NCBI GenBank assembly: GCA_963796455.1
Contig: CAWCLO010000007.1
Location: 160,001-224,000 of the forward strand
DNA: 64,000 nt
Source: Candidatus Sulfomarinibacteraceae bacterium
GTDB taxonomy: Bacteria; Acidobacteriota; Thermoanaerobaculia; Thermoanaerobaculales; Sulfomarinibacteraceae
Reading direction: 5' to 3'
The position numbers were made by a program, and so were the translations under genes. The notes beneath the pieces were generated by a model, which was given only the letters and a program-made list of their open reading frames with translations, was not told where the DNA came from and searched no databases. This document shows positions 1-64,000 of this stretch, in pieces. How positions within the stretch are numbered: the stretch's first letter is position 1; each line of letters begins with the position of its first letter.

Positions 1-2
1 AC

Positions 3-2822
3 CCCATCATGCGTGTCGGGCTCTCCGGATCGAACGAACTGACCAGGCTTCGATTCCTCGCCGAAGAAGACCTCAAACGGGCGATCGAACGCATCGAGGG
101 GGTGGCCGCGGTCGTGGTCTCCGGGGGCCTCGAAGAAGAGATCCAGGTCGAACTCGATGAGCGCAAGATGGCCGCCCTGGGTCTCTCGGTGGGGCAGGTG
201 GCGAGTCGACTGGCGGCTGAAAACGTCAATATCACCGGCGGCAGCCTGCGCGACGGCCACACCGAATACCTGGTCCGCACAATCAACGAGTTTGTCCGGG
301 CAGCGGACATGCAGAACATCGTCGTTCATCGCAACGGCGATGCCATTGTCAGACTGTCGGATGTCGCACGGGTCTTTACGGGCCACAAAGAGCGCGAGAT
401 CATCACCCGGATCGATGGCGCCGAGTCGGTCGAATTGGCGATCTACAAGGAGGGCGGGACCAACACCGTCACTGTGTCCGACGCGGTTTCTCAGCGTCTC
501 GAGGGTCTCCGGACCGAGCTCGGACGAATCGACCCCAATCTTCACGTGGATGTGATCACCGATCAGGCCCGGTACATTCGCCAGGCGGTCCGCGAGGTTC
601 TTGAAACCGCACTTTACGGCGGTCTGCTGTCGGTGCTGGTTCTGTACTTCTTTCTCCGCTCGGTCAAAAAAACTCTGATCATCAGCATCTCGATCCCTGT
701 CTCGGTTGTCGCCACCTTTTTCCTCATGTATGTGGCCGACATCTCACTCAACATCATGTCCCTGGGAGGCCTGACCCTCGGGGTCGGTTTGCTTGTCGAC
801 AATGCAATCGTCGTCCTCGAATCGGTGCAGCGAAAACGAGACGAGGGTCTTGGTGAGGTCGAAGCGGCCCGGGCCGGCACCTCCGAGGTGGGCAGGGCGA
901 TCACCGCATCGACCCTGACAACGATCTGCGTCTTCGTGCCGATCGTCTTCGTCGAGGGAGTGGCCGCGCAGCTCTTCCGCGACCAGGCTCTGACCGTCGC
1001 CTTTTCTCTCGTCGTCTCGCTCATCGTTGCGTTGACCCTGATCCCCATGCTGGCGTCGCGGGAATTCCATCCCACCGAGCCTGCGAGCAATGAGGAGCGG
1101 AAGAAAAACCCTGCTCCTCTGCGCTGGCTGGGATCCGCTGTTTTTGCGCTGACCACCACGATTCTGGGACTTATCCTCGGCGTTGCACACGTCGTCGGTC
1201 GTGTGTTTTCGGCGGTCGCTCGACCCTTCCTCAATCTGTTTGACCGCGGATTAAAGGCCGTTGCAACGGCCTACTCCGGAGCTATCGATCGCGTCCTGAA
1301 GCGGCCCCTGGTCGTTCTGACAGTGACCATCGCCCTCTTGATTCTGAGCCTGGGGCTTTTCCGTACCCTCGGTTCGGAACTCATCCCCGAACTCGTCCAG
1401 GGTGAGTTCTATGCCGACCTCGAGCTCCCACCCGGAACCCGCCTCGAGGTCACCGACCGGCGACTGGTGGAGTTGACCAAAGTCGCCCGCGAGATCGAAG
1501 ACGCCCGCATGGTCTACACCATCGCCGGCACCTCCAACGAACAGGGGGGAACAGCCGGCGAACTGCGCGAATACCTGGGCCAGATGACCATCACTCTCGA
1601 CCCGCCGGTTTCACGGGAGTCCGAAGATGCGGCCATGGAGCGCGTCCGTGAAGCCATCGATGCCGACAACATCATGCTCGGCGGCCCGAGAGAGACCTCA
1701 TCCGGCGCCGAACGTCCACCGATCATGGCCCGCTTCGGCCGGCCCTCGTACTTCAGCTTCAAAACCGCGATCGAGATCGAGATCCGCGGATTCAACCTCG
1801 AGCTCATCAAACGGATCGCCGATGACGTGGTGAGCAGGATGCACAATATCGAAGGCCTGGCCGACATCAATTCTTCCACCGAGGGCGGCCACCCCGAGCT
1901 CCAGATCCACCTTAACCGCGATCGTTTGGCGGCCTACGATCTCGGAGTCTCCGATGTCGCCGCGGTGCTCCGTTCAATGGTTCAGGGCGATATCGCCACC
2001 GATATCTCGCGATCGGATCGAACGATCGACATTCGGATTCGGGCTGCCGAAGAGTTCCGGGCCTCGGGCGAGGCCCTCGAGAACCTGACGGTGACCCACG
2101 TCGGCACCACGACGATTCCCCTTTCAGCAGTGGCGGAAGTCGTCGAACTCGAAGGACCAGCTGAAATCCGGCGCGCCGACGGGACACGAATCGCACGCAT
2201 CACCGCCAATCTCGCCGGCCGCGACCTGGGTTCGGCGACAACCGAAATCAGAACCATGCTCGAGGGCATGAGCTGGCCCTCAGGATACGACTGGCGTCTC
2301 GGCGGCCAGGAGGAAGAAATGGCCACCTCCTTCAGCTCGATGCGACTTGCTTTCGGCCTCGCCGTCTTCATGGTCTACCTGGTCATGGCGTCGCAATTCG
2401 AGAGCCTGCTGCACCCGTTTGTCATTCTCTTCTCGGTTCCTTTCGCAGCAATCGGAGTTTTGATCACCATGTGGCTCTTCGGTGTCACAGTCAGCGTCGT
2501 GTCCTTGATCGGCACGATCCTGTTGGCCGGAATCGTCGTCAATGCGGCGATCGTTCTTGTCGACTACGCCAACCAACTTCGAAAACAGGGCATGCCCAAG
2601 TTGGAAGCCCTTGCCGCGGCCGGCAGAATTCGCCTTCGTCCCATCCTGATGACCACCGCGACGACCGTCTGCGGTTTGTTGCCCATGGCCATCGGCATCG
2701 GCGAGGGCGCCGAATTGAGGACGCCGATGGCATTGACGGTCATTGGCGGGCTGCTGACCTCCACCCTGCTGACGCTGTTGGTCGTGCCTGCGGTGTATGC
2801 GTTGCTGGATCGTCGGAGCTAG
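3..2822 (+). CDS. RND efflux transporter permease subunit (AcrB/AcrD/AcrF family), 5' truncated by window edge
   Basis: Motifs LNIMSLGGLTLGVGLLVDNAIVVLE and RLRPILMTT, plus multiple TM segments. The frame is open from the window start. Confidence 0.95.
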   Translation, partial: PIMRVGLSGSNELTRLRFLAEEDLKRAIERIEGVAAVVVSGGLEEEIQVELDERKMAALGLSVGQVASRLAAENVNITGGSLRDGHTEYLVRTINEFVRAADMQNIVVHRNGDAIVRLSDVARVFTGHKEREIITRIDGAESVELAIYKEGGTNTVTVSDAVSQRLEGLRTELGRIDPNLHVDVITDQARYIRQAVREVLETALYGGLLSVLVLYFFLRSVKKTLIISISIPVSVVATFFLMYVADISLNIMSLGGLTLGVGLLVDNAIVVLESVQRKRDEGLGEVEAARAGTSEVGRAITASTLTTICVFVPIVFVEGVAAQLFRDQALTVAFSLVVSLIVALTLIPMLASREFHPTEPASNEERKKNPAPLRWLGSAVFALTTTILGLILGVAHVVGRVFSAVARPFLNLFDRGLKAVATAYSGAIDRVLKRPLVVLTVTIALLILSLGLFRTLGSELIPELVQGEFYADLELPPGTRLEVTDRRLVELTKVAREIEDARMVYTIAGTSNEQGGTAGELREYLGQMTITLDPPVSRESEDAAMERVREAIDADNIMLGGPRETSSGAERPPIMARFGRPSYFSFKTAIEIEIRGFNLELIKRIADDVVSRMHNIEGLADINSSTEGGHPELQIHLNRDRLAAYDLGVSDVAAVLRSMVQGDIATDISRSDRTIDIRIRAAEEFRASGEALENLTVTHVGTTTIPLSAVAEVVELEGPAEIRRADGTRIARITANLAGRDLGSATTEIRTMLEGMSWPSGYDWRLGGQEEEMATSFSSMRLAFGLAVFMVYLVMASQFESLLHPFVILFSVPFAAIGVLITMWLFGVTVSVVSLIGTILLAGIVVNAAIVLVDYANQLRKQGMPKLEALAAAGRIRLRPILMTTATTVCGLLPMAIGIGEGAELRTPMALTVIGGLLTSTLLTLLVVPAVYALLDRRS

Positions 2823-2825
2823 CGC

Positions 2826-2866
2826 GAATTCTGAGTTCTGAGTTCGGAGTTCGTAGTTCGGAATTC
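2826..2866. repeat. Heptamer microsatellite (GAGTTCN)n
   Basis: gaattctgagttctgagttcggagttcgtagttcggaattc directly after the RND stop codon. Confidence 0.8.
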
Positions 2867-2905
2867 CGGCCCGGTTCTCTACATTCTGCTCATTTGTACT
2901 CGCAA

Positions 2906-3165
2906 CTCTCTTGTCCAGGCCAGAGTCCTGGAAAGCAAACAGGAACAGCGAACAGCACTCACCTCTTTGGGGCTCCGGCCTCAGTGGTGCTGCCGTCTCG
3001 GCCGCACGATGTGCAGGCGAGACGCCTGCACCACCACGACTGTTCCTTCTGTTAAAAGACCTGGAGCAAATCACATCTCCAATTGGACTCCTGATCGCTG
3101 CCGCTGACCTCTGTCGCCGTCGCTGTTCCCTGCCGCTGCTGCTGTTATTTGGACGCGGACTCAGT
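2906..3165 (-). mobile_element. Partial non-autonomous copy (D) of the four-helix-bundle TIR element, REPIN-substituted type
   Basis: Degenerate end ctctcttgtccaggccagagt. Shares acagcgaacagca.tcac.tctt.gggctccggcct, the REPIN, ctgttccttctgt and ttggactcctgatcgctg with copy B (52114-52561). The other terminus is missing. Confidence 0.75.
2984..3034. repeat. REPIN-like doublet of two inverted GTGG-headed hairpins
   Basis: gtggtgctgccgtctcggccgcac-gat-gtgcaggcgagacgcctgcaccac, near-identical to 52254-52308. Confidence 0.8.
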
Positions 3166-3203
3166 GCAACCACGAAGGCACAAAAAACAGAGAGCGATGT
3201 TTG

Positions 3204-3232
3204 ATCTGTGCTCATCTGCGTTATCTGCGGTT
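3204..3232. repeat. ATCTGCG-type periodic repeat module
   Basis: atctgtgctcatctgcgttatctgcggtt; related copies at 32651, 37033 and 50758. Confidence 0.75.
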
Positions 3233-3318
3233 TTTCCGTCTCACGCCCGCGGACCCCCTCCACCCCGCCCACCGCCCCTCAGCTCCTCTGCCCCCCGCCA
3301 GATACGGACGCGGGGCGG

Positions 3319-3359
3319 TTGACCCGTCAAATTGCATGTGGTATACGCATATGCGCATA
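3319..3359 (+). promoter_or_regulatory. Putative sigma70 promoter of argR-argG-argH with overlapping palindrome
   Basis: TTGACC(3319-3324)-17bp-TATACG(3342-3347) with an extended TG. Near-palindrome tatacgcatatgcgcata at 3342-3359. Confidence 0.55.
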
Positions 3360-3368
3360 GTGAAACCA

Positions 3369-3839
3369 ATGCCCCGCGATCGATCCACCACCCGCCGTCT
3401 GCTCATCCGCCGATTCCTGTCGGAGCAGGAAATCTCCAGCCAGGGAGCGCTTGCCGATCTTCTCGAGCAATCGGGGCATCAGGTCACCCAGTCGACAATC
3501 TCTCGCGACCTCGCCGACCTCGGCGCCACAAAAACCGATGAAGGCACCGAACACGAAAGATACGTGCTCAGAAGCGAAGCTCTCCCTGTAGATGAGCACA
3601 CGAGTCGTCTGCGCCGCGCTCTCGAGGATTATCTGCTCGGTGCGATCCCATCAGGAAACATGTTGGTACTGAAGGTGCGGGCCGCAACCGCCGGAGCTGT
3701 GGCGGCGGCGGTCGATGCGATACCACTCGACGGGGTGATTGGAACAATAGCCGGCGACGACACGGTGCTTTTGATAGCCGACAGCCCTCGCGGTGGCAGT
3801 GTCGTCGCCGAAAAGATCATGGAAATATTGGAGGCATGA
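3369..3839 (+). CDS. argR: Arginine repressor
   Basis: [13 protein letters not shown] motif and GTIAGDDT arginine-binding motif. Start 3369 or 3351. Confidence 0.95.
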
Positions 3840-3840
3840 A

Positions 3841-5046
3841 GTGAAGGTCGTACTCGCCTATTCCGGAGGTCTGGATACCTCGATCATTCTGCACTGGATC
3901 AAACAAAACTATGACGCCGAGGTCATCGCCTACACCGGCGACGTGGGACAGATCGATGAAGACATGGAGGAGATCAAAGCCGCGGCCTTCAAGACCGGGG
4001 CGTCGCACGCGGTCGTCGATGACCTCCGTGAAGCCCTCGTCTCGGAGTGCGTTTTTCCCGCCCTTCGGGCAAATGCCATCTACGAGGGATACTATCTGCT
4101 GGGAACAGCCCTGGCGCGACCGGTGATCGCCCGCGGACTGGTCGAGACCGCCGCAGAATACGGCGCAGATGCCATCGCCCACGGCGCCACCGGCAAGGGC
4201 AATGATCAAGTTCGCTTCGAGCTCTCGGCCTACGCCTTGCAACCCGAGATCAAGATCATCTCGCCGTGGCGGGAGTGGGACATGAAGGGCCGTTCCGATC
4301 TCCTGGCCTATGCCGAGAAACACGGGGTGCCGATCCCGGCGGCCCCGAAACCCGCTTATTCCATGGACGCCAATCTGATGCACGTGTCATACGAAGGCGG
4401 GGTCCTCGAGGACCCGTGGGCCAGCCCACCCGAGGGAATGTTCCGCATGACCACCGACCCCGGTGATGCTCCGGACACCCCCGAAATCATCACCATTCGT
4501 TTCGACCGCGGCGTTCCTACCCACGTCAATGGCGAGATCATGGGTCCCGTGACTTTGCTCGAGACCCTGAATTCGATCGGCGGCCGGCACGGTGTCGGTC
4601 GGATCGACATCGTCGAAAACCGTTTTCTCGGAATGAAGAGCCGGGGCGTCTACGAAACTCCGGGCGGCACGATCCTCCACCACGCCCACCGCGCAGTCGA
4701 ATCGATCACCCTCGATCGTGAAGTGCAGCACCTCCGCGACGAACTGGTCCCGAGGTACGCTGAAATGGTGTACAACGGTCTCTGGTTCAGCCCTGAACGC
4801 GAAGCCCTGCAGAGCTTTATGGACACGGTGCAGGTCCGGGTGAACGGCGAGGCCCGGCTCAAGCTCTACAAAGGGAACATCATCATCGAAGGTCGCAAAT
4901 CGGATACCCACACCCTTTACGACGAGGCGGTGGCCACATTCGAGGCCGACGATGTCTACGACCAGGCGGACGCCGCCGGATTCATCCGGCTCAATGCGCT
5001 GCGGCTGCGCACTCTGGGCGGCAAGAGGATTTCGGAGGGCGAATGA
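3841..5046 (+). CDS. argG: Argininosuccinate synthase
   Basis: [23 protein letters not shown] and [12 protein letters not shown] motifs. GTG start after GGAGG. Confidence 0.97.
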
Positions 5047-6440
5047 GCTTGCTACGAACTCTATTTGAAGGTGATGTCGACCTCTTGTTCGAACACTACG
5101 CATCGTCTCTGGAACAGGATATGTGGATCGCCGAACACGATCTCGATGGATCCATCGCCCATGTGACCATGCTCGGGGAGGTCGGCGTCCTCGACGCCGA
5201 TACGGCGGCCAGGCTCGGCGAAGGCCTGCGGCAGATTCGCAATGAATTGCTGGCCGGCGAATGGGCCCCGGACGCTTCGCAAGAGGACATTCACATGGCC
5301 GTCGAAGCACGATTGACCGAAATCGTTGGCGAAGCCGGCGGCATGCTTCACACCGCCCGGTCGCGCAATGACCAGGTCGCCACAGATGTTCGCCTGTGGC
5401 TCAAGGACCACCTCACAATTCTTGCCGATGCCGTCCGCGAGCTGATCCTGGTCCTGGTGGATCGCACCGAAAAGGACGGTCAAACCCTGATTCCGGGCTA
5501 CACCCACCTCCAGCGCGGCCAGCCGATCCTCCTCGGTCATCATGTACTCGCCCATGCCTGGGCACTGAGCCGGGACCGCGATCGCCTGCTCGATGCCGTC
5601 GCCAGAATCGATCACAATCCACTTGGAGCTGGAGCCATGGCCGGGTCTCCCTACCCGGTCGATCGTCACCGTACCGCCAAGTTGCTGGGTTTTCACGGGG
5701 TTATCGAAAACGCGATGGACGCGGTCGCGGCAAAGGACCACCTCCAGGAAGCGGTTTCCGCCTGTGCCATTTGTATGTCTCAGGTGTCGCGGATGGCCGA
5801 AGAACTCGTTCTGTGGTCGAGCTCGGAGTTCGCCCTCGTGCGTTTGTCCGACAGCCACACCACGAGCTCCAGCATCATGCCTCAGAAACGTAACCCCGAC
5901 GGGGCCGAGTTGATTCGCGGCCAGGTGGGAACGGTTTTTGGCCATCTGCAGGCGCTTCTGGTCCTCACCAAGGCCCTGCCGCTCTCGTACAACCGGGATT
6001 TGCAACAGGAGAGGCGACCATTGGTCGAATCGGTCATCCAGACCACGGCTTCGGTCCGGTTGATGGCGGCCATGTGGCGCGAGCTCGATGTCTTGACCGA
6101 CCGCTTCGAACGGGAGCTTTATGGTGATTTCTGTCTCGCCACCGAACTCGCCGATGCTCTGGTGGCCCAGGGAGTTCCGTTTCGCGAGGCCCACCACGCA
6201 GTCGGGCAGGCGGTCAGATGGTGCGAGGAACAGGGCGGAAACCTGACTTTGTTGGACGGTGGGACGGCAGCTCGGTTCCATCCGGGATTCCCGAATCGCC
6301 TCGACGAATGGCTCGATCCCCGGCGGGCGGTCGAACGGCGCACCTCCCACGGCGGAACCGCACCCGAAGAAGTCGAACGACAGGTGGCGTTGCTCCGCCA
6401 ACGCCTGGGGACCCGGGGCGATAACGAATCTCCCGGATGA
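5043..6440 (+). CDS. argH: Argininosuccinate lyase
   Basis: [18 protein letters not shown] and [11 protein letters not shown] motifs; follows argG. Confidence 0.97.
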
Positions 6441-8791
6441 CGGTCTTCTCAGACCACACGGAAGCAAAAGAACAAGAGTCTCAGAAAGAGAACTTCCGGA
6501 GCGACGATCCGTACTTCTCCCGATTGGACGACCGAAGGGCTCCGGGGGATCACCAATTGTTCAGACAATCCAACTTCAGCGTCTTCGCCACGCTCCTCTG
6601 TCTCGTCTTCCCGGCCTTTGCTCAGGAATCCACCAAACCCACCCCCGAGGCCATGGCACGACAGATTCCTCGGACTGACTCGTCGATCCAAATCGACGGG
6701 CGCCTGGACGAGCCTGCCTGGGAAAACGCGTGGTCGATGACCCTCGACTACGAGGTAAGCCCGGGAGAGAACACGCCGGCACTCGCTCAGACCGAAGTCT
6801 TCGTGATGTTCGACTCGAATCGACTCTACGTCGGTTTCAAGGCCCACGACCCCGACCCTTCCGCCATCCGGGCACACCTGACCGATCGCGACCAGGCTTG
6901 GTCCGATGACTGGGTCGGAGTTGTCCTCGACACCTTTAACGACGAGCGGCGCGACTATCTTTTCGTCGTCAATCCGCTCGGAGTCCAGATGGACGTCATC
7001 GAGGTCGAAGATTCCCACGGCACACCATGGGACGGTATCTGGAAGTCTGCCGCCACCATCACCGAGTGGGGATGGTCGACGGAATTCGAGATTCCGTTTT
7101 CGACCCTTCGCTTCCAGCGCAGCGAGGATTCACAGATCTGGGGATTCGACGCGATCAGACAGTACCCCAGAAATGTCACCCACCAAATGGGCACGTTTCC
7201 TCGCGACCGCAGCAACAACTGCTATCTGTGCCAGGCGATAAAAATCGAGGGCTTCGCGGGAGTCTCACCAGGCCGGAATGTGGAAATCGTTCCAACCCTC
7301 ACCGCCGGCAGGACAGACATTCGCGACGATTTTCCTGACGGCCCTCTCGAGACTGGAGACTCCGATTTCGAGCTCGGGGTCACCGGACGCTGGGGCTTCA
7401 CCCCGAATCTCACCCTGAGCGTCGCGATCAACCCCGATTTTTCGCAGGTCGAGGCCGATGCCAGACAGCTCCGTGTCAACCGGCCCTTTGCCATCTTTTT
7501 TCCAGAACTACGGCCGTTCTTCATGGAGGGCGCCGACTATTTCGACACCCTGGAGGATGTTGTCTACACGCGAGTGATGCGCGACCCTGCGTGGGGTCTC
7601 AAGCTGACCGGCAAGGAGGGGCCGCACACCATCGGCGCCTACGTGGTCGAAGATCAGATCACCAACCTCATCATCCCCGGCAGTCAGAACTCGGACTACG
7701 CCTCGCTCGATCGCAACAACCGGGCGACGGTCCTGCGCTACAAATACGACATCGGAAACAAAATCACCCTCGGTGGTTTGTTCACCAACCGGGACGGCGA
7801 CGACTATCTCAACCGTGTTGCCGCTCTCGACGGAGACTTCCGCATCACTCCCAGAGACAGGGTTCTCGTCCAGATCCTCGGATCGACCACCGACTACCCG
7901 GAGGAGGTCGTCGAGGATTTCGACCAGCCTGAAGGGAGTTTCAGCGATTGGGCCGGGACCGTCTATTATTCCCACCAGACCCGGACCTGGGGTTGGTGGG
8001 CGGTCTACTCAGACTTTGGCACCGGTTTCCGTGCCGATCTGGGATTCATTCCCCAGGTCGACTACAAACACCGGGAGGCCGGTCTGAGCTACCAGTGGAA
8101 CGCCACCGAAACCAGCTGGTACTCCCGCCTCGACATCAAGGCCAAGGTCGCCGACACCGTCGATCAGCGCGGCTTTCTGCTCTTTCACGAAGACGTCGTC
8201 CAATTCACTGTCGAAGGGCCGCTGCAATCACACTCGGTCATCCGACCGAGCGTCGTTCGCGAGGGCTACAACGGAGAACAATTCGACTTCAACCGCCTCC
8301 GGCTCCACCTTTGCGGAAACCCCAACGGCCACAGCCACGCCTACTTCAATCTTCATTTCGGCGGCCAGGTCGACTATGCCAACACCCGGCCGGGCGATTT
8401 CGTCAATCTCGACGCCGGTATCTCCTATCGCCTCGGACGCCACTTCTTTATCGAACCGAAATACACTCGCGAGCGGATGGAGGTGGACGAGGGTTGGCTC
8501 TACACCTCCACCATCGGCCAGATCCAGACCTCGTGGCAATTCAACGCACGGTGCTTTGTGCGACTCATCCTGCAGCACGTCGACAATCGCTTCAACACCG
8601 ATCTCTACACCGACGACCGGCGTCCGAAATCCGAAGATCTGTTCGGCCAGTTCCTCTTCTCCTACAAGGTCAACCCACGCACCGTCCTGTTTGTCGGATA
8701 CTCAGAAAATTCCGTCGGAACCGATGAGTACGCTCTGACGACGAAAGATCGCACCGTCTTTGCCAAGATAGGTTATGCGTGGGTGTTCTAA
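6437..8791 (+). CDS. CBM9-like/DUF5916 outer-membrane-type protein
   Basis: IDGRLDEPAW N-terminal sugar-binding-like domain, NPDFSQVEAD and FFPELRPFFMEG motifs, and an aromatic C-terminus (GYAWVF). Start uncertain. Confidence 0.8.
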   Translation: MTVFSDHTEAKEQESQKENFRSDDPYFSRLDDRRAPGDHQLFRQSNFSVFATLLCLVFPAFAQESTKPTPEAMARQIPRTDSSIQIDGRLDEPAWENAWSMTLDYEVSPGENTPALAQTEVFVMFDSNRLYVGFKAHDPDPSAIRAHLTDRDQAWSDDWVGVVLDTFNDERRDYLFVVNPLGVQMDVIEVEDSHGTPWDGIWKSAATITEWGWSTEFEIPFSTLRFQRSEDSQIWGFDAIRQYPRNVTHQMGTFPRDRSNNCYLCQAIKIEGFAGVSPGRNVEIVPTLTAGRTDIRDDFPDGPLETGDSDFELGVTGRWGFTPNLTLSVAINPDFSQVEADARQLRVNRPFAIFFPELRPFFMEGADYFDTLEDVVYTRVMRDPAWGLKLTGKEGPHTIGAYVVEDQITNLIIPGSQNSDYASLDRNNRATVLRYKYDIGNKITLGGLFTNRDGDDYLNRVAALDGDFRITPRDRVLVQILGSTTDYPEEVVEDFDQPEGSFSDWAGTVYYSHQTRTWGWWAVYSDFGTGFRADLGFIPQVDYKHREAGLSYQWNATETSWYSRLDIKAKVADTVDQRGFLLFHEDVVQFTVEGPLQSHSVIRPSVVREGYNGEQFDFNRLRLHLCGNPNGHSHAYFNLHFGGQVDYANTRPGDFVNLDAGISYRLGRHFFIEPKYTRERMEVDEGWLYTSTIGQIQTSWQFNARCFVRLILQHVDNRFNTDLYTDDRRPKSEDLFGQFLFSYKVNPRTVLFVGYSENSVGTDEYALTTKDRTVFAKIGYAWVF

Positions 8792-8851
8792 AGACCTCGA
8801 GGACCTGCGGGCCTGCCGGTCGCGTCGACCCTCGATCCCTCCCCAGGTCAT

Positions 8852-9313
8852 CTAATCATCGAATTTCGACCACGAAATGCGGGGCTGATCGGTGAAGCGG
8901 ATGGTGTTCTCCTCAGAATCGAGCAGAACATCCCGAATATGCCGGGTACCTGCCATGTCTTTGTAGTACACCGTGTGTTGGTTCAAATCACCGACCCGTT
9001 CGACGTCGCTTCCGATGACGTTGTTCTTCACGCTGTCGGTTCCGCCGGTTCCAAAGACGACGAAATTTCGCCGGAATTCGACATAAAATTCGGATTTTTC
9101 GGGGTCGTTACAGGTCCACAGGCCCACTAATTGGGGATGAATCTCCGCCAACTGAGGTTTTTCGTGCAGGACGAGGCGTCCGACAAACACCGCGATCAGG
9201 GCCGCCAGTGCAAGCGCTACCAGGATCCTCGGAGTGGTCAGAAATCCTTCAGATTCCTCTTTTTCCGGTTCGTCGAATTCGTCGAACTCATCCCAGTCGT
9301 CTCCGAACTGCAT
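8852..9313 (-). CDS. Hypothetical single-TM membrane protein
   Basis: 153-aa ORF with an acidic N-terminus and one hydrophobic segment; fills the gap downstream of hbd. Confidence 0.7.
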   Translation of the reverse strand: MQFGDDWDEFDEFDEPEKEESEGFLTTPRILVALALAALIAVFVGRLVLHEKPQLAEIHPQLVGLWTCNDPEKSEFYVEFRRNFVVFGTGGTDSVKNNVIGSDVERVGDLNQHTVYYKDMAGTRHIRDVLLDSEENTIRFTDQPRISWSKFDD

Positions 9314-9363
9314 GATTCCCGCCCTTCGAAAGACCCTGCCGACCGAGATCCAGCAGCATCCCC

Positions 9364-10287
9364 CTACTTAATACGATACCGCGCCACGTCTGGATTGACG
9401 CCCGCCGCCTTGTATTTCTCCCACGAATAAAAACCTGATCCCGTCTTGGCACCCAACTGTCCCGACTCGACGAGGCGCTTGAGCAGGGGGCTCGGCTTGT
9501 AGAAACTCCCGAGTTCTTCCTCGATGACTTCGCAGATAAACAGCATTGTATCGAGACCGACATAATCCGCGGTCATCAAAGGCCCCATCTTGTGCCCCAA
9601 GCAATAGGTGCACTTGTCGACATCGTCGACGCTGGCGATCCCCTCTTCAACCACTCGAATGGCCTCGTTGACGAAGGGGACAAACATGCGGTTAATGGCG
9701 AATCCCGCCTTGTCCTCGGCCGGAATCTCGATCTTGCCAAGATCGTGAACCAAGGCGACAACCGTGTTGTAGGTCCCATCAGAGGTCGCCAATCCGCGGA
9801 TGATTTCGACACCCTTCTGCATCGGCACGGGGTTCATGAAGTGCATACCCATGAATTTTTCGGGTTGACCGTAGGCCGCACCCAGACGGGTGATGCTGAT
9901 TCCCGAGGTATTGGACACCAGGATCTTGTCGTATCCATTGCCGGCGAGTTCCTGGTTGATCTTCTCCTTGAGTTCCGGCCGCTCGGGCACCGCTTCGATG
10001 ATCAGGTCACAGTCGAGAATACCCTCCACCGAAGCGGTCGTGCTGAGACGCCCCACCGCTTCCTGTTTTGCCTCGTCGGTGATCCCCTTTTCGCCACCGG
10101 ATTTTTCAAAGGCCTTGACGAGACGGTCGAGGCTTCGGTTGATCGCATCCATTCCGCGTTCGAGTACGTCGGCATTGACATCCATCACCACGGTTTCGAA
10201 GCCGCTCTGCGCAACCACTTGCGAGATGCCATTGCCCATGGTCCCGATCCCGATGACGCCGATCTTTTTGAGTCCGCTTTCCGACAT
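9364..10287 (-). CDS. hbd: 3-hydroxyacyl(butyryl)-CoA dehydrogenase
   Basis: GIGTMGNGI Rossmann motif, SNTSGIS, GMHFMNPVP and MGPLMTADYVGLD. ATG after GGAGG. Confidence 0.93.
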   Translation of the reverse strand: MSESGLKKIGVIGIGTMGNGISQVVAQSGFETVVMDVNADVLERGMDAINRSLDRLVKAFEKSGGEKGITDEAKQEAVGRLSTTASVEGILDCDLIIEAVPERPELKEKINQELAGNGYDKILVSNTSGISITRLGAAYGQPEKFMGMHFMNPVPMQKGVEIIRGLATSDGTYNTVVALVHDLGKIEIPAEDKAGFAINRMFVPFVNEAIRVVEEGIASVDDVDKCTYCLGHKMGPLMTADYVGLDTMLFICEVIEEELGSFYKPSPLLKRLVESGQLGAKTGSGFYSWEKYKAAGVNPDVARYRIK

Positions 10288-10359
10288 TGATTCCTCCTTC
10301 AACAGATCCCCGATATTTTACGCCTTTCTGGCTGGGCGCGCAGGAATCGTATTCAGAGG

Positions 10360-10467
10360 CTCGATACTCGATACTCGATTCATCTACCACGCGAGCACGG
10401 TCCAGTGGAAAAACCTGCCTTTTCACCGAATCGAGTCTCGAGAATCGAGAATCGAGAATCCAGGATC
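10360..10467. repeat. Inverted pair of heptamer microsatellites (CTCGATA)n / (AATCGAG)n
   Basis: ctcgatactcgatactcgattc (10360-10381) faces gaatcgagtctcgagaatcgagaatcgagaatccaggatc (10428-10467). Confidence 0.8.
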
Positions 10468-10470
10468 TGG

Positions 10471-10499
10471 TTGACCTCACACCTTGCGACCGGTATACA
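10471..10499 (+). promoter_or_regulatory. Putative sigma70 promoter for the Sua5/YciO gene
   Basis: TTGACC-17bp-TATACA about 30 nt upstream of the start codon. Confidence 0.5.
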
Positions 10500-10528
10500 C
10501 GTTTGGCCCCTGATGGGCCGGAGTGTCA

Positions 10529-11146
10529 GTGATTCTCGAAATCGATCCCGTCGAGCCGGAACCGTGGCTGTTGGTTCGCGCTGCAAAGGTGCTGCGCGAA
10601 GGGGGGATCGTTGTGTCGCCTACCGACACCGTCTACGGGTTGACCTGCGGCATCACCCACCACGATGCGATCCGCCGGATCTACAAGCTCAAGGACATGG
10701 ACCCGAAAAAACCGCTGTCGATTCTCGTCGGCGATATGACGATGGTCGGGCGCTACGCAAAAGGGGTCTCGACCCCCGCCTTCCGGCTCCTCAAGCGCGT
10801 GCTGCCCGGACCCTACACCTTTATTTTTGAGGCGACATCCGAGGTTCCAAAAATCATGCTTCGCAAACGGCGCACCATTGGAATCCGCATGCCCGACAAC
10901 CCGATCATTCTCGCTTTGCTCGAGGAGATGGGTGAGCCCCTCCTCTCGTCGTCGATCCTCGACCCCGAGAACGAGTTCGTCAATGATCCGGAAGAAATCG
11001 AACAATCCCTCGGACGCAATGTGGAGATGGTGATCGACGGCGGGATCCTGCTGCCACTGCCATCGACCGTGGTCGATCTTTCGGGCGACGGGCCGGTTCT
11101 CATTCGAGAGGGCAAAGGCGACGTCGAACTGCTCGAGTTGTTTTAG
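10529..11146 (+). CDS. L-threonylcarbamoyladenylate synthase family protein (Sua5/YciO/YrdC)
   Basis: PTDTVYGL, LPGPYTFI, TIGIRMPD and PSTVVDL motifs. GTG start at 10529 (after GGAG) or 10523. Confidence 0.93.
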   Translation: MILEIDPVEPEPWLLVRAAKVLREGGIVVSPTDTVYGLTCGITHHDAIRRIYKLKDMDPKKPLSILVGDMTMVGRYAKGVSTPAFRLLKRVLPGPYTFIFEATSEVPKIMLRKRRTIGIRMPDNPIILALLEEMGEPLLSSSILDPENEFVNDPEEIEQSLGRNVEMVIDGGILLPLPSTVVDLSGDGPVLIREGKGDVELLELF

Positions 11147-11299
11147 CTGCCCTGTCGCTACCAACTGTCGCTGCCGCTGTAATTCGGACGCGGACACGGG
11201 CACGGGACAACTGCCAACCGGAAATGCCAAAAACCAACGCGTAAACCCCTTGTTGTCAGTTAGGTAATTGCAAATGGCGATTTGGTTTGGACAGCAGTG
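11147..11299 (-). mobile_element. Left-end fragment (E) of the four-helix-bundle TIR element
   Basis: ctgtcgctgccgctg...aaccggaaatgccaaaaaccaac...tgttgtcag...tttggacagcagtg matches 52429-52561 and the reverse complement of 13914-14047. Confidence 0.8.
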
Positions 11300-11320
11300 T
11301 CGACTCATACAAAAAACATA

Positions 11321-11347
11321 CTTTGCGCTCTTCGCGTCTTCGCGGTT
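11321..11347. repeat. 9-mer-period repeat module CTTTGCG/CTTCGCG ending in GGTT
   Basis: ctttgcgctcttcgcgtcttcgcggtt. Confidence 0.6.
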
Positions 11348-11470
11348 TTCACGTTCCTCAAGTCGGTTGACGTTTTCCGGCACGCCATATCGTTGAAATA
11401 TGCAAGAGGTAGCTCGGAGCCTAGAGTTCCGGACCCGACGCTCGAAAGCAGGCAGGCTCACACCATGGCG

Positions 11471-11506
11471 TTCGATAGCGATAGCGATTCCGATAGCGAT
11501 AGCGAT
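11471..11506. repeat. Hexamer microsatellite (GATAGC)n module
   Basis: 33/36 identical to the reverse complement of 28586-28621. Confidence 0.8.
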
Positions 11507-11521
11507 TCAGGCCGACAGCTC

Positions 11522-12694
11522 TCACCAAGAAGTTGAAGCCACAGCGTCGCGGACAACAGCTCGGATCTGCTCCGCGACCCGATCCGGGTGGTAGAAACGC
11601 TGCCACACCTCGCGGCCGCGTTCGGCGAGCCTCTGCGCCGCATCATCATCGGTCAAGAGCCGGGTGACGGCATCCACCCACTCGTCTGCATCTCTTCCTA
11701 CCACCACCGCATTCCGGCCTTCAGCAACCAAGCCGTCGGCAGCCCACGGGTGAAGCACCGCCGGGACACCCGCGGCCATCGCCTCGAGCACCTTCATCGG
11801 CACTCCCGAACCCGAACTCATGGGTGCGATTGCCAACCTGGCGCACGCTAAAAACCGCGCGAGGTCGGGGACATCGGCGTGCACCTCGACCCCCGGTTGC
11901 CGTTCCAGCCGTCGGATGTCCGCCGCGGGCCGGGCGCCGCTGAGGATCCACTTCGCCGCGGGCACCACCGACCGAACGCGAGGCCACACTTCCCGGGCAA
12001 ACCACATGGCGCCCCGGACTGTCGGTCGATATCCGAGATTTCCAGTGAGCACAACCACCTGGTCCCGACCGGACAGGGGAGGCGATACGACATCGCGACC
12101 GGCGACAGGAATGACCCGACCCCGACCATCTGTAACTGATATCCGGTCGAGATCACGGTCCGAGACCGCGACGCTCGCCGATGCGGCACCTGCGAGCTCA
12201 CGTTCTCGCCGATCACAACGAACCGATTCAGACATGTACAGAGCGGCCAGGGGCTGCAGAGCATTCCGCGAGGCCCGATCAAAGTGCAGACCCATGGAGT
12301 CGATCGCGTCGAAAACAATCGGGGTCGATGGTCTTTCGGCCACAACCACATCAGCCGCCCAGCCGCACCGAAGCATTTGAACCACGACCACCTCGGGGTG
12401 CCAGTCGTGAAGCACCGACCTGACGGTGCGTCGGGCCCCTTTTGTTCGATAGAGGCCTTCCTGCAACGGTCGCCCGGTGAAAGCTGCGCACACGAGACCA
12501 AAACCCCTACCAACGGGACTCTGGCCGAAAAATGCCGTCTCGACGTCGATCGGCGCGGCCGCCCGCGATGCCGGGCCCGGGCAGCACAGCATGAGGTCGT
12601 GGTCTCCGAGAGCCGCCAACCACTCGACAGTCCGAACCTGGTTACCGCGCCATGCCGGCATTGGATAGCGGCTGGTGACCAGCAAAACCCGCAT
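11522..12694 (-). CDS. Glycosyltransferase (GT4-like, sugar transferase type)
   Basis: MRVLLVTSRYP N-terminus and GSGVPMKVLEAMAAGVPAV motif. Confidence 0.9.
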   Translation of the reverse strand: MRVLLVTSRYPMPAWRGNQVRTVEWLAALGDHDLMLCCPGPASRAAAPIDVETAFFGQSPVGRGFGLVCAAFTGRPLQEGLYRTKGARRTVRSVLHDWHPEVVVVQMLRCGWAADVVVAERPSTPIVFDAIDSMGLHFDRASRNALQPLAALYMSESVRCDRRERELAGAASASVAVSDRDLDRISVTDGRGRVIPVAGRDVVSPPLSGRDQVVVLTGNLGYRPTVRGAMWFAREVWPRVRSVVPAAKWILSGARPAADIRRLERQPGVEVHADVPDLARFLACARLAIAPMSSGSGVPMKVLEAMAAGVPAVLHPWAADGLVAEGRNAVVVGRDADEWVDAVTRLLTDDDAAQRLAERGREVWQRFYHPDRVAEQIRAVVRDAVASTSW

Positions 12695-13803
12695 CAGGCG
12701 CTGTAGAACTCCGCGATCGCGGACACGACCTCCTCCAACTCGTCGCGCGCGAGCTCCGGAAAGACGGGGAGCGCGAGGACTTCGCGGCTGGCCTCTTCAG
12801 AAACAGGGAAATCGCCTTCGCCATATCCTAGATCCGAAAAACACGGCTGGAGATGCAGCGGCAGCGGATAATAAACCGCGGCGCCGATGCCGCTTTCATT
12901 CAAAAAGGCACGAAGTTCGTCTCTTCGCGGCGCTCGCACCACGAATTGATTGAAGGTGTGGCCGCGGCCGGTTACCGCTTCGGGCAGAACAATCGTAGAA
13001 TCGAGACCGGCGGCACCCATAAGCACTCTGTACTGCTCGGCATTGGCTCGCCGGCCTTCGATCCATCGATCCACGTGCGGCAGTTTGACCCTGAGCACAG
13101 CAGCTTGCAGCGCATCGATGCGGAAATTTCCGCCGACGACCGGGTGCTGGTACGGGCCGGACTGGCCGTGGACCCGGAGTTCGCGAAGGTTGGCGGCCAG
13201 GTCTGCATCTCCCGTCGTGATCAACCCCGCGTCGCCGAAACAACCGATGTTCTTCGACGGGAAGAATGAGAACGCACCCATCAGGCCGATCGATCCAACT
13301 TTCCGCCCGTTGTAGTCCGCGCCCCAGGCCTGCGCACAATCCTCGATTACCGGCACATCTCCCGCCGCCTCGATCACCCCGTCCATGTCCGCCGCCTGGC
13401 CAAAGAGGTGGACGGGAATGACCGCTTTGGTGCGGTCATTCAGCCGCTCGGCGATCTGTTGCGGATTCACGCAGTAGTCGATCGGGTCGACATCGACGAA
13501 GACCGGGCGGGCACCGAGCCTGGTCACCACGCCTGCGGTCGCAAAGAAGGTAAAGGTCGGCAGGATCACCTCGTCGTCGGGGCCGACGCCAACTGCCATC
13601 AACGCCTCGAGCAAAGCATCGGTTCCAGAACTCACGCCGATCGAATGACCGACCCCGAGTGCTGACGAGGCCTCGCGTTCGAATTCCTCCACCTCCGGGC
13701 CGAGGATGAATCGTTGCGAATCACAAACCCGATCGAGCGCCGCACGAAACTCTTCTCGCAGCGGTTGGTATTGGCGGGTCAAATCCAAAAGCGGAACGGC
13801 CAT
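12694..13803 (-). CDS. DegT/DnrJ/EryC1/StrS family aminotransferase
   Basis: SSGTDAL, VHLFGQ, IEDCAQAWG and SFFPSKNIG (PLP lysine) motifs. Confidence 0.95.
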   Translation of the reverse strand: MAVPLLDLTRQYQPLREEFRAALDRVCDSQRFILGPEVEEFEREASSALGVGHSIGVSSGTDALLEALMAVGVGPDDEVILPTFTFFATAGVVTRLGARPVFVDVDPIDYCVNPQQIAERLNDRTKAVIPVHLFGQAADMDGVIEAAGDVPVIEDCAQAWGADYNGRKVGSIGLMGAFSFFPSKNIGCFGDAGLITTGDADLAANLRELRVHGQSGPYQHPVVGGNFRIDALQAAVLRVKLPHVDRWIEGRRANAEQYRVLMGAAGLDSTIVLPEAVTGRGHTFNQFVVRAPRRDELRAFLNESGIGAAVYYPLPLHLQPCFSDLGYGEGDFPVSEEASREVLALPVFPELARDELEEVVSAIAEFYSA

Positions 13804-13846
13804 GTCGAAATCCTCCTACATCGCAGGCGGACACAGGTTACATGGT

Positions 13847-13913
13847 GAATCAGGAATTAGGAATGAGGAATGAAGGAATTGGCGAGAAGGATGCAGGATG
13901 CAGGATGCAGGAT
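13847..13913. repeat. Two stacked heptamer microsatellites, (AGGAATG)n then (CAGGATG)n, left flank of element A
   Basis: gaatcaggaattaggaatgaggaatgaaggaatt (13847-13880) and aggatgcaggatgcaggatgcaggat (13888-13913). Confidence 0.85.
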
Positions 13914-14142
13914 CACTGCTGTCCAAAACAGAATGTCACGAAAAGTTACCCACCTGACAACACGTGGTTTACGGGTTAGTTTATGGCACATCCGGTTGGC
14001 GATTGCCCGTACCCGTTCCCGATCCCGAATTTCAGCGGCAGCGACAGTGTCCAGCGTCAGCGACAGGCAACAGCGAACAGGGACGGCGGTCAGTGTTCAG
14101 CGACGGCGAACAGCGGCAGCAGTCTGGAGTTCATGCGACGAA

Positions 14143-14282
14143 ATGGCCACCTCCGGGTCGTTCAAAGAGAGGGGTAGCCGGTGGGCGGCCGATGTCAAGG
14201 ACAGGCAGGGTGCAGGGCATCCTTGACATCGGCCGCCACACCGGCTTGTGGCAAAGGGCATGAACGACCCGGAGGTGACCAT
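14143..14282 (+). promoter_or_regulatory. Long inverted repeat/hairpin covering the RBS and start codon of the four-helix-bundle gene
   Basis: Arms cacctccgggtcgttca/tgaacgacccggaggtg, agccggtg/caccggct and ggcggccgatgtcaagga/tccttgacatcggccgcc. Confidence 0.85.
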
Positions 14283-14634
14283 GTCCTCAGCCGCCACGAA
14301 CACCAACCTCGTTGCCCACTCGAAGGCCCTCGAAGCGGCAGGAATCGCGATCAAGCTCGTGATGAGGGTTCCGGCTCCGCTGAAATCCATAGCCGATCAG
14401 GTGATCCGGTCGGCAAGTTCGGTCCCTGCGAATCTGGCAGAAGGGCACGGCCGTTTCGGTAGAGACCGGTTGAACCACTGGAGAATCGCCTACGCCTCGG
14501 CCAAAGAGGTCGACAGCCACTTGCAGCTCCTCGCCCACGCCGGGGCGATCAGTGCGACAGCCGCCCGCGACGCGATGAACGCCTTCGATCAAGTCCGTGC
14601 CATGACCTGGCGGTTGTTGAACCCGACGGAGTGA
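14281..14634 (+). CDS. Four helix bundle protein (23S rRNA IVP / TIGR02436 family, Avd-like fold)
   Basis: DQVIRSASSVPANLAEG signature; 117 aa; GGAGG 5 nt upstream of ATG 14281. Confidence 0.9.
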   Translation: MSSAATNTNLVAHSKALEAAGIAIKLVMRVPAPLKSIADQVIRSASSVPANLAEGHGRFGRDRLNHWRIAYASAKEVDSHLQLLAHAGAISATAARDAMNAFDQVRAMTWRLLNPTE

Positions 14635-14781
14635 TCGGTGTTGGCTGGCGCTGTCGCTGTCCCGGCCGCTGGTCGCTGCCGCTGACTCCTGTTTGCTGAC
14701 GCTGTCTGCCGTTCCCCGTCGCTGTCCCTGATCGCTGTCTGAGATGCTGTCTTGGAAAAGAGTGATGCAGGATGCACCTGA

Positions 14782-14809
14782 ATCGTAGTTTCCCCGCGCG
14801 GCGTGTCAA
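14782..14809 (-). promoter_or_regulatory. Putative sigma70 promoter pointing into element A toward the DegT gene
   Basis: Minus strand TTGACA(14809-14804)-16bp-TACGAT(14787-14782). Confidence 0.5.
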
Positions 14810-14832
14810 GGACCGTGTGCGATGAGTCAAGA

Positions 14833-14908
14833 ATCCTGTGACCTGGATCCTGCATCCAGGCGGGCAGGTGCGATTAATTCCTGATTCCTCAATCCTCATT
14901 CCTCATTC
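14833..14908. repeat. Inverted counterparts of the left-flank heptamer arrays
   Basis: atcctgtgacctggatcctgcatcc (14833-14857) and aattcctgattcctcaatcctcattcctcattc (14876-14908). Confidence 0.8.
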
Positions 14909-14959
14909 TCCGTTTGCTAACATGGCTCTGCGACCATTGATCGCAGCAAAGGAGCGCTC

Positions 14960-16288
14960 ATGCACATCTGTGTGGTTGGTACCGGGTATGTGGGTCTGGT
15001 GACCGGAGCCTGTCTTGCCGATTTCGGCAACAACGTCACCTGCGTCGACAAGGACGAGAACAAGATCTCCATGCTGCTCGATGGCCAGATCCCGATCTAC
15101 GAACCCGGCCTCGACACCCTGGTCGAGAAGAACGCACGTGCCGGACGACTTCAGTTCTCGACCGATCTCACACCAGCCGTTGAAAATGCTCTGGCCATTT
15201 TTATTGCCGTCGGGACCCCGCCCAAGGAGGATGGCTCGGCCGATCTCTCCTACGTGGTCCAGGTCGCCGAATCAATCGCCGAAAACCTGAACGGCTACAA
15301 GGTTGTGATCACCAAATCGACGGTGCCCATTGGCACCGGACAGTTGATCGAGGAGATCATCAACAAGACCGCAAGCGGAGATCACCCGTTTTCGGTGGTC
15401 TCGAACCCGGAGTTTCTGCGCGAAGGATCGGCGATCGCCGACTTCATGCGACCAGATCGGGTGGTGATCGGCGCCCGGGACACCCAGGCGGTGGCGATCA
15501 TGAAAGATATCTACTCACCGCTCTATCTTCGGGAAACCCCTTTCGTCATCACCAACGTCGAGTCATCCGAACTCATCAAATACGCATCCAACGCCTTTCT
15601 CGCAACCAAAATCACATTTATCAACGAGGTTGCAGAACTCTGTGACCGCCTCGGTGCGGATGTTCACCATGTGGCCAAGGGCATGGGTCTGGACAAACGC
15701 ATCGGTCCCAAATTTCTCCATCCCGGGCCCGGCTACGGCGGGTCCTGTTTCCCGAAGGACACCCAGGCTCTGACCGAAATCGCCCGCAAGGCCGGCCGCC
15801 CGTTTGAAATCGTCGAGACCGTTGTCGAGGTCAATGAGCGAATAAAAACCAGCGGCATCGCGCGTGTCCGTGAGGCCCTCAACGACCAACTCGAAGGAAA
15901 GGTCGTTGCGGTGCTCGGTCTCAGCTTCAAGCCCGAAACCGACGATATGCGCGACTCAGCGGCAATTCCCCTGATCAACGCGCTGGTGGAAGGCGGGTCG
16001 AGGATCAAGGCTTTTGATCCGGTGGCGATGGACAACGCCCGGCAACTGCTACCCGAAGCCGTCGAGTACTGCGAAGACTCCTACGATGCAATTGCTGGCG
16101 CTGATGCTTTGGTGCTCGTGACGGAGTGGAACCAGTTCCGGTCCCTCGACATGGATCGGGTTCACGCGACGCTCCGCCACCCCCTCGTGATCGACCTGAG
16201 AAACGTTTACAAACCCCACAAAATGCGCGAGCAGGGCTTTGAGTACTTCAGCGTCGGCCGAGCGGCAACAGACCTTCCCATCGAGTGA
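14960..16288 (+). CDS. ugd: UDP-glucose/GDP-mannose dehydrogenase
   Basis: GTGYVGL, SNPEFLREG and GYGGSCFPKD motifs. Confidence 0.96.
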   Translation: MHICVVGTGYVGLVTGACLADFGNNVTCVDKDENKISMLLDGQIPIYEPGLDTLVEKNARAGRLQFSTDLTPAVENALAIFIAVGTPPKEDGSADLSYVVQVAESIAENLNGYKVVITKSTVPIGTGQLIEEIINKTASGDHPFSVVSNPEFLREGSAIADFMRPDRVVIGARDTQAVAIMKDIYSPLYLRETPFVITNVESSELIKYASNAFLATKITFINEVAELCDRLGADVHHVAKGMGLDKRIGPKFLHPGPGYGGSCFPKDTQALTEIARKAGRPFEIVETVVEVNERIKTSGIARVREALNDQLEGKVVAVLGLSFKPETDDMRDSAAIPLINALVEGGSRIKAFDPVAMDNARQLLPEAVEYCEDSYDAIAGADALVLVTEWNQFRSLDMDRVHATLRHPLVIDLRNVYKPHKMREQGFEYFSVGRAATDLPIE

Positions 16289-16352
16289 GGAAAATCGACA
16301 CGGGCGAAGGACCGCGCTTGACCCTTTGCGCCGAAATCGCCAAACTATCCCG

Positions 16353-16754
16353 ATGACGACCGATGAAACGGTGCGCCTCGATATCTGGCTCGACGTGGCC
16401 TGCCTCTTCAAAACCCGTTCCCAGGCTCAGACCGCCTGTCGGCGAGGACAGGTCGAGGTCAATGGGGACCACGGTAAACCCCATCGTGCGGTCCGATCCG
16501 GCGACAAGATCGTCATCCGGAGGCGAGGCGGAGGAAAACGAATCATCGAGGTGCTCGAGCTCGAGTCGAACAATGTCAGCAAGGCTCGAGCGCGGGAGCT
16601 CTATCACGACCACACGCCGCCGCCGACCGCGGAGGAAATCGAGCTTCGACGGATGCAGCGGCTCTCGGCACCGCAACCGCGGTCCCGGGGAGCCGGCGCC
16701 CCAAAAAAGCGGGAACGTCGCGAACTCAGGCGTCTCAAAGAGGACCTGGAGTAG
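16353..16754 (+). CDS. hslR: RNA-binding S4 domain protein (Hsp15/HslR-like)
   Basis: VRLDIWL...FKTRSQA, plus a C-terminal GAPKKRERR. Confidence 0.88.
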   Translation: MTTDETVRLDIWLDVACLFKTRSQAQTACRRGQVEVNGDHGKPHRAVRSGDKIVIRRRGGGKRIIEVLELESNNVSKARARELYHDHTPPPTAEEIELRRMQRLSAPQPRSRGAGAPKKRERRELRRLKEDLE

Positions 16755-16822
16755 AATGTTCCGGCCCTTGTTTCAGCTAACTGAATATCACACTGGCCGC
16801 ATCGGTGTTTTGGAGGATCGTT

Positions 16823-18145
16823 ATGAGTATTGAAGCCAACTGGGACACGCTGGTGGTCGGTGGCACCGTCGTGACGATGGAAGCGGGTGCCGAGCCGATT
16901 CACAATGGCGCGATCGCGGTTGCCGACGGCCGGATCGCCGCAGTCGGACCAGCCGAAGAGCTGTTGGAGCTTGCCTCTACCGGCGACGTGCTCAACGCCG
17001 GAGACAGTCTGATCCTGCCTGGATTCGTCAATACACACGCCCACCTCGCAATGACCCTCCTGCGCGGAATAGCCGATGACATCCCCCTCAAGGACTGGCT
17101 CGAACTGCACATCTGGCCGGCCGAGAAGGACCACATGAACCGGGAAAGTGTGCGGCTCGGAACCGAGTTGGCGGCTGCCGAGCTCTTGCTGGCCGGTGTC
17201 ACGACGACCGCCGACATGTACTTCTTCGGCGACGAAGTGAGCGCGGTTCTGGCGGAGGCGGGAATGCGCGGCGTGGTCGCAGAATCACTGATCGATGCCG
17301 CCACACCGCGCTGCAGCGGTCCCGAAGAAATGATCGCCAAACAGAGAGATCTTATCGACGCCTACAAGGACCATCCTCTCATCACGCCTTCAGTGGCCGC
17401 CCACGCCCCCTACTCCGTCAGCGCCGCGAATCTGGTCAAGGAAGCGGATCTGGCGGAAGAGTTCGAGGTGCCGATGCAGATCCACCTGTCCGAGACCTCC
17501 TGGGAAGTGGAGCAGTTCCTTGAAGAAAAGGGGCTTTCTCCGGTCGCCTACCTCGCAGACCTCGGTGTCCTCTCCGATCGCACCGTTGCCGCTCACTGCG
17601 TTCACGTCTCGGCCGAAGATATCGCCCTGCTCGCCGAATTCGAGACCGGGGTCTCGCACAACCCGGTCAGCAATCTCAAATTGGCCTCGGGAGTTGCCCC
17701 GGTTCCAGCTATGTTGGGCGCCGGAGTGAAGGTTGCTATCGGCACCGATGGTGCCGCGTCCAACAATACCCTTGATCTTTTGCGCGATATGCAGATAGCA
17801 GCGCTGCTTCACAAAGGCATCGTAGGTGATCCGACGGTCTTGCCGGCACGGAAGGCACTGGAGATGCTGACAGTCGACGGCGCCCGGGTCCTCGGGCTCG
17901 AAAGGGTCGGAACACTCGCCGAAGGTCAGGAGGCGGACATCGTCTGCCTTTCAATCAACAGACCGCACACCGCGCCGATGTACGACCCGATCTCTCAGCT
18001 CATATTCGCCGCTCGCTCCTCGGACGTTCGGCACGTCATGGTCCACGGCAAGGTCCTGGTCAGAAACCGTGAATTGCAGACCCTGGATCGCGAACGCATC
18101 GAGGCCCAGGCACGAGAGTTCTCAGAAACCGTTCGAGGCAACTGA
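16823..18145 (+). CDS. mtaD: Amidohydrolase, MTA/SAH deaminase-like
   Basis: PGFVNTHAH, IHLSET, HNPVSNLKLASG and GTDGAASNN motifs. Confidence 0.85.
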   Translation: MSIEANWDTLVVGGTVVTMEAGAEPIHNGAIAVADGRIAAVGPAEELLELASTGDVLNAGDSLILPGFVNTHAHLAMTLLRGIADDIPLKDWLELHIWPAEKDHMNRESVRLGTELAAAELLLAGVTTTADMYFFGDEVSAVLAEAGMRGVVAESLIDAATPRCSGPEEMIAKQRDLIDAYKDHPLITPSVAAHAPYSVSAANLVKEADLAEEFEVPMQIHLSETSWEVEQFLEEKGLSPVAYLADLGVLSDRTVAAHCVHVSAEDIALLAEFETGVSHNPVSNLKLASGVAPVPAMLGAGVKVAIGTDGAASNNTLDLLRDMQIAALLHKGIVGDPTVLPARKALEMLTVDGARVLGLERVGTLAEGQEADIVCLSINRPHTAPMYDPISQLIFAARSSDVRHVMVHGKVLVRNRELQTLDRERIEAQAREFSETVRGN

Positions 18146-18156
18146 AAGGACAAAAG

Positions 18157-19044
18157 ATGACCGCAATCCCACAGGCCATCCTCGCGGCAACCGATTTTTC
18201 AAAAACCGCCGACCGGGCAACCGTTCTCGCAAGCGATATTGCCCATCGATTCAAGGCCCACCTGCATTTGCTTCACGCAGCGGTTCTTCTCGACGACCCC
18301 CACCTCGGACAGGAACGGCGGGATCAGATCGAGGAGTTGCTGACTTCGAACGATGCCGAGCGGCGCAAAGCCCTTGAGGAACGGTACGAGAAGGAACACG
18401 GCATCGATATCACCCCCCATATCATTCGCGGCATCGCACCAGGTGAAGTTATCGTCGAATCCGCACGCACCCTTGGCTGCGATCTGATCGTGATGGGAAC
18501 CAATGGCCGCCGGGGACTGTCACATCTGTTTCTCGGATCGGTCGCGGAACGAGTGGTGAGGACCGCGACAACCCCAGTCCTCACCGTTCATGCGGACGCG
18601 GAGATCAACCCCAATGGCGTCTCCAGGATTCTGGTTCCACACGATTTTTCGGACGCGTCGATCTCCGCGCTCAAACAAGCCGCTGCATGGGGCAAGGCTC
18701 TGGGCGCCGATCTGACCCTGCTGCACGTGGTTGAACCGGTGGTCTATCCCGAATTCTATTCGGTCGACTATCTGACGGAGGACGTCATGGAGCGGGTGGT
18801 CGATCGCTCGGAGGAAGCTCTCAAAAAGGCTGCGGATGATCTCCCCGAGGTCAGCGGCTCAATCAGGGTCGAGGTCGGGCGTGCGGCGGACACGATCGTC
18901 GATTTCGCCGATCCTGAAACCTTCGATCTCGTTGTCATGGCGACTCGAGGGCTCTCCGGTTTTGAACACATCTTGTTGGGGTCGGTCGCGGAGTCCGTTC
19001 TTCGTCGGAGCCGGGTTCCGCTCCTCGCCATCCCAGGAGAGTAG
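18157..19044 (+). CDS. Universal stress protein (two USP domains)
   Basis: Two DLIVMG/DLVVMA...LGSVAE motifs. Confidence 0.93.
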   Translation: MTAIPQAILAATDFSKTADRATVLASDIAHRFKAHLHLLHAAVLLDDPHLGQERRDQIEELLTSNDAERRKALEERYEKEHGIDITPHIIRGIAPGEVIVESARTLGCDLIVMGTNGRRGLSHLFLGSVAERVVRTATTPVLTVHADAEINPNGVSRILVPHDFSDASISALKQAAAWGKALGADLTLLHVVEPVVYPEFYSVDYLTEDVMERVVDRSEEALKKAADDLPEVSGSIRVEVGRAADTIVDFADPETFDLVVMATRGLSGFEHILLGSVAESVLRRSRVPLLAIPGE

Positions 19045-19057
19045 ACATCACATAATC

Positions 19058-19206
19058 TGAGGTTTGAGTTTTAAGTTTTGAGTTTTGAGTTGAGGACATT
19101 CCTTGGAAGCCCTCGCTTTCATTCGACAGTGCTCGGTCGAAGCGGTCCCGAAGACCACCCTGTGCCGGGAAACAACTCAGAATCGATAACTCAACACTCA
19201 GAACTC
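19058..19206. repeat. Inverted pair of (GAGTTTT)n heptamer microsatellites between convergent usp and pth
   Basis: tgaggtttgagttttaagttttgagttttgagttgag (19058-19094) versus aactcagaatcgataactcaacactcagaactc (19174-19206). Confidence 0.75.
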
Positions 19207-19773
19207 TTCCGGTGCTCGGTTGAAGCTGTTCATCGCCCTTTCGAAGCCGTCTGAAAGAATGCAGTCGACGGCATCCGCCGCTCGTTCGATCACTGCACCA
19301 ACCATCTCACCCTCCGCTTCTTCGAATGAAGAGAGCACATAGTCGGCCAGAGAATCGACGGGCCCAGTCCCCCGTACGCCGACCCGAAGCCGGGCAAAGG
19401 CGTCGCCGACTTTGGTGCGGAGACTCCTGAGCCCGTTGTGGGTCCCAGGTCCGCCGTTGAGGCGCAGCCGAAGTGCGCCCAACGGCAGATCAATGTCGTC
19501 GACAACTACCAGCATACGGTCCACCGCGATATCCAGATCCTGTAGGAGTCGCAGGGCCACTTCACCAGAGCGGTTCATATAGCGCAACGGACGCGCAAGA
19601 ACCACCAGGCGGCCCGGAGTGATCACCGAAAACTCGGCATCGGTTTGCAGCGTCCAGTCGGCCCGACCGCGGCGTCGCATCACCTCGGCAACAACATCGA
19701 AACCGATATTGTGACGAGTGCGGACGTACTCCGCCCCGGGATTTCCCAATCCCAGAATCAGATCGATGGCCAT
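19198..19773 (-). CDS. pth: Peptidyl-tRNA hydrolase
   Basis: GLGNPG..Y..TRHNIGF, YMNRSG and HNGLRS motifs. Confidence 0.96.
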   Translation of the reverse strand: MAIDLILGLGNPGAEYVRTRHNIGFDVVAEVMRRRGRADWTLQTDAEFSVITPGRLVVLARPLRYMNRSGEVALRLLQDLDIAVDRMLVVVDDIDLPLGALRLRLNGGPGTHNGLRSLRTKVGDAFARLRVGVRGTGPVDSLADYVLSSFEEAEGEMVGAVIERAADAVDCILSDGFERAMNSFNRAPEEF

Positions 19774-19811
19774 GGGCGATTGGACCCTCGGAGCGAAGAT
19801 GGAATCGGAGC

Positions 19812-20507
19812 CTACTCGGCCCCTTCTTCCTCTTCTTCGCCCTTGCCCTTGCCGATAACCTCCGGCTCCGCCGACTCGGCGGTCTCCAGAAGCTCTTCAT
19901 CGCCCTCTTCCGCGGTCTCTTCTTCGACCACACGCGGAATCTCGATGACGACCACGACCCGGCTCTCATCAACCAGGAACTTGGCGTTCTCAGGCAACTG
20001 ATCCTGCAGATCCGCCACCTTGAGATGCTCACCGACTTCGAGATCCGAAATATCGAGGACAAACTTGTCGAACATCTCCCGCGGCAGGATCTCGACCTCG
20101 ATGTCTCGCGATACGAAATCGACGCGGCCGCCTTGGCGAACACCGACACAGTCGCCGGTCAATTCGACAGGAATCTTGACGGTGAGCTTGTGACCGCGAG
20201 TAATCCTGATGAAGTCAATGTGGAGAAACCGGCCACTGACGGGATCGGTCTGCAATTCTTTGATCATTGCCAGGCGTTCTTCCGAAGTGCCTTTGAGCTT
20301 GAGCAAAAAAATGGTGTTCTCACCGGCGGCTCCCTTGAGCAACTCGCGAACCGAGTGTTCTTCGACCGCAATCGGCACCGGCGGTTTGTCTCCGCCGTAG
20401 ACCACTGAGGGCACCATCCCGCGACGCCGCATGCGACCCGCCTCTGACGTACCGCGACTGTCGCGGCCTTCCACTGTGACAACAATTTCCGGACTTTCCA
20501 ATACCAT
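19812..20507 (-). CDS. rplY: 50S ribosomal protein L25 / general stress protein Ctc
   Basis: VPSVVYG, FLHIDF and GVRQGG motifs; lies between prs and pth. Confidence 0.95.
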   Translation of the reverse strand: MVLESPEIVVTVEGRDSRGTSEAGRMRRRGMVPSVVYGGDKPPVPIAVEEHSVRELLKGAAGENTIFLLKLKGTSEERLAMIKELQTDPVSGRFLHIDFIRITRGHKLTVKIPVELTGDCVGVRQGGRVDFVSRDIEVEILPREMFDKFVLDISDLEVGEHLKVADLQDQLPENAKFLVDESRVVVVIEIPRVVEEETAEEGDEELLETAESAEPEVIGKGKGEEEEEGAE

Positions 20508-20535
20508 TTTCGAATCTCCCTTAGATCAGAACTGA

Positions 20536-21483
20536 CTAAACGAAAAGGCTCGAAACCGAGGCTCCCTCGTGAATGCGCCGAATAGCCTCCCCAAGGAGAA
20601 CCGCCAACGAAAGCTGTTCGACTTTGGGACTCGATTTCGCTTTTTCACTGAGAGCGAGTGTATCGGTCACGATGACCTTTTCGATAGATGATGAATTGAG
20701 GCGGTCGATGGCGGGCCCCGAGAACACGGGGTGTACGCCGGTTGCGTAGACCGAGCGAGCTCCGCGCTCGATCAAGGCCTCAGCGGAGTGAACCAGGGTG
20801 CCCGCGGTGTCAATGATGTCATCCACGATGACGCAATCGCATCCTTCGACATTTCCGATGACGTTCATGATTTCCGCACGATTTGCTTCGGGACGCCGTT
20901 TGTCCATGATGGCGAGGTCGAGTTTGAGACGTTTTGCAAACGCTCGAGCCCTTTCTACGCCACCTGCGTCCGGCGAAACCAACATCGGATTCTGGAGGTT
21001 TTTCCGCCGAATCGCTTCGATCAGCACGGGTGCGGCGTAGAGGTGATCCACCGGAATATCAAAGAAACCCTGGATCTGTGCTGCATGCAGATCGATCGTC
21101 AACATGCGGTCCGCCCCGGCGGTGGTGATCAGATTGGCGATGAGCTTCGCGGTAATCGGCACCCGCGGCGCGTCTTTTCGATCCTGCCGCGCGTATCCCA
21201 TATAGGGCATCACGACACACACCCGTGCCGGCGAGGCACGCCGGAACGCATCGAGCATGATCAGCAGTTCCATCAAGCTCTCGTTTGCCGGAGATCCAGT
21301 CGGCTGAACGATAAAAACATCGGCGCCGCGCGCATTTTCCTCGATCTGACAATAGAGTTCGCCATCGGAGAAATTACCCAGGCGCACCTGCCCCATTTCG
21401 ATCTGCAGATAACCGCAGATCGCCTCGGTCAGCGCCGGGTTGGCGCGACCCGAAAAGACCAACAGGGGATGTTCTCTGAGCAT
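20536..21483 (-). CDS. prs: Ribose-phosphate pyrophosphokinase
   Basis: YARQDRK, DLHAAQIQGFFD and DDIIDTAGT motifs. Confidence 0.97.
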   Translation of the reverse strand: MLREHPLLVFSGRANPALTEAICGYLQIEMGQVRLGNFSDGELYCQIEENARGADVFIVQPTGSPANESLMELLIMLDAFRRASPARVCVVMPYMGYARQDRKDAPRVPITAKLIANLITTAGADRMLTIDLHAAQIQGFFDIPVDHLYAAPVLIEAIRRKNLQNPMLVSPDAGGVERARAFAKRLKLDLAIMDKRRPEANRAEIMNVIGNVEGCDCVIVDDIIDTAGTLVHSAEALIERGARSVYATGVHPVFSGPAIDRLNSSSIEKVIVTDTLALSEKAKSSPKVEQLSLAVLLGEAIRRIHEGASVSSLFV

Positions 21484-21498
21484 GTACCGCCTACCTCG

Positions 21499-21573
21499 TG
21501 GCTGGGGCGGCAGGATTCGAACCTGCGAATGCCGATTCCAAAGACCGGTGGCTTACCGCTTGCCGACGCCCCA
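21499..21573 (-). tRNA. tRNA-Gln (anticodon TTG)
   Basis: TGGGGCGTCGGCAAGCGGTAAGCCACCGGTCTTTGGAATCGGCATTCGCAGGTTCGAATCCTGCCGCCCCAGCCA: cloverleaf, GTTCGAA T-loop and encoded CCA; typical position upstream of prs. Confidence 0.96.
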
Positions 21574-21670
21574 AGCGCCGCAGAGTATACCCGATTTTGC
21601 ACGGAAGCCGGTTTTGTATCCGCCGCGACTGCAATGCGGTCGTTTCGATCAACGCAATCTGCTACGAATA

Positions 21671-22069
21671 TCAGCCTTTTTCGGCGTTGCTGCCCGGCAC
21701 TTCGGAGACCCAGAATTCTTCGTCGAAGAGCTTCGTCGCCAGGCGATCCAAGGGCGACTGTTTCGTGTCCTTGCCGCCGGGCCCCTGCGCCCCACGCTCG
21801 CCGACAACTCGCGTGGCCAAGGCACTCTCGAACTCAGCCAGGACCTTGTCTTCGATCAACTGGCGGGTTTCGCTGTTCAGTGGGTGGGCGATATCCCGCA
21901 TCTGGCCGTTGCGTGTCTTGCGCCCGGGCATGGTCACGAACACCTGGCCGTCGCGACCTTCGATCACTCGCAAATCATTGACAATAAAGCAGTCATCGAA
22001 AATCACGCTGGCAAAGGCACGGACCTTTCCACCCTTTGCCGGGCTGATTCGCACCTCAGTCACTTCCAT
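21671..22069 (-). CDS. spoVG: SpoVG family nucleic-acid-binding protein with C-terminal extension
   Basis: MEVTEVRI...VRAFASVIFDDCFIVNDLRVIEG...VTMPGRK...DIAHPLN. Confidence 0.92.
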   Translation of the reverse strand: MEVTEVRISPAKGGKVRAFASVIFDDCFIVNDLRVIEGRDGQVFVTMPGRKTRNGQMRDIAHPLNSETRQLIEDKVLAEFESALATRVVGERGAQGPGGKDTKQSPLDRLATKLFDEEFWVSEVPGSNAEKG

Positions 22070-22989
22070 GATCGAACTCCCTCTCCTCGTGCGGCCGGCC
22101 GCACCTTCATTCGGGCCTGATTTCGGCCCAGGGTAGAAACCACGTGGACCGTCCAGCTGTCGTCGAGCCCAGCTGCCACTTCGAGCGCGGCCTGACGATT
22201 CTCGAAAACCGCGAACGATGCTGAACCGGACCCGGTCATGGCGACATGGATCGCCGCAGAATCCCGGAGCGAAGCGAGCACCCGCCCGACCTCCGGCCAC
22301 CTGGTAACGACTACCGCCTCCAGATCGTTCCGGTAATTATGCCATGAAGGCCCTCGATCTTTGCCGAAGATCGATGGTCCTGGGGCCCGATCCGGAGTGA
22401 CGCCCGGATATTCGCTGCTCAAGCTCGGTGGAAGCGACGCAAAAACGGATGCTGTCGAAACAGCGATCTTCGGCACCACCACCACCACATGGCAACTTCT
22501 GAGATCAGGAAGCGGTCGGATATCGTCACCCCTCCCCCGGCCTTCCGCGAGACCGCCGTGGAGAAAAAACGGGACATCCGATCCAAGCGCCGCGGCCATC
22601 TGCATCAGATCGCGATTATCGAGCCCTAACCCCCATACCTTGTCGAGAAGCACCAGAGCCGCAGCCGCATCCGACGAACCACCGCCCAGACCCGCCCCGA
22701 CCGGGATGTTCTTGTTGAGAAAAATATTCGCGCCGGCACGAGAGCCCGTGTTTCGCCGAAGCAGCTCAGCCGCTTTTATGATCAGGTTGTCTTCGTCCGG
22801 AGAAAGCCGTCCCTCGGGATCAATGTGGAGGGTCGTCACGCCGTTCTCGGACCGACTTGCCCGGAGGCGGTCCGCAAGATCAATACTGATGAAAAGCGTT
22901 CTCAGCTCGTGATACCCGTCGCTGCGTCTGCCGAGAACCTCGAGGTGCAGGTTGATCTTGGCGGGCGCTGACACCGCGTAAGAGGTCAT
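22060..22989 (-). CDS. ispE: 4-diphosphocytidyl-2-C-methyl-D-erythritol kinase
   Basis: APAKINLHL, PVGAGLGGGSSDAA, GSDVPFF and MTGSGS motifs. Confidence 0.96.
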   Translation of the reverse strand: MTSYAVSAPAKINLHLEVLGRRSDGYHELRTLFISIDLADRLRASRSENGVTTLHIDPEGRLSPDEDNLIIKAAELLRRNTGSRAGANIFLNKNIPVGAGLGGGSSDAAAALVLLDKVWGLGLDNRDLMQMAAALGSDVPFFLHGGLAEGRGRGDDIRPLPDLRSCHVVVVVPKIAVSTASVFASLPPSLSSEYPGVTPDRAPGPSIFGKDRGPSWHNYRNDLEAVVVTRWPEVGRVLASLRDSAAIHVAMTGSGSASFAVFENRQAALEVAAGLDDSWTVHVVSTLGRNQARMKVRPAARGEGVRSWK

Positions 22990-23705
22990 TGCCGATCAGC
23001 TGCCCCGCACTCGGGAAGATCCGGCAAGGTCGGTAGGATGCGTCCGTCTCTCCACTCCAGGCGCACCAGTTCCAGTTCGACCCAGCGTTGACCCGGCTTT
23101 TTGATGCCGATTCTTCCCGGCACTGATTGCTCATGCTCTGAGAGTTCCAGACGCCACCCTTTTCCGGAAGCGGTCGATTCCGCCACCGAGAGCACCCGCC
23201 ACGGGTCCGGACTGATCGTGAGCGTCGCTGCCCACCCCGCACCGTCGACTTGCAGACGACCATCATCCAGCCAACGAAGGTGGTCACCATCGAGCACCGG
23301 CAGGCGACCGCTGAGGAGCCGTATGGCCTGCGGCATCGGCATCGCCGCGACGCCGAGAACACGTGACAGGTCGGCAGACTCGATCCGGCACCCTTCCCGC
23401 ATATCGAAGAATGTCGGACGCTCCGTCCCCGACCACGCGGTAAGTGAGATTGCGGATCCGAAGGATTCCGCGATGGTCATTCGACCCTCTTCACCGTTGG
23501 TCAGAACCGACAGTCGCAGACCACCCGCCGACGGCACACGCAAACGGTAGAGCGCCGCTGGATCTCCCTCATGCGGTTGTTTCAGCGCCTCGATCGCCAC
23601 TACCTGATCCTGGACCGAAAGTGGCGGTGTCGAGGCGGATCGGCATGCCGTCAATGACGAGCAAGCCATCAAGCCGATGATCAATGGGGCGAGCAAGTGC
23701 CGCAT
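22986..23705 (-). CDS. Hypothetical lipoprotein at the lolB syntenic position
   Basis: Signal peptide with lipobox (LMAC/LTAC); lies between the TPR gene and ispE and overlaps the ispE start. Confidence 0.7.
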   Translation of the reverse strand: MRHLLAPLIIGLMACSSLTACRSASTPPLSVQDQVVAIEALKQPHEGDPAALYRLRVPSAGGLRLSVLTNGEEGRMTIAESFGSAISLTAWSGTERPTFFDMREGCRIESADLSRVLGVAAMPMPQAIRLLSGRLPVLDGDHLRWLDDGRLQVDGAGWAATLTISPDPWRVLSVAESTASGKGWRLELSEHEQSVPGRIGIKKPGQRWVELELVRLEWRDGRILPTLPDLPECGAADRQ

Positions 23706-23718
23706 GGTGGTCGGTCTT

Positions 23719-25644
23719 TCAGGGCTGGTCATCGTCTGTTCGTTCAAGCAACGAACGCACGTGGTCAGGATCGTCACAACCCATATCGAGACCAAGGAGG
23801 AGATATCGCCGCCCCTCGTCCTGATCGCCGGCGGCCAGGAGAACCTCGCCGAGATGGCAATAGATAGTGCCGTCACCGAGATTGTCTCCCAATTCGACCG
23901 CTCGCCTGAGCCACTGTTCGGCCTCATCGAGATCGCCGCGTCGAAAGTGAACCCAACCGAGACTGTCCAGGTAGGCCGAATTCTCGGGATCCAGTGCCAC
24001 CGCACGAGCGATCAACTCGAGGGCCTCGTCGAGGTGCATTTCCCGATCCGCCAGCATATAGCCGAGATAGTTGGCCGCGTTGGCGTCGTCGGGCTGCTTC
24101 TCGACCAGTTGTCGAAAAATCACCGCCGACTCTTCGAATCGATCCAGTTGTTCAAGGGCGGCGGCGCGGATAAAGAGCAGATCCCGCGAGTCGGCAAACC
24201 GTTCGACGGCAAGACCACTCTCACGCTCGACGTCCTGCCACCGTTCGAGACCCTGGAGGACCTGGAGGCCGAGAAAGACACGCCCCGCCTGATTCGAATC
24301 GAGGAGCGGCCGCAGCCGACGCCATGCCCGCGGATCGTTCATCCGCAACAAAAACTCCGCCTCGATGGCCTCGGCTTCGATCTGGGCACGGCCCGCGAGG
24401 CTCGGCTGAATCCGGACCAGCGCCGACACTCCATCGCGCCATTGTTCCTGGCGGCGATAGGTCTCCGCCAGGATGCGCACGAAATCGGGTCCGACACCGG
24501 AGGGATCGGTCACTCGGTCGAGCCACTCCCGGGCAACGATCGGGTGATCGGCAACCAACTCCATCCGCGCCGCAGTGACCGCCGTTCGAATAGCCCGCCG
24601 GGAGCCGCTGTCGTCAGACACCAAAGCCCATGCCCGCTTGAGCCAAACGCGCCCCTTCTCGTGCTGACCGGAGCGGCTCAAAGACCACGCCATCGCGAGA
24701 ATGAGATCCACATCCTTCGGGTTCTTTTTGGCCAACTTCTGCAAGCGGGAGACCGCCTCCTGATGCCGGCCCAATGATGAAAGAAGATGGGCTTCGAGGG
24801 TCTGGGCCCGGACCGAATCGGGAGCCCTTTCGAGAACACGTTGAACCGTCTCGAGGCTCTGTTCAAGCCGGCCGCCCTCCCACAAAAGACCCGCCGCACG
24901 CATCAGTCCATCGAGATCCGAATCGCTGAGCCACTCCAACATGGCCTCGCCAGCCTCACCCGGACGATCGATCTCGACCATGAGGTCGACAAAATCGTCG
25001 CGGCACTTTCGTGCCGTCGGACCGCCACCCACGCATTGTGAGTAGAGTTCCGCCGCCTCCTCGGATCTTCCTGTCGCACGCAACAGATCCGCATGGAAGA
25101 CGACCAATCTCGGGTTCGTGGCCAATCCCATCCGAAGATGGGCGACGATCTCTTCGGCCTCTTCAAACTTCTCCTGCCGCGCCAGGACCTGAGCCAGTGA
25201 GAACAAGAGGTTCGCGTCGTTTTCTTCGGCATCGACTGCAGCACGCAGCGCGGCCTCGGCCTGCCCCGTCAACGAAGCATCTCTCGACGCTTCCTGCGCG
25301 AGGGCGAGCGCCCGGATGCGGAGCCCTTCGCTGCCGAGATCACCCGTGTCGTCGAGGACAGCTATGGCCTTTCCGGGCATCCCGACATCGACCAGAAAAC
25401 TGGCATAGGAGAGGCGCACCTCGACCACTTCCGGCGCCTCTTCGACGGCCTGCGCATAGGCATCCATGGCCTCACGGAATCGGCCGTTGGCCTCGAGAAT
25501 GCGAGCCTCGAGATAGGAAGCGAGACCGGAAGGCAAAACCACCGGGTCGCTCTCCGACGACGTCTGCGCCATCACCGGCGGCGCCGTCAGCAAAATCAAG
25601 GTCAATACCGAATTCAGAATTCTCTTCAAGGTCACTATCGCCAT
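23719..25644 (-). CDS. Exported tetratricopeptide repeat protein
   Basis: Signal peptide; TPR motifs NYLGYMLAD and YLDSLGWVHF. Start approximate. Confidence 0.88.
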   Translation of the reverse strand: MAIVTLKRILNSVLTLILLTAPPVMAQTSSESDPVVLPSGLASYLEARILEANGRFREAMDAYAQAVEEAPEVVEVRLSYASFLVDVGMPGKAIAVLDDTGDLGSEGLRIRALALAQEASRDASLTGQAEAALRAAVDAEENDANLLFSLAQVLARQEKFEEAEEIVAHLRMGLATNPRLVVFHADLLRATGRSEEAAELYSQCVGGGPTARKCRDDFVDLMVEIDRPGEAGEAMLEWLSDSDLDGLMRAAGLLWEGGRLEQSLETVQRVLERAPDSVRAQTLEAHLLSSLGRHQEAVSRLQKLAKKNPKDVDLILAMAWSLSRSGQHEKGRVWLKRAWALVSDDSGSRRAIRTAVTAARMELVADHPIVAREWLDRVTDPSGVGPDFVRILAETYRRQEQWRDGVSALVRIQPSLAGRAQIEAEAIEAEFLLRMNDPRAWRRLRPLLDSNQAGRVFLGLQVLQGLERWQDVERESGLAVERFADSRDLLFIRAAALEQLDRFEESAVIFRQLVEKQPDDANAANYLGYMLADREMHLDEALELIARAVALDPENSAYLDSLGWVHFRRGDLDEAEQWLRRAVELGDNLGDGTIYCHLGEVLLAAGDQDEGRRYLLLGLDMGCDDPDHVRSLLERTDDDQP

Positions 25645-25855
25645 CCCTGGTGCGTGCTGCGAGGTGAGATCACCACGCCCTTCTTCTCTGCAACACGCAC
25701 GAGTGTACCTCGTATTGCACACGTCCCACAGAATCCACAGGATTCGATCCACGAGCGACAGTCCGCCACCAAATTTCCCAAAACCGCACTGGATGGGCCG
25801 GGCAATTGGCCTCGTTCCGGGCACCTTTGAGCATCAGATGCTAGAATCTCCGCCG

Positions 25856-27160
25856 ATGACTGAACCCAACGACTCCGACTCCCTGTTTACAGAACAGACT
25901 TTCAGCGAGTTTGATCTCCCCGAAGAGATCAACCGCGCAATCGATGATCTCGGTTTTACCCACCTGACGCGCGTTCAGGCCGAGGTCCTCCCGATTTCAC
26001 TCATGGGGCGGGATGTGGTCGCCCAGGCACAAACCGGTTCCGGAAAGACGGCAGCCTACCTGCTGACCATTTTTTCGAGATTCCTGAAGAACCCACGGAC
26101 CTCTCCTCCGGAATCTCCGCGGGCGCTGATCGTGGCTCCGACGCGCGAGCTCGCCGTCCAGATCGCGGGTGACGCCGAAGGTCTCGGCCATCACGCCGGG
26201 ATTCGGACCCACGTGGTGTTTGGAGGGCTGGACTATCGCAAACAGCGAGAGATTCTCGAACAGGGAACCGATCTTCTCATCGGCACTCCCGGCCGGCTGA
26301 TCGACTACCACAAGAAGCGCGCCTACTCACTCCGCCACACGGAGATGGTCGTAATCGACGAGTGTGACCGCCTTTTTGATATGGGTTTCGCGGAAGATCT
26401 GCGGTGGATCTTGCGCCAGATGCCCCACCCAAAGGATCGGCAGTCGATGATGTTCACGGCCACCCTTTCACAGAGAGTCATGACCCTCGGGTGGCGGCAG
26501 ATGAACAACCCCGCCGAAGTCCTGGTCAGCGCCGCAAAGCTGACCCCCGACACGATTCATCAGGTGCTCTATCACGTATCGACCCGCGAGAAGCTCGCCC
26601 TGCTGCTGGGACTGCTGGAGCGCGAGGTCAGTTCGCGGACCATGGTCTTCGTCAACACACGTTTTCGCGCCAAACGACTGGTGGAAGATCTTCGCCGGCA
26701 CGGCCATATCGCCCGCAGCCTGACCGGAGATGTGGTTCAAACCAAACGGCTCCGCGTGCTCGACGATTTCAGGGACGGCAAACTGCCGATTCTGGTTGCG
26801 ACCGACGTCGCCAGCCGCGGGCTCCATATCGATGGCGTCAGCCACGTCGTCAATTACGATCTGCCGCAGGACGCGGAGGACTACGTCCACCGAATCGGCC
26901 GCACTGCGCGGGTCGGTGCGGAGGGGATGGCCATCACGCTCGCATGTGAGGACTACATCTACTCTCTGGACGCGATTCAGAAATACGTCGGTTACGATTT
27001 GCCCACCGACTTTGCCGGCGACGATCTCTACGCCAAGGTGATCCCTTATGAACGGAAGCCCAGGCAACGAGACCCGAGGGGCCACCGCAAACCCGGCGGT
27101 CACGGCGATTCCAGCTCGAACCGAAACAGGAATCGGAGACCGCGCCGAAAACCGGATTGA
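25856..27160 (+). CDS. rhlB: DEAD/DEAH-box RNA helicase, RhlB-like
   Basis: AQTGSGKT, PTRELA, DECD, SRGLHI and YVHRIGRT motifs. Confidence 0.85.
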   Translation: MTEPNDSDSLFTEQTFSEFDLPEEINRAIDDLGFTHLTRVQAEVLPISLMGRDVVAQAQTGSGKTAAYLLTIFSRFLKNPRTSPPESPRALIVAPTRELAVQIAGDAEGLGHHAGIRTHVVFGGLDYRKQREILEQGTDLLIGTPGRLIDYHKKRAYSLRHTEMVVIDECDRLFDMGFAEDLRWILRQMPHPKDRQSMMFTATLSQRVMTLGWRQMNNPAEVLVSAAKLTPDTIHQVLYHVSTREKLALLLGLLEREVSSRTMVFVNTRFRAKRLVEDLRRHGHIARSLTGDVVQTKRLRVLDDFRDGKLPILVATDVASRGLHIDGVSHVVNYDLPQDAEDYVHRIGRTARVGAEGMAITLACEDYIYSLDAIQKYVGYDLPTDFAGDDLYAKVIPYERKPRQRDPRGHRKPGGHGDSSSNRNRNRRPRRKPD

Positions 27161-27178
27161 GCCGCCTCGTTCAGATTC

Positions 27179-28231
27179 TCAACGTTTTGCCCCGAAATCC
27201 ATCTCCGGCGGTTTTTCGTTCGACCATTGTGGCAAGGACGGGCCCTCCGTCGATGGATCGCACCAGACGACATCACGCGGCGAATCGCCGATTTCAGCAG
27301 TGGAAATGATCTCTCGTTTGTCGATGTCAAAAACTTCGAGCGTCTGAGACTCCGATCCCACCGCTACGTGACGACCGTCAGGAGAAGGCACCAGTCGCAC
27401 CGGCCGTCCCGCCAGCGGAAGGGTCCAGTTTTTTGCCAACTCGAGCGTGTTTTCCTTGTTCGCTTTGATCTTCCAAATCTTGAGCTCGCCACCGCCGTCG
27501 TCCCGGGCCACCGCCACCACGAGCATGGAGCCACCGAGGGCGAAGCTGAGGTCCATCGGGCGACTCTCGACCTTGAAGCTGGCGATCGGCGCCAAAGTGG
27601 CCGGCTCCACCACAAGTACCTGTCTGTTTTCGGCATCGGCCAACGCGAGGACCCCGAGGTTTTCCGACAAGGCGAACTGGCGGACATCCCCGCCCAGGGC
27701 CTGGCGATAGACAACCCTGCCTTCGTCGAGCTTGACCGCGGTCATCCAGACATCACCGCCGCCTTCAGGACGCCGCTCAAGAACCAACGCGATCGTATTC
27801 CCGGCGAGGATCTGGACCTGCCATGGATGGGTGAATGAGGCTTCGACCCGGCCCATGACGGCGCGCTCCGGATAGCTCATCACCAGCATCTGGCGACTGA
27901 CCACCAGATACCGATCGATCAAATCCCCAAAGTGAGGCATCGTGACGCCATCCAGCGTGTCCTGGACCGTCTGAGTTCGGAGATTGATCACCGTCGTCGC
28001 CCCGTTCATGAGATCCGGGGCATAGAGGATTCCACCCGGCGCAGGGAAAAGCCACGCTACAGGTCCGGTGGGAAACGCCTTCGTGAGACCCGTCGACGGA
28101 TCGGCCACCACCACGTTGTCTCCGGCCGAGACGGCGAGTAAACCCATGGGGTGTTCTTCTTTGGCCGCGGCGACAAAGCCGATTGCGATCACCGCCAGAA
28201 AAACCAATCCATTTGCCAGTGTCTTGATCAT
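27179..28231 (-). CDS. Hypothetical exported beta-propeller-like protein
   Basis: Signal peptide and repeated beta-strand blades (SPDGRHVAV). Confidence 0.75.
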   Translation of the reverse strand: MIKTLANGLVFLAVIAIGFVAAAKEEHPMGLLAVSAGDNVVVADPSTGLTKAFPTGPVAWLFPAPGGILYAPDLMNGATTVINLRTQTVQDTLDGVTMPHFGDLIDRYLVVSRQMLVMSYPERAVMGRVEASFTHPWQVQILAGNTIALVLERRPEGGGDVWMTAVKLDEGRVVYRQALGGDVRQFALSENLGVLALADAENRQVLVVEPATLAPIASFKVESRPMDLSFALGGSMLVVAVARDDGGGELKIWKIKANKENTLELAKNWTLPLAGRPVRLVPSPDGRHVAVGSESQTLEVFDIDKREIISTAEIGDSPRDVVWCDPSTEGPSLPQWSNEKPPEMDFGAKR

Positions 28232-28261
28232 GTATTTACTTTAGCCCACCCATTGCTCTAT

Positions 28262-28340
28262 CGATCCCGAAAGGGGAAAGGGAGAAAGGGAGATAGGGGG
28301 AAAGGGGGAAGGGAGATAGGGGGAAAGGGGGAAAGGGAGA
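28262..28340. repeat. Purine-rich octamer microsatellite (AAAGGGGG/AAAGGGAG)n preceded by CGATCCCG
   Basis: cgatcccgaaaggggaaagggagaaagggg...; inverted copy at 32803-32844. Confidence 0.8.
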
Positions 28341-28382
28341 ACCATCCGCACTGACTTCGAAATCGAGAGAATGTCGCCTCCC

Positions 28383-28505
28383 GATGTCATCCTGAGCGGA
28401 GCCCCCACAGGGGCGTAGTCGAAGGATCTATGAGACGGACCGCAATTCCCGCGAGCCGCAGATCCTTCGACTGCGCGCCAAAGGCGCTTCGCTCAGGATG
28501 ACATC
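28383..28505. repeat. REPIN-like element (GTCATCCTGAGCG...GAAGGATCT / AGATCCTTCG...CGCTCAGGATGAC)
   Basis: Two inverted hairpin units; near-identical inverted copy at 32873-32990. Confidence 0.88.
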
Positions 28506-28585
28506 TTGAACGACAGTTCCCTTCCCCATTGCCGAATGGGCCGACGCTACCCAAGATGGCAGGGGGTGGAGGACCGCTCGGCATC

Positions 28586-28621
28586 CTCGCTCTCGCTATC
28601 GGGATCGCTATCGCTATCGAA
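28586..28621. repeat. Hexamer microsatellite (GCTATC)n module
   Basis: Reverse complement of 11471-11506 (33/36). Confidence 0.8.
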
Positions 28622-28700
28622 CAGCTGCGGTGGATACCGATCCCGAAAGGGGAAACGGAGAACCCTACCGGAAGCTCTGTACGTGATAAGGAGAAGGTGT

Positions 28701-28784
28701 CCTCTGCTCCTCTGCTCCTCTGCTCCTCTGCTCCTCTGCTCCTCTGCTCCTCTCTCCTCTCTGCTCCTCTGCTCCTCTGCTCCT
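28701..28784. repeat. Octamer tandem repeat (CCTCTGCT) x about 10
   Basis: Six perfect units at 28701-28748, then variant and perfect units; abuts the SulP stop codon. Confidence 0.92.
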
Positions 28785-30927
28785 ACTCCACCTTCAGCGG
28801 TCGTCCGACGGCCTTCCAATTCAGGATCCCGCCCTTGAGGTTGAAAACCTCTTTGAAACCGAGACCGAGAAGAAAATGCATGGCCCTGACCGAACGCCGG
28901 CCCGATCGGCACAAGAGGTAGATCGGCCGGTCGCGGGGTAGATCCTCCGAATTCTCTAGGAGAGTGCGAAGGGGCAGCAGACGGGCGGTGGGGATGTGGC
29001 CCTTCGCATACTCCTCCGGTTCACGGACATCGATGAGCAGCCCCTTCTTTTCGGCGATAGCATCCTCGAGCTCACTCACCGCAAGGTGGTTGAGAGGGTA
29101 TTTGATGCGACCGGTAAAGGTCGGCAGACGAACATCGTATGGATGCTTTTCGAGCGGTTGGCATTCAGCAAAGACCCTGAGTTCGCACTCGTAGCAGCAG
29201 ACGGCAGGGTCGAGGACCTCGTTGAAGAGCCACTCGATCGCCTCCTCCTGAGCCAGGAAATGGTCTTCGCCGAGCAGTGTGTCAAAACCCGATTGGCGCA
29301 TGAACTCACGCACCGTGGGGCGCACCTGCAAGAGATACAGGTCGCCCCCGGCACCACGATACAAACGGAGAATACCTTCAAGGACATCGATGCCAGAAAG
29401 ATCACATTGGTAGACGCCGTGCATGCGAAGCAACAAGCGGTTCTGGCCCGGGTTTTTTTCGTAATTTGAAAGCAGCGCATCCTCGACATGGCTGGCAGCG
29501 CCGAAAAAGAGCGCACCGCGAATATTGATCACGCCGAGCTGGGGACAGGCCGGGGCTTGCGGATCCTCGATGAAATGGCGAAAGGTCCCGTCGGGCACCA
29601 CCGGCTCGACGACCGGCATGCTCGATTGATAGATGTATATGGTCAGGGAGAGGATGATCCCGGCCAGAACTGCGAACTCGAGGGGAAAAACAAGGGTGGA
29701 GAGAAAGGTCGTGATCATGATACCGGTCTCGCTGCGCGAGGTCCGCACGACTCGTCGCACCCCTGCCCAATCGACCATTCGATAGGCGATCAACATAATC
29801 AACCCGGCCAGGCTCGCGCGCGGCAGAAAGGCCGCCATCGGCCCCAGGACGAGAACTCCGGCGAGAACAAATAACCCGCAAAAGAGGCTCGACATCTGGG
29901 TCCTCGCACCCGACTGGTGGTTGATGGCCGAACGGGTAAAGGAACCCGAACAGGCGTAACCGCTGAACAGGCCGGAAGCAATATTCGCCATTCCCTGTCC
30001 GACGAGCTCCTGATTCACGTCGATGCGTTCGCCGGTTTGTCGCCCGATCTCGCGTGCAATCGAGACCGCCTCCACAAGACCCAGCGCAGCGACCGCCATC
30101 GATCCGGTCACCACGCCGCCGATGATGTTCTCTTCGAACATCCACGTGAAGGAGAACGGAGTCAGCTGCGGAACAGCCCCGGTCACCGCGCCAACCACCT
30201 CGACTCCCAGACGATCGACACCCACGAGGGCCACAAACAGCCCGGTCCCGGTCAGGGCGATGAGCCCCGCCGGCAACCTCAACGACACCCGGTGAATGAG
30301 CACCATCGCGACTACGGTTGTGACTCCGAGACCGAGGCTGACAAGGTGGGTCTGATCGAGACTGTCGACAACTCCCATGACGGTCCGCCACAGATGGGGG
30401 CTTCTCGGCACCTCGACGCGCAGCATGTTCTTGAGCTGACCGACCGCAATCAGGACCCCGGCTCCGGCGGTAAAACCCAGCAGAACCGCGCGCGACGCAA
30501 AATTGACCAGCATCCCGAGACCGGCAAAACCGAAAACGATGCAATAGACCCCGACCATCACCGCCATCACACTGGCAGCCGCCAAATACTCGGGAGCGCC
30601 GACCGCGGCCAAAGGTGCGAGGATCGACATCACGAGGATCGAGATGGCATTCGTCGGACCGGTCGAAAGATAACGGGAGGAACCCCAGAGGGCGCCAACC
30701 ACCGAGGCCACAGCCGCCGTGAAGAGACCAAAGGTCGCGGGCAACCCGGCGATCGAGGCGTAGGCGATGCTCTGAGGAATGGCCACGACGGCAACGGTGA
30801 GCCCGGCGAGAAGATCGGGTCTGAGATTCCGACGGCGGTAGCCGCGAAAAACCCGCAACGGCCGGGTCAGGGTTGCAGCATCCCGCATCAACATGTCTTT
30901 CGCCCGCATTTCGAAGCTCATGGCCAC
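28783..30927 (-). CDS. SulP family anion transporter with STAS and C-terminal rhodanese domain
   Basis: DLLAGLTVAVVAIPQSIAYA, NQELVGQG and GSFTRS motifs; STAS domain; LIDVREPEEYAKGHIP and CRSGRRS. Confidence 0.93.
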   Translation of the reverse strand: MAMSFEMRAKDMLMRDAATLTRPLRVFRGYRRRNLRPDLLAGLTVAVVAIPQSIAYASIAGLPATFGLFTAAVASVVGALWGSSRYLSTGPTNAISILVMSILAPLAAVGAPEYLAAASVMAVMVGVYCIVFGFAGLGMLVNFASRAVLLGFTAGAGVLIAVGQLKNMLRVEVPRSPHLWRTVMGVVDSLDQTHLVSLGLGVTTVVAMVLIHRVSLRLPAGLIALTGTGLFVALVGVDRLGVEVVGAVTGAVPQLTPFSFTWMFEENIIGGVVTGSMAVAALGLVEAVSIAREIGRQTGERIDVNQELVGQGMANIASGLFSGYACSGSFTRSAINHQSGARTQMSSLFCGLFVLAGVLVLGPMAAFLPRASLAGLIMLIAYRMVDWAGVRRVVRTSRSETGIMITTFLSTLVFPLEFAVLAGIILSLTIYIYQSSMPVVEPVVPDGTFRHFIEDPQAPACPQLGVINIRGALFFGAASHVEDALLSNYEKNPGQNRLLLRMHGVYQCDLSGIDVLEGILRLYRGAGGDLYLLQVRPTVREFMRQSGFDTLLGEDHFLAQEEAIEWLFNEVLDPAVCCYECELRVFAECQPLEKHPYDVRLPTFTGRIKYPLNHLAVSELEDAIAEKKGLLIDVREPEEYAKGHIPTARLLPLRTLLENSEDLPRDRPIYLLCRSGRRSVRAMHFLLGLGFKEVFNLKGGILNWKAVGRPLKVE

Positions 30928-30961
30928 AGCATAACTGAAGCGGCCGCGCTAATCTTCTGAG

Positions 30962-31912
30962 ATGACGCAACTGACCGAGCAACTCATACGACGCGGCCTC
31001 GACGAAGGATTCGATCTCGTCGGGGTTGCACGATCTGGCGAAGCTCGTGGGTCTGAGGCCCTTGACCGCTGGATCGACGCCGGGATGCACGGTGAAATGG
31101 AGTACATGAAGAAAACCCGCCAGGTCCGCGAGGACCCCGGCCATCTTCTTCCAGGATGCAGATCGGTCGTCGCAGTGGCGATGAGCTATCACACCAGACA
31201 ACCCGAATCGACATCCTTTACGGCTACTGACGGCCGCGTCTGGGTGTCGCGTTACGCCTGGGGCCGCGACTACCACCGAATCCTCAAAAAACGACTGATC
31301 CGGCTCGGTCGATGGCTCGCAACAGAGCGTCCCGGCAGCAATTGGCGGGCCTGTGTGGACACCGCGCCGGTTTTGGAACGGGAGTGGGCGGCGCGCGCCG
31401 GTCTCGGCTGGATCGGAAAAAACACGATGCTGATGAATCGCGAATTTGGTTCTGAGCTGTTTCTCGGGATCTTGCTCACCGATATCGAACTCGAAGCGGA
31501 TTCGATCCGGCCAGAACACTGCGGAACCTGTACCGCCTGCCTCGATGCCTGTCCGACCGAGGCATTCCCGTCTGAACGGGTGCTCGACGCAACCCGGTGC
31601 ATCGGCTATCTCACGATCGAGCACCGGTCAGAGATTGCAGAGGATCTGGCGCCGGAGGTCGGGGCCATGGTCGCCGGCTGCGATATCTGCCAGGAGGTCT
31701 GTCCCTGGACTCGGCGGGCCCCCACCGACCTCCACCATGAATTCACACCGGCACCGCACCGATACCGTCCCCGCCTCGACGACCTGGAGGGCATGGACGA
31801 GGCGGAATTCAGGAAATGGCGGGAGGGCTCCGCCCTCAACCGTATTTCCTACCGACAGTTCAAACGGAATATCGCGGTCTCACGAAACAACCTCGATCGC
31901 GTGCGAGAGTAA
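30962..31912 (+). CDS. queG: tRNA epoxyqueuosine(34) reductase
   Basis: SRYAWGRDYH, VDTAPVLER, CGTCTACLDACPT and GCDICQEVCPW motifs. Confidence 0.96.
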   Translation: MTQLTEQLIRRGLDEGFDLVGVARSGEARGSEALDRWIDAGMHGEMEYMKKTRQVREDPGHLLPGCRSVVAVAMSYHTRQPESTSFTATDGRVWVSRYAWGRDYHRILKKRLIRLGRWLATERPGSNWRACVDTAPVLEREWAARAGLGWIGKNTMLMNREFGSELFLGILLTDIELEADSIRPEHCGTCTACLDACPTEAFPSERVLDATRCIGYLTIEHRSEIAEDLAPEVGAMVAGCDICQEVCPWTRRAPTDLHHEFTPAPHRYRPRLDDLEGMDEAEFRKWREGSALNRISYRQFKRNIAVSRNNLDRVRE

Positions 31913-31922
31913 CGCGGGTCCG

Positions 31923-32468
31923 CTATTTTTTCAGCGGACGCATGACCATCGTCAGATCGCGACCCTCGAGTCGATTCGGCATCTGATCGACCTTGGCGAC
32001 ATCCTGAAGGTCCTCGGCGACGCGACGGAGAAGCTCGAAGCCGTTTTCCGGCCGCCGCATTTCACGCATGCGAAACATGATCGTCACTTTGACGTGCTTG
32101 CCTTGCCCGAGGAACTTGCGCGCCCTCCGGGTTTTGGTTTCAAAGTCATGAATATTGATATTGGGTCGGTATTTGACTTCTTTGACGTCGACCTGATGCT
32201 GTTGCTTTCTCGCCTCACGGGCTTTCTTTTCCTGCTCGTAACGGAATCGTCCGTAGTCCATGATCTTGCAAACGATCGGTCGTGAGTTTGCCGCCACCTC
32301 GACCAGGTCGAGGCCCTTTTCTTTCGCCATGGCGAGAGCCTCGTCGACGGGCACCACTCCGATCTGACTGCCGTCATCATCGACGAGGCGCACCGGTGAG
32401 AGTCTAATTCGTTCATTGATGCGCACTTGCGGCGCATCTGGATCGTCTCGAAACGCGTACTTTCTGAT
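31923..32468 (-). CDS. infC: Translation initiation factor IF-3 (probable ATC start)
   Basis: RINERIR, LDLVEVA and CKIMDYGRFRYE motifs. In-frame ATC at 32468, 6 nt after GGGAGG. Confidence 0.95.
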   Translation of the reverse strand: MRKYAFRDDPDAPQVRINERIRLSPVRLVDDDGSQIGVVPVDEALAMAKEKGLDLVEVAANSRPIVCKIMDYGRFRYEQEKKAREARKQQHQVDVKEVKYRPNINIHDFETKTRRARKFLGQGKHVKVTIMFRMREMRRPENGFELLRRVAEDLQDVAKVDQMPNRLEGRDLTMVMRPLKK

Positions 32469-32650
32469 GGTCGTCCTCCCTCAGGTTGGATTGATATAAG
32501 TATTGCCCGAAACCGCCCACGGCGGCTGGGGATACCGTCCGGGAGTATATCACCCAAGACGCATGAACAAACCGTTTTCGAGTATTTTTGTTGATTGATT
32601 CAGCCGCGACCGAGATTCGCCACGATCCGGCCGACAAAGCGCACATGAGG

Positions 32651-32682
32651 AACCGCAGATCACGCAGATAAGCGCAGATAAA
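32651..32682. repeat. AACCGCAGAT periodic repeat module
   Basis: aaccgcagatcacgcagataagcgcagataaa. Confidence 0.8.
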
Positions 32683-32802
32683 CACCGCTATTGGAATCGA
32701 CATCGGAAATCGAGATCTCCGCCGGCCCGTCAATAGCGAGAGCGATGGGGACTCAGCCCCTCTGCCATCGGTCGACGCACCAAAAACTGAAATCCAAAAT
32801 CG

Positions 32803-32861
32803 ATCTCCCTTTCTCCCTTTCTCCCTTTCTCCCTTTCGGGATCGGGATCGGGACCGGAACC
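32803..32861. repeat. Octamer (TCTCCCTT)x4 followed by (CGGGAT)n
   Basis: tctccctttctccctttctccctttctccctttcgggatcgggatcgggaccggaacc. Confidence 0.85.
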
Positions 32862-32872
32862 GTCGTTCAAGA

Positions 32873-32990
32873 TGTCATCCTGAGCGAAGCGCCTCGGGCG
32901 CGAAGTCGAAGGATCTGCGGTCTTGGGTCTCTCCCGTGCGCGCCATAGATCCTTCGACTGCGCCCCTTTGGGGCTCCGCTCAGGATGACA
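32873..32990. repeat. REPIN-like element, inverted copy of 28383-28505
   Basis: tgtcatcctgagcgaagcg...gtcgaaggatct...agatccttcgac...cgctcaggatgaca. Confidence 0.88.
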
Positions 32991-33034
32991 CCGGGATGCG
33001 GCATTCGCATGCGTGCGAAACCGGTGCCGAAAGG

Positions 33035-33178
33035 TTCTCCTTTTCCCCTCTGCCCCCTTTCCCCTCCGCCCCTCTGCCATGTGGCGGTTCGAGCATCGAG
33101 CATCAAGCGACTGTACGGTTCTCCCTTTCCCCTTTCCCCCTTTCTCCCCTTCTCCCTTTTCCTGCTTCCCCCTTCCCC
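33035..33178. repeat. Pyrimidine-rich octamer arrays with an internal (TCGAGCA)n heptamer tract
   Basis: ttctccttttcccctctgccccctttcccc..., tcgagcatcgagcatcaagc, ttctccctttcccctttccccctttctcccc. Confidence 0.75.
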
Positions 33179-33213
33179 GGTCGGCCGGGGTGATAATCCG
33201 ATACCATGGCCCG

Positions 33214-33855
33214 GTGCCGATCATCGACGACGAAGCCCTTGTCCTGGACCACCACAGATTTCGCGACCGCGATCTCGTCCTCGCGGTGATCTGTCGGCAT
33301 CACGGCGTGCAGCGAGGCATTCTCCGCCGGGCGCGTTCCGGCAAGGCACCGGCCGCCGCTGCGGCCCAGATCCTGTCCCACGTCCATGTGAGCCTCTTTC
33401 AGAAACCGACCGCCGAACTGGCCACCTACCGGCACATCGAATTGATCAGGTCTTCCTTCGGTCTGACCACCCAGTTGGAACGGTCGGCGGCCGCCGCGGT
33501 GGTGGCCGAGCTTCTCCTGACCTATTTCCCTCCTTCAGAGTCGTCCGAGCGGGCGTTCCGCCTCGGGTTGAAATCCCTCGAGGCCCTGCTCGAAAACACT
33601 GCAAGCGACACCGTGGTCGCCTACGCGCAATACTGGACCCTGGCCCTCGGTGGTGTCCTCGGTCCACCCGAGGCCGGGTCATCGCCGCTCGATCACGCCA
33701 GCCTCGAGTTCCTCTCCCAATGCCGGCAGCGCGGGGTTGCCGAAATCGAGGACCCGGTGCCGGCAGCGGCGGCTCGCTGGCTCGACCAACGCGCTCGCGA
33801 AGAGGCTGAGAGGCCTCTCCGCGCCCTGACCTTTTATCGGCGTGAGTGCGGTTGA
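33214..33855 (+). CDS. recO: DNA repair protein RecO
   Basis: N-terminal OB-fold pattern EALVL....F.DRDLVL.....HG..RGI.R.AR, followed by a helical domain; GTG start. Confidence 0.8.
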   Translation: MPIIDDEALVLDHHRFRDRDLVLAVICRHHGVQRGILRRARSGKAPAAAAAQILSHVHVSLFQKPTAELATYRHIELIRSSFGLTTQLERSAAAAVVAELLLTYFPPSESSERAFRLGLKSLEALLENTASDTVVAYAQYWTLALGGVLGPPEAGSSPLDHASLEFLSQCRQRGVAEIEDPVPAAAARWLDQRAREEAERPLRALTFYRRECG

Positions 33856-34544
33856 TGGAGATGCGGTTGGCCAGGCATCAAACCATCGCACTCTTCCAAC
33901 ATCGAGGGGTCCAGCACATAAGGTTCCTGCAACCGGTGCTCGACCTGGCGATGCTCGACGAAATCTCGACCGCCCTCGAGTCTCTTGCATTTCCCGGTTC
34001 ATTACCGTTGCTTCTGGTTTCCAGACACCCGTCGGTTTTTCTGGCCGGCGCCAACCTGGCGGAGATCGAGCAACTCGATGCCGCCAGGTGTATTGAATAC
34101 GCCGGAAGGGGACGACGGGTCGCTCGTCTGATCTCGCAGCACCCGGCACCCACGGTCGCCGCCGTTCATGGGTCCTGCTCCGGTGGCGGCGTGGATCTGG
34201 TCCTCTCATGCGACGCTCTGATCTCGAGACCGGACGCCACATTTCAGCACCCCGGTATTCGACGAGGTCTGGTGACCGGGTGGTCCGGAACCGCACGACT
34301 CCCGCACGGGCTCGGGCGGTCAAATGTGCGACGAATGCTCCTCGAGGGGGCGTCGCTCAACGGCCGAGCCATGGTGGACCTTGGGCTGGTCCAGTCGGTC
34401 TCGGACGAACCAGGCGCCGAGGCCATCGATACGGCGATCTCGCTGGCCGCCCTGGATTCCGAACGGCTGCGCCTGTGGCGGGCTCTCAGAAAGCCCGGTT
34501 TCATTGACAGATTCCGCGCCACCGTGGTACATAAATTACGATAG
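33855..34544 (+). CDS. Enoyl-CoA hydratase/isomerase family protein
   Basis: VFLAGANL, PTVAAVHGSCSGGG and GLVTGWSGT motifs. Confidence 0.85.
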   Translation: MEMRLARHQTIALFQHRGVQHIRFLQPVLDLAMLDEISTALESLAFPGSLPLLLVSRHPSVFLAGANLAEIEQLDAARCIEYAGRGRRVARLISQHPAPTVAAVHGSCSGGGVDLVLSCDALISRPDATFQHPGIRRGLVTGWSGTARLPHGLGRSNVRRMLLEGASLNGRAMVDLGLVQSVSDEPGAEAIDTAISLAALDSERLRLWRALRKPGFIDRFRATVVHKLR

Positions 34545-34643
34545 ACGAAGACTTTTCACGATTCAAGAATTGGCGGGAAACGGACATATGAAGGCAGCGA
34601 TTTACCGCAGTAACGTGGTTCGGAGAGGGAGCGAGGGGATGTC

Positions 34644-36017
34644 ATGAGTCGCACGATTTTGCTTGCCGATGACAGCCTGACAATTCAAAAAGTCGTCGAA
34701 CTCACATTTGCCGACACCGATTACGAGGTGGTGGCCGTCTCGAGTGGTGATGAGCTTTTGCAGAAGCTTCCCGGAAGCAATGCTGATCTGGTCATCTGCG
34801 ACGTGATCATGCCGGGGCGCGACGGTTACGACGTGTGCCATGAAATCAAATCGAACCCGGATTCGCTGCATCTCCCGGTTATTCTCTTGACCGGCACCTT
34901 TGAGCCCTTCGATCGGGATCGGGCGCTGGCGGTGGGATGTTCGGAGATCATCACAAAACCATTCGAGGCCCGAAAACTGGTTGATGCCGTCAACCGGCTG
35001 GCGACCGAAGATGGCGGTGCACCTCTGGCAGCACCCGCAACGAAGAACGAAGGACAGCTGGAGAATGAAGGGCAAGTCACGCCGCCCGTTCCCATGATGG
35101 TCCCCGAGAATCTCTCGAGTTTCGAGGACGAACTCCAAGACACCGCCGTGAGCGCTGAGTTCGGCCCCGGCCCGGAAGAAGAAATCGAGACGAACGATTT
35201 GTTTGACAGTGGGCCCGCCGTTCCGCAAGCAGATGAACCGAGCCGTGACACTGTCGATTTCGCCGCCCCCGCAGAAGATGTTGAATTCGATCTCGTTGAG
35301 AACGCACAAACGACGGAGATCGAAGTACCCGCGGATCCGCCGAACGCGGTGCCAATAGGCCCATCTGAAGCCGAGATCATCCACGATGCGGCCGACACCG
35401 TGTCTGACCGGAACATCGCGGAGATAATGGACGAAACCGAGAACGAGGTCTTCGCCGAGCAACCGGTCGCGATGGACGATGATGTCTTCCCATCGGATAC
35501 CAGTCACGAAGAGCCGTTCCAGACCGAGGAACCTGAATTGCCGACACCGCCGGTATCTCAGTTCGAAACCGACCATTCCAAAACAACTCCGATCAATGTC
35601 AGTTCGGTGATGGCCGAGGTTCCTGTCCACGATGAGATTTCTGAGTTTGAATTCGATGCCGCAACGGACGAGGTTGCGGGCGCGACGACCCAGGAAATCG
35701 ATGACATATCCGACGCTGACACCCAGGACTTTGACGAAACGCCCTGCACCGAAGACATCTCCAACGACGAAATGTCCAACGCGGCGACCCAGGACATCAC
35801 CGAGGTCGAGGAGACCCCGGCGGTCGCGGTTCCAGCCGGCGACTCCGCATCCAGTCTCAGCGACGAAGATGTTGATCGGATCGCGCGACGAGTGGTCGAG
35901 TTGTCCCGCGACAGAATCGAACACATCGCGTGGAGCGTCATCCCAGACATGGCTGAGATCGTGGTTCGCGAAAGGGTTCGTGAGATCGAAGAAAAGGCTG
36001 GAGGAGAGCCCGGCTGA
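34644..36017 (+). CDS. romR: RomR-like response regulator (receiver + long acidic linker + conserved C-terminal helix)
   Basis: ADDSLTIQKV, LLTGTFEPFD and TKPFE receiver motifs. The C-terminus IEHIAWSVIPDMAEIVVRE resembles the Myxococcus RomR C-domain (from memory). Confidence 0.75.
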   Translation: MSRTILLADDSLTIQKVVELTFADTDYEVVAVSSGDELLQKLPGSNADLVICDVIMPGRDGYDVCHEIKSNPDSLHLPVILLTGTFEPFDRDRALAVGCSEIITKPFEARKLVDAVNRLATEDGGAPLAAPATKNEGQLENEGQVTPPVPMMVPENLSSFEDELQDTAVSAEFGPGPEEEIETNDLFDSGPAVPQADEPSRDTVDFAAPAEDVEFDLVENAQTTEIEVPADPPNAVPIGPSEAEIIHDAADTVSDRNIAEIMDETENEVFAEQPVAMDDDVFPSDTSHEEPFQTEEPELPTPPVSQFETDHSKTTPINVSSVMAEVPVHDEISEFEFDAATDEVAGATTQEIDDISDADTQDFDETPCTEDISNDEMSNAATQDITEVEETPAVAVPAGDSASSLSDEDVDRIARRVVELSRDRIEHIAWSVIPDMAEIVVRERVREIEEKAGGEPG

Positions 36018-36065
36018 TTCCTTCGCGTCGCATCGATTCGCCACCCAGACTCCCAGGAGAAATTT

Positions 36066-36842
36066 GTGAATGAACGATTGAACTCGTTGCAGCGAGCTCT
36101 TGCTCAGCACGCCGAAAATATCGTATTGCTTGACGTGACAAGCTCGACCCACGCCATGGCGCGGCGCCTGATCTCCGAGATGGATGAAGAATCCCAGGAA
36201 CTCGGACCGACCCTGATCCTCGCCGACCGGCAGGAGCACGGTGAGGGTCGAGGCGAGCATCGCTGGCAACAGTCTGAACAAGGACTCTACCTGAATTGGT
36301 TACGAACCGGGATCGGGCAGGAAACGCTGGGCATGCTGCCCATGTTGGCCGCCGCTGCAACCAGGCAGTCCATCGCCGCGGTTGGTGTCGCAGACACCCG
36401 CATCAAATGGCCGAACGACATCCTGGTCAAAGGCGAGAAAATTGCTGGGTTGCTGGTGTTTGCCCGCCATGGCGAAAAGATCTGGTTTACCGTGGGTCTC
36501 GGCGTCAATCTTGCCTCGGCCCCGGCCATCACCGAGAGCGATTCACCACCGGCGACAGCGATTGCTGATCACGTCGATGGCGGAGATTTCGACAGGTGGC
36601 GTCACGACATCGCCTGTTCCTTCATCGAGACCCTGGTTCTCTCCCTGGGAAACCCCGGATCCGGTCTCGAAGACTGGCGCCGCCACCTGGTTCAACGAGC
36701 CGGCGACGACATCAGCGTCCGCCTCGCTTCCGGCGAGGTCCTTGCGGGGTCGATCACAGAGATCACCAAGGAAGGGTTTTTGCGGATTCAGGGGAGCGAC
36801 GGCGAACGCCTGGTAACCGGAGGAGATGTCGTCGAGAGCTGA
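36066..36842 (+). CDS. birA: Biotin--[acetyl-CoA-carboxylase] ligase (no HTH domain)
   Basis: Q..GEGRG, IKWPNDI, KIAGLL and VGLGVN motifs. Confidence 0.9.
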   Translation: MNERLNSLQRALAQHAENIVLLDVTSSTHAMARRLISEMDEESQELGPTLILADRQEHGEGRGEHRWQQSEQGLYLNWLRTGIGQETLGMLPMLAAAATRQSIAAVGVADTRIKWPNDILVKGEKIAGLLVFARHGEKIWFTVGLGVNLASAPAITESDSPPATAIADHVDGGDFDRWRHDIACSFIETLVLSLGNPGSGLEDWRRHLVQRAGDDISVRLASGEVLAGSITEITKEGFLRIQGSDGERLVTGGDVVES

Positions 36843-36852
36843 GCGCGAACCC

Positions 36853-37131
36853 GAGAAAGGGCGAAAGGGTGAAAGGGCGAAGGGGAGATCGTCCAGTTGC
36901 CCGATGCGAGAGTTTCGATTCGATGCTCTTCGCCCTCTAGAAACCCTCGGGGCCGTAGCGATCGCTCAAGATGAGCAACCGTAGATTTCGAGTTCCGATG
37001 CCTGTACCCATTGCGATGTCTTATCGCCGTTCATCTGCGTGATCTGCGGTTACTCATGAGAGCATTGCCGAAAATCCGAAATCCGAAATCCGAAATTCCA
37101 AATGCTCCCCTGCTCCCGTGCTCCCTTTCCC
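36853..37131. repeat. Composite repeat region: (GAAAGGGC)n ... ATCTGCG module ... (AAATCCG)n ... (GCTCCCCT)n
   Basis: Octamer arms at 36853-36888 and 37104-37131 in inverted polarity, enclosing atctgcgtgatctgcggtt (37033-37051) and aaatccgaaatccgaaatccgaaattcc. Confidence 0.75.
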
Positions 37132-37143
37132 TACTCGACTTCC

Positions 37144-38916
37144 CTACTCGACGGCCTTCAGTCTCTCGAGAAATCTCTCAGGTGGCTCGAAGCCGGTGAT
37201 CCGAAAAACTTCCTCACCCCCAGAAAAAACGATCACAGTCGGAACTCCCATGACACCGTAGTCCCTGGTCAAGGCCTGGTTCTCTTCCGTCGCGCGGGTC
37301 AGATCCACCTTGAAGCGCGAGTAATCCTCGAGCACAGCGCGGACTTCCGGTGCGGAAAAGGTCTTCTCGTCCAATTCACGGCACGGTGCACACCAGTCGG
37401 CGTAGAAATCGACAATCACAGGGCGATCACCTGCGCGCGCCGAGGAGACCGCGGCAACGTCAAAGGCCTTCCACTCGAAGTGGCCACCCGCCTCGCCGGT
37501 CTCCGACGCGCCGTGCCGGATGGCCGGAGCCATCAGCACTCCGATGACGATCATTGCTGCCGAGAGCAGACGCATGACGCGATCGATGGTCGGTTGTTCG
37601 TTTCCCGTCCGATCAATCACCAACAGATAGAAGCCGCCGATCACCAACACCGCCGACATCAACCATCCACCGGATTCTCCCGGCATCAGGGGTGCCGCAA
37701 AATATGCAGCCATCGCAATCAAGATCACACCAAAGACTCTCCTGACCCCAACCATCCACATTCCGGACGCCGGCAATTTGTTCACCGCGCCGGTAAATGT
37801 TCCGAGGATCAGATAGGGCAGGCCGAGACCCAGGGCGAGGGTGAAGAAAAGGGTGAAACCGAGGACCGGGTCACCGCGTTGACCCACATAGGTCAGCAGT
37901 CCGACCACAAAGGGGCCGATGCACGGGGCGGCGACAAATCCCATGACAAAACCCATGATCAAGGCACCGAAAACACCGGTCCTGCCACCGGAGGCCCTTT
38001 GCGCCCAACCCGGCACCCGGAGCTCCCATAGACCGAACATCGATGCCGCCAGGGCCAGCAAGACCACCACGATCAAACCAACCACCCAAGGACTCTGGAG
38101 CGCACTCCCGAAAATCGCTCCGCTCAGCGCTGCGAGTACGCCGAGAATCGAATAGGTCACCGCGATCCCGATCACATAGGCCAGCGCCAGAGGAAAGGTG
38201 CTGCCCTCGCGATTTTTGGTCTGTTGGGTGAAATAGCCGATGGTGATCGGGATGAGGGGAAAAACGCAGGGCGTCAAATTGAGGGCGAGACCGGCAAAAA
38301 AGACACCAATCAAAAGCAAAGGCAACGATTTCGAACCGAAATCCGAAGCATCGGAAGGCGTCTCACCGGTGGTCGAAGGGCCCGCAACCCCGGAAAAAAA
38401 CTTTTGGTTGGTCGATTTCGAGGCGGTCCCGTTGGCCGCAATCATCACATCGACTCCGGCGCTCACGTCTTCGGGTGGCAGACACTGAGTGTTATTGCAT
38501 GCCTGCGCAGTGACCGTTACCCGCAAGCGATGATCACCGGTTGCCGATTCGGGCACCACGAGATTCGCGAGGATCACGATTTCGTGTTCCCAGACCTGGA
38601 TCGGAGTATCGGAGAATTCGAACTCGATGGTTTCCGCGGGAGGAAAGCTGATGATCGGATCGAGCCACCCCTCCGGCAGCCCGAATTCCACCTCGGTCGG
38701 CAGCGAAAAATCGTCTCCCGGGCTGTTGGAGTTGATGTGCCAACCGGTCTCGATTTCGACCACAACCGCCAGGCGAAGCTCCTCGCCGGCTATGACCGGT
38801 TCACGATCGGGCAGAATCTGAACCGTGAAAACCGGTTCCGCCTCGAATCCCTGTGCGGCGCCTGAAATCGCCCCCGCCAAACTCAGAATTAACGCAAAAA
38901 ACAGCCTTCGTTTCAT
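37144..38916 (-). CDS. dsbD: Protein-disulfide reductase DsbD
   Basis: Signal peptide, QACNNTQCLPP, LTPCVFP, APCIGP and a WCAPC thioredoxin domain. Confidence 0.92.
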   Translation of the reverse strand: MKRRLFFALILSLAGAISGAAQGFEAEPVFTVQILPDREPVIAGEELRLAVVVEIETGWHINSNSPGDDFSLPTEVEFGLPEGWLDPIISFPPAETIEFEFSDTPIQVWEHEIVILANLVVPESATGDHRLRVTVTAQACNNTQCLPPEDVSAGVDVMIAANGTASKSTNQKFFSGVAGPSTTGETPSDASDFGSKSLPLLLIGVFFAGLALNLTPCVFPLIPITIGYFTQQTKNREGSTFPLALAYVIGIAVTYSILGVLAALSGAIFGSALQSPWVVGLIVVVLLALAASMFGLWELRVPGWAQRASGGRTGVFGALIMGFVMGFVAAPCIGPFVVGLLTYVGQRGDPVLGFTLFFTLALGLGLPYLILGTFTGAVNKLPASGMWMVGVRRVFGVILIAMAAYFAAPLMPGESGGWLMSAVLVIGGFYLLVIDRTGNEQPTIDRVMRLLSAAMIVIGVLMAPAIRHGASETGEAGGHFEWKAFDVAAVSSARAGDRPVIVDFYADWCAPCRELDEKTFSAPEVRAVLEDYSRFKVDLTRATEENQALTRDYGVMGVPTVIVFSGGEEVFRITGFEPPERFLERLKAVE

Positions 38917-38940
38917 AGTCATCCTCTTGATCACGCTCAA

Positions 38941-39699
38941 CTATTCTTGATTGTTCCCGGGATCGAGGGCCGGGTCGAAACGCCGCACGATTTCACGGAT
39001 CTCGTCCGTGTAGCGCTCCCAGTTCTCTTTGACGAGGTCCGGGCGTCTGGTTACCGACTGCTCGACGGCCCGTTCCAGCCGCCATCGCCGGATCACCTCG
39101 TGATTGCCGGAGGTTAGCACTTCCGGCACCCTTCGACCCTCGAATTCCGGCGGTCTGGTGTAACACGGGTGATCCAGGATTCCGTTGGAAAAGCTGTCAT
39201 CCGCCACCGAATCAGGGTCACCGACCACACCCGGGATCAGCCGTGCCACGGCCTCGACAACCGCCATCGCAGCCACTTCACCACCACCTAGAACATAATC
39301 TCCGATCGAGATCTCCTCCAGATCGAGGATTTCGAAAATCCGCTCGTCAAAACCCTCGTACCGTCCGCAGACCAATAACAACCGATCCTCCGCCGCCAAT
39401 TCCCGTGCCAGCTCCTGGTCGAGCACGCGCCCTCTCGGCCCGAGCGCTATCACTCGAGCGGTCGGTTGGCTCGCAGCCAGTTGACGGATGGCGTTGACCA
39501 CGGGCGGCGCCTGCAAGACCATTCCCGCGCCGCCACCGTAGGGCTCATCGTCAACCTGATTCCAACGATTGTCCGCCCATTGCCGGAGATCGTGGGCTTC
39601 GAGTTGGACGACTCCCCGTGTGACGGCCTTGCCGAGCACGCCCACCGCCCGAAATGATTCGAAGAGCTCAGGGAAGATCGTCAGAATGTCGAATTGCAT
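38941..39699 (-). CDS. trmD: tRNA (guanine-N1)-methyltransferase
   Basis: VDDEPYGGGAGM, CGRYEGFDER and SIGDYVLGGGE motifs. Confidence 0.97.
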   Translation of the reverse strand: MQFDILTIFPELFESFRAVGVLGKAVTRGVVQLEAHDLRQWADNRWNQVDDEPYGGGAGMVLQAPPVVNAIRQLAASQPTARVIALGPRGRVLDQELARELAAEDRLLLVCGRYEGFDERIFEILDLEEISIGDYVLGGGEVAAMAVVEAVARLIPGVVGDPDSVADDSFSNGILDHPCYTRPPEFEGRRVPEVLTSGNHEVIRRWRLERAVEQSVTRRPDLVKENWERYTDEIREIVRRFDPALDPGNNQE

Positions 39700-39712
39700 T
39701 GCGGTCTCCGGA

Positions 39713-39752
39713 TGGGAAGGGTCAGGGTCGAGGGGTCAAAGGTAAAGGGTTC
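39713..39752. repeat. Degenerate heptamer tract (GGGTCRA)n between rimM and trmD
   Basis: gggaagggtcagggtcgaggggtcaaaggtaaagggttc. Confidence 0.55.
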
Positions 39753-39822
39753 GCAGATTCAGATTGCCCGGGGTGGCAGCCATGTCGGGAAGGGCGACTG
39801 TCGAAGCCATCGGCGACTTCGG

Positions 39823-40380
39823 TCAGCGTGCCTCGATGGCGTCATCGTCAAGCAGCCCGGCGGGTGCATCGATGATCACGAATCCACCGTCGAGATCGAC
39901 CTCGGACACGATCTCCGGAACATACGGCACCAACCACTCGCGATCGAGGTTTCGAACCACCAACCTGGATTGTCCGTCGCCGAGGTCCATTCCACTGACC
40001 TGCCCCAACACGTCACCTTCAGGGGACCTGCATTCGAGCCCTACAAGGTGGTGCTCGTAATAGTAGCCTTCTGGGAGTTCATCCAGGCTTTGTTCGGGCA
40101 AAAAGAGAAACTCACCGGTCCAACCCTCGATGACGGTGCGATCACGGATGCCACGCACCGAGAGCAACCACCGCCCCTTGTGATACCGCACCCGGTGGGC
40201 GTGATGAAATTCCCGCGGTCCCGAATCGTCGCCGACACCGAACTCGATGCCATCAATCAACCGTTCCGGAAAATCGGTAATGATCTCCACCAGAATGTCG
40301 CCATGGATACCGTGCGGTTTGCCCGCCCGGCCGACGATCAACCACTCGCGCGGCTTCGATTCGGTGCCAGAGTCGGGCAC
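39823..40380 (-). CDS. rimM: Ribosome maturation factor RimM
   Basis: VGRAGKPHGIHG, LPEGYYYEHHLVG and LVPYV motifs. Confidence 0.93.
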   Translation of the reverse strand: MPDSGTESKPREWLIVGRAGKPHGIHGDILVEIITDFPERLIDGIEFGVGDDSGPREFHHAHRVRYHKGRWLLSVRGIRDRTVIEGWTGEFLFLPEQSLDELPEGYYYEHHLVGLECRSPEGDVLGQVSGMDLGDGQSRLVVRNLDREWLVPYVPEIVSEVDLDGGFVIIDAPAGLLDDDAIEAR

Positions 40381-40382
40381 TG

Positions 40383-40622
40383 CTACTCGAGGATTTCGAG
40401 CACGAAACGTTTCTGAACCTTCATGCCCGCCGCAGCGAGCAATGTGCGAATCGCTCGTGCGGTTCGCCCCTGGCGGCCGATCACCTTACCAAGATCTTCA
40501 GTGCGGACGCGCAGTTCGAGAACCGTGGTCTGTTCACCCTCGACCTCTGTCACCGACACATCCTCAGGATTGTCAACCAGCGCTTTCGCGATCTCTTCCA
40601 GCAGGTCTTTCATCGCGCTCAT
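40383..40622 (-). CDS. khpA: KH domain RNA-binding protein
   Basis: [20 protein letters not shown]; lies between rpsP and rimM. Confidence 0.93.
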
Positions 40623-40679
40623 TGGAGCTCCTTTCGTGAAGGGTCCGCTGGCTCGGAGCTCGATCGCCCCGAGCGTCGG

Positions 40680-40922
40680 TCACTGCTGTGTTTCGGCTTT
40701 ACGGATCAGAGATCGGACTGTTTCAGAAACTCCCGCACCTTTGCCTCGCCACTCCTGGATCTTCTCGAGATCGAGACGGATCTCCGGGGGCTCGATGGTC
40801 GGGTTATAAAAACCCACCTGTTCAAGATAGTCGGCCTGCGTATCCTTACGCGAGTCCGACACCACCACACGGTAGACGGGGCTGTGCTTCGCACCACCTC
40901 GCCGAAGTCTGATCATCAACAC
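40680..40922 (-). CDS. rpsP: 30S ribosomal protein S16
   Basis: IRLRRGG...PVYRVVVSDSR...EQVGFYNP. Confidence 0.96.
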   Translation of the reverse strand: MLMIRLRRGGAKHSPVYRVVVSDSRKDTQADYLEQVGFYNPTIEPPEIRLDLEKIQEWRGKGAGVSETVRSLIRKAETQQ

Positions 40923-40960
40923 AAATCCTCCTCGAACAACCCCTGAGGTCGCTCTTTCTT

Positions 40961-42295
40961 TCAGCCGATTCCTAGTTGTCGTTTCAACGTTCGAGAGTCG
41001 GCTTTCCCCAAACGCTTCATGAGCTTACGCATCTGTCCGTATTGGCGCAAGAGGCGATTAATTTCCTCGACGCTCGTTCCGGAGCCTTTTGCGATCCTTT
41101 TCTTCCGCGAACCGTTCAAAAGCTGCGGGTGGCGACGCTCTTTCGGCGTCATCGAATCAATACACGCTTCCATCCGCTTGAGTTGTCTTTCTTGTCCTTC
41201 GCCGATGCCGCCTTCCGGAAGCATCTTTCCCATTCCGGGAACCATTTCCATCACCGATTGCAGGGGACCCATCTTTTTCAGGCTGCTGAGCTGATCTCGG
41301 AGATCTTCGAGGTCGAACTTGTTTTTTCTGAGCTTTGCCTCGAGTCGCCGCGCTTTCTTCTCGTCGATGGCATCCTGTGCCTTCTCAACAAGGGTGAGCA
41401 CATCACCCATTCCCAGGATCCGGCCGGCCATACGATCGGGGTGAAATTGCTCCAGGTTTTCAATCTGTTCGCCGATTCCCGCAAAGACAATCGGTTTTCC
41501 GACGACCTCGCGAACCGAAAGGGCGGCCCCGCCACGGGCGTCACCGTCGAGCTTTGTGAGAATCACCCCCGTGATCTCGAGTTGCTCATGGAACGCGCGA
41601 GCCGAACGCACCGCGTCCTGACCGGTCATCGAGTCGGCAACAAAGAGAATCTGTTTCGGGTTGAGGATCTTTTTGAGGCGCTGCAACTGATCCATCAACT
41701 GATCGTCGATGTGAAGCCGGCCGGCAGTGTCGAATATGAGGACCTGGTAGCCCTTGATCGAAGCCTCTCGAAGTGCGCGTTTTGCGATCTCCTCCGGATC
41801 GTCCATATCGCGTGAGTCGATGGTCGGGATCTGGGCCTTCTCCCCCAGGACAAGAAGCTGCTCGCGCGCAGCAGGCCTCGAAGTATCGGCCGGGACCAAC
41901 AGCGGAAAGAGATTCTTCTTGTCTTTGATCCAGCGTGCCATCTTGGCCGCGGTCGTCGTTTTTCCCGAGCCCTGCAAACCGACCAACATGATCACGGCCG
42001 GCCGGCCTTTGAACTGCAGTTCGGTGGTTTCGCCACCGAGAAGAGCAACCAGCTCCTCATGAACGATCTTGGTCACCATCTGGGCCGGTGTGACCGAGTC
42101 GAGAACCTCTTTGCCGACGGCACGTTCCCGGACCCTGTCGACAAACCCTGAAACGACCTCGACACTGACATCGGCTTCAAGCAGAGCGAGTCGGATCTCG
42201 CGCAGCGCCGTGTCGATGTGGTACTCGGTCAGATGCCCCTCTCCACGGAGGGTCTTCGTGACTCGAGCCATACGTTCTTGCAGGCCTTCCAACAT
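40961..42295 (-). CDS. ffh: Signal recognition particle protein
   Basis: GLQGSGKTTT, DTAGRL, TKLDGDARGG motifs and an M domain. Confidence 0.97.
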   Translation of the reverse strand: MLEGLQERMARVTKTLRGEGHLTEYHIDTALREIRLALLEADVSVEVVSGFVDRVRERAVGKEVLDSVTPAQMVTKIVHEELVALLGGETTELQFKGRPAVIMLVGLQGSGKTTTAAKMARWIKDKKNLFPLLVPADTSRPAAREQLLVLGEKAQIPTIDSRDMDDPEEIAKRALREASIKGYQVLIFDTAGRLHIDDQLMDQLQRLKKILNPKQILFVADSMTGQDAVRSARAFHEQLEITGVILTKLDGDARGGAALSVREVVGKPIVFAGIGEQIENLEQFHPDRMAGRILGMGDVLTLVEKAQDAIDEKKARRLEAKLRKNKFDLEDLRDQLSSLKKMGPLQSVMEMVPGMGKMLPEGGIGEGQERQLKRMEACIDSMTPKERRHPQLLNGSRKKRIAKGSGTSVEEINRLLRQYGQMRKLMKRLGKADSRTLKRQLGIG

Positions 42296-42397
42296 AAGAG
42301 CGGCAGTCTAAGACAGTGCCCTGGTGAGGTCAAGTGTCGAGTCTCAAAGCGTTAACGAAAGAGATAAGAGGTTTCACTCATATACAATTGAGTCGAG

Positions 42398-43309
42398 ATG
42401 GGCGCCGATCTTTCAGTGGTTCTCGATGCCCGTTGTCCGGAAGCAGACGATCCCGCGGTGAACGATTTTCTCCACCTCGCTGGAATGCTCTGTGACGCAC
42501 AATGGGTCAAGCTCACCCTGACTCCGGTCGGGGTGGGTGGATGGCGAAGTTATGTTCGCGGCAACCAGACGGAAAAAACAGCGGTTCATACGCTCGACGC
42601 GGGTAACGAGTTCACGGCGTCAATCGAGACAGAATCCAAGAAACCGCCCTCGAGGGCGGCCGTTTCCGCCCTCGAAGCAAGTCTCCAACAAATTCTTCAA
42701 AATCAAAGACTTCGGATCGAGTCGGCTCTATTCCGAGGAGTGATCAATACCTCATCGAGCGCGGCCCTTGTCTTTGGCGGTGAAGGAGAAATCATTTTCG
42801 CCAATCCCCCGGCCGATCGGCTGTTGTCCTTGCAGACCGAGGACGAACTCATGGCCGAGACCAAGGGTGAGCCCACACAACCTCTTTTTACTCTGCTGTG
42901 TTGTCTCGTCGACCGGGTCCGCGATCCGTCGAACGAAGATACGGTCTGGAACGGAACCCTGTATCTGGCCGACGGGCGATTCATGAATTGTGAGGTTTCG
43001 AAGATCCACCTTCCCACCGACTTCGGCACAGGTGCGGTCCTGGTGATCGTTCGATCCGTGGGCTCAGGGTCGAAAGCCCGGGTCGAGAGTTTTGCAAACC
43101 GCCACGACCTGAGCCCGCGGCAACGTGAGGTCGTACAACTTTTGGTCGAGGGACTGACGACGGTTGCGATGGCCGACGCCCTCGGCATCAGCACCCACAC
43201 GGTCAGAGATCACCTGAAACACCTGTACCGTAAGACAGGGAGCAACTCGCGGGGCGAGCTGCTCGGTCTGGTTTCCCGCACGGCACCGGCGAAGGCGAGC
43301 GTCGGCTGA
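42398..43309 (+). CDS. LuxR-type HTH transcriptional regulator with PAS-like domain
   Basis: LSPRQREVV...GISTHTVRDHLKHLYRK; IIFANPPA. Confidence 0.88.
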   Translation: MGADLSVVLDARCPEADDPAVNDFLHLAGMLCDAQWVKLTLTPVGVGGWRSYVRGNQTEKTAVHTLDAGNEFTASIETESKKPPSRAAVSALEASLQQILQNQRLRIESALFRGVINTSSSAALVFGGEGEIIFANPPADRLLSLQTEDELMAETKGEPTQPLFTLLCCLVDRVRDPSNEDTVWNGTLYLADGRFMNCEVSKIHLPTDFGTGAVLVIVRSVGSGSKARVESFANRHDLSPRQREVVQLLVEGLTTVAMADALGISTHTVRDHLKHLYRKTGSNSRGELLGLVSRTAPAKASVG

Positions 43310-43432
43310 CGCCAGGTACCGACCAGATGAATTCTCAATCTATGGAACTCAAAAGTTTGAATCCGGATTTTGGAATCTCCCGATTGCCCCTTCGGTATAA
43401 TGGATGGAGATCGTTCGCTGGAGGTCATAACC

Positions 43433-44197
43433 ATGTCTAAATTTCGCATTTTCGGCCTGGTAGCTGTTGCGCTACTGGTCGTAGTCATGATGGCCAGCGC
43501 CGAGGGATACGTGGTGATCCTCAAAAGCGGGCACAAGATCCGCTGCAAAGAACCAATGAGAATCGAAGGCGACAGAGCGATTCTCACCATGAGCACCGGC
43601 ACCGTGACAAGCTATCCACTCCAGTACATCAACGTGGTTGAAACGGAGCGATACAACCAGCTGGGGCTCGGCGACGCGGTGATGATCGACGAACTCTCGG
43701 TCAACAGGGAGGCACTGCCGACACCAACACCACGAGCGGCACTCGGCTCGATCACGGAAATCGACGCCGGTCATGCCGGCCCAGCACCCCAGCTCTCGAA
43801 CACCACACCGCCAACCCCTACTCCAACACCGGGTATCGAACTGCAACAGGCGAAGTACCACGACGAACGGGTCGACGATGCCTTTTCCAAGATCTTCGAT
43901 GACAAAGAGCTCCTGATCTACAAGACCAGCCAGGGAACGAAACCGGAGTATTTCTTCGTGCAGACGACAACCGATTCGGAGAAAGAGGTCTTCAAAGCTC
44001 TCGAAATCGTCTCCCAGGCCTACGTGATGATTGAAGAACTTCACAAGGACATTTCCCCCGAGGCGGTGGAAATCAAGATGCTTCAGACCTCCGGCAAACC
44101 GGCCGGCACCTTCCGGCTGACGCCGGACCTCGCTCGCGAACTGGTGACGGGTGACACGCCGACCCAGAGCTTCTACATCAAGAACGTGATCTTCTGA
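43433..44197 (+). CDS. Hypothetical exported protein with Pro/Thr-rich linkers
   Basis: ATG after GGAGG, signal peptide ending ASA, and PTPTP tracts. Confidence 0.8.
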   Translation: MSKFRIFGLVAVALLVVVMMASAEGYVVILKSGHKIRCKEPMRIEGDRAILTMSTGTVTSYPLQYINVVETERYNQLGLGDAVMIDELSVNREALPTPTPRAALGSITEIDAGHAGPAPQLSNTTPPTPTPTPGIELQQAKYHDERVDDAFSKIFDDKELLIYKTSQGTKPEYFFVQTTTDSEKEVFKALEIVSQAYVMIEELHKDISPEAVEIKMLQTSGKPAGTFRLTPDLARELVTGDTPTQSFYIKNVIF

Positions 44198-44309
44198 GAT
44201 TTCGCGCGGTTTTGGTCTCGCATCGTGGATATTCGACAACCCCGAATCTCAGGGGATCGACCGCACAACGAGGATGGAGAATTGCCGCTGCACCAGATCG
44301 TATTGAATC

Positions 44310-45641
44310 ATGGTTGATGTCGCCATCGTCGGCGCAGGCCTCACGGGTCTGACCACTGCGCTTCGGCTGACCGGGGCCGGATACAGCGTCAGAGTCTTCG
44401 AGCGTTATCCACGCCCCGGAGGACTCGCCCGGGTTCTCGAAATCGGCGGCGAAGAGATCGAGGCCTTCTACCACCATCTCTTCACCAGCGACACAGCCTA
44501 TATCGACCTGGCCAAGGAACTCGGGGTTGATCACCTGATTGAATGGCTGCCGTCGAAGATGGGCATCTGGACCGAGAATCGTTTGTGGGACTTCGGTACC
44601 CCGATCTCTTTGCTGCGCTTCAGGCCTCTCCGATTGTTTGACAAATTCCGCTTCGCTCTCTCGACCCTTCTTCTGCAGCGGACAAAAGACTATTCGCCCT
44701 TCGAAGACATCACTGCCAAGGATTGGATTCGAAAACATCAGGGCGAGCGGGTCTGGCGGTCGGTGTGGGGCCCTCTGCTCGACCAGAAGTTTGCGGAGGA
44801 CGCCGACAAGGTTGCCATGGTCTGGCTATGGGGCAAACTCTGCCTGCGCGGGACATCACGCTCCGAGTCCGGGTTGGGCGAACGCCTGGGCTACATGCGG
44901 GGGTCCTTCGCCGCCTTTGTCCGGGCCCTCGAAGGGCGGCTCGCCGAGCGTGGTGTCACCCTCCACCTGAGCGACGCGGTGAAGAAGATCGAAAAAGACG
45001 GCGACGGCTTTCGGCTCAGTTCGCGTGACGGCTCGTGGACGGCGAAACGGGTGGTCGTGGCGGCATCGGTGCCCGACTTTCTCGAAACTGCGGGGGATCT
45101 GCTGACCGATTCAGAACGGGGCAACCTCTCGCAGCTCCGGGCTACCGGCGCCATTTGCACGATCCTCGAGCTCGAACACTCGCTGACACCCTATTACTGG
45201 CTCAACATCGCAGATTCCGAGATGCCATTCGGTGGTCTCATCGAACACACCAACTACATACCTCGCGACAGATATGACGGCCGCCATATCGTGTATGTGT
45301 CCAACTATCTGTTCCCGGACCACCCGCTCTACCGGGCTCCGAAAAAACAGGTGATCGAGACCTACCTGCCGGCGTTGACTCGCATCAACCCCTCCTTCGA
45401 GCGGTCCTGGATCAAGGCCTCCCACCATTTCCGGGCCGACTACGCTCAACCGGTCGTAACGGTCGGTTACAGCGGCAAGATCCCATCGTTCAGATCGTCG
45501 GTCCCTGGTCTCTACCAATGTTCGATGGCGCAGATTTTTCCCGAGGACCGCGGCCAGAATTATGCCGTCGCCTACGCCGAAAAGGTCGCCCGAGTGGTGA
45601 TCGAGGATCTTCGTGCAGCAGGGTCTGGCAAGGACACCTGA
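44310..45641 (+). CDS. NAD(P)/FAD-dependent oxidoreductase (amine oxidase / protoporphyrinogen oxidase-like)
   Basis: VGAGLTGL, FYHHLFTSD and PEDRGQNY motifs. Confidence 0.88.
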   Translation: MVDVAIVGAGLTGLTTALRLTGAGYSVRVFERYPRPGGLARVLEIGGEEIEAFYHHLFTSDTAYIDLAKELGVDHLIEWLPSKMGIWTENRLWDFGTPISLLRFRPLRLFDKFRFALSTLLLQRTKDYSPFEDITAKDWIRKHQGERVWRSVWGPLLDQKFAEDADKVAMVWLWGKLCLRGTSRSESGLGERLGYMRGSFAAFVRALEGRLAERGVTLHLSDAVKKIEKDGDGFRLSSRDGSWTAKRVVVAASVPDFLETAGDLLTDSERGNLSQLRATGAICTILELEHSLTPYYWLNIADSEMPFGGLIEHTNYIPRDRYDGRHIVYVSNYLFPDHPLYRAPKKQVIETYLPALTRINPSFERSWIKASHHFRADYAQPVVTVGYSGKIPSFRSSVPGLYQCSMAQIFPEDRGQNYAVAYAEKVARVVIEDLRAAGSGKDT

Positions 45642-45769
45642 CCGGCGTCGTGCAACCAGCGAGCCGCTTCGAATGACGGGGCTCGCCAATGGTGTAGTAT
45701 TGAGCCGCCCGCTTGAGCGGCCGGGCAAGAACGGCCGAGGGCAGAGCACGAGCATGGAGGCACGACTCG

Positions 45770-46096
45770 ATGGCAGCTAATGCAGTGGAAATCACAGACG
45801 CGAATTTTGATGAAATGGTCCTCAACGCCGGCAAACCGGTCCTGGTGGATTTCTGGGCGGTGTGGTGCGGCCCGTGCCGCGTCATCGGTCCGATAGTTGA
45901 AGAGATCGCCGAGGAATACGGCGACAAAGTGATTGTCGGCAAGCTCGATGTCGATTCGAATCGGGAAACCGCCGTCAAATTCGGTATTCAGGCGATTCCA
46001 ACCGTTCTACTCGTCAACAACGGTGAAGTCGCCGATCGGATCGTCGGCGTCACCGACAAGGCCAGTCTGGCGGCGAAGCTGGATAGCTTGCTGTAG
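45770..46096 (+). CDS. trxA: Thioredoxin
   Basis: VDFWAVWCGPC and IQAIPT motifs. Confidence 0.96.
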   Translation: MAANAVEITDANFDEMVLNAGKPVLVDFWAVWCGPCRVIGPIVEEIAEEYGDKVIVGKLDVDSNRETAVKFGIQAIPTVLLVNNGEVADRIVGVTDKASLAAKLDSLL

Positions 46097-46196
46097 CACG
46101 TGTGACGCGGTCACGAGCAATTGATTGGGAATCTCTGCCCGCGGCGATGCTGCGGGCCGTGGTGATGTCGCGTGGCTGCCTCCGCCTGGGGATGAG

Positions 46197-47051
46197 ATGA
46201 TTCGCACTGTCGGTATTGTCGGCGCCGGTCAAATGGGAGCCGGAATCGCCCTCGTGGCGGCTCGGTCCGGCTGTGAAGTCGTGCTCACGGACATCGACGA
46301 ATCGATATTGGGAAACGGGCTCGAAACCATCGCCAACCATCTCGACAGGCAGATCAGCAAGGGCCTGATCGATTCCGCGGACAAGACGCAGACCCTCGAA
46401 AGAATTTCCACCAGCGCTCATGTCGATCGCCACAGCGGCGCCGATCTGGTCATCGAGTCGGCAGTGGAATCCCTCGACATCAAAGCGGAGATTTTTCGCC
46501 AGCTCGATCGTCTGTGCCCGGCGCAGGCCATTCTTGCCTCCAACACCTCTTCGATTTCGATCACCCGGCTTGCGGCGGTCACCGGTCGTCCCGGTCAGGT
46601 CATCGGGATGCATTTCATGAATCCGGTACAGGTCATGCGCCTGGTGGAGGTTGTCAGAGGCCTCGAGACCTCTGATCAGACGGTGGCGACGATTCGCGAC
46701 CTCGCCGAACGAATGGGAAAGGTCCCCGTCGAATGCAACGACCAGCCCGGTTTCATCTCCAACCGGTTGCTGATGCCGATGATCAACGAGGCCGTTTTCG
46801 CCGTCGCCGAACAGATAGCTACCGCAGAAGCCATCGACCAGATCATGACCCTTGGCATGAACCATCCCATGGGACCGCTGCGAACCGCCGATCTCCTTGG
46901 CCTCGATAACTGTCTGAGTGTGATGCGCATCCTCCATCAAGAGCTCGGAGAGGACAAATTCCGTCCCTGCCCGCTGTTGGTCAAGATGGTCGACGCCGGG
47001 CGGCTCGGACAAAAGTCAGGGCGGGGTTTCTTCATCTACGGCGAGGACTGA
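46197..47051 (+). CDS. hbd: 3-hydroxybutyryl-CoA dehydrogenase (second paralog)
   Basis: GAGQMGAGI, ASNTSSISIT, GMHFMNPV and NHPMGPL motifs. Confidence 0.93.
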   Translation: MIRTVGIVGAGQMGAGIALVAARSGCEVVLTDIDESILGNGLETIANHLDRQISKGLIDSADKTQTLERISTSAHVDRHSGADLVIESAVESLDIKAEIFRQLDRLCPAQAILASNTSSISITRLAAVTGRPGQVIGMHFMNPVQVMRLVEVVRGLETSDQTVATIRDLAERMGKVPVECNDQPGFISNRLLMPMINEAVFAVAEQIATAEAIDQIMTLGMNHPMGPLRTADLLGLDNCLSVMRILHQELGEDKFRPCPLLVKMVDAGRLGQKSGRGFFIYGED

Positions 47052-47053
47052 CG

Positions 47054-48919
47054 ATGCTGTGTCAGTACTGCGGCACGGCCAATCGCAACGAACATGAGTT
47101 CTGCCACCGCTGCGGAAACAAGCTGCTGGTGGTTTCCGGAAGCAGCGAAGTCCAGACTGAGATCTCGGATGAGTTTTTCATCGAAGCTCAGGAGCAACTC
47201 GAAGAACACATCCTGGAAAGAATCACCGGGCTGGAGGAAGGCGTGCGCAGACTGTCGCAGGCTGTGGCGTCAACCGGCCAGCATCTCGCCCAGGTCGAAC
47301 ACAACCTCACCGTGGCGTTCGCGGGAGTGCAATCGCTGGGCGGTCTTTTGGAGACTCAGGGCATCGTGACCCGGACCGAGGTGGTCGACGGTTGGGAGCG
47401 CCTCGCCGATCAGGAACTCATGTCCCGGGACCTGTCTCGACGATTCCGCGCCTATGGAACCCGGATCCTTTCCCAGGCAAACCACACCGGAAAGGCGAGC
47501 GATGAGTTTCGACGCAAGCTCCGGGCGCTCGAATTCGCCCTTCTGGGACCGGATACCGAGGCGGTACGTGGGCTCCTCACCGATTTGGTGAGGATGGCGC
47601 CCGAAAGCGACGAACTCTGGTCCTTCATCGGCGAAATTGCATTCCAAACGGGAGAGCTTGAAACGGCACGCATCGCCTTTCGCAAAGTGCTCGAGCTGCG
47701 CGGGCCTCATTTCGAGACGCTGGTTTATCTCGGCGCCACAACCTCCGATCTCGGGCTCTGGCCTGAAGCCGAGGAGGCCCTGATCGAGGCGCGGGAAATG
47801 GCGCCGGAGGCTTTTCTCCCCCACTTCACCCTTGGCGCCCTCAAGGTTCTGTCCGGCGATCACGCCTCCGCCACCAAACACCTCGAACAGAGTCTCACCA
47901 TAGAGAACGCCTCCCAGAGCTGGTATCTCCTCGGAATCTGCCGGCTCGAGTCGGGAAACCACGGACGCGCCATCGACGCCCTACGGCACGCCGTCGAGAT
48001 CGAACCCGGGTTCGAAGACGCCCTCTACCACCTGGGGATCGCCTATCTCCGTCGTGGTTGGACACGCAAGGCTCTCGAGGCCTTTCAACAGGTCCTCAAA
48101 CTCGATCCGCAACGTCTGCAATACCAGGAGTCGGTGAGGCTTTTGAGTTCATCACCGCCACTGGATCTTCCGCCGCAAACAGCACAGAAGGTGGAAAAGG
48201 CTGAATCAGCGCTCGAGGCCGGCCGGCCGGAGAAGGCGCTGGAATTGTACTCGGATGCGCTCGGGACGGCCCCGGATCAAACGGAACTGCAAGCAACCGC
48301 GGCCCTCCTCGCCTCGGCCCTCGGTCGAACCCGTCAGGCCATCGCTTATTCCCACGCGATTCTGGCCCAGCGCCCCGACGGCGCACCCTATCTGGCCGCC
48401 GCTGTCGTCGCGCTGTTGGAGTCCCTGCGCCACGCAGGCAGGTTGCGCGCCGCCCGTCGATTCGCTACGAAGTTCTACCACGAGGAAGATATCGACCCGT
48501 TGGTTCGCAGCATGGCAGCCTATGAGCTTTCTGTGATCGAATCCGAGCTCGGCGGCGATCTCGAAATTGCCCGCAATCTGGCCCGAGAAGCGCTCGAGAT
48601 CACTCCCAGGGAGCTTCGCCACTATCCGCTTGCCGCTCTTGGAAGCATCGCGCTCAAGGCGGGCCGTTTCCGCGAAGCGGTTCAGTATCTCGAGCAGGCA
48701 TCAACCGAGGGTTCGGAACCTCCATTGATGCGCCAACTGGCTCTCGCCAAGCTTGGCGACGGCGACGCGGAGGGCGCCGAGGAAGCTCTCCGCGAAGCCG
48801 AAAACAATCTCAAGGGCGGCATCGATCACGAATTGCTCGACCACGTTCGCCGGCTCGCCGGACTGGTCGACGATCTCACCAGAAACCACCGCCCTCAGCG
48901 GTCCGGCGCGGGCCGGTAA
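47054..48919 (+). CDS. TPR protein with N-terminal zinc ribbon and coiled coil
   Basis: CQYC...CHRC N-terminus and multiple TPR repeats. Confidence 0.85.
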   Translation: MLCQYCGTANRNEHEFCHRCGNKLLVVSGSSEVQTEISDEFFIEAQEQLEEHILERITGLEEGVRRLSQAVASTGQHLAQVEHNLTVAFAGVQSLGGLLETQGIVTRTEVVDGWERLADQELMSRDLSRRFRAYGTRILSQANHTGKASDEFRRKLRALEFALLGPDTEAVRGLLTDLVRMAPESDELWSFIGEIAFQTGELETARIAFRKVLELRGPHFETLVYLGATTSDLGLWPEAEEALIEAREMAPEAFLPHFTLGALKVLSGDHASATKHLEQSLTIENASQSWYLLGICRLESGNHGRAIDALRHAVEIEPGFEDALYHLGIAYLRRGWTRKALEAFQQVLKLDPQRLQYQESVRLLSSSPPLDLPPQTAQKVEKAESALEAGRPEKALELYSDALGTAPDQTELQATAALLASALGRTRQAIAYSHAILAQRPDGAPYLAAAVVALLESLRHAGRLRAARRFATKFYHEEDIDPLVRSMAAYELSVIESELGGDLEIARNLAREALEITPRELRHYPLAALGSIALKAGRFREAVQYLEQASTEGSEPPLMRQLALAKLGDGDAEGAEEALREAENNLKGGIDHELLDHVRRLAGLVDDLTRNHRPQRSGAGR

Positions 48920-48933
48920 ATATGGAGTAAGAC

Positions 48934-50655
48934 ATGCGCTGGAGTCAGAATTTCATCCACACACTTCGCCAGGACCCGTCCGATGCCGAGGTTGTCTCGC
49001 ACCGGTTGATGACCCGTGCCGGAATGATCTCCAAGGTGGCAGCCGGCATCTACAACTATCTCCCCCTCGGGTGGCGATCGCTGCGCAAGCTTGAAGCCAT
49101 CATTCGAGACGAAATGGAGGGGGCGGGTTCGGCCGAGCTCGTGATGCCGGCTATTCAACCGGCGGAACTGTGGCAGGAATCCGGCCGTTGGTACCAGTAC
49201 GGGCCCGAACTCCTGCGGATGAACGATCGGCATGAACGCGAGTTCTGTTTCGGCCCGACCCACGAAGAGGTGATCACCGACCTCATCCGGCGGACAATCA
49301 CATCCTACCGTCAACTCCCGGTCAACCTCTACCAGATTCAGACCAAGTTTCGGGATGAGATTCGACCGCGCTTCGGACTCATGAGAGGCCGCGAATTCAT
49401 CATGAAAGACGCCTACACCTTCCACGCCGACGCCGAGGACCTCGACCTCGCCTATCGCGCGATGGAGGCCGCCTACCGCGGAGTCTTCGAGCGTTGCGGG
49501 CTCGGCTACACCCAGGTGGAGGCAGACACCGGCAACATCGGCGGTTCCGAGAGCCACGAGTTCATGGTTCTGGCCGACACCGGCGAAGACGCCATCCTCG
49601 CCTGTACGAATTGTGACTATGGCGCCAACGTCGAGAAAGCGGAGGCGGGACCCGTCGCAGCAGCTCCCGATTGGCCCCGCGAGCGCAGCGACAAACCGGA
49701 GGAAATCCATACGCCGGAAATGCGAAGCGTCGAAGAGGTGGCCGAATTTCTCGGTATCTCACCCGCTCATCTGATCAAGACCCTGATCTTCGAGACCGAC
49801 GAAGGATACGTGGCGGTCCTCATTCGAGGTGATCTCGGGGTCAACGAGGTCAAACTCAAGAACGAGCTCGGGTGCACCCACCTCCAGCTCGCCAGCGAGG
49901 CCAAGATCGAGGAGATCACCGGCGGACCGCAGGGCTTTTCGGGGCCCGTCGGCCTCGACGGTGTCCGTCTCGTTGCCGATCCCACCGTCATGGATCTCGA
50001 ACTCGCCGCCACCGGAGCCAACAAAGGGGACACCCACCTCGTGAGCGTTGTTCCGGGCCGCGACTTCCAAACAGAGACGATCGTCGATCTGCGCCTCGCC
50101 CAGGCCGGCGATGCCTGTCCCTCATGCGGCACCGCAATGGTTGAAAAGCGCGGCATCGAAGTGGGCCACATCTTCAAGCTCGGCATCAAATACTCCAAGG
50201 CGATGGACTGCCGGTTTCAGGACGCCGAGGGTGAAGAACTCCCCATGATCATGGGTTGCTACGGACTCGGCGTCAGCCGAACCCTGGCAGCCGCAGTGGA
50301 GCAGAACCACGATGACAACGGCATTATCTGGCCGCTGCCGCTGGCCCCCTACGAGGTCGCTCTCGTGGTCTTGAATGCCGACAAACCCGACATCGTCGAG
50401 GCAGCTGCCGGGCTTTACGATCAGCTTCGTGAGGCCGGAATCGACGTGCTTTTCGACGATCGTCCCGAACGTCCCGGGGTCAAGTTCAAAGACATGGATC
50501 TGATCGGCTTTCCGGTACGCGCCGTGCTCGGGAAAAGGGGTCTGGACAACGGCGAGATCGAGCTCAGTCTGCGCCGCGATGGGGAAAAGCGATTGACGCC
50601 CATCGCCGACCTCGTCCCGGCGGTCCAGGCGATGCTCGAGGAGCTACGGCGATAG
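48934..50655 (+). CDS. proS: Proline--tRNA ligase
   Basis: GPTHEE, FRDEIRPRFGLMRGREF and GIEVGHIF motifs, plus an editing domain. Confidence 0.97.
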   Translation: MRWSQNFIHTLRQDPSDAEVVSHRLMTRAGMISKVAAGIYNYLPLGWRSLRKLEAIIRDEMEGAGSAELVMPAIQPAELWQESGRWYQYGPELLRMNDRHEREFCFGPTHEEVITDLIRRTITSYRQLPVNLYQIQTKFRDEIRPRFGLMRGREFIMKDAYTFHADAEDLDLAYRAMEAAYRGVFERCGLGYTQVEADTGNIGGSESHEFMVLADTGEDAILACTNCDYGANVEKAEAGPVAAAPDWPRERSDKPEEIHTPEMRSVEEVAEFLGISPAHLIKTLIFETDEGYVAVLIRGDLGVNEVKLKNELGCTHLQLASEAKIEEITGGPQGFSGPVGLDGVRLVADPTVMDLELAATGANKGDTHLVSVVPGRDFQTETIVDLRLAQAGDACPSCGTAMVEKRGIEVGHIFKLGIKYSKAMDCRFQDAEGEELPMIMGCYGLGVSRTLAAAVEQNHDDNGIIWPLPLAPYEVALVVLNADKPDIVEAAAGLYDQLREAGIDVLFDDRPERPGVKFKDMDLIGFPVRAVLGKRGLDNGEIELSLRRDGEKRLTPIADLVPAVQAMLEELRR

Positions 50656-50660
50656 ATATC

Positions 50661-50955
50661 AGTTTTGAGGTTTGAGTTCTGAGTTTTGAGTTGGCACTCT
50701 GGCATCAATATGGCGACGGGTGCGGGTGAGGTGCTCGGTAACGACCCTTGGCTGAGAAACCGCAGATCACGCAGATGAACGCAGAGAGGAGAGACGTCTG
50801 ACCCGGCTGATCAACGCGACCCTGCATCCAGCTTTCGTTGATACGGTCGGGACATGTCCGGCCCGTTCCGAGGACCTCGTTGTTCGCTCGAAATCTGCGA
50901 TTGTTGTAAGAGGCTGAACTCAAAACTCAAAACTCAGAACTCAAAACTCAAAACT
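50661..50955. repeat. Near-perfect inverted pair of (GAGTTTT)n heptamer arrays enclosing an AACCGCAGAT module
   Basis: 50661-50692 is 31/32 identical to the reverse complement of 50924-50955; module at 50758-50785. Confidence 0.9.
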
Positions 50956-52049
50956 GTTTCAGCGACCGGGATCAATGTGCCCTTTGCTTGCACAAGGACC
51001 TTCAGATCCGAACCCATGCCCTCGGGGTCGAGGAGGCGCTTGACCTCCTGTCGAGCAACGACGGTATCGGCGTTCATTTCGGCTTCCATGCCGAAACCGC
51101 GTTCTTCGAGTTCGACCGCGATGCCCGCGCGCACCAGGAACTCCGCCAACGGCCACAAACCGATTTCCTGCCAACCCTCGGATACGGCTGCGCTTCGCAG
51201 ATCGCCCCAGTTGACGTGCGCGGTCAGATCCACCTTGCCCGGCGAAACCAGAGGGTCGCGACCAACTTGATGGTCGCTGAAGGTCGATATCGAACCAAAG
51301 CGCCGGCCGCGCGGATCATAGAGCCTCGCCGCCTCGTATCCGTAATCGAGCACGAATGAAACTGCATCGGAGGCTGCAGAGCGAAGCACATGGCGGTGGG
51401 TCCCGGCTGCCGCGAGATTCGCTTCGGCGAACTGGCCCTCGGTCAGTTCCACGCCGTGGCCCGCGAAATAGTCCGCGACCGGGGCTCGAGCCGACCGCTC
51501 TTCCCAAGCCAGTTCTGCACCGCTCGCAGCGACCCACAACTCGCGCAAACCGGCTGCTCTGGCGACGACTCGAACCACGGGCAACGCGTCGTAGAGTTCG
51601 GAGGCATGCAGCACCGTCGGATTGCCGCCCAGAACTCCCGGTTCCAGCTCTTCAACCGTGGTCACGGGAATTGCCGTGTCAGCGAATCGCTCGTGAGTGA
51701 CCGCTCTCATCGCATCGGACCGCTCGACCAGCACAACCTCCTCGATCAATTCTCGGGCCCGGGTTCCCAGTGCATCCAGGACTCCGGCAAGGAACGATCC
51801 GTCACCCGCGGCCAGATCAACCAGCTCCACCCCACCCGCGGAGGACGCGATCGCCGCGATCACCCTGCTGAAAACCCGCGGATACCACTCCGACGCAGTG
51901 GGGGCGGTCAAAAAATCACCGGCCCGGCCATAACGCGCTGTGCCACCCGAGTAATAACCGTGAACCGGGTGATAGAGGGCGAGTTCCATGAACTCGTCAA
52001 ATGGAATGGCTCCCCCACGCGCCTCGATTTCGGAGTGAATCCATTTCAT
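50934..52049 (-). CDS. SAM-dependent methyltransferase, NDUFAF7/MidA family
   Basis: FMELALY...GYY, GDFLTAP, ELYDALP, LDYG and DLTAHV motifs. Confidence 0.9.
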   Translation of the reverse strand: MKWIHSEIEARGGAIPFDEFMELALYHPVHGYYSGGTARYGRAGDFLTAPTASEWYPRVFSRVIAAIASSAGGVELVDLAAGDGSFLAGVLDALGTRARELIEEVVLVERSDAMRAVTHERFADTAIPVTTVEELEPGVLGGNPTVLHASELYDALPVVRVVARAAGLRELWVAASGAELAWEERSARAPVADYFAGHGVELTEGQFAEANLAAAGTHRHVLRSAASDAVSFVLDYGYEAARLYDPRGRRFGSISTFSDHQVGRDPLVSPGKVDLTAHVNWGDLRSAAVSEGWQEIGLWPLAEFLVRAGIAVELEERGFGMEAEMNADTVVARQEVKRLLDPEGMGSDLKVLVQAKGTLIPVAETVLSFEF

Positions 52050-52064
52050 TGGAGCATTCTAGTC

Positions 52065-52113
52065 GCTCGAGGCTCGATGCTCGATGCTCGATGCTGGATC
52101 CAGGATTCAGGAT
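52065..52113. repeat. Heptamer microsatellite grading from (CTCGATG)n to (CAGGATT)n
   Basis: gctcgaggctcgatgctcgatgctcgatgctggatccaggattcaggat. Confidence 0.85.
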
Positions 52114-52561
52114 CACTCTTGTCCAAGACAGAGTCTCGGATAGCGAACAGGGACAGCGACAGAGATCAGGAGTCAGCGGCAGCAATCAGTCATCAGCGTC
52201 AGTGATCAGCGGCCGGGACAGCGAACAGCATTCACTTCTTCGGGCTCCGGCCTTTGTGGTGCGGCCGTCTCGGCCGCACGGTGTGCAGGCGAGACGCCTA
52301 CACCACAACCGCTGTTCCTTCTGTAAAACCACCCGGAGGAGGCCACTTCGTCGCTTGGACTCCTGATCGCTGCTGCTGAACACTGATCGCTGAACCCGGT
52401 CGCTGCTCCCTGTCCCTGCCGCTGGACACTGTCGCTGCCGCTGCAATTCGGGATCGGGATCGGGTACGTGCCAACCGCGAACCGGAAATGCCAAAAACCA
52501 ACCCGTAAACCACGTGTTGTCAGGTGGGTAACATCATGACAATCTGTTTTGGACAGCAGTG
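52114..52561 (-). mobile_element. Complete non-autonomous copy (B) of the TIR element, with the ORF replaced by a REPIN
   Basis: TIRs CACTCTTGTCCAAGACAG / CTGTTTTGGACAGCAGTG (15/18). One end is identical (18/18) to element A. AT on both flanks. Confidence 0.85.
52254..52308. repeat. REPIN-like doublet inside element B
   Basis: ttgtggtgcggccgtctcggccgcac-ggt-gtgcaggcgagacgcctacaccacaa. Confidence 0.82.
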
Positions 52562-52577
52562 ATTCAGGATGCAGGAT

Positions 52578-52988
52578 TACTCTTGTCCAGGACAGAGTAT
52601 TCAGACCGTGACCGGGGACAGTGTCAGTGAACAGGAGTCAGCGTCAGAGTTCAGTCGGCAGCGTCAGCGATCAGCGATCAGCGACCGGGACAGCGAACAG
52701 CACTCACATCTTCGGGTTCAACAGCCGCCAGGTCATCGCACGGCCCTGATCGAAGGCATTCATCGCTTCACCGGCTCCGTTCGGGCTGATCGCCCCGGCG
52801 GGGGCGAGGAGCTCCAAGTGGCCGACCACCGGCTACCCCTGCTGGTGAACGACCCGGAGGTGGCCACGCCGTCGCGGAACCTGATCGCTGATCGCTGACG
52901 CTGCCAACTGTCGCTGCCGCTGTTCGCTGTTCCCTGACGCTGGACACTGTCGCTGCCGCTGCAATTCGGGATCGGGATCGGAATCGGG
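52578..52988 (-). mobile_element. Internally deleted copy (C) of the TIR element, tandem to B; far end degenerate (possible remnant to about 53071)
   Basis: Starts TACTCTTGTCCAGGACAG after caggAT. Retains CAGCG tracts, the ORF 3' remnant, half of the hairpin and gcaattcgggatcggga. Confidence 0.8.
52704..52820 (-). pseudogene. 3' remnant of four-helix-bundle gene
   Basis: HLELLAPAGAISPNGAGEAMNAFDQGRAMTWRLLNPKM* is 28/38 identical to the C-terminus of 14281-14634; no start codon. Confidence 0.9.
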
Positions 52989-53163
52989 CCCTGCGAATGC
53001 GCTCGAACCGACATTCAACACTTCTCGTCACTATTTTTCAGTCCGAAACCCTTGTTGCAACGTTGGGCAACCGACAAAGATCCTGCCCGCAAATCGAGTA
53101 TGGGTTATCCAGTATCGAGGACCGGGAAGATTCCTGCACTCCGCCGAAAACGGCCTTGTCTCC

Positions 53164-53192
53164 TTGCGTTTGACCATCCCTTGTGCTATAAA
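53164..53192 (+). promoter_or_regulatory. Putative sigma70 promoter of the rimP-nusA-infB operon
   Basis: TTGCGT-17bp-TATAAA with an extended TG. Confidence 0.6.
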
Positions 53193-53215
53193 ACGCGCTG
53201 CTGCTTTCGCGAGGG

Positions 53216-53242
53216 AAGTGGGCCCGAGGCCCACTTTTTTTT
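53216..53242 (+). terminator. Leader hairpin/attenuator-like terminator upstream of rimP
   Basis: aagtgggcc-cga-ggcccactt followed by a T-tract. Confidence 0.75.
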
Positions 53243-53259
53243 CTGCAGCAAGGAGCTAT

Positions 53260-53748
53260 ATGAAGCTGGAAACGACAGTGCAGGATGGGCTCGCCGCGAT
53301 GGTCGCGGACGAGGGTCTCGAGTTGCTTGCGGCCGAAGTCGCGGGCTCGGGATCGAAGACCGTCGTGCGCCTGATCGTCGATGGTCCGGATGGCGTCAAT
53401 CTCGACCAGTGCGCATCGATTTCGAGACAGGCTTCGGCGATTCTCGACGTCGAGGACCCGATCGACCATCGCTACACCCTCGAGGTGTCGTCGCCGGGCC
53501 TCGACCGCAAGCTCTATCGAATGGAAGATTTTGAACGATTTGTCGGCCACCGGGTCAAGATCAGGATGGCGCCGTCATTTCGTGACCACCGTACCGCGAT
53601 CGGAGAGCTTCTCGGCGCGAGTGGTGAGGTCGTGCGCGTCCTCGTCGAATCCGGTGACGAACTGCAACTTCCAGCCGACGAGATATTCGAGGCGAGGCTC
53701 GAAGTCGACTGGGAATCGATCATGAAGGAAGGGAAATCCCGTCCATGA
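53260..53748 (+). CDS. rimP: Ribosome maturation factor RimP
   Basis: GVNLDQCASISR and YTLEVSSPGLDRKL motifs; ATG after AGGAG. Confidence 0.95.
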   Translation: MKLETTVQDGLAAMVADEGLELLAAEVAGSGSKTVVRLIVDGPDGVNLDQCASISRQASAILDVEDPIDHRYTLEVSSPGLDRKLYRMEDFERFVGHRVKIRMAPSFRDHRTAIGELLGASGEVVRVLVESGDELQLPADEIFEARLEVDWESIMKEGKSRP

Positions 53749-55196
53749 AACTCGACATCAATATGCTCGTCAGCCAGATGGCTGCAGAACGCGACATCGA
53801 GGCCGAAACACTCGTCGACGCTGTCGCGGAGGCCATTTCTTCGGCTGCACGCAAGCATTACAAAGAACGCAACGTTTTCACGAACATCGATGTCGAAACC
53901 GGCGAGGTGGAATCGTGGACAGCCCGTGACGTGGTCGAAGAGGTCGAGGATCCCGAGATCGAAGTGACCCTCGAAGAAGCGCACGCCATCGATCCGACTG
54001 CGGTGGTCGGCGGGATCGTCAAACTGGAGGCCCTCGACACCTCGGTGCTCGGACGTATCGCCGCCCAGAGCGCTCGCCAGGTCCTTTTTCAGAGAGTCCG
54101 CGAAGCCGAAAGAGCCGTGGTTTTCAAGAATTACTCGACGCGGGTCGGGGACATGATCAATGGCATCGTCAAAAGGATGGACCGGGGCGCACTGATCGTG
54201 GAACTCGGCGACACCGAGGGCATCATCCCTCGCGGCCACCAGGTCCGCCACGAACGATATAGCCAGGGAGATCGGGTCCGGGCCGTGGTGGTCGACGTCA
54301 CGATGGACGCGAACCGACCCCAGGTCGTCCTGTCCCGAACCTCTCCGATGCTTCTCGAGAAGCTCCTCGAGATGGAAGTTCCGGAAATCTACGACGGCAC
54401 GGTCATCATCCGCATCTGTGTTCGTGAGCCCGGCGAGCGGGCCAAGGTGGCCGTCTTTTCGAAGGACAGCGACGTCGATCCGGTCGGGGCTTGCGTCGGC
54501 CTCAAGGGGTCTCGTGTCCAGGCCATCACCCGCGAGCTCAAGGGCGAGAAGATCGACATCATTCCATTCAACAGCGACCTCGTGACCTTTGCTCAGAACG
54601 CGCTCTCGCCGGCCAAGATCAACCGGGTTGCGGTGCGCGAAGAGCCGATCAAAATCATCGTTCGCGATGAGGAGGGTCAGCCCGTTTACGATGAGAACGG
54701 CGAAACCGTGACCGAAGACGGCACCGAGGTCGTGCTCGACGTCATTGTCGGCACCGAACAGCTCTCACTGGCCATCGGCAAACGGGGACAGAATGTGCGG
54801 CTTGCTTCGAAGCTCCTCGACTGCCGAATCGAGATCAAGAGCCAGGAAGCGGTCAAGGACGAGCTGGCTTCCGCGCTGGCCACGATGCTCCGGGAGATGG
54901 AAGGTGTTTCCGCCGACGAGGAGATTCCGGAGCTCGAGGCCGTAACCATGGGAGTCTCGTACGACGAAATCATCCCACTCGAAGAGATGGAGATGCTCAC
55001 CGAGCGCCTCCGCGAACGACTGGGAGGCCACAGTATTCACACCGTCCAGGATCTTTTGGCAAAGACGGCGGACGACCTTTCTACGATTCCAGGGATCGGA
55101 CCGGTGACCGCACAGAAGCTCCTGGACATGGCCAACCAGACCCTCAAGGAGACCCTGGCCGAAGCAGCCGAGGCATCCATGATCGGGGAGGAGTAA
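53745..55196 (+). CDS. nusA: Transcription termination/antitermination factor NusA
   Basis: GRIAAQ, REPGERAKVAV, DPVGACVG and AIGKRGQNVRLA motifs. Confidence 0.97.
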   Translation: MKLDINMLVSQMAAERDIEAETLVDAVAEAISSAARKHYKERNVFTNIDVETGEVESWTARDVVEEVEDPEIEVTLEEAHAIDPTAVVGGIVKLEALDTSVLGRIAAQSARQVLFQRVREAERAVVFKNYSTRVGDMINGIVKRMDRGALIVELGDTEGIIPRGHQVRHERYSQGDRVRAVVVDVTMDANRPQVVLSRTSPMLLEKLLEMEVPEIYDGTVIIRICVREPGERAKVAVFSKDSDVDPVGACVGLKGSRVQAITRELKGEKIDIIPFNSDLVTFAQNALSPAKINRVAVREEPIKIIVRDEEGQPVYDENGETVTEDGTEVVLDVIVGTEQLSLAIGKRGQNVRLASKLLDCRIEIKSQEAVKDELASALATMLREMEGVSADEEIPELEAVTMGVSYDEIIPLEEMEMLTERLRERLGGHSIHTVQDLLAKTADDLSTIPGIGPVTAQKLLDMANQTLKETLAEAAEASMIGEE

Positions 55197-55202
55197 GAGA
55201 GC

Positions 55203-57965
55203 ATGCAGCAGCTTCGAGTCGTCGACCTGGCCCACACGATGGGCATCACTCCACGAGAGCTGATTTTCAAGCTGCGCTCGATCGGAGTCACCGTCACATC
55301 GGAAGAGGACACCCTCGATCTGTCGACGGTCCGTTCGATCATTACGGGCGAAACCCTGCAACGACGCCCTCGCGAGGTCATCGTCCGCAGGGAAAAGGCT
55401 GAAGAAGAATCAACGACGGTTTCCGCCAAGGACCGCCTCGCGCGTCGTCGTCGGCGTCAGGTGGTAGATACCGACAAAGAGATCAAAGAGGTCGTTACCG
55501 AGGACAAGCCGTCCGAAGCAGCGGCCGAAATGGCCGCCGATGCCCTCGATGAGGCCGAAGTCACCGAAGCGACCGAGATGGTCGAATCGGGCGAAGTGGT
55601 CGAGGCGACCGAGGCGCTGGAGGGTGCCGAAGTCGAGGAGATCGTCGAGGCTGCCGCGGAGGCCGATGAATCGTTCGAGGCTGCTGAGGATGACGCAGTC
55701 GAAGCGGTCGAAGCGGTCGAAACCGAGGTGGAACTCGAAGAGGGCGTGGTGCTCAAACCGGCGCCCGAGATCACCGAAGAAGAGATCACGGCCGAACGCA
55801 AGATATCGGAAGATGCCGAAACGCCCCAGCGCGTGCGCCCGACGCGTGCGAAAACACCTCTCGAGCAGAGCCTCCGAGAGCTTTCTCCGGACGAGATTCG
55901 GCAACGTCTGGCCGATCAGAAAGCCGTCGAAAAGGCCCGCAAAGAAGAAAAAGCGGCCGGCAGAGTGGCCGGACGCAAAGCAAAGGCGGCCGCGGATGCC
56001 AAAGAGATCCGGGATCTCCTCAACAAGTTCGAAGAACAGAAGCTCAAGGGTCAAAAGGAATCCGCCGGCCCGTCCCGCGCAGCGCCGCGCCCGCCCGGGG
56101 GAGGCCGTCCTTCCAAAAAGGCCCGCCGCCGTCGGCAGGACGACGAACGCCGGACCGCGCCACCGCGCCCGGCTCGCACTGTTCAGTTCAGAGATGACGT
56201 CAAACCAGGTGGACCGATCATTCTTTCGGAGATGGTCACCGCCCGCGAGCTCGCCGAGAAACTCAACGTCACTGCCAAGGACCTCCTTGGACTGCTGATT
56301 CAAAAGGGAATGATGGTGACGACAAACCAGTCTCTTCCCCATGAACTGGCGGAGGAAGTCTGTGCGGACCTCGGTATCGAGGCGATGGTCGCCACTGCCG
56401 AAGAGGTCATCGAGTACGAACGCGAGGAGAGTTCCGAGGACGCCGGACCGCTCGAGCCGCGGCCGCCCGTCGTGACCGTGATGGGCCATGTCGACCACGG
56501 AAAGACCTCGCTCCTGGATGCCATTCGTTCGAGCCGGGTCGCCGAGCAGGAAGCAGGCGGTATCACCCAGCATATCGGCGCCTCTCGGATCGAGGCATCC
56601 GACGGACGAGCGGTGGTCTTTGTCGACACTCCAGGCCACGAAGCATTCACTCAGATGCGAGCCCGTGGCGCCCAGGTGACCGATATCGTCGTCCTGGTTG
56701 TCGCTGCCGATGATGGCGTGATGCCACAGACGAAAGAGGCCATCAACCACGCCCGTGCGGCAAATGTGCCGCTGATCGTGGCCATCAACAAGATCGACAA
56801 AGGCAACGCCAACCCGGACAGGGTCAAACAACAATTGGCCGAGAACGACGTCTTGGTCGAATCCTGGGGTGGTGAAATCCCGTCCATCGATGTCTCGGCA
56901 AAGAAGAACCAGGGTCTCGACGACCTGCTCGACATGATCCTTTTGGTCGCCGAGATGAAGGAGCTCAAAGCGGTTGCCGAGGGTTCTGCACGCGGCGTCG
57001 TTCTCGAGGCGCGCAAAGAAAAAGGCCGCGGAATCGTGGCCACGGTCCTTCTTCAACAGGGCAGCCTCTCGGTCGGAGACTACTTCTTCTGCGGCTCGAC
57101 CTGGGGTCGAGTCCGCGCGATCGCCGACGACACGGGCAAACGGATCGAAGGCGGCGGACCATCCGATCCGATCGAAGTCACCGGATTCGACGATGTCCCG
57201 GCCGCCGGCGATGTCCTTCAGGGCACCGAGAGCGAAGACAAGGCGGTCGAGGTTGCCAGCTACCGAAGCCTGCGCGACCGTGAGGAAGGCCTTATGGGCA
57301 CCCGCAAGGTTTCGCTCGAAAACCTCTTCGATCAGATCGCAGAATCGGAGATTCGAGAACTGAACGTAGTCATCAAGGCCGACGTGCAGGGCTCGGTCGA
57401 AGTGTTGCGAGAGACCCTCATCAGTCTCGGCACCGAAAAGGTCAAGATCAACGTGCTCCAGGGTTCGGTAGGTGCGATCACAACCAACGATGTCATGCTG
57501 GCCTCGGCGTCGAACGCCATCATCATCGGGTTTTCCGTGCGGCCCGAGCGCACCGCCAAAGAACTGGCCGAAACGGAGCAGGTGGACGTCCGGCTCTACA
57601 CGGTGATCTACGATCTCGTCGATGACGTGAAAAAAGCGATGGTCGGTCTTCTCGATCCCGAATTTGAAGAAGAAGAACTCGGGCGCGCCGAGGTTCGCGA
57701 AGTGTTCAAGGTTCCGAAGGTGGGCGCGATCGCCGGCAGCCACGTTATTGATGGCGTCGTTACCCGCAACGCCAAGGTTCGACTGTTGCGGGATCACGTC
57801 GTGATATTCGAAGGCGAACTGGCGTCTTTGAGGAGATTCAAGGACGATGCGTCCGAGGTGCGTCAGGGATTTGACTGCGGAATCGGTCTCGAGCGCTATC
57901 ACGACATCAAGGTCGGTGACATTGTCGAGGCCTACCGGATGATCGAGATCGCCCCTGAGCTCTGA
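55203..57965 (+). CDS. infB: Translation initiation factor IF-2
   Basis: GHVDHGKT, DTPGHEAF and NKID motifs. Confidence 0.98.
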   Translation: MQQLRVVDLAHTMGITPRELIFKLRSIGVTVTSEEDTLDLSTVRSIITGETLQRRPREVIVRREKAEEESTTVSAKDRLARRRRRQVVDTDKEIKEVVTEDKPSEAAAEMAADALDEAEVTEATEMVESGEVVEATEALEGAEVEEIVEAAAEADESFEAAEDDAVEAVEAVETEVELEEGVVLKPAPEITEEEITAERKISEDAETPQRVRPTRAKTPLEQSLRELSPDEIRQRLADQKAVEKARKEEKAAGRVAGRKAKAAADAKEIRDLLNKFEEQKLKGQKESAGPSRAAPRPPGGGRPSKKARRRRQDDERRTAPPRPARTVQFRDDVKPGGPIILSEMVTARELAEKLNVTAKDLLGLLIQKGMMVTTNQSLPHELAEEVCADLGIEAMVATAEEVIEYEREESSEDAGPLEPRPPVVTVMGHVDHGKTSLLDAIRSSRVAEQEAGGITQHIGASRIEASDGRAVVFVDTPGHEAFTQMRARGAQVTDIVVLVVAADDGVMPQTKEAINHARAANVPLIVAINKIDKGNANPDRVKQQLAENDVLVESWGGEIPSIDVSAKKNQGLDDLLDMILLVAEMKELKAVAEGSARGVVLEARKEKGRGIVATVLLQQGSLSVGDYFFCGSTWGRVRAIADDTGKRIEGGGPSDPIEVTGFDDVPAAGDVLQGTESEDKAVEVASYRSLRDREEGLMGTRKVSLENLFDQIAESEIRELNVVIKADVQGSVEVLRETLISLGTEKVKINVLQGSVGAITTNDVMLASASNAIIIGFSVRPERTAKELAETEQVDVRLYTVIYDLVDDVKKAMVGLLDPEFEEEELGRAEVREVFKVPKVGAIAGSHVIDGVVTRNAKVRLLRDHVVIFEGELASLRRFKDDASEVRQGFDCGIGLERYHDIKVGDIVEAYRMIEIAPEL

Positions 57966-57993
57966 TTCGAAGCGATAGGCAGACCAAAGAGTT

Positions 57994-58293
57994 GTGAGCG
58001 GAGAAACCTACATTGGAATCGCCCACCTGGAATTGCACGTTCCGGAAGCGCGAAGCCTCAAGGCAAAACGCGGCCCGGTTCGAAGCCTGGTGGAAAAAAT
58101 CAGAAACCGTCACCAGGTGCTCGTGGTCGAGTCCGGGCACCAGGACCTTTACCAGCGTTCACGAATCACATTTTGCGCCTTGTCTACCGATCCGGTTGAT
58201 GCGGAAGCGCGGCTCCGGCGAGTCGAGCGGACCATCGATCAAAACTGGAGCGGTAACGTGCTGGCCTGGGAGGTCGAAATTGTCCAGGTCTGA
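57994..58293 (+). CDS. DUF503 (YlxP-like) protein
   Basis: LHVPEARSLKAKR...E..HQDLYQR; lies between infB and rbfA. Confidence 0.88.
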   Translation: MSGETYIGIAHLELHVPEARSLKAKRGPVRSLVEKIRNRHQVLVVESGHQDLYQRSRITFCALSTDPVDAEARLRRVERTIDQNWSGNVLAWEVEIVQV

Positions 58294-58324
58294 CGCTATG
58301 AGAAACGAAACCCGGAGGTGAGCC

Positions 58325-58729
58325 GTGCAGAACCCAAGCTATGACCGTAATGCACGCCTCGAGGGCGAGATCCGAGCTGTGTTGTCCGATCTCCTCCGGA
58401 TCGACGTCAACGACCCAAGACTGACCGACGTCACGCTTTCGTCGATCAAGCTCTCCGCAGACCGTTCCAAGGCCCGCGTCTACTTCTCGGTCATCGGCGA
58501 TGAAGAACGTGAACGCGAAGCAAGCGATGGATTCGCCGCAGCAGCACCCTTCATGCGCCGACGACTCGGACAGAAGATGCGGATGCGGGTGCTGCCGTCG
58601 TTGGAGTTCTTCAGAGATACATCATTCGAGTACGGCGACCGCATGGAGCGTGTGTTCGACCGCCTGTCTGCCGAAGGTCGGTTGCCCGACCCGGAAGTCG
58701 ACTCGAACAGCCCGGAGGACGAATCGTGA
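58325..58729 (+). CDS. rbfA: Ribosome-binding factor A
   Basis: VNDPRL, LSADRSKARVY and PSLEFFRD motifs. Confidence 0.94.
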   Translation: MQNPSYDRNARLEGEIRAVLSDLLRIDVNDPRLTDVTLSSIKLSADRSKARVYFSVIGDEEREREASDGFAAAAPFMRRRLGQKMRMRVLPSLEFFRDTSFEYGDRMERVFDRLSAEGRLPDPEVDSNSPEDES

Positions 58730-59712
58730 CTCGTATCAGCTCCGATCCGACCGACGCCGCCAAGGCCTTCAAAGAGGCGTACAGGGTCCTTCTCACCTGC
58801 CACCGGAATCCGGATGGCGATGCCATCGGCTCAGAGCTCGCGTTGGCTGAACTCGCACAGAAGCTGGGGGTCAAAAGCGCGATCGTCAACCGCGATCCGA
58901 CTCCCGCCAATCTCCAGCATCTACCCGGTACCGAGCAAATATCCGTCGGTGAAGTCCTTCCGGAGGACTTCCCGGACGCCTACGATCTGGTGATCACCGT
59001 GGAATGCCCCGAGCTGGTGCGTTCCGGTTTTGAAGGTCTGACAAAGGTGCCGATCCTGAACATCGATCATCACCCGGCCAACCCGGCCTACGGGGTCGTG
59101 AACTTCCTCGACGACCAGTCCCCGGCGGTCGGCGAAATGGTGCTGCGTCTTTATAGCGAGCTCAACGTCACGCCATCCCCGACGGCAGCCACCAATCTCT
59201 TTGCGGCTCTGTCCACCGACACCGGGGATTTTCGTTATTCCAACGCCACCAGCCGGGCCTTCCGGGCGGCGGCCGAGATGGTCGATGCGGGAGCCGAACC
59301 CGCTTCGGTCGCAAACTGGGTCCACAACCACCGCAGCCTGGCGTCGGTCCGCCTCCTCGGTGAGGCGCTCAAGACCCTGCGCATCGAAGCGGACGGCAAA
59401 CTGGCCCTGATCACCGCCGATCTCGGAGCCTTCGCCCGCGCCGGAGCGGGGCCGGAAGATACGGAAGAGATCATCAATATCCCGCGTTCCATATCCGGGG
59501 TCCAGGCCATCGCCTATTTCAAACAGTGGGAAACGGGAACAGTCAAAGTGAGTCTGCGATCTCGTGGAGAAATCGATGTTCGCGCCATCGCGGCGACTTT
59601 TGGCGGAGGCGGCCACACCAACGCCGCCGGTTGCGCGATTCAGGGAGAGCTCGCCGATGTGGAGCGCCGGGTTGCCGCTGCCATGGTGGACGCCCTCGAG
59701 GCCGCACGATGA
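58726..59712 (+). CDS. nrnA: Bifunctional oligoribonuclease/PAP phosphatase (DHH family)
   Basis: HRNPDGDAIGS, NIDHH, TDTGDF and GGGGH motifs. Confidence 0.93.
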   Translation: MTRISSDPTDAAKAFKEAYRVLLTCHRNPDGDAIGSELALAELAQKLGVKSAIVNRDPTPANLQHLPGTEQISVGEVLPEDFPDAYDLVITVECPELVRSGFEGLTKVPILNIDHHPANPAYGVVNFLDDQSPAVGEMVLRLYSELNVTPSPTAATNLFAALSTDTGDFRYSNATSRAFRAAAEMVDAGAEPASVANWVHNHRSLASVRLLGEALKTLRIEADGKLALITADLGAFARAGAGPEDTEEIINIPRSISGVQAIAYFKQWETGTVKVSLRSRGEIDVRAIAATFGGGGHTNAAGCAIQGELADVERRVAAAMVDALEAAR

Positions 59713-60683
59713 GTCGGCGGCGCCCCTCCCTTTTTCACGGTCTGCTGCCGGTCTACAAACGACCCGGCCCGACCTCGCACGATGTCGTCGACATGGCCCG
59801 CAAGGCCCTGGGCGAGCGCAGGATCGGGCACACCGGAACTCTCGATCCGATGGCGGAGGGCCTGCTCCTCCTGTGCGTCGGACAGGCCACCCGCCTGCAG
59901 CAGTTCCTGCTCAAATGGGACAAGGTTTATCGGGGAGAAATAAAGCTCGGGAGTGCGACAACGACCTATGACGGCGAGGGTGAGCCGCAGGAACCTCAGG
60001 GCACACCACCCGATCTCGACCGCGAGCTCCTGGCTCGGCTCGAGACGGCGTTCTGCGGCATAATCCAGCAGGTTCCTCCCCCCTACTCTGCCAAAAAGGT
60101 CGGGGGCAAAAAGCTCTACGAACTGGCGCGCCGTGGCGAAGACGTCAAACCCGAACCAAAAACGGTGACCGTCCACGAGCTGACGCTTCAAAACACTGAA
60201 CCCGATCTGATCAACCTGGTCGCGCGGACGTCGACGGGCTTCTACGTCCGTTCTCTGGCCCATGATATCGGCTCGGAAATCGGTTGTGGCGGTTATCTCC
60301 ACCACCTGCACCGGGTATCGATCGGGCCCTACGAGGCTGCAGAGGCCCTCGATCAAGAGGATCTCGAGAAGGCCGCCAGCCCGGATGACATCATCGGCGG
60401 CCCGAAGTGGATACCGCTCGAGAAGATCGCGCTGCCCTTTCCCGACGTCGACCTCAACTCAACCGCCGCCGATCGCTTCATCCATGGCCAGGAGGTCGTG
60501 GTCTTCCGATCTGGCACCGATGAACTGAAGACAGATTCCAACGTCGTTATTCGGGGTGCCGAAAATCGGCTTCTCGGAATCGGCTCCGTACGAGCCGTAC
60601 TCGCCCGAGGGCGCACCCTGAACATCGCTCCTTCAATGGTGATCGACAAAACGACCAGTGCCGCGCCGCGACGGAGAACGTGA
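59709..60683 (+). CDS. truB: tRNA pseudouridine(55) synthase
   Basis: GHTGTLDP, QVPPPYSA and GFYVRSL motifs. Confidence 0.96.
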   Translation: MSRRRPSLFHGLLPVYKRPGPTSHDVVDMARKALGERRIGHTGTLDPMAEGLLLLCVGQATRLQQFLLKWDKVYRGEIKLGSATTTYDGEGEPQEPQGTPPDLDRELLARLETAFCGIIQQVPPPYSAKKVGGKKLYELARRGEDVKPEPKTVTVHELTLQNTEPDLINLVARTSTGFYVRSLAHDIGSEIGCGGYLHHLHRVSIGPYEAAEALDQEDLEKAASPDDIIGGPKWIPLEKIALPFPDVDLNSTAADRFIHGQEVVVFRSGTDELKTDSNVVIRGAENRLLGIGSVRAVLARGRTLNIAPSMVIDKTTSAAPRRRT

Positions 60684-60755
60684 AAATTTGCGCTCCGAGT
60701 CGCTTCCTGTTAACGTATCGAAGCCTCCTCGCCACCGGAGGATTGTGGAGAAGAC

Positions 60756-61025
60756 ATGAGTCACTTTGACGCCCAGAAGAACAACATCATCGACGAGTTT
60801 CGCACCCATCCGAACGACACCGGGTCACCGGAGGTGCAAATCGCCCTGCTGACACGCCGTATTCAGTACCTGACGGAGCATTTCAAAGTCTACAAAAAGG
60901 ACTATCACTCCCGTCGCGGCCTGCTGCGTTTGGTCGGCCGGCGCCGCCGGCTGCTCGAGTACCTCAAGGCGAAAGACATCAGCCGCTATCGCCAGTTGGT
61001 GGAACAGCTCGGTCTCAGAGGCTGA
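60756..61025 (+). CDS. rpsO: 30S ribosomal protein S15
   Basis: [13 protein letters not shown] and HSRRGLL motifs. Confidence 0.97.
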
Positions 61026-61048
61026 AACTCTGATTAACCCAGGAAGAT

Positions 61049-61104
61049 GCGTATCGGGCCCTCTCACTGCTGCAAAGGCGGCAGAATAGAGGGTCTGATG
61101 ACGT
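61049..61104 (+). promoter_or_regulatory. Long stem-loop in the rpsO-pnp intergenic leader
   Basis: atcgggccctct...ctgctgc-aaag-gcggcag...agagggtctgat pair, with G-U wobbles. Confidence 0.6.
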
Positions 61105-61126
61105 GCGCCTGAAGAATGGAAAAAAC

Positions 61127-63343
61127 ATGAACGTCATTACGAAGACCGTCGAAATCGACGGCAAGACCCTGAGTTTCGAAACCGGGAAGATCGCCAAACA
61201 GGCCGACGGCTCCACCGTCGTCCGCATGGGCGACACCATGGTTTTGGTAACCGCCTGCTCGGAAGCCAGCCAGCGCCAGGGGGTGGATTTCCTTCCCCTC
61301 ACGGTGGACTACCGGGAAAACACATATGCCAGCGGCCGTATCCCCGGCGGATTCTTCAAACGCGAAGGACGACCGACCGAGCGCGAGATTCTCACCTGCC
61401 GGGTGATCGATCGCGGTCTGAGGCCACTCTTCCCGAGCGGTTATTACCGCGAAACCCAGGTCATCGCCTGGGTTCTGTCCGCCGACAACAACTTCAACTC
61501 TGACATCTATGGCATTTCGGGCGCATCGCTCGCCCTGCTGATGTCGCCGCAGATTCCCTTCTACGAAGCCATCGCCGGTGTCCGAATCGGTCGCATTGAT
61601 GGTCGGTTGATCGTCTTCCCCACCTTCGACGAGCTCGAGGAGAGCGAACTCGATCTGGTGGTCGCCGGCACCGAGGACGCTTTGGCGATGGTGGAGTGCG
61701 GTGCCACCGAGCTTTCCGAAGAGATCATTCTCGATGCGCTCGATCTTGCCCACAGTGAAATCAAGAGGATCATCGCGCTGCAACACGAGGTCGTTGCGGA
61801 GCTCGGCATCGTCAAGGACGAGTTCGTTTCCGATCCCAACCCCTGGCCCGATGATTTTGCCGAGGCCCTCCAGAACCGCTGGAGCGATGAACTGCGCGGG
61901 GCGCTCCAGGTTCGAGGAAAATTCGAACAGAAGGATGCCATCAACGCAGTCCGCGACAAGGTGCTGGCCGAACTCGGAGAGGACGAGGCCGACGAAAAGA
62001 CCCCGTGGGTCAAAAAGGTCTTCGGATCGATGGTCAAGGCCATCACCCGTGAAACGATCCTCGCCCAGCGCGAACGCCTCGACGGCCGCGCCTTTGACGA
62101 GATTCGTCCCGTTTCGTGTGAGGCCGGGGTCCTTCCTCGAACTCACGGGTCCGCTCTCTTCACCCGTGGCGAGACCCAGGCGATCGTCACCTGCACCCTT
62201 GGCACCTCAGACGACACCCAGCTCATCGAAAGTGTCGAGGGCGACCACCGCGAATCGTTCATGCTTCACTACAACTTCCCGCCCTTCTCGGTCGGCGAAG
62301 CCCGATTCCTGCGCGGCCCCGGTCGTCGCGAAATCGGACACGGAGCCCTCGCTCGAAGGGCCCTGGTGCCCGTGCTTCCGAGCGGGGACGACTTTCCTTA
62401 CACAATGCGGGTGGTTTCCGACATCCTTGAGTCCAACGGCTCGTCGTCGATGGCGTCGGTTTGCGGCGGTTCGATGTCGATGATGGATGCCGGCGCGCCG
62501 CTCAAGGGCGCAGTCGCGGGAATCGCCATGGGCCTCGTATCCGATGGTGATCGTTACGCGGTTCTCACCGATATTGCTGGTCAGGAAGACCACTACGGCG
62601 ACATGGATTTCAAAGTTGCCGGAACAGCCAAAGGCATCACGGCGCTGCAGATGGACATCAAGGTCGAAGGCCTCAGCCGGCAGATCCTTGAAGAAGCCAT
62701 GGAACAGGCTCGCCTCGGCCGCCTGCAACTGCTCGACAGCATGGCCAAAGCCATCGATCAGGGCCGTGAGGACATCTCACCCTATGCGCCACGGATCATC
62801 CAGATCAAGATCGACGTCGACAAGATCCGCAACGTGATCGGCCCCGGCGGCAAGATGATTCGCCACATCGTCGAAACCACCGGCGCAAAGATCAACGTCG
62901 AGGACGACGGCACGGTGCAGATCGCGACCTCGGACGGCGAGGCGGGTCAAAAAGCCATCGACATGGTCATGGGTCTGACCCGGGTGCCGGAGATCGGCGA
63001 GGAGTTCGACGGAATCGTCCGCCGAATCGAGCCCTACGGTGCATTTGTGGAGATTCTTCCCAATCACGACGGTCTGGTCCACATCTCCGAGCTCTCGCTC
63101 GAGCGAATCCCCGACATTCGCGACGTTTTGACCGAGGGTGACGAACTCAAAGTCCGCATCATCGATATCGATGCCAACGACCGCATCAAGCTGTCGCGCC
63201 GTGTCATCCTCGAGGATGAGGCGCGAGAGCGCGGCGAGGATATTCCCGAACGCGACACTCGTCCCCCACGTGACAATCGCCGCGGCGGAAGGCCGGGCGG
63301 CGGTCGTGGCGGCGGTCGCGACCGCGGGCCGCGTCGTAACTGA
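61127..63343 (+). CDS. pnp: Polyribonucleotide nucleotidyltransferase
   Basis: RTHGSALFTRGETQ, SNGSSSMAS and GDMDFKVAG motifs; KH and S1 domains. Confidence 0.98.
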   Translation: MNVITKTVEIDGKTLSFETGKIAKQADGSTVVRMGDTMVLVTACSEASQRQGVDFLPLTVDYRENTYASGRIPGGFFKREGRPTEREILTCRVIDRGLRPLFPSGYYRETQVIAWVLSADNNFNSDIYGISGASLALLMSPQIPFYEAIAGVRIGRIDGRLIVFPTFDELEESELDLVVAGTEDALAMVECGATELSEEIILDALDLAHSEIKRIIALQHEVVAELGIVKDEFVSDPNPWPDDFAEALQNRWSDELRGALQVRGKFEQKDAINAVRDKVLAELGEDEADEKTPWVKKVFGSMVKAITRETILAQRERLDGRAFDEIRPVSCEAGVLPRTHGSALFTRGETQAIVTCTLGTSDDTQLIESVEGDHRESFMLHYNFPPFSVGEARFLRGPGRREIGHGALARRALVPVLPSGDDFPYTMRVVSDILESNGSSSMASVCGGSMSMMDAGAPLKGAVAGIAMGLVSDGDRYAVLTDIAGQEDHYGDMDFKVAGTAKGITALQMDIKVEGLSRQILEEAMEQARLGRLQLLDSMAKAIDQGREDISPYAPRIIQIKIDVDKIRNVIGPGGKMIRHIVETTGAKINVEDDGTVQIATSDGEAGQKAIDMVMGLTRVPEIGEEFDGIVRRIEPYGAFVEILPNHDGLVHISELSLERIPDIRDVLTEGDELKVRIIDIDANDRIKLSRRVILEDEARERGEDIPERDTRPPRDNRRGGRPGGGRGGGRDRGPRRN

Positions 63344-63366
63344 CGCACAAGCCAACTGAAAACCTC

Positions 63367-63395
63367 AAAACCGGCCGCAAGGCCGGTTTTTGTTG
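63367..63395 (+). terminator. Rho-independent terminator after pnp
   Basis: aaaaccggcc-gcaa-ggccggttttt. Confidence 0.88.
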
Positions 63396-63396
63396 T

Positions 63397-63499
63397 GAAA
63401 GGGGGAAAGGGTGCAGGGCAGAAAGGGAGAACGGCCTTCGCAAACGCCTTGTGAATAGACGCAAAACTCCCCTGCTCCCCTGCTCCCCCGCTCCCTTTC
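63397..63499. repeat. Inverted pair of octamer microsatellites
   Basis: gaaagggggaaagggtgcagggcagaaagggagaa versus ctcccctgctcccctgctcccccgctcccttt. Confidence 0.7.
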
Positions 63500-63555
63500 A
63501 CCTCATGCCGCACCTTGACGAGAATTTCTTGCATTCTTGCCGCAGTTCGGAGAGA

Positions 63556-63575
63556 ATGAATGAGTGTTCATTCAT
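63556..63575. promoter_or_regulatory. TetR-type (FadR/YsiA-like) operator palindrome
   Basis: ATGAATGA-gtgt-TCATTCAT upstream of the acyl-CoA dehydrogenase gene. Confidence 0.7.
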
Positions 63576-63613
63576 AATCTGATGACTGAGAGTGTCACTC
63601 AAGGAGGCCGGCC

Positions 63614-64000
63614 GTGGATTACAAAGTAGATAAGCGCGATGTCAAGTTCCAGCTCTTTGAATGGCTGGGTCTCGGCAAGATGCTCGAGGCAGAGAAATTC
63701 GCTGATTGGGACGAAGAAAACGTGCAGATGGTCCTCGATGAGGCCCTCAAGATCGCCAAGGAACAGTTGGGACCGTGCAACGAGGACGGAGACCGCATCG
63801 GCGCCCAATATGCCGATGGCAAGGTCACCCTGCCGGAATCCTTCAAACCCGTCTACCAGACCATCTGCGAAGGAGGTTGGCTCGGGCTCCTGGCAAGCCC
63901 CGAATATGGGGGCATGGGTCTTCCCGACACCGTCGGTACGGCGGTCAACGAGTTTTTCAACGGTTCGAACGTGGCTTTCACCCTGACGCTCATGTTGACC
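63614..64000 (+). CDS. Acyl-CoA dehydrogenase, 3' truncated by window edge
   Basis: GTG after AGGAGG. Manual translation gives MDYKVDKRDVKFQLFEWL...GDRIGA...GGWLGLLASPEYGGMGLP. Not in the ORF track because it has no stop in the window. Confidence 0.9.
   Translation, partial: MDYKVDKRDVKFQLFEWLGLGKMLEAEKFADWDEENVQMVLDEALKIAKEQLGPCNEDGDRIGAQYADGKVTLPESFKPVYQTICEGGWLGLLASPEYGGMGLPDTVGTAVNEFFNGSNVAFTLTLMLT

Follow-up and report, generated by a model that had tools for sequence, protein, structure and literature searches.

A probable transposase-less mobile insertion cassette on IS4-family ends carries a conserved hairpin and an IVS-type four-helix-bundle gene

What is the 851-bp unit that sits between protein-coding neighbours, a degT-type gene and a UDP-glucose dehydrogenase (ugd) gene, at 13914–14764 of the window (the whole 64,000-nucleotide stretch analysed)? 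It is terminated by the repeats of an IS4-family insertion sequence (IS), with 9-bp duplications, and it is therefore, with high probability, a mobile insertion cassette that lacks a transposase and was likely moved in trans by a DDE enzyme. Within those ends lies a module, a hairpin and the gene of a four-helix-bundle protein, and it is this module, rather than the ends, that is kept by selection. The gene belongs to the IVS-protein family, which occurs very widely and whose function is not known. Since the early 1990s, members lying within rRNA intervening sequences have been taken to hint at mobility, without sequence proof; here the gene is carried by cassettes that show the classical marks of transposons and whose parent IS can be identified, which makes the mobility idea experimentally testable.

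The unit has sharp ends on both sides within the degT-ugd spacer. The left terminal inverted repeat, CACTGCTGTCCAAAACAG (13914–13931, + strand), equals the right end (IRR) of an IS4-family IS at 18/18 positions (L042 2409–2426); the right repeat (14747–14764, +; reverse complement CACTCTTTTCCAAGACAG) corresponds to the IS left end (IRL), and the two repeats match each other at 14 of 18 positions. Identical 9-bp copies of the target-site duplication, ATGCAGGAT, adjoin them at 13905–13913 and 14765–14773. Inside the left repeat is a subterminal non-coding region (13932–14031, +) common to family members (majority fraction about 0.71), which is cut at differing points in 21 of the 58 intact-ORF copies and which, unlike the terminal repeat, is unrelated in sequence to the IS. 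A CAGCGN hexamer tract (14032–14124, +) and an inverted NCGCTG tract (14651–14739, +; inverted repeats I1, I2, I8, I9 and I11, of which I1 is 75 nt at 71%) form the 5' and 3' arms of an outer stem, with a mean duplex energy of -107 kcal/mol. These simple-repeat tracts pair in any combination between copies, and no copy-specific compensation between left and right tracts was detected, pairing with a copy's own tract being no better than with those of other copies (p=0.38). Between the arms lie the conserved hairpin of about 150 nt (14137–14288, +) and the 117-aa four-helix-bundle gene (14281–14634, +; PF05635/TIGR02436), with an alternative in-frame upstream ATG at 14260. The PF05635 gene is the sole family-matching ORF inside the unit, from which a transposase is absent. 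The initial annotation had delimited this 851-bp unit and listed its parts, and all of them lie where it placed them. PADLOC gave no match. No sigma-70-type promoter was found on the + strand of the unit and no internal promoter was identified; a TTGACA inside the hairpin, considered as an internal promoter, was dropped for want of any conserved -10 element.

Two layers of inverted heptamer arrays surround the unit (13844–13913 versus 14833–14911), and these, like the perfect 9-bp duplication, had been overlooked. The inner layer, the insertion target, is a (GGATGCA)n array at 13889–13913 (I5, I10, D3) that includes the target consensus ATSCWGSAT, resumes at 14765–14776 and has its inverted partner at 14833–14857. 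The outer layer is a (GGAATKA)n array at 13844–13873 (I4, I6; inverted partner 14875–14911). Inverted arrays occupy the same place in most of 18 relatives' degT-ugd spacers, and the outer arrays are resident, promoter-proximal features of that spacer lying outside the cassette. A presence/absence polymorphism at the locus, as had been predicted, is indeed seen: the orthologous spacer is empty in 18/18 relatives, measuring 118–312 bp with the gene missing. In contigs from four public DNA runs, pieces span both junctions (X2 record 9, X4 record 30) and no clean empty site was seen; a long joint from 13871 to 14876 in one contig (side 25) is unreliable, sitting as it does in repeat arrays. The target preference recurs across the family: AT directly precedes 183 of 255 termini against a background of 4.8%, and AT stands at both -2 and -9 in 157 against 0.25%. 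The 9-bp duplication is likewise family-wide, with a flank identity of 0.72 at k=9 versus 0.22–0.38 at other k in the 20 of 71 element pairs taken for this test, those outside arrays.

How far has the element multiplied? A BLAST search of the unit against its own 5.0-Mb genome returned 517 HSPs, with coverage dropping from above 100 to 2–9 exactly at both ends, and the copy count of 243 related loci, or 2.1% of the genome, shows that the proliferation claimed from the window was an understatement. Terminal repeats with at most 3 mismatches occur at 255 genome sites (99 L-type and 156 R-type), and the boundaries are sharp at about 100 left and 160 right junctions. With these sharp ends and the 9-bp duplication, the earlier description of a discrete, proliferated, transposase-less element with defined termini holds. 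The ORF is carried by 65 of the 243 loci and is intact in 58. ORF-less members of 300–580 bp make up 40 of the 71 paired elements and are ordinary MITEs. Most family copies are old, median pairwise identity being 78–84%. Two pairs are much closer, C3:36275/C7:250697 at 98.4% and the ORF-less C5:63916/C8:36527 at 98.1%, and in each pair the flanks are unrelated and each member has its own duplication. Convergent gene gaps are over-represented among the sites of copies, as judged on a crude gene map (26/55 versus 801/3,903 genome-wide).

Five copies had been counted in the 64-kb window; the number is roughly right, but the copies are heterogeneous and only the one at 13914–14764 is full length. 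The member at 52114–52561 (− strand) is a complete ORF-less element of 448 bp with its own 9-bp duplication, ATCCTGAAT, in which a 63-nt hairpin (52247–52311, −; MFE -42.1, z -4.9) replaces the hairpin and gene; this small hairpin is highly conserved in the short form. Its neighbour at 52578–52988 (−) is shortened at its left end and lacks an internal stretch that runs from the hairpin to around codon 80. The remaining two are fragments, one at 2906–3165 (+) with an R-type end, a tract and a small-hairpin variant, and one from the left end at 11147–11299 (−) comprising the repeat, the subterminal region and the start of the tract.

The initial annotation had proposed a search for a longer autonomous copy with a transposase between the same ends. 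None was found in the cassette's own genome: spacings above 1 kb between termini (3,694, 4,034 and 4,762 bp) merely join unrelated neighbouring termini, and the other genome repeats above 1 kb are an IS91-like element in three copies, a RAYT/IS200-like pair and ordinary paralogous genes. An autonomous IS of 1,411 bp is present in a congener, G017 (C434; L042 1016–2426), with a 425-aa ORF at L042 1060–2337 that scores 251 bits on NF033592 (IS4 family; cut-off 115) and also matches DUF4372 and DDE_Tnp_1. The ends of this IS are CACTGCTGTCCAAAACAG, matching the cassette left end at 18/18 positions, and CAGTCTTGTCCAAAACCG; the right-end consensus of the cassette family, CACTCTTGTCCAAGACAGAGTCTC, is similar to the IS left end CAGTCTTGTCCAAAACCGGATCTC, and homology between cassette and IS is confined to the terminal 18–26 nt. 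No target duplication accompanies the G017 copy (L042). The clade of this transposase, sampled at 18 IS loci from several phyla, has CACTGCTGTCC at an end in 12 of them. At five of these 12 the 9-bp duplication is perfect, directly for L086 and L102, and for L071, L083 and L084 once the boundary had been placed by eye at CAC. Table 1 of PMC2266710 gives the IS4Sa subgroup ends of the form CA------T, repeats of 8–10 bp and a size of 1150–1750 bp, and the features of the G017 IS and its clade fit that row. Mobilisation in trans by an enzyme encoded elsewhere, which had been suggested, fits these IS4-family termini and the 9-bp duplication.

The cognate transposase was not found in the cassette's own genome with either the G017 IS4 protein as query or PF01609; we say "not found" rather than "absent" because the assembly is 90.5% complete. 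The only PF01609 match in the genome (C7:290895–292279) belongs to an unrelated IS with other ends, ACGTGAGCCTCTTGCAAAATTCATG, and PF13358 and PF00078 (RVT_1) gave no matches. Of 24 congeners only G017 gave the cognate transposase. The contig that carries it measures 2,977 bp and the assembly is split into 740 contigs, so that mis-binning is possible. A 498-aa IS of G006 and G004 that looked similar at one site was rejected, its ends, CTAGCCCGCATATCTCAC, being different. It had been foreseen that the repeats might prove to be those of a known IS family with its transposase in the genome, so that these would be ordinary MITEs with a captured gene; the repeats do match a known family, but the transposase is in one congener and not in this assembly.

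The hairpin and gene are the best-conserved part of the element, the hairpin being its best-conserved segment (0.94). At an MFE of -102.3 kcal/mol (z -7.7), none of 200 shuffles was as stable, and the lower stem is predicted to sequester GGAGG (14271–14275) together with both candidate start codons. Compensatory changes occur at 21 of 41 pairs versus 5.1 in shuffles (0/500), in a set of 25 sequences from 20 genomes with 96.6% of cells paired. Polymorphisms at two lower-stem pairs (29:28 and 43:14) give G-U pairs on the sense strand only. Rfam 15 contained no match at gathering score, the best generic hairpin reaching 31.5 bits against a gathering score of 168. The gene is intact in 58 of 59 full-length ORFs, with a median pairwise dN of 0.056 and dS of 0.35. 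Its tree is star-like (terminal branch length 2.62 versus internal 0.64), and omega is 0.17 on terminal branches and 0.05–0.11 in the helices. Counting singletons only gives a weaker dN/dS of about 0.56, but the tree-based count is preferred, since changes in variable columns are missed when singletons alone are used. The 30 copies that retain both ends have an omega of 0.164, and the 28 from which an end is gone have 0.168; transposition is thus not what maintains these 28 of the 58 intact-gene copies. A gene kept intact by selection in 58 copies likely has a use of its own. Strong, mobility-independent selection on gene and leader hairpin is not expected of a passive passenger, and it points to a genuine activity, of which RNA binding, as in Avd, is the likely form.

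The 117-aa protein matches PF05635 at 56.9 bits (cut-off 33.8) and TIGR02436 at 60 bits (cut-off 24), in agreement with its earlier assignment to the TIGR02436/23S-IVP family. Its AF2 model (pLDDT 93.8) has four helices, in a bundle like those of XCC0516 and BT_0352, and is closest in fold to 2gsc (TM 0.82) and 2rld (TM 0.83); the relatedness to Avd that had been noted is borne out by matches to 4dwl_D (TM 0.77) and 8ub7_E (TM 0.79). The predicted pI is a basic 10.1. Both 2gsc and 2rld were crystallised with five chains, and XCC0516 is a homopentamer according to PMC4990558; by homology the protein would form a pentameric ring. Neither Pfam nor NCBIfam shows a catalytic motif in the bundle. 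According to PMC4990558, function is demonstrated for no member of the IVS-protein family.

How might such a cassette move and behave? An IS4-family transposase would cut at the CAC...GTG ends and insert with a 9-bp stagger, and the heptamer arrays would be its preferred targets, as AT-N5-AT recurs with each repeat unit. Its source may have been a copy now lost, unassembled or transient. The cargo is a separate module, in which the hairpin would occlude the ribosome-binding site and start codon of the basic four-helix-bundle protein, bracketed by inverted CAGCGN tracts able to form the long outer stem. The hairpin would act in the sense RNA, where it is likely to keep read-through transcripts untranslated, and it is likely also the protein's binding partner. 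By way of the outer stem, RNase III would be able to cut the cassette out of host transcripts, as in rRNA intervening sequences.

The core is present in 20 of 24 congeners and is not tied to one kind of end. With 70–84% nucleotide identity it lies in IS4-type ends in G000 (the cassette's own genome) and G006, and in ISL3-type ends in G014, G020, G008 and G017. In G014 it is flanked by GGCTCATCCGGAATT ends and 8-bp NAACGTTN duplications, all eight tested cassettes having at most 2 mismatches of 8 in the duplication and three of them none; the GGCTCATCCGGAATT ends match those of an ISL3-family IS in G017 (L126 948–2250; NF033550, 264.7 bits). A genome from another family of the order, G040, has the core between direct GTSNCC tracts with neither shell, and in G021 IS4-type ends bound MITEs with unrelated insides, which shows shell and core to be separable. 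Each shell type co-occurs with tandem arrays of its own palindromic target, in a comparison of five related genomes that are not independent. For the IS4 shell, G000 and G006 have 87 and 39 termini with 49 and 90 ATSCWGS-array hits and no AACGTTNN arrays; for the ISL3 shell, G014 and G017 have 22 and 46 termini with 280 and 205 AACGTTNN-array hits and 2 and 0 heptamer hits. The IS4/ISL3 shell switch within one genus and the match between shell target and local tandem arrays are two leads, bearing on the spread of the cassettes and on the origin of bacterial heptamer repeats.

These observations bear on readings other than that of a cassette moved in trans. The family could be viewed as a domesticated, multi-copy host gene family whose protein and hairpin RNA have a role in the cell, such as the binding of the short tandem arrays or structured RNAs that abound in intergenic regions, the IS ends being fossils of its spread. 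We take this possibility seriously without favouring it: copies that look mobile and copies that are immobilised are under the same purifying selection, the ends decay whereas hairpin and gene do not, most congeners have the core, and the protein is basic with the fold of the RNA-binding Avd pentamer. However, with about 58 near-identical genes a single loss would be expected to have next to no effect on fitness, save where dosage or action in cis is important, the enrichment in convergent gaps is as expected for a tolerated parasite, ORF-less derivatives have spread too, and PMC4990558 reports no demonstrated function for any family member. It is possible, though somewhat unlikely, that the hairpin and gene with their simple-repeat arms are the real mobile or selfish unit, with its own way of moving, that has more than once landed in or taken up the ends of unrelated IS, the IS4 ends being its present vehicle in this species; rRNA intervening sequences would then be the same unit landed in rRNA. 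The two shell types around one core, the shell-free core of G040 and the unrelated MITE insides of G021 all speak for this, but no junction was found showing insertion of the core into an empty shell, the core encodes nothing like a nuclease or recombinase, and recombination between cassettes within simple-repeat tracts could equally exchange shells. We consider it unlikely that the core is a self-contained RNP module hopping between unrelated IS ends, selected for its own activity, with the arrays partly its product. Each cycle of insertion and excision would then leave one extra target unit, of 8 bp with the ISL3 shell and, with the IS4 shell, of 9 bp minus a 2-bp AT microhomology, i.e. 7 bp; cassette and arrays would each promote the other, with the pentameric protein possibly recognising the periodic repeats. 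Were this true, the 30-year-old puzzle of ORF-bearing rRNA intervening sequences would be solved, and the heptamer and octamer repeats of bacteria, so far unexplained, would be accounted for.

Two further readings fare much worse. It is very improbable that the element is autonomous, with the four-helix protein as its transposition enzyme or as a cofactor required in cis, even though this protein is the product of the unit's only gene, is highly conserved, and would suit the idea of Ralph and McClelland, as quoted in PMC4990558, that the IVS ORF encodes a component of mobility. ORF-less members with the same ends transposed recently (the 98.1% pair), the ends belong to an IS that encodes its own DDE enzyme, selection on the gene is independent of end integrity, and the Pfam and NCBIfam searches revealed no catalytic motif. 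The initial annotation had offered an uncharacterised, possibly RNA-based mechanism as an option, and a retroelement of this kind, in which the transcript folds by its inverted ends, the Avd-like protein binds it and a reverse transcriptase copies it back, would draw on the Avd fold and on the ability of the whole unit to fold on itself. We find it scarcely credible: RVT_1 was not found in the genome, a template/variable repeat pair is absent, ORF-less derivatives transposed with the same ends, and DNA transposition is indicated by inverted repeats that equal those of a DDE transposon and by duplications fixed at 9 bp.

The likeness of the protein to Avd (PDB 4dwl; RNP 8ub7) extends to the four-helix bundle (TM 0.77–0.80, rmsd 1.6 Å) and to basic charge. 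Unlike Avd systems, the genome is without an RVT_1 match and the unit without template/variable repeats, and sequence identity is 8–9%; with no reverse transcriptase and no such repeats, the unit is not part of a DGR. With IS-derived bacterial MITEs the family shares its ORF-less members of 300–580 bp, whereas its full-length form encodes a protein and its short form has a conserved 63-nt hairpin of its own. In IS10 and IS50, fold-back inhibition blocks translation of transposase from read-through transcripts. Like these, the cassette has a 5' segment predicted to base-pair with the start codon and ribosome-binding site of its gene, but the gene that would be so controlled is not a transposase.

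The ORF-bearing intervening sequences of 23S rRNA, found in Coxiella burnetii (S23p), Leptospira, Brucella and Xanthomonas (PMC4990558), are reminiscent of the cassette in their PF05635/S23p gene, their size of about 0.4–0.8 kb and their complementary ends forming a long stem, and they too are sporadic, horizontally spread and long suspected to be transposon remnants. Unlike them, the unit lies between protein-coding genes and not in rRNA, and its ends are true IS ends flanked by target duplications; cleavage by RNase III is, for the cassette, a prediction from the stem. A tblastn search found no copy in a 7.2-kb duplicated region, a putative rRNA operon (C2:1–7218/C10:770619–777833). The Coxiella ORF is described in PMC4990558 as decaying and probably untranslated, whereas the gene here is intact and constrained. 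In the open-access and bioRxiv literature, nothing was found that links this gene family to IS-derived cassettes or that describes the present cassette family.

Mobile insertion cassettes were reportedly the subject of papers by Chen et al. in 1999 and De Palmenaer et al. in 2004. The initial annotation knew of no described family with this layout; IS ends around a passenger gene are, however, the layout of mobile insertion cassettes such as MIC231, which has IS231/IS4-family ends (PMC2266710). The unit shares with these cassettes IS4-family terminal repeats around a passenger gene, the lack of a transposase, an inferred mobilisation in trans and a target duplication of the parent family's length. 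It differs from them in that the cognate transposase was not found in the host genome (90.5% complete assembly), in its very high copy number, in having as passenger an IVS-type four-helix-bundle gene with a conserved structured leader, in the occurrence of the same passenger within ISL3-type ends in sister species, and in the purifying selection that acts on the passenger in 58 copies, equally after loss of an end.

What is the 851-bp unit at 13914-14764, and how did it spread? We identify it as a mobile insertion cassette descended from the IS4 family. It spread by an ordinary mechanism of a known kind, but its cargo is out of the ordinary: an IVS-type gene preceded by a leader hairpin that shows covariation, common to IS4 and ISL3 shells. 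Our literature searches found no published description of this cassette family. In the source genome (5.02 Mb, 10 contigs, G+C ~60%), the unit has a DegT-type aminotransferase gene on its left (12694-13803, minus strand); on its right is the UDP-glucose dehydrogenase gene ugd (14960-16288, plus strand). The unit begins with the end repeat CACTGCTGTCCAAAACAG (13914-13931), followed by a left part without coding sequence and the CAGCGN tract at 14032-14124; next come a long hairpin (14137-14288), an ORF of 117 codons (14281-14634) encoding a four-helix-bundle protein (PF05635/TIGR02436), an inverted tract (14651-14739) and a second end repeat (14747-14764) identical to the first at 14 of 18 positions. 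All of the features listed for the unit in the initial annotation are present, to which we add that a perfect 9-bp direct repeat, ATGCAGGAT, brackets the unit with one copy per side, and that the unit is embedded in a (GGATGCA)n array, itself within two layers of inverted heptamer arrays.

The proposal that this element belongs to a proliferating family is borne out on a large scale. BLAST with 13800-14950 as query gave 517 HSPs in the source genome, with coverage collapsing at both unit ends; merged, they form 243 loci totaling 107 kb, or 2.1% of the genome, and the ORF is covered to at least 90% in 65 loci, partially in 30 and not at all in 148. The genome-wide search for termini that had been suggested located end repeats at 255 sites with up to three mismatches (99 left-type, 156 right-type), including 71 adjacent inward-facing pairs that fall into size classes of 303-724 bp (n=40) and 782-887 bp (n=31). 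Median pairwise identity is 84% for long and 78% for short copies, and most copies are old. In the short, ORF-less members a 63-nt hairpin (MFE -42.1, z -4.9) replaces the hairpin and gene; besides 52247-52311 (minus strand), it is found at some 90 further positions genome-wide, with 99 BLAST matches, many of them 100% identical over 63 nt in elements that average 78%. At 52561-52578, two family members stand head to tail, 16 bp apart in the same heptamer array, and junctions of this kind, 17 bp long, are also seen at C2:76337/76354 and C3:330034/330051. Of the 55 intact copies placed on a crude gene map built from ORFs, 26 lie in convergent gene gaps, which make up 801 of 3,903 gaps genome-wide, and three of the 58 intact copies lie inside a called ORF.

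The family carries the marks of DNA transposition. For the 20 of 71 pairs that are flanked by sequence other than heptamer arrays, we compared the final k bases on the left side with the initial k on the right; per-base agreement was 0.72 at k=9 and 0.22-0.38 at all other k from 2 to 12. Within the arrays, 9-bp and 2-bp duplications cannot be told apart, because 9 = 7 + 2. The termini show a palindromic flank preference, ATSCWGSAT: AT directly precedes 183 of 255 termini (background 4.8%), is present at both -2 and -9 in 157 (background 0.25%), and recurs a third time at -16 in 122 (background 0.03%). Arrays of the (GGATGCT)n kind recreate this target in every unit, which is why most copies are found in arrays. 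The youngest copies are genuine products of transposition: identity is 98.4% between C3:36275-37137 and C7:250697-251558 and 98.1% for the ORF-less pair at C5:63916 and C8:36527, in each case with unrelated flanks and a duplication of their own.

Orthologous sites were compared, as also recommended in the initial annotation. With ugd as query, a single locus was recovered from 23 of the 24 congeners (nucleotide identity 79-82%), and the loci of 19 relatives were compared, one of which (L032, from G021) was left out as a more distant paralogous locus. In all 18 remaining relatives the divergent degT-ugd pair is adjacent, with a spacer of 118-312 bp, and tblastn detected the four-helix gene at none of these loci, only at the window's own; the insertion is therefore lineage-specific. 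Synonymous divergence of ugd from six congeners is 1.16-1.37, whereas the median pairwise dS between cassette genes within the genome is 0.35 (dN 0.056), so that the expansion is younger than the species splits, although not recent. The degT-ugd spacer itself (13804-14959; relatives' loci L023-L041) contains an inverted pair of 7-8-nt arrays in nearly every relative, closely bordered on the outside by the conserved motifs ACAGGGTA and TTTGCTACCAT; the array unit varies by species (GGATTTC, GGAATTA/GGAATGA, GAATTCG), its position being conserved and its sequence fast-changing.

Where is the parent insertion sequence? In the source genome neither RVT_1 nor DDE_3 has a match, and the single DDE_Tnp_1 element was rejected as the parent since its ends differ. 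Other mobile-element genes of this genome, named from their translations, lie at C4:1143372-1147449, C6:37094-38933, C7:279899-286913 and C7:292689-293780 and comprise two RAYT/IS200-like, three IS91-like and one IS110-like gene, the last adjoining the only IS4/IS5-type element. Scanning the surroundings of every PF01609 match across the genus (25 genomes) for the end motif revealed an IS with a matching end in one congener, G017 (contig C434), and the cognate transposase was found in one of 24 congeners and not in the source assembly. This 1,411-bp IS (L042 1016-2426) encodes a 425-aa protein that matches NF033592 (IS4 family, NCBIfam; 251 bits), DUF4372 and DDE_Tnp_1. Its right end, CACTGCTGTCCAAAACAG, is identical to the cassette left end at 18 of 18 positions, and its left end, CAGTCTTGTCCAAAACCGGATCTC, is similar to the right-end consensus of the cassette family; similarity between cassette and IS is confined to the terminal 18-26 nt. 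The G017 copy, on a contig of only 2,977 bp, has no target duplication and sits between unlike arrays, (AACTCAA)n and (TTCTTAA)n (L042 940-2532). Such ends are common to relatives of this transposase from many phyla, with CACTGCTGTCC at an end in 12 of 18 loci examined and perfect 9-bp duplications at five of them, and the features of these IS fit the IS4Sa row in Table 1 of PMC2266710. In G021, 388-bp MITEs that have IS4-type ends differ entirely in their interiors, which are unrelated to the cassette.

The unit has matches in 20 of 24 congeners and four of 16 genomes of a second family, and beyond the source genome and G006 the matches are limited to the core of tract, hairpin and ORF. This core is bounded in G014 by GGCTCATCCGGAATT ends, within (NAACGTTN)n arrays and with 8-bp duplications; the flanks agree with at most two of eight mismatches in all eight cassettes tested, and perfectly in three. 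The G014-type end motif occurs 22-46 times each in G014, G020, G008 and G017 and is absent from the source genome, and corresponds to the ends of a 1,303-bp ISL3-family IS in G017 (L126 948-2250; PF01610 234 bits, NF033550 265 bits) flanked by GAACGTTT and GAACGTTG. In G040, from another family of the same order, the core has GTSNCC hexamer tracts on its two sides in direct rather than inverted orientation (L119, G040:C451, 200-1000); a direct repeat of ~59 nt is also present on both sides. Array type tracks shell type in the five genomes compared, ATSCWGS heptamers going with IS4-type and AACGTTNN octamers with ISL3-type shells, and for both the array unit contains the palindromic target of the shell. 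Counts of IS4-type termini, threefold ATSCWGS hits and threefold AACGTTNN hits are 87, 49 and 0 in the source genome, 39, 90 and 0 in G006, 0, 2 and 280 in G014, 1 (the IS itself), 0 and 205 in G017, and 1, 12 and 51 in G020. The five genomes are related, so this correlation offers a lead rather than a test: either arrays let the matching shell spread, or cycles of insertion and excision build the arrays.

Selection maintains the cargo in dozens of copies, irrespective of their remaining ability to move. Exactly 117 codons are kept in 58 of 59 full-length ORF matches, the other having a stop, and frameshifts interrupt at least five more. The gene tree is star-like (terminal branches sum to 2.62 vs 0.64 for internal ones), and parsimony assigns 474 synonymous and 236 non-synonymous changes to terminal branches, an omega of ~0.17, and an omega of 0.21 on internal branches. 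Both end repeats, with up to four mismatches, are retained in 30 of the 58 intact-ORF copies, and the remainder have lost one or both, mostly via truncation of the left part at varied points; terminal-branch omega is the same, 0.168 in copies that lack one or both ends vs 0.164 in copies with both. Within the protein, constraint is concentrated in the helices (omega 0.05-0.11), and variation is tolerated at the N-terminus (0.68) and in residues 85-100 (0.49; 14533-14580). The latter form a variable patch comprising the helix 3-4 loop and the start of helix 4, with alternatives that include ISATAARDA, ISPNGASEA and VNRNGAGEA; omega in the flanking helices is 0.05. Segment conservation is 0.94 for the hairpin, 0.93 for the ORF (third positions 0.86), 0.71 for the left part and 0.70 for the right tract.

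The hairpin (14137-14288; -102.3 kcal/mol, z -7.7) is nearly invariant within the source genome. In its lower stem, CCTCC pairs with the GGAGG preceding the ATG at 14281, and the invariant upstream ATGAAC is covered as well. Across 25 sequences from 20 genomes in two families of the order, two-sided changes affect 21 of 41 pairs, vs 5.1 in shuffles, of which 0 of 500 reach the observed value, and 96.6% of cells are paired, vs 26-44% with the partner slid. The lower-stem pairs 29:28 and 14:43 are A-U/G-U polymorphic on the sense strand, and the rarity of the mirror A-C class favors a sense-strand RNA. Rfam holds nothing similar. We infer roles both for the RNA structures of hairpin and tract and for the four-helix protein, which is basic (predicted pI 10.1); a second, distant member of its family (31% identity) is encoded at C10:733007-733321, outside any such cassette. 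The protein model is a confident four-helix bundle (pLDDT 93.8) that resembles XCC0516 (2gsc, TM 0.82) and BT_0352 (2rld, TM 0.83), as well as the DGR accessory protein Avd, both alone (4dwl, TM 0.77) and in the DGR ribonucleoprotein (8ub7, TM 0.79).
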